Part shown: piece by piece, positions 1 through 64,000 of the stretch | Layout: every line of letters begins with the position of its first letter | How positions within the stretch are numbered: position 1 is the stretch's first letter | The notes under the pieces: generated by a model | Databases searched by the model: none | What the model saw: the letters and a program-made list of their open reading frames with translations, nothing else | What the model was told of the DNA's origin: nothing | Made by a program: the position numbers and the translations under genes | NCBI GenBank assembly: GCA_964016885.1 | Contig: OZ024746.1 | Location: 51,708,001-51,772,000 of the forward strand | Origin: Eledone cirrhosa | Taxonomy: Eukaryota | Direction of reading: 5' to 3' | DNA length: 64,000 nucleotides

Positions 1-16554: not shown

Positions 16555-17417
16555 ATGTATGTATGTATATATGTGTGTGTATATATATGTATGTCTCTCT
16601 ATTTATATGTCTATCTTCGTATCTATGTGGATATATGTGTGTGTGTGCATGTATACACATATATATGTGTTTACGTGTATATGTGTGTATGTGTATATAT
16701 GTGTGTGTGCACACACATATATATGTGAGTGTGTGTATGTGTGTGTGTATATGTATGTGTATATATATATATATATATCTATGTGTGTATATATGTCTAT
16801 ATTCGTATGTGTATATATATATATATATATATATAAATTATTTATTATTATAATATAACTTATGTGTATGTGTGTATATGTGAGGGTGTGTATATGTATA
16901 TATATGTGTATATATATGTGTAAAAAAATATATATGTGCATGTCTGTTGTTTATGTGTGTGTATATATATATATGTGTATATATATGTATATGTGGGTGT
17001 TTGTATGTGTGTTTATGGTTGTATGTGTGTGTGGGTCTATATATATAAGTGTATGTGTATATATATATATATATATATATGTGTATATATATCTCTATTA
17101 ATGCGTGTATATATGTATATGTATATGCCTTTTTCTTTGTATGTCTGAGTTGTGTGAGGGTGTAGTGGTGTTTCTATGTATATACGCATATATGGATGCG
17201 TATGTATTTGTATATATGAGTATATGTAAGTGCGTATGTATGTATGAATATATATCTAATTCTATGTATGAGTATATATATATGTGTGTGTATGTATGTT
17301 GTGTGTGTATGTATGTATATGTCTATGTGTGTATATATATATGTATGTATGTGTGTGTATGTATGTATGTATGTGTATGTATGTACATATATGTCTATGT
17401 ATGTGTGTATGTATATG

Positions 17418-17478
<61 letters not shown>

Positions 17479-17674
17479 TTATTTTTTATATATATGTGTG
17501 TGTGTGTATGTGTGTGTGTGTGTGTATATATATCTTTATATATGTGTATGTGTATGTTCGTGTAGGTGTATGTGTGTGTATGACTATATATGTATGTGTG
17601 TATGTGTGTATGTATATATATCTATGTGTGTGTACATGTATGTATGTGTATGTATGTGTATGTGTGTATATGTG

Positions 17675-17709
<35 letters not shown>

Positions 17710-18007
17710 ATATATATATATATGTATATGTTTCTCTATTTGTATATGTATATGTGTATAGGTATATACCTTTTTCTTTGTATGTCTGAGTTGTGTGAGA
17801 GTGTAGTGGTGTTTGTATGTATATACCGATATATGGATGCGTAAGTATTTGTCTGTATGTATGTATGTATGTCTGTATATATTTGTGTGTATATATAGGT
17901 ATGTATGTGTATATCTGTATGTATATAAGTATGTAAGTGTATGTATATGTGCGTGTATGTGTGTATATATATGTGCGTCTATATGGTATGTGTGATTATA
18001 TGTGTAT

Positions 18008-18063
<56 letters not shown>

Positions 18064-18173
18064 ATTTATATGTATGTGTGTATATGTATGTATGTGTGTA
18101 TATGTATATGTTTATATATGTGTGTGTATGTATGTTCTAAGTGTGGATGTGTGTATATGTATGTATGTGTTTG

Positions 18174-18204
<31 letters not shown>

Positions 18205-18205
18205 G

Positions 18206-18245
<40 letters not shown>

Positions 18246-18874
18246 CTTGATATATTTCTTTTTTCTTTTTTCTTTTTCTTTTCTTTCCTTTTTAATGTTT
18301 ATTTATTATTTATTATTTTTTATTTTCTTAGTTTATAGATACATCTATAATAAGCAGTCTGCCCAAACCGTTGAATACTGACCTCTCCCCCCCTCCCACC
18401 TAATTTCTGTATCTTGATCTAAATGTGTGTGCCAGTGTTTATGTGAGTGAATTAATATCCATGTGCTTAGGATTTTATATCCACATATATATATGTGAGT
18501 GGGGGTGTGTGTGTGTGTTTGTATGTTCGTAGTTATGTGTATGTTTATGCATATACGCGCGTGTGTGTGTGATTGTACGGATATGTGTGAGTATGAGAAT
18601 ATGTGTATACACTTATTTCATATTTATGTGTCTATACGCATCTTATCTGTGCATTATAAACTTACAGAGACATTAACCTTGAAATTTTGTATTTGCATCC
18701 ATCCTTTTGGTATGCGTATACAAGTTGAGCATACATTTTTGTAAAATATGTGTAAGGGTAGTTACATGTATATACACACACCGAACTGCATTAAACCTTT
18801 TGTATTTTCATTGGTCAATTTTGTTCCCAAACGGACCTGAAATTTTGAATTGTTGTTATTATCAATAAATATAT

Positions 18875-19028
18875 TTCATTATTTCTGAAGACGGCGTATA
18901 TATGTGTTGGTATGTATATTTAATCTTGATAGTTTGTATAATTTTGTATAATTTTGTACATAGATCTGTTGAATATGCATGCCAATTCTAACACATATAT
19001 ATCCTAGAAACGATCGTTAAATAATGAA
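18875..19028 (+). ncRNA. Hammerhead motif with ~115-nt helix II domain
   Basis: 10-bp helix I ttcattattt/aaataatgaa, CTGAAGA, tatatatgtgtt..aacacatatata, GAAA, palindromic helix III AcgatcgT, GUU site. Confidence 0.72.
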
Positions 19029-19272
19029 CTTTTTTTGTTTAATATAAGGAACTGTTTCATTGTTTTATTCATTATTTGTTTAATATTTTAAAAATATATA
19101 TATATATAAATATATATACATATACATATATATATATATATATATCCTCAATAAGAATGTTGTTAAACTTTCGTATTCTACAACCCAAAATCTGGCCTCT
19201 CATCTGGCCATTACTAATAATAAGAAAATAAAGGAAGGCCTGGACAACCTAAGCCTAGGGGAAAACACGGTA

Positions 19273-19761
19273 GTGGACAGAGTGGGCAGAAACACAAGTG
19301 GTGATCATTCTGAGAATAGCATCACCAGAGGTTGTAACTGTAGAAGGGCTTCAGGCTGCCCCCTGAATGGTTTCTGCCTTGTTAGAAACATAGTTTATGC
19401 GTGTGATGTAGTAACTACGGCGTCCACTAAGACCTATATAGGATCAACCTCCACCCCCTTTAAGACCAGGTTTAACTCTCACCAATGCACTTTTAGACAT
19501 AATAAACTGAGGAACTCCACCTCCTTGGCAGCGTACGTCCATAATTTAAAAAATGCACGAACACATTACACACTTACTTGGCGGCAGGTTGCTAAATCCC
19601 ATCCATATACTCCTCATAATAGAGTATGTAACCTATGCCTTGCCGAATCCCACTCTATTATATTTGCTAAATGCCCTCTACTAAATAGAAAGTCTGAAAT
19701 ATTTTCCTCTTGCCCCCACCGAATATTAAGCTCTTTCTTCTACTTTAAACCTGTTAGCTAG
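19273..19761 (+). pseudogene. PLE GIY-YIG endonuclease domain (truncated ORF)
   Basis: GCNCRRASGCPLNGFC, IVYACDV..YIGST..FKTRFNSH, CNLCLAE, LLNRKSEIFSSCPH. Confidence 0.9.
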
Positions 19762-21007
19762 CACTTCCTTATTCCTCTAGTTGGGCTGCCTTGTGTAACT
19801 GTCTCTGACTGTGTGTAACTGTCTCCTATTGTTGGTCGTCTATGTATACGAGTCGGTGAATGTATACGTATGCTTGTGGGAGGATATTGATCTGGATATT
19901 GGGGTGTGCAGGTGAGTGGGTGTGTATGTTAATAAGCACCCCTGTTTGGCACAGTGGATGTAACCCATCCACGCTCGCCTACCCACCATTGGTGCATTGG
20001 TGGGTCTATCCTGACGTATATCTTGTTGATCTGTACCTCTGTATGCGCATGAGTTGTGATGTAATGTATTTATGTAAAGCGTGTACTGCGATTTAGGCTG
20101 CACTAATAGAAATTTAGCCTGTAACTGTGGGCGGACCTGTGCCATCCCGCCGTAAGCAGTGGATACGTGGCGCATGTACATGTTGCCCTCATATTCTGTG
20201 GTTTAAGATCTACAGGCTGACCTCTGGGAGCTCTTGCCCGGGGTTGTAGTCTTTCTAGCACGATCGGCCTTCCATATATTGACGGTCGTTGTTATGATCC
20301 CGAAAGTAACGTTTGGCCCCGATAGCCCTCCGTAGTTACTAACGGTCTGTGTACACTTGAATCGGGCAATGGCACGTGCGGACATGAATATCTCCGTAGG
20401 ATTTCAACTTTATTTTACTACATCTCATCATATGTATTTATTTTGAATGTATTACCTGTGGTGGTGGGTCTGGTCTAATGTGGTATTTCGGTGTTTAATA
20501 TCAGCTTTGACCCGGGTGTCCTACGCTGTGTGTGTGTGCGTGTGTGTCCGTGTATACATTTATATGTGTATGGGTGTTGGTGGTTGTATGTGTCTGTATA
20601 TAAAAAAAAATATATATATATATATGTATACCGTCTCTGCATATGCATGTGGTGTGTATATGTGCATATACGTGCTGAACATATTGATGTGTACAATCTT
20701 GTGATGTCCCAATGCGGTGACTTAATGGCTCTTGAAGCTATTTTTTATATATCTTCTGTCTTTTTATATATCTTTTGTATGCGCTACAACTGTGTCTGCT
20801 TGCTTTGGCTAACCCGCCTGCACCTCGCTTGCTAATGCACGTGAATTCTTCTACCTTCCTTCGATGCACCTCTCTCTGACCATTGGACTCCTGCCCGGGT
20901 GTGAACCGGTTTGTGATTACCCCACCGCTCAACTGTGTGAATGCACACCCGCGACTTTCGAGTGAACTTTTGAGACTGCCCAACCTGGGACGCCTCCATT
21001 GCCTTGC

Positions 21008-21250
21008 AATGGTCAAGTGATACTGGTGACTGTGACACTTAGTGCCTTCGTGGGCCCCTGATGTTTTCAAGAAATATATTTAAAAAAAATGGTCAAGTGA
21101 TACACATAACTGTGACACTTAGTGCCTTCGTGGGCCCCTGATGTTTTCAAGAAATATATTTTTTAAAAATGGTCAAGTGATACACATAACTGTGACACTT
21201 AGTGCCTTCGTGGGCCCCTGACATATTCAAGAGATATATTCTAAAAAAAT
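21008..21250. repeat. 80-bp tandem repeat x3 inside the PLE 3'UTR
   Basis: aatggtcaagtgatac..gtgggcccctga..aagaaatatatt recurs at 21008, 21088 and 21168. Confidence 0.9.
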
Positions 21251-21343
21251 ATATATCTTATCTCAATTTACTTTATTTCATTTTATTTTATTTTATTTCA
21301 TTTCATGTTATCTAATTTTATTTATTTACTTATTTAACTCCAT

Positions 21344-21375
<32 letters not shown>

Positions 21376-21415
21376 ATTTAAATTTAAATTTAAATTTTAT
21401 TCATTTATTTAATTT

Positions 21416-21459
<44 letters not shown>

Positions 21460-22034
21460 TTACATTTAATTACATTTAATTATACATTTAATTATATCTT
21501 ATATTATATTATTTTAATTTAGTCTATGTTATTTGATTTTAGTTTACCTTATTTCATCTTATTTTATGATTATATTATATTATGTTCTATTTTATATAAT
21601 TTTAATTCTAATTTTATATTATTTTATCTCATTCCTTACCCTGTATCACTATTATCTGTATATTTTATATTTTATATGTAAGTTTGTTATGTATTTCTTT
21701 ATATTTTCTTATATATATTATAAGTCTGTTTTTCACCTATTTTTTACCTACTCTTACCTAATCCCATCTATCTTACCTACTCTTGTCTGTTCTCTTATCC
21801 ATGTGTATGCTTGTATGTAACTATATGTTGACAGCACCCCGCCCAACTGTGACTGATAGCACCCCTTATTTTTCATTGCTTATTTTATTATCTTATTTTT
21901 ATTTTTATTTTTATTTTTATTCTTATCTTTATTTTTACTTTTACTTCCTTAATATCCTTTATCGTCTATTATTATTTTTCATTCTTCAATGTCTTGGATT
22001 TGTTATTGCTTGTATGGTATGTAATTAACCTTTA

Positions 22035-22080
22035 TGCTCTGATGAGTCCCACTTATAGTGCGGATGAAACAATGTTAGCA
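22035..22080 (+). ncRNA. Type I hammerhead ribozyme motif
   Basis: tgct CTGATGA gtcc-cact..agtg-c-ggat GAAA caatGTT agca. Confidence 0.8.
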
Positions 22081-22268
22081 AGTAAAGATATGCATATGCT
22101 ATAGGCGTTCTTTGTTATTTATTATATCACGGCTCTGTCCTCAGACATTGAGCTAACCTTATACTGCCTGGTGGATAAGTGGAGTGTTATACACCCCTGA
22201 TCCTGTCCCTAGTATACTATATATATATATATACATATATATACATATACATATATATATATATAAAT

Positions 22269-22441
<173 letters not shown>

Positions 22442-22569
22442 CATACATATATATATATATACATATATATATATATTCTAGTCGATCGACTTTCGTCAAA
22501 TCGGACCGAGGAAACTATGTTTCCGTTGGTCTTTCCAATTGCTAATACTATCTATCGGTCGCAACTCCA

Positions 22570-22697
22570 GGTAGAAGGAGCAACGTGAAATAAAGTGTCT
22601 TGCTCAAGGACATAACGCATCGCCTGGTTCAGGAATCGAACTCACAACCTCACGATTGTGAATCCAATACTCTAACCACTCAGCCACACGCCTTCAT
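22570..22697 (-). mobile_element. tRNA-derived CORE-type SINE, 5' part
   Basis: Minus strand has A box TGGCTGAGTGG and B box GTTCGATTCC, then CORE-like tccttgagcaagacactt. Confidence 0.8.
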
Positions 22698-22699
22698 AC

Positions 22700-22736
<37 letters not shown>

Positions 22737-22737
22737 C

Positions 22738-22782
<45 letters not shown>

Positions 22783-22799
22783 CATATATATATGTATAT

Positions 22800-22974
<175 letters not shown>

Positions 22975-23149
22975 GGCTACGAAATAACGAAAAACAACTT
23001 CCGAGATGTGTGGCAAGTGCTCAATGATTCAGATGAACCAGAGCTACAACATACGTTAGAGGCCAACGACACTGAGACGATGGTTAAACAATCATCCGCT
23101 GAGCCCCCCAAAAAACGACCAAATAATTCGTGTCAAACAAATAATAATA

Positions 23150-23239
<90 letters not shown>

Positions 23240-23242
<3 letters not shown>

Positions 23243-25960
23243 AGTCGTTTGGAAGCCTCGACAATGCAAATGGGTAAATCTCCGGGTAACAAGATTCGGT
23301 GGTGGAGAGAGAGATAGATAGATATGTAAGTGGGTGTACGTTGAGATGCGTGGTGTGTATAAGATGTGTAGAAGAATGAAGGAAAGAGTATAAAGGATAA
23401 AATAAAAATAACAACACGCGAGAGAGTTACCCTGGGAGAGATTTAATTGTCCCTATATATTTCGGATTCACATCCATCAACTGGGGGTTTTTTTCCGGGG
23501 TGCGGGAAAGGTTGTCTGTCGGAAAGGTGCGAAACGCGTCCTCTGCTGTTTGTTGTTTTCCGCAGTACCGGTTCCAGAGGGATGCCCTGCAATAGCTCCA
23601 ACTTCCGCAGTGGTGGCTCGAGAGTCAGTACGTAGAGGAGAGAGGGCATCCCTGTCGAATGGATCGAGTGATATGGAACGGCTCCGAGAGGTAGCCGTTC
23701 ACTTTGACCCTTGAGCAGATGTTGCTGTTGTGCATTGCAGCAATCCAGCCCCTGAACACGGGTCAGAAGCCTGCCGCCTCGAGTACCGCATCCAGGTAAC
23801 GATGGTCAACCCTATCGAAAGCCTTAGACTGATCCAAGTTGATCAGGGCCCCACCGAATCCGGGTTTACACCCTACCCTCTCTATGATGTATCGCATGAG
23901 GTGGAGGTTGTCGTGTATGGACCTGGTCGGGATTGCGCATGTCTGCGCTTCTCCCACCAGGTTCTCGACGACAAGCGCCAGCCTCTTTGCCAAGACCTTG
24001 GCCAAAATCTGTAACTCTGTGTTTAGCAGTTATGGGCCGGAAGTTGCCTATGTTATCCCCTTATTCTGGTCCTTCATGACTAGTGTGACTACGCCCCCGG
24101 TCACAGAACTGGGAATTCTCCCGTTCTGTTGCCATTTGCAGTAGACTGCTTCCAGGAGACCGGAGAATAAGTCCGGCATTGCTACGTAAAATTCGTAGGG
24201 TAGACCGTCGAGACCTGGAGATTTGCGTTTGCCGCATTGGCTCAGCGCGTCCCCTATCTCAGCGGCTGAAATAGGCTTTTCGCAGAACTTTGTCTCGCTG
24301 TCCGAGAGTCGCGGTAGGCCATCGAGGTATGGACTGAAATCCATAGACCCTCTCGGCGCGCCACCCTGCCCGAACAGTTGAGCAAAGTGCCGCTGAAAGG
24401 CCGCACACATCTGCTTCGGCTCACGTATCACGCGTCCGTTTTGGTCCTTCGAAGACCGAATCGTGGACTTGTTGCCACTTTTTGCCTCCGTCACTCGGGC
24501 CCAGCTAACAGCTTTGGCTCCCTCGTTTCCCAGAGCACGCATTTTGCTTCTGACAACGCATCCCTCGTCCTTTGCGTCGAAGAAGTGGTCCAAGGCCGTT
24601 CTCGTTGCTAGCACGCTGGCTATGTTGCCACTTCTAATTGCCTCTTCTACTTTATCTACCAGTTCCTTCTCGGTTCTATTTCTATCTAACGCTAATTCTT
24701 TACTAAAAACTAATGAGTCTAATCTAACTGCCCTCTTGAGAGAGTACCACCATCTGTTGTTGACAATGGCCTCTGTCAAGTGCTGTTTAACTAAAGTGCT
24801 AATCCGTCTACTGTAAGCTTTGCATGTCGGTAACGACAAGTTCAGCTTCCAGTAGCCGGATCCTTGTCTATGGGTTCTATCAAGGTTGGCCATGCAGGTC
24901 ACTAGTTTGTGATCTGAATAGGCAACCATGAACATTTGTGGACAGCTTAACATGTCCCTATCCTTATTTCTAACTAGAACCCGATCTAAGTTTGATCTAG
25001 ATGTTCCGCTGCGATTACTCCACGTTCACAGTGGCGCAGTCGGAAAATCTAGTCGATATCTATCGGCCAGGTCAAATCGGTCGATAAACTGTTTGAGGCT
25101 GTTACACCCCCCTTTATCGGGACATGCTCCCACATAGTCCCAACGTGCATCTAAAAGCAAGGAGCGGGACGTTCCCAGAAAAGTCTCTAGACGTTTGAAG
25201 AAGTCTGGCCGCGGTGTCTCGGATGGGGCATATGCAGCCAGCAGCCTGGAAGCTCCACCTTCACTACCGTCAACGTCTAGGACCACCAGTCGACCCTCCG
25301 GGTCCAGATGTACCGTCTGTGTTACGAGGCCCAGGTGTTTTCGCAGCAAAACGGCAACCCCGCTTCACACCCCGGTTGACAGAGAGATGCGTAGATCTCA
25401 AAGTCATCGAAGATGGGGGCCAGATGTCGCTCGCTGTGAATCCTGGACTCGCAAATGGCTACCACATCCATACTGTGCGACCTGAGGTCGTTTAAGAGTT
25501 TGCCCTGTTTCCATGGCATCCCCAGACCGCGTACGTTCACACATCCAACTCTTATATTCGCCATGTTGGTGCTGAAAAGTTAAAAGAGGAAAAGAAATCA
25601 CTCACCCTTCGTCTCCTGGGGACCAGGCTGCACAATTTCCATGGGGGTGTTGGAGGGGTTGTCTGGGTGTGTGGTGGTTTCCGGCGGAGTGGAGACGGAG
25701 ATGTTTGGTGGGGTGGGGTCTGGTGGGATGGGGGTGTCTGGGGTGGGGAGACATTTGAGAAGGACGCGGTTAAGTGGTTTCACGCAGGAATTCCCCACAT
25801 CCTTTTCAAATGTTTCTTTTAGGGACCTATAAGTTTGTATAGGGACCCTAATCAGTTTTAGGTTCTGTTTTTTGTTATTTTTAATAGATTGGGCGAAAGT
25901 TTTCTCTTCGGTGAAAACCGAAGGGTTGTTCGTGATGGTCTCCATCAGTGTTTTTTTTTT
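23240..25960 (-). mobile_element. Tx1/L1-group LINE, internally deleted and frameshifted
   Basis: ORF1 remnant at 25598-25945. ORF2 from 25564 has VNVRGL..ICES (APE), SDHK, GYWKLN, KSPGLDGLPYEFY, LDQSKAFDRVDH and RQGCP. The YADD region is missing. Confidence 0.88.
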
Positions 25961-25961
25961 C

Positions 25962-25994
<33 letters not shown>

Positions 25995-26056
25995 TACATA
26001 TATACCACAGCATATATGTATATCTATGGAACAAGTAAAAGAGTAAAAGTAGAAAA

Positions 26057-26145
<89 letters not shown>

Positions 26146-26356
26146 AGTGTGTGTGCGTGCGTGTGTGTATACATATGTATATATATATATATATATATGC
26201 ATTATATGTATATATAACTATGTATTTCTGTGCCTGTTTCCATTAACTGGTGTACAGTAAAACCATAACATCAACAGTCGAACGGCGCCATAAACCTGTG
26301 TATATTGAATGTTTGAATATGTGAGTGTATTGAAACGAATCTGCCCAGGTTAGGTG

Positions 26357-26398
<42 letters not shown>

Positions 26399-26433
26399 GT
26401 GTCATATATATATATATATACATACATACATGT

Positions 26434-26489
<56 letters not shown>

Positions 26490-27025
26490 TATACATACAT
26501 GCATATATATATGTACATACATACATGCATACAAACTCACACACACATATATATATATATAATATACATATGCATATATATATATATATAAATATATATA
26601 TATGTATATATATATATATAAGAATTAAAATACTAGAGTGTGTTGGAGTTAAACACCCTCTTCATATTATAGAAATGACAGTATAAGATATAGCTCAATG
26701 TAATTAAACAGAGCCGAAGAATTATAATTTTTATAATATATATATATATAGATATTTAAATGATTTTTTAATTTATTTAAAGGATTGTTTAATGTTTGTT
26801 TGTTCTGCTCATCTCAATTATATCTATATATATATATAGTAATAATAATAAATTTGAAGACTAAAATACAAAGAGGGCTCGATAAGGATAAATATATATC
26901 AAATATAAAAGAACCGTAGAGCAAATATTTCAGAAGATCCCGTTAAGGGTGAAAGCAGCAATTCTTTGCTTAAACTTTAATCTGTTATTTTAATAAATAT
27001 ATATATATATAAATATATATATACA

Positions 27026-27889
<864 letters not shown>

Positions 27890-27894
27890 GCATA

Positions 27895-28507
27895 TGTATA
27901 CAATAGTAGCAGTTTTGGCAAATTTTGGAGTGAAATTTTAGTAAGTAAGTTAATTTTTATAATTTTCTTATTTTACGTCTTTCATATAATTGTTCTGCAT
28001 CCCCTTGCATTGAACCACAAAGTTACTAAAACAAAACCTATATATTTGCTAGCATAGGTATGCATCTGTATATATATGTTGGTAGATATACTAATTCTTT
28101 ATAATTATCTCCAAATTATTTTGTTGAGCAAAAATTTGCCAAAACTGCTACTATAGTTCATAGTAATAGTTCGGCTACTGTCTTCTTCGGCTACTCCTCA
28201 CTGATTAACCTCGATGTCACGTGATTGATTCTTTTGAATTTGCCACCGACCAAGTAGGCAGTGATATTTTCAATGTCTTGGAATTTAGTCCACGCTTGCT
28301 TTTTTTCCATCCACTGAATTATTTTTGTATAAGTTCCCTGTGTCCACGCATCACCTGGGAACTTAGCTGAGAATAGACTTCCTGATGACGAAAGGCCTTC
28401 TCCATGTGTTACATTCGGAAACCATGTTTATTCCCTTTCAGAAACTAATTAGTTAGAGTGAAATTTTAGTAAGTATGTTAATTTTTATAATTTTCTTATT
28501 TTACGTC

Positions 28508-28516
<9 letters not shown>
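27895..28516 (+). mobile_element. Non-coding unit with 528-bp period, short 5' inversion and HHR-like motif (28371-28433)
   Basis: 27928-27988 is repeated at 28456-28516. 27903-27926 is an inverted copy of about 28130-28154. Motif: CTGATGA cgaa..ttcg GAAA ccatgtt. Confidence 0.55.
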
Positions 28517-28587
<71 letters not shown>

Positions 28588-28833
28588 TATATATATATAG
28601 GCCTGTGGATATATGCGTATATATGTTTATATGCATTTAGGTATATGTTCGTGTGTATGTTTTATATTGATGTATGAGTGCCGTACAATGTATATGCCTC
28701 GAAGTATATATTAGTTTGAACACATATAGAAACATATTGACACAGATGTACTATATACACAAGATTATATGCTTGCCACAAATTTAATATTTTATCTGAT
28801 ACTGGTTATCAGAAGTCTTTTGTGTGTGTTTAT

Positions 28834-28879
<46 letters not shown>

Positions 28880-28947
28880 TAGAGAGAGAGAGCGTGTGTG
28901 TGTGCGTGTGTGAGCGTGTCAGTCAGTATACGGTGGAATGACGACTG

Positions 28948-29120
28948 GGGTGTGATCATGAACCTAAAACTGGACATGCCAATGACATGGCTATATTAGT
29001 CTGTGACACGTCTATCCGAACTGACAAGGAAATCAAGGCAAACCATCCAGACATGATAACCAAGAACAGGAACTAAAATATGAGCACGTTGAAATATATT
29101 GTGATTTCTTCTAAGCAAAA
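28948..29120 (+). pseudogene. R4/Dong-like LINE restriction-like endonuclease fragment
   Basis: HEPKT..ILVCDTSIRTDKEIKANHPDMI resembles the ILWD..I.TD..I.ANRPDI motif. Contains an in-frame stop. Confidence 0.65.
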
Positions 29121-29674
29121 ACTATCTATATATTACTAAAAGTATGTGATTGCTTGCTTGCTTTCTTGTCTGTAATGTCATACATCTAAAAAGGCGCATA
29201 ATGGGAAAATACTTTGAAAGGCAGTTGACCCTGAAATGGGAATACAAATGGAATAAAACAAGTTCAAATCGGAGCACGGGTTCCCGAGATATGGGATTTT
29301 TCCGGCTACCTTCATAAACAGTGATTGAGAGAGAGAGTGAGAGAGAGAGAGAGCGGGCGAGGAGACAGAGAATGAGAATGGAAGAGAGAGAGAGGGGGAG
29401 AGCTGGTGGTGTTGTTGTGTGTGTATGTGAGTGTGTGTGTATATATATATATATATGCGTTCGTGTGTCTATGACCAATATATAGATCACAGACACCCAC
29501 ACATGTATATATACGCACACACATACATACATACATATAGCAGTATATATATATATATATATAAATGAAGTAATTCCGTCGGAAAGGTCCAGGAAAGAAG
29601 AGTGCTCTATGTAGGTTACAGATCTTAATAGTTATGTAATACAACATAAGGCAATTATTTCATTTACTAGTGGT

Positions 29675-29717
29675 TTCTTAAAAGCAAACAAATTTTGCTT
29701 TCAATCATCAGAATGAA
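29675..29717 (-). ncRNA. Hammerhead-like motif lacking helix II (left arm copy)
   Basis: Reverse complement of 35304-35346. Confidence 0.5.
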
Positions 29718-29961
29718 AAAATCTTGGTGTATTTATTGACACAAACAATTACATACACACACATATATACATACACACACATATACACACACACACATAC
29801 ACACACACACACATATGTATATATATATATATACATACACATATATATATATACATACATACATATCTATCAACATATACAAACATATATATCAACATAT
29901 CCATACATACACATACACACAAATACACAAACACACACACACATGCATATATATATATATA

Positions 29962-30868
29962 TTTGTTTAGCAAGATTCTTTATCTGAAAACGTGTGTTGA
30001 AACCGATATTGTTATACTTGGGGAGGGTCATGTTGCCAATAAGAAACACACGCACCAGTTGCTTTCACTTCAATTTATTATAATAAATTTATAAATTTCT
30101 GGTTGGTTGGTTGGTTGGTTCCACAACCAGATGGTTGTTTATATATTGTCAAAGTTCTTTCGTCACACATTCTGTGACCTCTTCAGTGACTGGGGTTCTT
30201 TTCTTTGTTTTTTGTTTTTTGTGCCTCTCCTTTGTTGTCCTACGCCATCTTGTTTTTGTATGTGTGTTGTGTGCTTAGTTTGCGCATGTGTTACATCCCG
30301 GTGTCTGTGTGTTTATATTCGTTTGTTTATTTGTTTATTTCCATGTTACTGGTTGGTTGGTTGTTCTATGTGCGTGTGTGTTTTCATTTTGTCCTTAATT
30401 ATAAGTTGTGATGTTGCTGTTCCACTCATGTTTTCTATTTAATTTTGGTTGTAATTCATTTATGTTTATTGCCTCTGTGATTTGTCTAAACATTGCGTCA
30501 AACAACCAACCAGTAACATGTAAATAAACAAATTTAATAAACGAATATAAACACACACATACACCCGGATGTAACACATGCACAAACTAAGCACACAACA
30601 CACACACACAAAAACAAGATGGCGTAGGACAGAACAAAGAAGAGGCACAACAAACAAAGAAAAGAATCCCCAGTCACCTAAGAGGTCACAGAACGTGTGA
30701 CGAAAGAACTTTGACAATATATAAACAACCATCTGGTTGTGGAACCAACCAACCAACCGGAAATTTATAAATTCCTGAATTTATAAATTTATTATAATAA
30801 ATTGAAGTGAAAACACCTGGTGCGTGTGTTTCTTATTGGCAACATGACCCTCCCAAAGTATAACAATA
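29962..30868. mobile_element. Fold-back pair of Neptune-like pLTRs (same family as 47770-48190); HHRs at 30148-30190 (-) and about 30671-30715 (+, mutated)
   Basis: Arms about 30008-30365 and 30500-30868, inserted in a TA tract. Confidence 0.85.
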
Positions 30869-31243
30869 TATATATATATATACATACAAACAATCATACA
30901 TATATACACACACGTACATACACACACATACATACACACATACATACGCATGCACAAATATAGATATATGTACACACACCTACATACGCACACGCACAAA
31001 TAATTATAAGACAAAATATAATAATAAAAATACCGTCACATAAGAATAACAATGAATATAAAAATTATTATAAAGTTGACAGCGATACAGGCAACAAATA
31101 ATTGTACAAACACACGTGGTAAGCAATACACACAATTGCACATACACATACATACGTAAAAATAAATACATACAGACACACACACATATACATATACATA
31201 TACATATACACATACATACACATATACATACACACACATATAT

Positions 31244-31274
<31 letters not shown>

Positions 31275-31422
31275 TACACAAATATATACACATACATATA
31301 CATACATATACACAAACACATAAATACAAATACATATGCACACATATGTATGTGTGTAAAACTCATTCTTAGATGTATTCATATGAACCTTGTTTAACTC
31401 TTAAATATATATATATATATAT

Positions 31423-31491
<69 letters not shown>

Positions 31492-31584
31492 CACACACAT
31501 ATATATACACATACACACATATACATACATACACACACACATATATATATATAAGAAAATACATAAATATTATATATATATAAA

Positions 31585-33230
31585 GAAGCTAAAGAACTAG
31601 CTATTTCTTTAAAAATAGACAACCGGATTGAAAGCCTAGCTAAACGTAAAGAATATATTACCCTTAAAGACCATAAATTATACTTTACTAATCGACCTAG
31701 TTGTAGACTGATTAATCCGGCTAAATCCTAAGTTGGCCTTGCAAGTAAAAAAATCCTAAGGAAAATAATTCTCCAAATTAGAACTAACACTGACTTATCA
31801 CAATGGTTAAATACATCCTCTGTTATTTCTTGGTTTAATAATATACAAGGTAAAAATAAGTGTAGATTTACCCAATTTGATATTGTTGATTTTTACCCCT
31901 CTATTACTGTTTCCTTATTAACTAATGCCTTAGACTTTGCAAGACCTTTCATTAATATTTCTAAATTAGAAGAAGACATTATCTTTCATGCTAGAAAAAC
32001 TTTACTCTTTACTTACTAATGAAAGTATTTGGGTTAAAAAGTCAAACCCTGAAAACTCTTTTGATGTTGCAATGGGTTCATATGACAGTGCGGATGTGTG
32101 TGACTTAGTAGGATTATTCCTTCTCCACACCCTCAAAGAGAAATTTCCTTCCCATAATATCGGTTTATACCGTGACGACGGATTTGCAGTTTCTCATACC
32201 ACGAACGGCCATAACCTTGATAAATTCCGTAAAGATTTAATCAATACTTTTGCTTAAAATTACTATAGATACGAACCTTACCAATGCTAACTTTCTTGAC
32301 ATTAATCTTGATCTACTTACTGCCTCTTTTAAACCTTATCATAAACCTAACGAAAATCTTAGATATATACACAAAGAGTCTTGCCATCCCACTATAGTTT
32401 TTAAAAATCTTATTCCCAACATTAGCCGTAGGATTTCTACCTTATCTTCGTCTCTAGACATTTTTAATAAAGCCGCTCATTATAATAAAACCCTTAATAA
32501 CAGCGGATTTACAGAACAAATTAATTATTTACCTACCCCCCCCCCCCCTAAAACTAACCACAATAATAGGAAAAGGAAAATTATTTGGTTTACACCCCTT
32601 CTCTCTAACTGTCAAAACTAATGTAGGAAGGAAATTCCTTGACCTCTTAGATAAACATTTTCCTCCTAATCATAGATATTATAAGATATTTAATAGAAAT
32701 GTAGTTAAAATCAGTTACTCTTGCTGCCCATCAATGAAGTCTAAAATCACTAATTCCAATCGTACGAGAATAAATCCAGGATGCAGTTGCAGGAAGCCGG
32801 ATGAATGCCCATTACAGGGCAAATCTAACACCAAATCCGTTGTATATGAGGCAAAAGTGACACCTTTAATTAACAACCAGCCAGCCAGGAGTGAACGATA
32901 TGTTGGCATGACCCAGGACAGGTTTAAAACCAGGTTTTATGCACATGTCGCTTCTTTTAAACACTCCGATAAAAGAACAGCAACGGCTCTCGCAAATAAG
33001 GTGTGGGAATTCAAGGATAAAAACATCCCGTACTCTATCGATTGGTCTATTTTAGACCATTCGAGGGAGTAACAAAGGGGCACAAAGAATTGTTCTTTGT
33101 GTACCACTGAAAAATTTAGGATTTTACAAAACTTGAAAGTCACTTCAACTTGCCTGAACTCCAAGACCGAGATCTTCTGATGTAGTCCTCACCTGAAATC
33201 ACATCTGATCTATAACTGGATTGACATTCC
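31585..33230 (+). pseudogene. Penelope-like RT + GIY-YIG, with multiple frameshifts and stops
   Basis: ITLKDHK, QFDIVDFYPSI, MGSYDSADVCDLVG, GLYRDDG, FLDINLDL, CSCRKPDECPLQG, VVYEAKV..YVGMT..FKTRFYAH. Confidence 0.92.
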
Positions 33231-33474
33231 TACAATAACTCAACCACCTTGAACTTCTTCTCTGCTCTCTATGGCTTACATCCACTACGGTGTTTTTACC
33301 TTCTGAATTCACTTTCTGTACTCTTATATTCTTTTTCTCCCTTATCTCCCCTTATATTTAAACCTTTTCCTATGTCATTTATTTTCCTTATTTCCCCCCC
33401 TACTTTCTACCTTACCCTTCACATACCCACCTTTTTTATTTTTAGATATTTATTTCTGTGTGTGTGTGTTGCGC

Positions 33475-33515
<41 letters not shown>

Positions 33516-33605
33516 GATATGTATGTCTGTATGTATGTTTATATATCTGTATGTATATGTATGTATATAATTGTATTTTATATGCTTCTGTTGTATTTGT
33601 GTGTG

Positions 33606-33653
<48 letters not shown>

Positions 33654-33673
33654 CACACACACAAATAAACACG

Positions 33674-33704
<31 letters not shown>

Positions 33705-33868
33705 TGTGTGTGTGTGTGCGTGTGTTTATCTGTGTGTGTGTATTTTTATAAATTTGTTTTTGTGTGTATATATATAATAGCCTCAGAAACGGCTTGAGCT
33801 CTGCCGTGGGGTCATACTTATTCCTATATGTGTATATATATACGTATATGTATGTATGTGTATGTATA

Positions 33869-33916
<48 letters not shown>

Positions 33917-34159
33917 TGTATATGTATGTATATGCATAATTATATACAGTGATTTAATGCTTATTTTCACTGATCATTTGCTTCAGGAAATTGTTGAGTG
34001 CTCTAAATCAGCTATAAACATTTGTATCCTTTTCTAATTATTTATTTATTTATTATTTGTCGTATTCCCAACTTTTTATTTTTATATATATATAATATTT
34101 ATGTATTTTCTTATATATATATGTGTGTGTGTGTGTGTATATAAGTGTGTGTATATATA

Positions 34160-34220
<61 letters not shown>

Positions 34221-34221
<1 letters not shown>

Positions 34222-34412
34222 TTTTAATATAGATGAGATTCTACAGGACTAGAACTGTTTCATTCTTTAGAAATCATCAGGAATCCTGATGATTTCTAAA
34301 GAAGGAAACAGTTCTAGTCCTGTATAATCTCATCTATATTAAAACATTTATACTCTGCTATGTATTGAGTACCTAACTTACTGTGGTTACCTCCGATTCA
34401 ACCCGGAATAAC
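34221..34412. mobile_element. Tiny palindromic element made of two head-to-head HHR cores plus a tail
   Basis: 125-bp palindrome at 34221-34345 with CTGATGA..GAAAcagttc on both strands. Relatives at 51820-51998, 52392-52583 and 61932-61990. Confidence 0.75.
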
Positions 34413-34467
<55 letters not shown>

Positions 34468-34955
34468 TTAATCAAGGTTCACATCTAAGAATGAGTTTTA
34501 CACACATACATATGTGTGCATATGTATTTGTATGTATGTGTCTGTGCATATGTATGTATATGTATGTGTATATATGTGTATATATGTATATATGTATATA
34601 TGTGTGTGTGTGTATGTATATGTGTATGTGTATAGGTATATGTATATGTGTGTGTGTGTATGTATTTATTTTTACGTATGTGTATGTGCAATTGTGTCTA
34701 TTGCTTACCACGTGTGTTTGTTCATTTATTTGTTGCCTGTATCGCTGACAACTTTATAATAATTTTTATATTCATTGTTATTCTTATGTGACGGTATTTT
34801 TATTATTATATTTTTCTTATAATTATTTGTGCGTGTTCGTATGTAGGTGTGTGTACATATATCTATATTTGTGCATGCGTATGCATGCGTGTATACATGT
34901 GTGTATGTATGTGTGTGTATGTACGTGTGTTTATATATGTATGATTGTTTGTATG

Positions 34956-34986
<31 letters not shown>

Positions 34987-35303
34987 GCATGTGTGTGTGT
35001 GTGTGCGTGTTTGTGTATTTGTGTGTATGTGTATGTATGGATATGTTGATATATATGTGTGTATGTATGTATGTGCATATGTATGTGTATGTATATATAT
35101 ATATATATATATACATATATATGTGTGTGTGTGTATGTGTGCGTGTATATGTGTGTGTATGTATATATGTGTGTGTGTATGTAATTGTGTGTGTGTGTAC
35201 ATGTGTGTTTATTTTTCCTTTCCTTCTTCCTTTTCCAGCCTCACTTTCATATAGATTATATTTTTGTTTTAAAATCCAATGTCAATAAATACACCAGGAT
35301 TTG

Positions 35304-35346
35304 TTCATTCTGATGATTGAAAGCAAAATTTGTTTGCTTTTAAGAA
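35304..35346 (+). ncRNA. Hammerhead-like motif lacking helix II
   Basis: CTGATGA tt GAAA gcaaa-atttg-tttgc TT; helix I is weak. Confidence 0.5.
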
Positions 35347-35482
35347 ACCACTGGTAAATGAAATAATTGCCTAATGTTGTTTATTACATAACTATATATA
35401 TATATATATATATATACGAGCTGAAGGTAAAACAATTGTTCTCGGTATGGTGAACTAACTGTTGTGTTGCCACTTCTCTCCA

Positions 35483-35525
<43 letters not shown>

Positions 35526-35540
35526 ACACAACAGACACGT

Positions 35541-35593
<53 letters not shown>

Positions 35594-35596
35594 GAC

Positions 35597-35629
<33 letters not shown>

Positions 35630-35689
35630 TTTATATATATACATATACACACGTATATATATGGGCCTTCCACTTTTATTTCACATTAT

Positions 35690-35851
35690 AGGGTAGGATA
35701 TGCTTTCCAGCATAGTTACGTCCCTTTACAATCTGAGTTCAATTCCCGCCGAGGTTTACTTTGCCTTTCATCCTTACGGGGTCGATAAAATAAAGTACCA
35801 GTAATGTACTGGGATAATTGCTGGCCTTGTGCCAAAAGTAGAAACAATTAT
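35690..35851 (+). mobile_element. Octopus-type tRNA-derived SINE
   Basis: gagttcaattcccgccgagg..ttgcctttcatccttacggggtcgataaaataaagtaccag; five copies in the window. Confidence 0.85.
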
Positions 35852-35914
35852 ATACATGTCTGCGTATATTTTAATTATTTAAAAATTACTTTTAACATGA
35901 TTTTTTTAAGTGAA

Positions 35915-35943
35915 CGTGACCCTATAGGGCACGGGTGGTCTAG
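35915..35943 (+). mobile_element. Helitron-like 3' terminus
   Basis: GC hairpin cgtgaccc-tata-gggcacg, a 6-nt spacer, then CTAG followed by T. Confidence 0.5.
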
Positions 35944-35973
35944 TATTACCTAAAAATATGTGGAATCTGTGTC

Positions 35974-36160
35974 AAAATACGAGGATCTTCAAAGCGAAAT
36001 AAGCAGGATGTGGGACATATATAAAGGTGTCAATAATGGAAAAAAATAATACCTTGTATAAATCTGGAACAACAGGTAAGTGGTGCATGGAGGTAAACAC
36101 CGTGCAAATAATAATTGAAATAACATCTATGATAAAATTAGAACAGGTATGTGGTGTTAG
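35974..36160 (+). pseudogene. R4/Dong-like LINE C-terminal fragment
   Basis: KYEDLQSEISRMWDI resembles KY.DL..EI.RMW of RLE LINEs. Confidence 0.55.
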
Positions 36161-36511
36161 AAGGTAAAAATCGCGCCAAAAAAGCAACTATAGTTGAATT
36201 TTATAATTTTATACTCGAAATATGACGGAGAATGTTAGTCAACCATCAACAAGAATAGTATCGCACACCTAATGTAAATCTGACCATAGCATCATACATC
36301 ATATATCATACATTAACTACGTCTTACAAGCTTTTCTACATCACATTTATCTTACTGGACAAATCGGTATTGTTTACTTACAGTCTATCGTATACACACA
36401 CAAATATATATATATATGTATGTATGTAAAAGGTAAACAGAAATAACAACACAATCGGTACAGTATATGGAAGGGATATATTAGGTTAACGCCTAATATA
36501 GCAGGAAGAGG

Positions 36512-36547
36512 GCTTAACGTTTCGGACGCTAGCCCTTCATCAGAAGA
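36512..36547 (-). ncRNA. Minimal hammerhead motif in a ~210-bp solo pLTR-like island (36425-36640)
   Basis: ctt CTGATGA a gggc-tagc-gtcc GAAA cGTT aag. Confidence 0.7.
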
Positions 36548-36637
36548 AAGAATGAGAAATAAGATAGATTGAGAGGACGGTCTGGTTGGAATTGAAAAAA
36601 AATGTCTTTAGATAAAAATAACTGGTCCATTCATGTT

Positions 36638-36714
<77 letters not shown>

Positions 36715-36845
36715 AACCACTGACCCTCCATCTCAACTCTACTTTTGAAAAGCAGAAGAACTGCGAAACCGGTAAAGGAACCAAATAAATATATATATTT
36801 AAAAAAAAAAAGACTGCAGTTGCATTTTCGATTTCATCTTTTTTT

Positions 36846-36901
<56 letters not shown>

Positions 36902-37099
36902 GTAGAAGAATGAGAATTCAACGCAAGGAAGCTGTTAGAACAGCAAAATGCCGTCAATGACAGCGTCGGCTTTAAAGTTACCTCAAATGATAGAAATCAG
37001 CGGCTAGAACTGTGTTGACCCGCAGAAATGATAGGAAGGAAGGGGTAAAGAAAGAAAATGGACGATAGAAAATCACACAACCATGTATATACATCATCA

Positions 37100-37830
37100 A
37101 CATTAAGACCGGCTGTGATCACCGTGATATATAAGGCTGAGGCCACTTTGACCCAACTAAACCAGAATCAACGTGGGAATATGGGAAGACTGATTTAAAA
37201 ACCACTTCCTAAACTACATGACGACCTTCAAATATCCGGAAAAAGGAGCAAACACTAAACTTGCAAGCCATGTGTTGACTCTTAAAGATAATGACACTAA
37301 TTTCGTCCTTAAATGGAAGATTCTATATACAGGGTTCGTTTTCATGCCAATTTTGTACGTCTAGAAAGTTACACAACTCCACTAACTGTCTAAATACGTG
37401 GGCAGATTTCTTCAATTGCTGCCTCTACATCCTCAAATTCTTCCTAAAGAGCTGGAAAAATCCACCTTAGCCAAATTAAGAGAACACTAACAACACCAAT
37501 CACTCTCACTGACCACCGATATCACATATCTCCTTCAACATAGACCCCTCTCTGCAAACAATTTAATATTATTTTCTCGTAGAATTCTTTCTTTACTACT
37601 TTCTTTTACCACTCGATATATCTAATCAACCCTCTCTTTATATTTATTACTCTATTTCCTTTTTAGAAACTCTATCACACCCAAGGAAAACGAGAATAAA
37701 CACTATAGAACATTGTAAATAAAGACTGATGATTTGGGACCGATTCAGAAATATCTAAAATGGGCAGCTAAAGAAACATGTGTACTTAAATAACAGCAAA
37801 TTAAGTGTAATAAATATCGGTTTACCCCCT
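37100..37830 (+). mobile_element. Old PLE GIY-YIG remnant with 3'UTR and a degenerate HHR (about 37722-37760)
   Basis: VIYKAEAT..FKNHFLNY..TFKYPEK..TKLASHV..LKD..LKWKIL, and CTGATGA..GAAA. Confidence 0.7.
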
Positions 37831-37963
<133 letters not shown>

Positions 37964-38275
37964 TGTGTACTTAAATAACAGCAAATTTAGTGTAATAAAT
38001 ATCGTTATACTACTACCCATATACACAGACATATATTAGTAGTTTTCCTATTATTCTTTGCTTTTCCCCAAAATGCCCGGATGACTGATCACACACATGT
38101 TCCAATTGTTTTTCGCTCAATTCCTCTTCACACTCACCTCTATTTTTCAATTTCTTCTTTGATTTTTCATTCTATATTCTGAAGAAACATAAAGACACTT
38201 TTCCTACTATATAAAGCGTTTGTTTGCTTCGCTGTCCGTTTCGTTTCACATGCATATGCATTTACATTATATCTA

Positions 38276-38308
<33 letters not shown>

Positions 38309-38607
38309 CTTAAGGCTTTCTCTGTTAATGTATTAAATATATATATATATATTTAATACGATTTTACTAAACTTCCATTTGTATATATATATACAAATGA
38401 AAGTTTAGTAAAATCGAAGTTTTGGCTATGGCCAAGCTAACGATATACAATCGGGAATGTGCAGCAAAGCACTCGATAAGGTTGCGTGACCTAAATGTAA
38501 TAACATACGTTAGAAAGCTTGACAAATTGAAAATTGCGACCGGTGACCCAGTCACATGGACCAAAGCAACGAGAAAACCAAATCAGGTAATATATATATA
38601 TATATAT

Positions 38608-38906
38608 AATTAAGTTAAAAAATGTACATCCACATATGTATACTGAAATACTAGTATGCATATGAATACACACACGTGTACATATGTAGATGTACCGAGT
38701 TTTTCACTGGACACTTTACTGGACACGAAAACCAGTATGACTCTAAAAACCGGTTTGTCTGTGTGTTTACATACAGAATAGCTGGACACTCACAGTAAAG
38801 TGTCCAGTGAAAAACTCGGTACATCTACATATGTACACGTGTGTGTATTCATATGCATACTAGTATTTCAGTATACATATGTGGATGTACATTTTTTAAC
38901 TTAATT
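38608..38906. repeat. Fold-back with ~113-bp apparently perfect inverted arms
   Basis: 38608-38720 versus 38794-38906. Confidence 0.9.
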
Positions 38907-38972
38907 GTTTAAGCGTCAGTCATACAAAAGTGAGTTACAAACGAAACGAAATTTAATTTCGTTTCGTTATTT

Positions 38973-39048
<76 letters not shown>

Positions 39049-39065
39049 ATTTATATATATATATA

Positions 39066-42574
<3,509 letters not shown>

Positions 42575-42820
42575 AATGTAAGTATGCATGTATACGTACA
42601 TACATATATGTATACAGACGTACAGTAGCATGCACATATATATATATATTTATACATATATACATACATATGCATACAGGTACACATACATATATGCACG
42701 TATCAGTTTAGCGGCGCTAACGTCGCTTTGTTCGTTTGTAAACAAACTGAACAGCCTGAATTTATGCCATACGGTGTTAAGGCAACCACGTCACCTTTTT
42801 GTTCAACACTGACACAGGAA

Positions 42821-42861
42821 CGATGTACTAGTTTCAAGCTTGTTAGCTATCATCAGCACCG
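42821..42861 (-). ncRNA. Type I hammerhead ribozyme (monomer 1)
   Basis: cggtg CTGATGA t-agct-aaca-agct-t GAAA ctaGTA catcg. Confidence 0.85.
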
Positions 42862-43285
42862 TTTACCCATGTGCCAGATAGTTGAACGTTCGAAAGTATA
42901 TACTTTCCTTATGAAAATTAACGGCTGAGCAGCCTAATTTGCATATTGAGTGAGTTAAATCGGTCAGGCATACCGAAAACGATAAATTGAAACAAAATGA
43001 AAACGAAATTCATTTCTCACTCTTAGTATGGCACTTACTTAAATGTAAGTATGCATGTATACGTACATACATATATGTATACAGACGTACAGTAGCATGC
43101 ACATATATATATATATATACATATATACATACATATGCATACAGGTTCACATACATATATGCACGTATCAGTTTAGCGGCGCTAACGTCGCTTTGTTCGT
43201 TTGTAAACAAACTGAACAGCCTGAATTTATGCCATACGGTGTTAAGGCAACCACGTCACCTTTTTGTTCAACACTGACACAGGAA

Positions 43286-43326
43286 CGATGTACTAGTTTC
43301 AAGCTTGTTAGCTATCATCAGCACCG
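43286..43326 (-). ncRNA. Type I hammerhead ribozyme (monomer 2)
   Basis: Identical to 42821-42861. Confidence 0.85.
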
Positions 43327-43754
43327 TTTACCCATCTGCCAGATAGTTGAACGTTCGAAAGTATATACTTTCCTTATGAAAATTAACGGCTGAGCAGCCT
43401 AATTTGCATATTGAGTGAGTTAAATCGGTCAGGCATACCGAAAACGATAAATTGAAACAAAATGAAAACGAAATTTCATTTCTCACTCTTAGTATGGCAC
43501 TTACTTAAATGTAAGTATGCATGTATACGTACATACATATATGTATACAGACGTACAGTAGCATGCACATATATATATATATATATATACATATATACAT
43601 ACATATGCATACAGGTACACATACATATATGCACGTATCAGTTTAGCGGCGCTAACGTCGCTTTGTTCGTTTGTAAACAAACTGAACAGCCTGAATTTAT
43701 GCCATACGGTGTTAAGGCAACACGTCACCTTTTTGTTCAACACTGACACAGGAA

Positions 43755-43795
43755 CGATGTACTAGTTTCAAGCTTGTTAGCTATCATCAGCACCG
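43755..43795 (-). ncRNA. Type I hammerhead ribozyme (monomer 3)
   Basis: Identical to 42821-42861. Confidence 0.85.
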
Positions 43796-44134
43796 TTTAC
43801 CCATCTGCCAGATAGTTGAACGTTCGAAAGTATATACTTTCCTTATGAAAATTAACGGCTGAGCAGCCTAATTTGCACATTGAGTGAGTTAAATCGGTCA
43901 GGCATACCGAAAACGATAAATTGAAACAAAATGAAAACGAAATTTCATTTTTTCATTTTTTCATTTCATTTCATTTAGCGCCGCTAAACTGATACGTGCA
44001 TATATGTATGTGTACCTGTATGCATATGTATGTATATATGTATATATATATATATATATGTGCATGCTACTGTACGTCTGTATACATATATGTATGTACG
44101 TATACATGCATACTTACATATATATATATATATT

Positions 44135-44189
<55 letters not shown>

Positions 44190-44190
44190 T

Positions 44191-44227
<37 letters not shown>

Positions 44228-44228
44228 T

Positions 44229-44289
<61 letters not shown>

Positions 44290-44292
44290 TTA

Positions 44293-44323
<31 letters not shown>

Positions 44324-44324
44324 T

Positions 44325-44377
<53 letters not shown>

Positions 44378-44380
44378 ATA

Positions 44381-44425
<45 letters not shown>

Positions 44426-44448
44426 TTATATATATTTATATTTATATT

Positions 44449-44503
<55 letters not shown>

Positions 44504-44506
44504 ATT

Positions 44507-44539
<33 letters not shown>

Positions 44540-44540
44540 T

Positions 44541-44594
<54 letters not shown>

Positions 44595-44669
44595 TATATA
44601 TATATATATATTTATATATATATACTATATATATATATTTATATATATATATATATTTATATATATATT

Positions 44670-44708
<39 letters not shown>

Positions 44709-44887
44709 ATATTTATATAGCGGCGATGAATTAGTTTTGCGAGTAAGTTAGATCGCAGATATATATATATATAAAAGACAGCGAGAGCGAAAACCAACCA
44801 AACAGTGAGTGTGTTCTGTTATTAACTCTGGCAATATTACGCAAATATGACCCTCCCCAAATATAACAATATATTTATATATATATT

Positions 44888-44918
<31 letters not shown>

Positions 44919-44931
44919 ATTTATATATATT

Positions 44932-44967
<36 letters not shown>

Positions 44968-44976
44968 AATAAATAT

Positions 44977-45035
<59 letters not shown>

Positions 45036-45036
45036 A

Positions 45037-45091
<55 letters not shown>

Positions 45092-45092
45092 A

Positions 45093-45171
<79 letters not shown>

Positions 45172-45234
45172 AATATAAATATAAATATATATATATATAA
45201 ATATAAATATAAATATATATATATAAGTAAATAT

Positions 45235-45289
<55 letters not shown>

Positions 45290-45290
45290 A

Positions 45291-45321
<31 letters not shown>

Positions 45322-45334
45322 TAAATATAAATAA

Positions 45335-45382
<48 letters not shown>

Positions 45383-45383
45383 A

Positions 45384-45414
<31 letters not shown>

Positions 45415-45428
45415 TTATATAAATATAT

Positions 45429-45460
<32 letters not shown>

Positions 45461-45734
45461 ACAATATATAGAGTCCTTGCGAGGTCTGCCGACTTATCAA
45501 GAGGATACCTAATTTTATTACTAATTATATCTAAATGTTTCTTCTCTCCTCATAATGTATTTTTAACTCTGATACTGGTTCAGTCTGGTTCAAACTGAAT
45601 TGGTCTGTCCCAGTCATTCATTGAGCAACATCGGTGAAGTTGGCACCCTTAACTCACAGTTGGGTGCGGATGCATTCATGTATATATGTGTGTGTCCGCA
45701 TGTATCTGTGTGTTTCTAAATATATATATATATT

Positions 45735-46019
<285 letters not shown>

Positions 46020-46336
46020 CGTTTCTGAATTGTGTGTGACAGCACGGAGGACCTCCTCAGCAGAATCGACGCGGGTAACCGATCTGGGGACCTAACAAAC
46101 TGCATAATAGGCAGTATGGATGTTGTGTCCCTGTATCCATCTATTGACGTGGATTTTGCTGTGGAGAAATGCGTCGAAATGATCAGCGAGAGCAAGGTTG
46201 AGTTCCGTGGATTGATACCACTGAGCTGGGACTTCTACTTAAGCTTACCCATAGTAATAGTTACCTAGACACTTATGACCTTAGCAACCTGTGCCCTACA
46301 AGACCAGCAAGAGGCAGACCACCTACCATTACCTCA

Positions 46337-47770
46337 ATGGCCAAGAAAACCCACACAGATAGATGGAACGGGTGGACCAGAGCCATACGGACACCCGAAA
46401 ACCACGATGAACTGAAGAAAATGATTGCACATGCGGTAGGGGCCAGCATAAAATTAACCCTTAAGGAACATATGTTCAAATTTAATGGTAAAACATATGC
46501 CCAAGAGGAAGGAGCAGCCATTGGTGTTAGCATTGCAGGCGACATAGCTAACTTGTTCATGGTATGGTGGGACAGTAGACTTAAACAAAAACTTAAAGAA
46601 CAATTAGAAGACAGATTAACCCTGATAATGTACTCCCGCTACGTAGATGATATAAACATCGTAGTTAAGACACCCCCACTAAAGAACAGTCAGGAACCTG
46701 AGAAAAACACAATGGAAAGCATCCAGCAAATAGCAAACTCCATCCACCAGAGCATTAGAGTTACTATAGACTACCCAAGTAGACACCCCAACCATCGATT
46801 ACCTGTACTAGACACAGAGCTCTGGTTAGATACTATTAACAACCAAAAACAAATCCTCCATTCCCATTATGCCAAACCCATGACTTCCAAACATCTGATC
46901 CACCGAAACTCGGCCATTTCGGACCATACCAAAATCAACATACTGATTGCGGATTTGATACGGGTGATGAGAAATGTGTCCCGCATGTGCAACCCCGAAG
47001 AACTAGAGAGACACATACAACACTTCATCCACCGTATGCAATTCTCTGGCTACAATCAGAGAGATAGAATCAGAGTGTATAAAGGAGCCAGAACCAAATG
47101 GGAAAAAATGGTAAATAATGACATAAATGGGACCTGCCCCTTGTATAGGAGCAAATTTTGGAATAGAATAGAAAGAACTAAGAACAAGGCCAATAGAATA
47201 AACTCATGGTATGATAGCAATAAATACCAGAGTGTAATGTTCATCAATACAACCCCTAGAGGTGAACTAGCCTACAAATTTAGAAGGGCCCTAAAGAAAC
47301 ATAATCTCAATATTAAGATAGTAGAAAGACCTGGTACCTCCGTAAAAACACTTATTAGCAAGACATACCCGTTCCAAAGACCCTCATGTATAGATAAGAA
47401 ATGTATAACCTGTAAAATAAGCCCCCATATTAACTGTAAAACTAGAAATGTAGTATATAGCATAAGATGTACTGAGGGACAATGTAGAAACAAAAATATA
47501 GTGTACATAGGTGAGACAGCTCGTAGTATAGGGGAACGAATAAATGAACACTGGCGAGACCTCCAAGATAGTAAAGAATCATCTGTGCTCTACCAACATG
47601 CTAAGATAGAACACAGGGGTAAATTAGAGAGCATAGAAATAAAAATAGAATCCACACACAAGAAAGACGCAATGTTTAGGCAAATTACAGAGGCAGTAAG
47701 CATAAAAGAATTAAAACCAAAATTAAATAGAAAATATGAGTGGAACAGCAACATCACAACTTACAATTAA
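46337..47770 (+). CDS. Penelope-like RT (C-terminal part) + Cys linker + GIY-YIG endonuclease
   Basis: QEEGAAIG, RYVDD, LPVLD, HYAKP, C-x4-C-x2-C linker, VVYSIRC..YIGETAR..ERINEH, RQITEA, LNRK. An upstream frameshift makes it likely non-functional. Confidence 0.9.
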   Translation: MAKKTHTDRWNGWTRAIRTPENHDELKKMIAHAVGASIKLTLKEHMFKFNGKTYAQEEGAAIGVSIAGDIANLFMVWWDSRLKQKLKEQLEDRLTLIMYSRYVDDINIVVKTPPLKNSQEPEKNTMESIQQIANSIHQSIRVTIDYPSRHPNHRLPVLDTELWLDTINNQKQILHSHYAKPMTSKHLIHRNSAISDHTKINILIADLIRVMRNVSRMCNPEELERHIQHFIHRMQFSGYNQRDRIRVYKGARTKWEKMVNNDINGTCPLYRSKFWNRIERTKNKANRINSWYDSNKYQSVMFINTTPRGELAYKFRRALKKHNLNIKIVERPGTSVKTLISKTYPFQRPSCIDKKCITCKISPHINCKTRNVVYSIRCTEGQCRNKNIVYIGETARSIGERINEHWRDLQDSKESSVLYQHAKIEHRGKLESIEIKIESTHKKDAMFRQITEAVSIKELKPKLNRKYEWNSNITTYN

Positions 47771-47989
47771 GGACAAAATGAAAACACACACACACATAGA
47801 ACAAACAACCAACCAACAATAAATAAATAAATAAACAAACAAATATAAATAGAAAAATAGAAAAATGAACACAAACACACACAGACACCCGGATGTGGCG
47901 CATGCGCAAACTGAGCACGCAACCCACACACAAACAAAATGGCGTAGGATAGAAGAAAGGAAAGGCACAGAAACGAAGAAAGAAATCCC

Positions 47990-48034
47990 AGTCACTGAAG
48001 AGGTCACAGAGTGTGTGACGAAAGAACTATGACT
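47990..48034 (+). ncRNA. Type I hammerhead ribozyme motif
   Basis: agtca CTGAAGA g gtcaca-gagtg-tgtgac GAAA gaaCTA tgact. Confidence 0.78.
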
Positions 48035-48199
48035 ATATATATATAAACAACTATCTGGTTGTGGAACCAACCAACCAACCAGAAATTTATAAATTTGTAA
48101 ATTTATAATATATATTAAATTAAATTGAAGTGAAAGCAACTGGTGCGTGTGTTTCTTATTGGCAACATGACCCTCCCAAAGTATAACAATATATATATA

Positions 48200-48296
<97 letters not shown>

Positions 48297-48299
48297 ATT

Positions 48300-48350
<51 letters not shown>

Positions 48351-48355
48351 ATTTA

Positions 48356-48454
<99 letters not shown>

Positions 48455-48468
48455 TATATATATATATT

Positions 48469-51155
<2,687 letters not shown>

Positions 51156-51156
51156 A

Positions 51157-51770
51157 ATGTATATATAGTGTATTTTACAATACACTGTATGCTTAATTAA
51201 AAGCATTTCGAAGACCTTATGCTATTGATTTAGAGTAGAGACAGTCTCACTTACTTTAAATTTTCAGCAAAGAGGGGAGATAAAGCTAACAGAGCTCGCT
51301 TTCGCACTTTTTGGTGCTTATCAAAGCTAACTACTCCACCTGTTTGCTGAAAATCATGAATGTTTGATTCTTATAGAATTCTAACATACAGTGTATTGCA
51401 AAATACACTATATATACATTCATATATATATCGCTATTTCAGAGCACCAATTCTAATTTTCAATTTCTGCTTGACCGGCAACCGCTCTGTATAATCAGTT
51501 CCTGATTATTACTAGAATTCTATAAGAATCAAACATTCATCATTTTCAGCAAACAGGTAGAATAGTTAGCTTTGATAAGCACCAAAAAGTGCGAAACAGA
51601 GCTCTGTCAGCTTTATCTCCCCTGTTTGCTGAAAATTTAAAGTAAGTGAGACTGTCACTACTCTAAAACAATAGCATAAGGTCTTCGAAATGCTTTTAAT
51701 TAAGCATACAGTGTATTGCAAAATACACTATATATACATTCATATATATATCGCTATTTCAGAGCACTAA

Positions 51771-51778
<8 letters not shown>
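51157..51778 (+). mobile_element. 320-bp HHR unit with terminal redundancy and an inverted 5' copy
   Basis: 51385-51458 is repeated at 51705-51778. 51157-51384 is an inverted copy of about 51513-51741. Confidence 0.8.
51568..51612 (+). ncRNA. Hammerhead, U3:A8 variant (mirror copy at 51284-51328, -)
   Basis: agct TTGATAA gcac-caaaaa-gtgc GAAA cagagctctGTC agct. Confidence 0.82.
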
Positions 51779-51801
<23 letters not shown>

Positions 51802-52009
51802 TTATTTATTTATTTATTTAATATAGAAATGGCTTCTATAGGACTAGAACTATTTCATTCGAAGGAATTCACCAGGAAAGCCCCGATGATTTCCTTCGAA
51901 TGGAACAGTTCCAGTCCTGTAGAAGCCATTTCTACATTAACTATTGATACTCTGCTATGTATTGAGTACCTTACCTACTTCAGATTGAAACCGGGTTACA
52001 CATACACAC

Positions 52010-52083
<74 letters not shown>

Positions 52084-52719
52084 AATTGCATATATATATA
52101 TATATGCAATTCTTCTATTACAATTATACATTTCGTGAGTACTCCAATTACTCTTTGTTGAGTGAGTGAGAACAAACGAGACAACGGAAATCTTTTCCTA
52201 TCGTTCTGTATAACAATATATGTAGTTGTGTGTGTGTGTGTGCGTTGGCGTGTGCGTGTGTGTGTGTGTGTGCAGGTGCTGGTCAAAAGAAAAGACCAAT
52301 CAGCACCCCAAGAAAAGTAAAGAAAGTAAAATGGATAATACAATGCTTACGTCTATGAAACCATTATAATTATATATATATATATATATATAAATGGCTT
52401 CTACAGCACTAGAACTGTTTCATTCGAAGGAAATCATCAAGGCTTTCCTGATCATTTCCTTCGAATGAAACAGTTCTGGTGGTGTAGAAGTCATTTATAT
52501 ATTAATATATCAAACATTTATACTCTACTATGTATTGAGTAACCTACTGACTGCGGTTACTTCAGATTGAACTCGGGATTCACATATCTATCTATCTATA
52601 TATATATATATATATTGTTATAGTTGGGGAGGGTCATATTTGTGTAATATTGCCAGAATTAATAACAGAACACACTCACTGTTTGGTTGGTTTACGCTTT
52701 TGGATTCTGTCTTTTATAT

Positions 52720-52919
52720 NNNNNNNNNNNNNNNNNNNNNNNNNNNNNNNNNNNNNNNNNNNNNNNNNNNNNNNNNNNNNNNNNNNNNNNNNNNNNNNNN
52801 NNNNNNNNNNNNNNNNNNNNNNNNNNNNNNNNNNNNNNNNNNNNNNNNNNNNNNNNNNNNNNNNNNNNNNNNNNNNNNNNNNNNNNNNNNNNNNNNNNNN
52901 NNNNNNNNNNNNNNNNNNN
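52720..52919. other. Assembly gap (about 200 N)
   Basis: Run of N. Confidence 0.99.
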
Positions 52920-53092
52920 AGAAGGTTTTTGGTTGACTTGATGGTGAAATGCGATCCGAAATGAAAGCTGGGTCAAACAATACCAACGATGGGTAAATAC
53001 TATATGTATATATACACATATATATATATCGATGTATTTATGCACAAATGCATGAAGCTCCGAATCTCTCTCTTTCTCGCCCTCTATATATA

Positions 53093-53752
53093 TATAATGA
53101 ATAAAACTGACCAGGATTAAATTGCATTAACTTATTTGATAGATTTACGAACGATTCTTTCAATACAGTAGGAAGTAGCATTTTATTCCTCTGTACTGAA
53201 TTCTTCAGAATCATTAAACAATACAAAAAACATAATTATTTACCAACATGCGGTTGGTAAAGAGCCACGTATGTAATACACAACTACATTAAATACAACC
53301 ACAAGGGTATGGTCCGAACGTGGAAGAGCCGAACTCCTACTGTCATCGCCTCCATCTCTCTCGCCCTCCCTATCTCTCACATACACCTGGTCCGAGCGTG
53401 GAAGACCCGAACTCCCACTGTCATCGCCTCCATCTCTCTCGCCCTCCCCATCTCTCTGTATGGTCAGCAAATGGGGTCTCACGTTCTGGCCTTCCCACAA
53501 CTCCGGCGGACAGAATGGAGAAGGCGTTTCCTCGGAGGATGGTAAGGGAGATTCGCTGGAAGAGCCATTCCAACTCGCGAGGGGCACACCTGCAGCTGGC
53601 CAGCTCTGTTTTTTTTTGTATTTGTTAATGATTCTGATGAATTCAGTACAGAGAAATAACATGCTACTTCCTACTGTATTGAAAGAAACGTTCGTAAATC
53701 CATTAAATAAGTTAATGTAATTTAATTCCGGTTATTTTTATTTATTTTATAT
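53093..53752. mobile_element. Non-coding fold-back with outward-facing HHRs and an internal ~79-bp tandem duplication
   Basis: Arms 53093-53230 and 53612-53752. 53309-53370 is repeated at 53388-53449. Confidence 0.8.
53630..53700 (+). ncRNA. Type I hammerhead (mirror copy 53142-53212 has GAAT instead of GAAA)
   Basis: gatt CTGATGA a-ttcagtacag..ctgtattgaa-a GAAA cgttcGTA aatc. Confidence 0.8.
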
Positions 53753-54385
53753 ATGCTCTGTGATGTTGTAAAACTACTGTGACTGGAAATGTTCTTATTA
53801 GATAAAACTCTGAACTGTCTTTTACCTATCTTGCTGAAGACTATAAAATTTGAGCTTTCAATTATTTTTTGCCATATATGGTTGTATTACCAACTCATCT
53901 AAACTACTTTATAAGTGAAAAAACAATGTTATCTCTGATCGAGGCGAAGCAAGAGTGTATTTGAATACATATAAAAATGCGAAACTCATCGCTAGAACAG
54001 TCGTCAAAACAGCTAAATCCTGTCAAAGACAACGATGGCCAAATGGCTCAGAGGACAGTGACCAGCGGCCAGTAGTCAAAAGAAAGACAACCCTCAAGAT
54101 GAGGTGAAAGGCAGAGGAAATATAGAAATGATTGAAAGAGGGGGAGGACAAGGAGAAGTGTATTGACTCACAGAAGTAACTGGAAGGTGAAAATAAAGAA
54201 AGGTGGAGTACGAGAGTTTATATACTCACATCTTCACCCTCACCATCTCTCAGATCAGCTGATTTGAGAGCTGATTGAGAGTGAAGAGGAGTATATGTAA
54301 AAGATAAAATTATGATACATATACACAGAGACTCACACACACACATATATTGAGAGAGAGAATGAGAGAGGGAAGGTAAAAACCC

Positions 54386-54433
54386 GACCGCGACGCCAAG
54401 CAGTTTCGGCTTGTATTCAGTAAGCCTTTTCAA
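54386..54433 (-). ncRNA. Hammerhead core, U3:A8 variant, 5' strand of helix I lost
   Basis: TTGAAAA ggctt..aagcc GAAA ctgc..gcgGTC. Confidence 0.55.
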
Positions 54434-54467
54434 TATATATACACTCATATATCTATATACACTTACG

Positions 54468-54598
<131 letters not shown>

Positions 54599-54726
54599 TT
54601 ATTAAAATAACAGATTAAAGTTTAAGCAAAGAATCGCTGCTTTCACCCTTAACGGGATCTTCTGAAACATAAATATATATTATGGAGTGCTGTTGGCTTT
54701 TCGCTGCAGTGTTTTCTATACCTTTC

Positions 54727-54775
<49 letters not shown>

Positions 54776-54902
54776 CGTGTGTGTGTGTTTACATATATAT
54801 GTAAACATATAAATATATATATATATATACATATATAAATATATATATATTTATATATATATATGTGTGTGTGTGTTTATATATATATGTTTATATATAT
54901 AT

Positions 54903-55729
54903 TATAATTACACAATAATCAATACATGTTCAAATTATTTTATTGCTGACAATCGTTTCTTCCAAACTTTCATTTGGAATCATCGGAACACTAGCAAAGT
55001 TTGGACATATAATAATATTAATACTCTCAACACATACACATTTGAACATTACAGAAACCATTATCGCACTACATCCACCATAAACTGATAATTTTAATAC
55101 ACAAACATCTTTGCCTGCTTGATATGCTTGTAAACCTATGTTATTTAATGTGATAGCTTTGCCATACAGAAATTATATATGCCTAGTACCATTGCTTGTT
55201 TCCTACCTAGGTGTCCTGTATATGCCTAACGCATTTGCACTCTCTATACGCTTGCATATGTACTGCTAGTGTCTTCGTTTTACGAGTAAATTTCTACCTT
55301 AATGCCTCTTTAATTATTATACTATCCCTTGTAATCTCTGTCACATGCATTTCACTCTGTGCCTCTTTAATTGCTATACAATTCTCTTGTAATCTCTGTC
55401 ACATCCACTCCAATCTGTAAATATGAAACTGTTGATGACAACATTAATATCCATGTATCTATATGATCGTTCAGTTGAAAAGGAAATTAATTATATGTCC
55501 AAACTTTGCTAGTGCTCCGATGAATCCAAACGAAAGTTTGGAAGAAACGATTGTCAGCAATAAAATGATTTGAACATAATTTTGATTATTGTGTAATTTA
55601 TATTCCTGCACTGTAAAACATCTCATGTATTTACATTGATCTATTTTTCTTACTGGTAATAAGGTAGTAATGAGTTACTGACCTTTCCAGTTTATAGTTG
55701 TATATAGTGTATATATAACTATAAATAAT

Positions 55730-55735
<6 letters not shown>
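54903..55735. mobile_element. Non-coding fold-back with outward-facing U4C HHRs plus a tail
   Basis: Arms 54903-55013 and 55489-55601. The tail is homologous to 63475-63570. Confidence 0.8.
55513..55559 (+). ncRNA. Hammerhead, CCGAUGA variant (mirror copy 54944-54990, -)
   Basis: tgct CCGATGA a-tccaaac-gaaa-gtttgga-a GAAA cgattGTC agca. Confidence 0.8.
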
Positions 55736-55798
<63 letters not shown>

Positions 55799-55888
55799 TC
55801 ACACCAGATGTCAGAAGAAACAAGATACAATGACTCCAGAAATATTTTGTGAAAGGAACATTCATTTACTTTCTCTGGGATTATATAT

Positions 55889-57530
55889 ACACACCACCAC
55901 ACCACCACACCACACCACCACACCACCACACCACCACTACACCACTCAACTATACCACCACACCACTACGCCACCACCACAGCACACCACCACACCATCA
56001 CACCTCCACGCCACCACACCACCATACCACCACACCACCACACCACCACACAACTACACCACTACACCACACCACACTACCACACCACCACACCACCACA
56101 CCACCACACCACACCACCACACCGCACCACTACACCACCACACCATCACACCACCACGCCACTACTCCACTACACCACCACACAACTACACCACCACACC
56201 ACACCACTACACTACCACACCACCATACCACCACACCACATCACCATCACACCACCACACCACACCACTACACTACCACACCACCACACTACTACACAAC
56301 AAACACCACCACACCACTACACTACCACACCACCACACCACTACACAACCACACCACCACACCACCACTCAACTACACCACTACACCACACCACACCACC
56401 ATACCACCACACCACCACACCACACCTCCACATCGCACCACTACACCACACCACCACACCACTACACCACCACACCACTACACTCCCACACCACCACACC
56501 ACCAACCATCAAACACTCTACCTCCTCCACCTATCATAGCCCACACACTCACCCGACCCCTAATTATAATTGTTTCTACGTTTGGCACAAGGCCAGCAAT
56601 TACCAGTGTATTACTGGTACTTTATTTTATCGACCCCGTAAGGATGAAAGGCAAAGTTAATCTCGGCGGGATTTGAACTCAGAATGGCAAGGGCCGTAAC
56701 TCTATGCATCAAAGCATGGCATGCGACCTTCTACCGATACTGCCAATCCACCGCACACCAAACACTTACCACTACAACCACTCTCTACCACAATAACCCC
56801 ACCACTCTATTACACGCACCAACACACCACACCACTACGCCCAATACCTATACACCATCCCTTATCCACCATTACCACACCACTACAAGCAACTACTATC
56901 AAAACCACATTTAACCACATTGCACTACCACACCACCACCACACCACACCGCCACCACACCAAACCAACGCACCACACCACACCACCACCACTACACCAC
57001 ACCACCACCACTACACCACACCACCACCACTACACCACACCCAACACACCACTACAAACAACTACTATCACAACCACATTTAACCACATTGCACCACCAC
57101 ACCACCACCAGACCACACCGCCAACACACCACACCACACCAAACCACCACACCACCTCCTCCACACCACACCAAACCAACACACCACCACCACACCACCA
57201 CCCCACCACACTACCACCACCACACCACACCACCATCACACTAAACCACACACCACCACCACCACACCACCACCACACCAAACCACCACCTCACCAAACC
57301 ACCACACTAAACCACCACACCACCACCACACCACCATCACCACACCACCAGCACACCACCACCACACCACCACCACTACACCACACCCAACACACCACTA
57401 CAAACAACTACTATCACAACCACATTTAACCACATTGCACCGAATAGCCACCCAACACCACCCACGGCCACCACCAGTACTGTTACTACTACAAACGCCA
57501 CCATCACCACTTCCATTAATATTACTACAC
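55889..57530. repeat. (CAC/CACAC)n low-complexity repeat, interrupted by a SINE
   Basis: Directly visible. Confidence 0.95.
56566..56753 (-). mobile_element. Octopus-type tRNA SINE
   Basis: Reverse complement of the family at 35690 and 59472. Confidence 0.85.
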
Positions 57531-57703
57531 TGTTGCCTACAATACTAACAACAAGGGTGATTTATTGCCTCATTGGTTCAACTTAGCTGTGATTAACCAC
57601 TTAAAACCCTTAGCTAATATACTTCCCTACTGGGGGTGTATATAAATATGTATATATATATATGTATATTTATGTATATATTCTTATATTTATGCACTTA
57701 TCC

Positions 57704-57767
<64 letters not shown>

Positions 57768-57785
57768 ATAAGTGCATAAATATTA

Positions 57786-57915
<130 letters not shown>

Positions 57916-57989
57916 GAATTAGAAGCTATGAACAAGTGAACTTGCTAAGTTCGTAGCTTCTAATTCAAATGGAAGGAGATGGGATGTGT

Positions 57990-58200
57990 ATTGGTGTAAT
58001 GGTAGCACAGTGGTCTGGATAACCAAATATGTGGGTTCGACTCCCATCTACGGCAACACTCATCTTTTTCCATTTCTCCGAGGGTTATAAACCCCCACTA
58101 TCAGGCTTGAAATTTCTTTAGTCTAAAATACGGTGAAAGCTTATAATTTCTTATTTCAAACTCGCGCACCGTTTCAAAAACATATTTACATGTTTACGTT
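57990..58200 (+). mobile_element. Second tRNA-like SINE family (another copy at about 60410-60600)
   Basis: A box TAGCACAGTGG and B box GGTTCGACTCC, with a shared body. Confidence 0.65.
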
Positions 58201-58278
58201 TATAATTTGCTTGTATATATATATATATATATATATATTTTACTATATATATAGATCTACATATATATATATATGTAC

Positions 58279-58325
<47 letters not shown>

Positions 58326-58413
58326 TATATATATATGTATATATATATATGTACATATATATGTATATATGTGTGTGTGTATATATATATATATGTGTGT
58401 GTGTGCGTGTGTG

Positions 58414-58474
<61 letters not shown>

Positions 58475-58772
58475 CTGTTGATACAGTTAATTCTGCGCTT
58501 AGGATTTCTACAGTTTCAAAATTATCAAATCGACCAGTGCTACGGTAATTTATAAAACCTTGTCTACATCCAAGCTGTTCAGTATATCTTATTATATTTG
58601 ACGGTGTCAGCCTAATGGTTAAAGAATTTGGCCGGAATTCATGGGATGCGAAGTTCAATCCCAGCTGCTGATCGAACTTTCTCCGTCGTTGGGTTTTTTT
58701 TACTCGAATTCCTAAATTATTATGAGAGCCTTCGTTCCAGTTAATTTATGCGTTTGGGATTCTTACACACAC

Positions 58773-58824
<52 letters not shown>

Positions 58825-59051
58825 TCTCTTGGGTTCTTATATATTTTATATATATTTATCCTTATCGAGCCCTCTTTGGATTTTAGTCTTCGCATTTATT
58901 ATTATTACTATTCGATAGTCGATCGACAAGATCCCATACCCTATTCGCTTAACGAGTGGGGTGGTACTCGTCGAAACAGACCGCGGAAACAATATATATA
59001 TATATATAAAAATAAAAATAAAAATGTTCGCTCTACATGGCTGAATACAAT

Positions 59052-59688
59052 AAATGTATCTGAGTTTTTCGAATATTAATAATTGTTTCTACTTTAGGCA
59101 CAAGGCCAGCAATTACCCAGTGCATTACTGGTACTTTATTTTATCGACCCCGTAAGGATGAAAGGCAAAGTCAACCTCGGCGGGATTTGAACTCAAATCG
59201 TAAAGAGACGTAACTCTGCTGGAAAGCATGGCGTCCGACCCTCTACCGATACTGCCAATCCACCTCGATTCGTTTGCAATTATGCAAACAAGCCTCATTT
59301 TTAAAGCCATGTCAGTAGAATGAACCCCTCATTCTTGCTCTTGTGTTGGCAGAAATGCAGACATTAATGTTTCTGGGTATCACCTTTTATCATTCTACTG
59401 ACATGGCTTTAAAAATGAGGCTTGTTTGCATAATTGCAAACGAATCGAAAGTTATTATTAATATTCGAAAAGAGCGGTGGATTGGCAGTATCGGTACAGG
59501 GTCTGACGCCATGATTTGCAGCAAAGAGTTACGGCCCTTTATGGTCTGAGTTCAAATCCCGCCGAGGTTAACTTTGCCTTTCATCCTTATGCGGTCGATA
59601 AAATAAAGCACCAGTAATACACTGGGATAATTGCTGGCCTTGTGCCAAAAGTAGAAGCAATTATTAATATTCGAAAAATTCAGATTAC

Positions 59689-59692
<4 letters not shown>
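59052..59692. mobile_element. Fold-back whose two arms each contain the same SINE; degenerate HHR at about 59412-59455
   Basis: Arms about 59052-59303 and 59390-59692. SINE 59472-59659 has an 18-bp TSD attattaatattcgaaaa. Confidence 0.8.
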
Positions 59693-59771
<79 letters not shown>

Positions 59772-60236
59772 TGTGTGTCTTTATTTGTCTATGTAATCGT
59801 TATGTCATATTTTTTCTATTGTTGATGTTGCAGTCATACAGCACCAGAACTAACACTGACAACTGTAAAACCTGATAACGTGGTCAAATGGAAAATGAAT
59901 CAGTTGGACAGAAACCAAAATGGAGTAAGTCATTCCTACATCACTACTATATTTCTACCATCTTTCTCATCCATCTTCTCCGATGACGACTGTCTTTTTT
60001 AGGGCTTCGTCCAGAGATCTCCAAATATTTTAGACCAACGATCCGTTTCATGGAATCTTTGCCCCTTTATTGACTCCAGGCATATACAAAAATATATGAA
60101 TTAGTTGACAGAATATAAAATATATAGACAATAAAACAGCCGTGGGTAAATCTTTCTCATCTTCTTCTCATCTTTCTTTTCCTATGACGACTGTCTTTTT
60201 TAGGACTTCATTCAGAGATCTCCAAACATTTTAGAC

Positions 60237-60792
60237 CAGAGGTAATCAAAGTAGTCGCCTCTTCCCCCTCCCTCGGGCGTTGTGAAGGTCCAGGGGTTGC
60301 TGAGGCCTAAGGGGGCGATGGGAGTGGGTAAAAATGATATAATAGTATATTAAATATCAAATGATACATATTATATATGTAAAATGATACATATTATATA
60401 TGTAAAATAGGGTGATAGCATAGTGGTCTGGATAACCAAAGTTGTGGGTTCAACTCCCACGTACATCAATACTCATCTTTTTTTCCATTTCCTAGGGGGT
60501 TCTAAACCCCACTATCAGGCTAAAATTTCTTTAGTCAAAAATACAGGGAAGCTTCTATTTCTAATTTCAAACTCGCTTGCTGTTTCAAAACATACTTACT
60601 TGTCAAAAAATATATAATATTTATTTATAGATGGTATATATTATATTATTTATTATATATAAATTAACTATATTATTTATATATTATTTACAATTTGCGT
60701 GTAGGCAGGTCTCTCTGGAAATAGGGTGGGGGCGCTAAGGGTATTATGTGGCCGTGAGGAGGACAGTAGCCGCAAAAGTTTGAGAACCTTTG
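60237..60792. mobile_element. hAT-type non-autonomous DNA transposon containing a SINE
   Basis: Imperfect TIRs cagaggtaatcaaagt / aagtttgagaacctttg, and 8-bp TSD TTTTAGAC. Confidence 0.7.
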
Positions 60793-60901
60793 TTTTAGAC
60801 CGGTGATCCCTTTCATGGAATGTTTGATCCCTCATTGACTCCAGACATGTTAAAAAATATATCAATTAGTTGACGGAATATAAAATATATAGACAATAAA
60901 G

Positions 60902-61069
60902 CAGTCGTGGGCAAACTGCGGCCCGGGAGCCGCATACGACCCGTTTGGCTTTCTGAATGGCACACCTAATTTCAAAATTGTCTTGAATCTTTTTAGTGGT
61001 GCGGCTTGCCATATGATGAACGAACCACATTCTATGCGGCCCACTGCTCGAAAATTTTGCCCATGCCTG
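60902..61069. mobile_element. hAT-type MITE
   Basis: TIRs cagtcgtgggcaaa / tttgcccatgcctg, and 8-bp TSD caataaag/caataagg. Confidence 0.75.
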
Positions 61070-62359
61070 CAATAAGGATTAATTATAATTCCGAAATCTG
61101 TATATACAAGTCGTATTAGATCGCTAGCATTTTATGTATTATCATTTCTTACTCACATATCAGGTTTTGTCTCGAAAGTTCAATCGTCCTACTGTGTAAC
61201 TCCACCGAGATTTGAGGTTCGATATCGACCACGTTAGGGGCCACAGACTTAGTCAAATGAGGATGATTACCGTCTTTGATGTATTGCATGCCTAGAAGGC
61301 TGATGGGAATGGATGAAAAAAATCCCAACTTATGAAATGCAGCACTGGAAAGCTGGGTAACAAAATGTCGAATTATCTGAAAGCCGAAAACCTTATCCAA
61401 ATGCTTGCTATAACAAGCATGTTAAGTCAATTTTATTCGCTAAGGAAGGGATTATTCTTGCGTGCAGTGTAACATGAAGTCCTTTGTGAGGTAAAGTGTG
61501 TAGCCGGATACTCTTTCTGGCACCGACCTTTTTAATTGCTTCTGACGGTATGCCTCCTTTCACTGTAAAAGCAGTGACACTTCAGCTAGGCAAATATCAG
61601 CAACGGAATGAAAACATAATTTCCTTGATCCGATTTATTGGCTTCTCTTTTTTTTCCTTCCCTTCAATCATGTTTATTATATATTAATTTATTAATTAAT
61701 TTTCACCTTCCTATCCCTCTCTTACCAACATTCTAAATGAAGTATTTGGAACGCAAAGAACTCAGAAAATTCAAAAAAGATTTACGCAAACGGAAGAAAA
61801 AATCTCGGAAATGTGGCCGTAATTTTCTGCGTTATTGTGATGAAGACCAGGACAAAATAATAACATTAGCTGAATTGATTGATTGTATGGGAGTAAACCG
61901 TGAGTAGCAAATATATATATATACCCACATGTGCTTTTCTGATAATTTCTTTTGACTGAAGCAGTTCTAGTCTTGAAGAAGCCATTTATATAAATATAGG
62001 TATTAGAGGTGCAAATTGTGTCCGTAGGCGGTATGCTAAGATGAGCACTCGATACTTGTGGGGAGCAGAGTATCAATAATGATATATAAGCGAATAAAGA
62101 ATCAATGTTGCATTATATACATATTTAATTACAAATTACATATGTTTCACTGCCGATCAGCTCGCTGGATGACCGGTTAATGTTCGATCCTGACTCTGAA
62201 ATCGGAAGCTCCTCGGATATGTGTTCACATGTAGACTGCTGATTGTCAGGGAAACATATGTAATATGTAATTAAATATGTATATGATGCAACACTGATTC
62301 TTTGTTCTTTTATATATACATATATATATATATGTGTGTGTGTGTATGTGTGTGTGTGT

Positions 62360-62520
62360 GGAAAGATTCAGGACCCCGACAGCTGAGCTCCGGCCGTTTC
62401 GACAGCTAGATCCGAACAGCTGTAGAAACGGCCACAGCTGAGCCGTCGGGGTCTTGAATCTTTTCATATTACCCACTCTACTACCCCAAGTATCGAGTAC
62501 CTAGTATTTTACCACACCCT
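62360..62520. mobile_element. Palindrome of two HHR 3' halves plus a tail
   Basis: GAAA cggc..gccGTC ggggtc appears on both strands. Tail actctact..gtatcgagtacct. Confidence 0.55.
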
Positions 62521-62569
62521 ATTTGATATATATATATATACATATATATATAAACGTATATATATATAT

Positions 62570-63723
<1,154 letters not shown>

Positions 63724-63744
63724 GTATATATATATATATATAAA

Positions 63745-63783
<39 letters not shown>

Positions 63784-63831
63784 GTGTGTATATATATATA
63801 TATATATATATAAACGTATATATATATAAAC

Positions 63832-63883
<52 letters not shown>

Positions 63884-63900
63884 GTATATATATATAAACG

Positions 63901-63931
<31 letters not shown>

Positions 63932-64000
63932 ACACTCTTGAACATGTAGCATCTTGAATTAATGCAATGTTGGACTGATATATTGCCAGGCTCATATATC

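Follow-up and report, generated by a model that had tools for sequence, protein, structure and literature searches.

What kind of element forms a short array of near-identical repeats inside a (TA)n microsatellite of Eledone cirrhosa, which enzyme placed it there, and from which RNA template was it copied? The array lies in a 64,000-nucleotide stretch of contig OZ024746.1 (assembly GCA_964016885.1, positions 51,708,001 to 51,772,000), referred to here as the window, in a genome of 3.0 Gb. A previous sequence-only reading had described three near-identical noncoding units with minus-strand hammerheads 465 and 469 nt apart, set in (TA)n and capped by an inverted partial copy. Repeat finding, alignment and a motif scan all bear out this description: TRF places a period of 465 with 2.9 copies and 98% matches at 42573-43950, mean column identity across the three aligned units is 98%, the cut-to-cut monomers measure 469 and 465 nt, and (TA)n stands on both sides of the array and its inverted copy. 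The features of the insertion and its surroundings are as follows, where PLE denotes a Penelope-like element and family R3 is introduced below.

38608..38985, no strand: short inverted R3 insertion with both fixed ends, a piece without a hammerhead
40022..42573, no strand: (TA)n target microsatellite, left flank
42574..43041, minus strand: unit 1, 3'-most on the hammerhead strand; fixed end A (...CATACTTACAT) abuts (TA)n
42806..42880, minus strand: type I hammerhead motif 1, whose helix I is extended; core 42856-42826 and predicted cleavage after 42826
43042..43507, minus strand: unit 2, complete at 466 nt (36% GC) and containing an internal (TA)n run as well as the A-to-B tail segment
43271..43345, minus strand: type I hammerhead motif 2; core 43321-43291 and predicted cleavage after 43291
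43508..43950, minus strand: unit 3, 5'-truncated by ~25 nt at the inversion point
43740..43814, minus strand: type I hammerhead motif 3; core 43790-43760 and predicted cleavage after 43760
43951..43974, no strand: TTTCA-type stutter of 24 nt, read from the sequence, which fills the inversion junction
43975..44119, plus strand: inverted partial unit, 98-99% identical to the unit end, ending at A against (TA)n
44120..44680, no strand: (TA)n target microsatellite, right flank
46020..48180, plus strand: neighboring coding PLE, 5'-truncated, with RT and GIY-YIG (ORF 46202-47770), a minimal hammerhead at 47995-48029, and two ends with a 56-nt tail

The window unit contains no credible ORF, its longest ATG frames crossing the TA microsatellite. 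The family to which it belongs, R1, is noncoding, has a GC content below 50% and forms insertions without LTR organization, as retrozymes do; the (TA)n flanks make any target-site duplication (>4 bp in retrozymes when present) unreadable. Elsewhere, the window holds a LINE-type element at 2100-5233 on the plus strand with endonuclease and RT frames (Pfam matches), a broken LINE-type element near 24048-25025 on the minus strand, a partial tRNA match at 57992-58047 on the plus strand (35.8 bits; perhaps the head of a tRNA-derived SINE) and an assembly gap of ~200 N near 52700-52900. A 786-aa PLE-like ORF piece at 12569-14929 (minus strand) has a GIY-YIG-like C terminus and no match in a Pfam scan; it sits within inverted repeats at ~9481-12113 and 15651-18326, which together form a large inverted structure.

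The three hammerheads have identical type I cores (7-bp helix I, CUGAUGA, helix II, GAAA, ACUAGU and GUA), and the palindromic helix III and GUA site named in the earlier reading are present in 3/3 motifs. In helix I, a UA bulge separates a proximal stem of 7 bp from a distal stem; helix II opens with a U.U mismatch instead of G-C, followed by four pairs. A helix III made of the ACUAGU palindrome is predicted to be too tight to form within one motif, whereas two motifs could pair through it (computed self-duplex energy -6.8 kcal/mol). The axolotl HHR_Amex2, whose helix II likewise begins with U.U, cleaves weakly as a monomer and better as a dimer (PMC7229834), and one of nine predicted Xenopus dimers cleaved in vitro (bioRxiv 10.64898/2026.07.22.740005). 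The Infernal comparison with Rfam, which the earlier reading had proposed, gave a mixed result: a scan at gathering thresholds did not call the hammerheads of the window array, and Hammerhead_HH9 was the sole hammerhead model to score, weakly, at all three motifs (18.5-21.5 bits against a cut-off of 52). An Rfam scan by E-value was rejected, being dominated by microRNA families that match TA repeats.

Among 12 hammerhead variants, drawn from three related families, only positions 7 and 17 of the core vary, 92% of cells pair, and 8 of 23 named pairs have changed on both sides, a count reached in 37 of 500 shuffles. The covariation score is 0.399 compared with ≤0.097 for slid controls; the variants stem from approximately three lineages, and the covariation thus represents few events. 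Compensatory change appears to have conserved the hammerhead structure, in few independent lineages. The circular monomer fold has z-scores of -6.85 (sense) and -4.94 (antisense) at 20 C over 40 shuffles, values inflated by the TA-rich stretches. Older R1 copies and R2 keep the TTATAATAA loop in a covarying hairpin, and the window subfamily has partly lost it (43164-43185 compared with L037 and L093). Seven more hammerhead-like motifs belong to other repeat families of the window (22039, 29711, 30186, 34280, 35310, 39252 and 47995), and the fetched loci carry many further hammerhead types; in several of these, helix III contains an ATATAT palindrome.

An exact 33-nt core of the unit has 10,650 genomic matches, a count that takes in some R2 copies, compared with zero for the reversed control, and is therefore not a chance string. 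R2 is a second related family with a unit of ~428 nt, and R3 is a third, with a unit of 468 nt and top copies 99-100% identical. A looser core pattern has 9,600 genomic matches, and all 100 matches listed are of the R3 type. R3 hammerheads carry a GUU or GUC site and G-C at the base of helix II; one copy lies at L032:5514-6930, with further loci at L134-L158. In a three-way alignment of R1, R2 and R3, 205 of 518 columns are invariant and 23 of 109 predicted pairs show a double change, and the catalytic core is kept in R2 and R3 with compensatory stem changes. R3 is probably the youngest of the three. The earlier description of a young family holds for the window subfamily but not for the lineage, which is older, as the three families and their invariant columns indicate. 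The survey of copies and flanks that it had called for reveals thousands of dispersed loci, which disposes of a single-locus duplication. Sequencing runs provide a side observation: contigs of runs X1 and X6 (run kind unrecorded) contain many unit variants, and runs X4 and X5, of two other organism codes, each yield one unit-sized contig (470 and 486 nt) at low depth, 99% identical to the window subfamily. The latter could be contamination, a relative or RNA, and are not used as evidence.

To describe how these units are inserted, we took the first 100 core matches on contig C1, which fall in 53 stretches, and classed the 55 insertions there that hold a hammerhead. Of these, 31 are inverted with their tails outward, 22 have a single orientation and two are complex; they contain one hammerhead (24 insertions), two (16), three (9), four (5) or six (1). 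Outward 3' ends fall at two fixed sites, A and B, ~61 nt apart, and 5' ends are scattered along the unit. Inverted insertions combine A with B in 22/31 cases, the other nine having one end unclassed by the script, and none is A+A or B+B; the window insertion, which is A+A, is thus unusual for R1. Single-orientation insertions end at B (14), at A (7) or at an unclassed site (1). A few bases of overlap mark most inversion joints. Genome-wide, end B is joined to TA 1,954 times compared with 72 for its control; the end A count (2,755 compared with 1,201) is weak, concerns low-complexity sequence and was set aside. R2 has 13 and 14 ends at its two sites and one elsewhere, and R3 has 19 and 21 at its two. 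The inversion and the TA target, both noted before at this single locus, are supported by these genome-wide end and architecture counts, and the insertions combine a tail on one end, an inverted 5'-truncated arm, tandem units and a TA target, the features of PLE-mobilized elements.

A PLE protein cuts both target strands and extends them, and the two internal sites of the RNA at which it starts set the tail (PMC11167929), and PLE copies occur in tandem and inverted forms with a tail at one end (PMC8557442). By analogy, we read sites A and B as two internal RT start sites of this type. Coding PLEs of this genome have the same two-end pattern, with tails of 56 nt and ~90 nt. Because the two-site tail matches the two internal RT starts of PLEs (PMC11167929), mobilization by a PLE is well supported, and R1 is very probably a PLE-driven, nonautonomous element. 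The sequence-only reading had named PLE RT as the mobilizer from a likeness to the PLEs nearby; this proposal now has a genome-wide insertion signature behind it, which does not single out a specific neighboring PLE as the partner. The coding PLE at 46020-48180 is an insertion separate from the array. Its protein finds its best named match in Octopus vulgaris (66% identity), with ≤52% identity among the other 119 matches listed, as would suit an octopod host.

The nature of the template can be approached through the units within single insertions. Within one arm, the median distance per insertion is 0.59% (n = 26); the corresponding medians are 1.04% for units of opposite arms (n = 19) and 4.2% for units of different insertions, and 25 of 33 insertions fall below the 10th percentile of outside distances. 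In L031/L032, 9/9 full units are identical across both arms; an R3 insertion at G000:C1:30831845-30840500 (L192, L193) has 7+13 hammerheads in two inverted arms, and all 18 compared units are identical. L031, L034 and L035 each carry variants of their own in all units of both arms. Spacing across the cut is exact in 124/129 R1, 42/45 R2 and 104/105 R3 units, many of them from the same arrays. Core conservation in loci L051-L103 was left out of these comparisons, those loci having been selected on that core. Cleaved linear monomers were rejected as the usual template, given that 5' ends are not enriched at the cut (eight junctions there compared with seven at one control site), and end-to-end jumping between cleaved monomers is disfavored by the exact cut spacing and the identical units. 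Identical units and exact read-through together indicate that the template is either a circle or an uncleaved multimer.

We lean toward a circular RNA template, since a circle explains how an array lengthens from one monomer. Rolling-circle copying has been proposed before (PMC4209133 and PMC7229834). The circle is nonetheless the weakest step of our reading, in that unprocessed, uncleaved RNA was the dominant substrate for the PLE in vitro and ribozyme cleavage was unneeded (PMC11167929). This finding favors an account in which a PLE-mobilized family is copied from uncleaved linear multimers; these would be transcripts of long donor arrays expanded by unequal crossing-over, and any circles would be by-products. 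Such copying predicts the same exact read-through and the same lack of a pile-up at the cut. Potential donors exist, and DNA-level array expansion clearly occurs: an R1 array of ~92 units extends over ~50 kb at G000:C4:212912000-212961000 (L045-L050) with an internal distance of 3.9%, an R3 arm of ~30-31 units at G000:C1:5738000-5752700 (L189, L190) has higher-order repeat patterns, and unit variants alternate in the L191 and L054 arrays. The ~92-unit array, which is interrupted by other PLE ends, is a satellite grown from the element. However, the DNA-expanded arrays examined are heterogeneous and the long inverted insertions are not; linear copying only shortens, whereas the L031, L034 and L035 lineages each need lengthening from one monomer; and conserved ribozyme stems are less well explained. 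We regard the linear multimer as the less probable template, though one to be taken seriously.

A more distant alternative is that a rare autonomous PLE has the unit as its pseudo-LTR and that the arrays arose by truncation of that PLE. The architecture is indeed that of PLE ends, and 24 of 57 Xenopus retrozyme families are homologous to Repbase elements, nearly all PLEs (bioRxiv 10.64898/2026.07.22.740005). We compared six PLE protein pieces with 104 stretches holding the repeat, 30 of which have flanks of only 1.5 kb, a limit on queries and flanks that leaves this alternative some room. A PLE match is present in 36 of the 104 stretches, and in one (L064) it is joined directly to the unit, at a junction unique in the genome. 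Across the 104 stretches and six queries, no fixed ORF with RT and GIY-YIG lies upstream of the repeat, and the family is therefore not simply a PLE terminal repeat; the sequence-only reading had named such a terminal-repeat identity as fatal to its own interpretation. Same-orientation PLE neighbors in L053, L097 and L110 had been candidates for joined elements and proved on reading to be separate insertions; those of L040, L042, L059 and L103 stand at least 1.4 kb away. Comparison of the three families with other elements in 1.09 Mb of retrieved DNA returned, among the best 45 rows, family members and microsatellites only and no similarity to a coding PLE. The scattered 5' ends also speak against a pseudo-LTR, as does the hammerhead itself, which is of the extended type and combines a conserved loop with a short helix II, where coding PLEs here carry minimal motifs. 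We judge this origin highly improbable.

The one direct join deserves description. L064:4738-6150 (G000:C1:26.72 Mb) consists, in order, of a TA run, the inverted tail end of a young PLE, a PLE ORF fragment, one retrozyme unit ending at A and a second TA run, and the junction between unit and PLE occurs once in the genome. The top copies of this PLE family are 99-100% identical, and its tail junction occurs 1,478 times. A template switch by the enzyme of that PLE is plausible, because one tail end and one A end are what a single event would give; insertion into an existing copy with a deletion is the alternative for this single case (n = 1). The young PLE family is thus a candidate partner of the retrozyme. 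It and the 786-aa ORF of the window are putatively Hydra-like.

Finally, some arrays do act as satellites after insertion, but spread at the DNA level as a satellite or minisatellite with a fossil or incidental hammerhead is barely credible. Short, scattered insertions number in the thousands, have fixed 3' ends, differ at their 5' ends and include inverted copies, all marks of retrotransposition, and the stems covary between families. The fixed-end pattern already largely refutes such spread.

The window array is therefore one insertion of a dispersed family of non-LTR retrozymes, which we consider likely to be copied into (TA)n by a PLE RT-endonuclease, probably from an RNA circle. Arrays would be transcribed on the hammerhead strand, and adjacent hammerheads would pair through the ACUAGU palindrome and excise ~467-nt monomers, to be closed by a host ligase as in the systems of PMC7229834; for R1, we infer self-cleavage and the ~467-nt circular RNA by this analogy. 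The PLE protein would nick both strands of a TA run, and reverse transcription would start internally at A or B, one start from each strand, yielding two arms that face outward and meet at truncation points that vary. Repeated copying round one template would produce identical multi-unit arms, and some arrays would later grow by DNA-level duplication. More tentatively, the three families, with >20,000 cores, may form an active clan of viroid-like RNA circles that a PLE RT copies by rolling circle from two start sites, laying down up to 20 identical units per event, with L064 naming the partner. If so, the genome itself would directly document the life cycle proposed for retrozymes, and a ready in vitro system would be at hand.

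This large and partly very young clan belongs to the known non-LTR retrozymes, and every defining feature of that class that sequence can reveal appears to be present (PMC7229834; bioRxiv 10.64898/2026.07.22.740005). Plant LTR retrozymes were considered and rejected, as they carry type III hammerheads in paired LTRs and the R1 motif is type I, in tandem units. Like R1, the metazoan elements of PMC7229834, which include retrozymes of a mollusc (mussel), are noncoding tandem units with type I hammerheads, a GC content below 50% and thousands of copies; their circle is predicted to be highly self-paired, and PLEs were proposed as mobilizers. They differ from R1 in unit length (~170-400 nt compared with 467 nt), in that R1 ends at fixed PLE-type tail sites in (TA)n, and in that expression and cleavage of R1 are predicted. 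The main text of PMC7229834, as far as available, makes no mention of octopus, cephalopod, squid or inverted copies. Our literature search turned up neither cephalopod retrozymes nor a description of tailed retrozymes, though cephalopods may be listed in the supplements of PMC7229834 and of the preprint; for the giant squid genome, the published paper, in the part available, counts only 235 Rfam hammerhead-1 matches.

A link between retrozymes and PLEs was proposed earlier from co-occurrence and homology. Li, Clavereau and Pollet 2026 (bioRxiv 10.64898/2026.07.22.740005) conclude, as we do, that animal retrozymes are nonautonomous PLE derivatives, and R1 falls under their definition of two or more successive units whose motifs are complete. 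Their case, drawn from 31 vertebrates, three insects and a coral, is built on co-occurrence and on homology to pseudo-LTRs, whereas that for R1 is built on an insertion signature and one chimera, with no homology to a coding PLE found. PLEs with a C-terminal GIY-YIG domain (PMC8557442, PMC11167929 and PMC4209133) share with R1 partial tandems, an inverted 5'-truncated arm, a tail confined to one end, a hammerhead in the repeat and targets that are AT-rich or (TA)n. R1, R2 and R3 differ from these PLEs in having no ORF, in that the whole element is the repeat, in a hammerhead that is extended and not minimal, and in a tail of 56-74 nt compared with the 30-40 bp quoted for PLEs. To this, R1 adds the PLE-specific tail with two start sites, together with paired-end inversions, on a purely noncoding element present in thousands of copies, and the very young insertions and candidate partner make it testable which enzyme moves animal retrozymes and whether or not a circle is the template.
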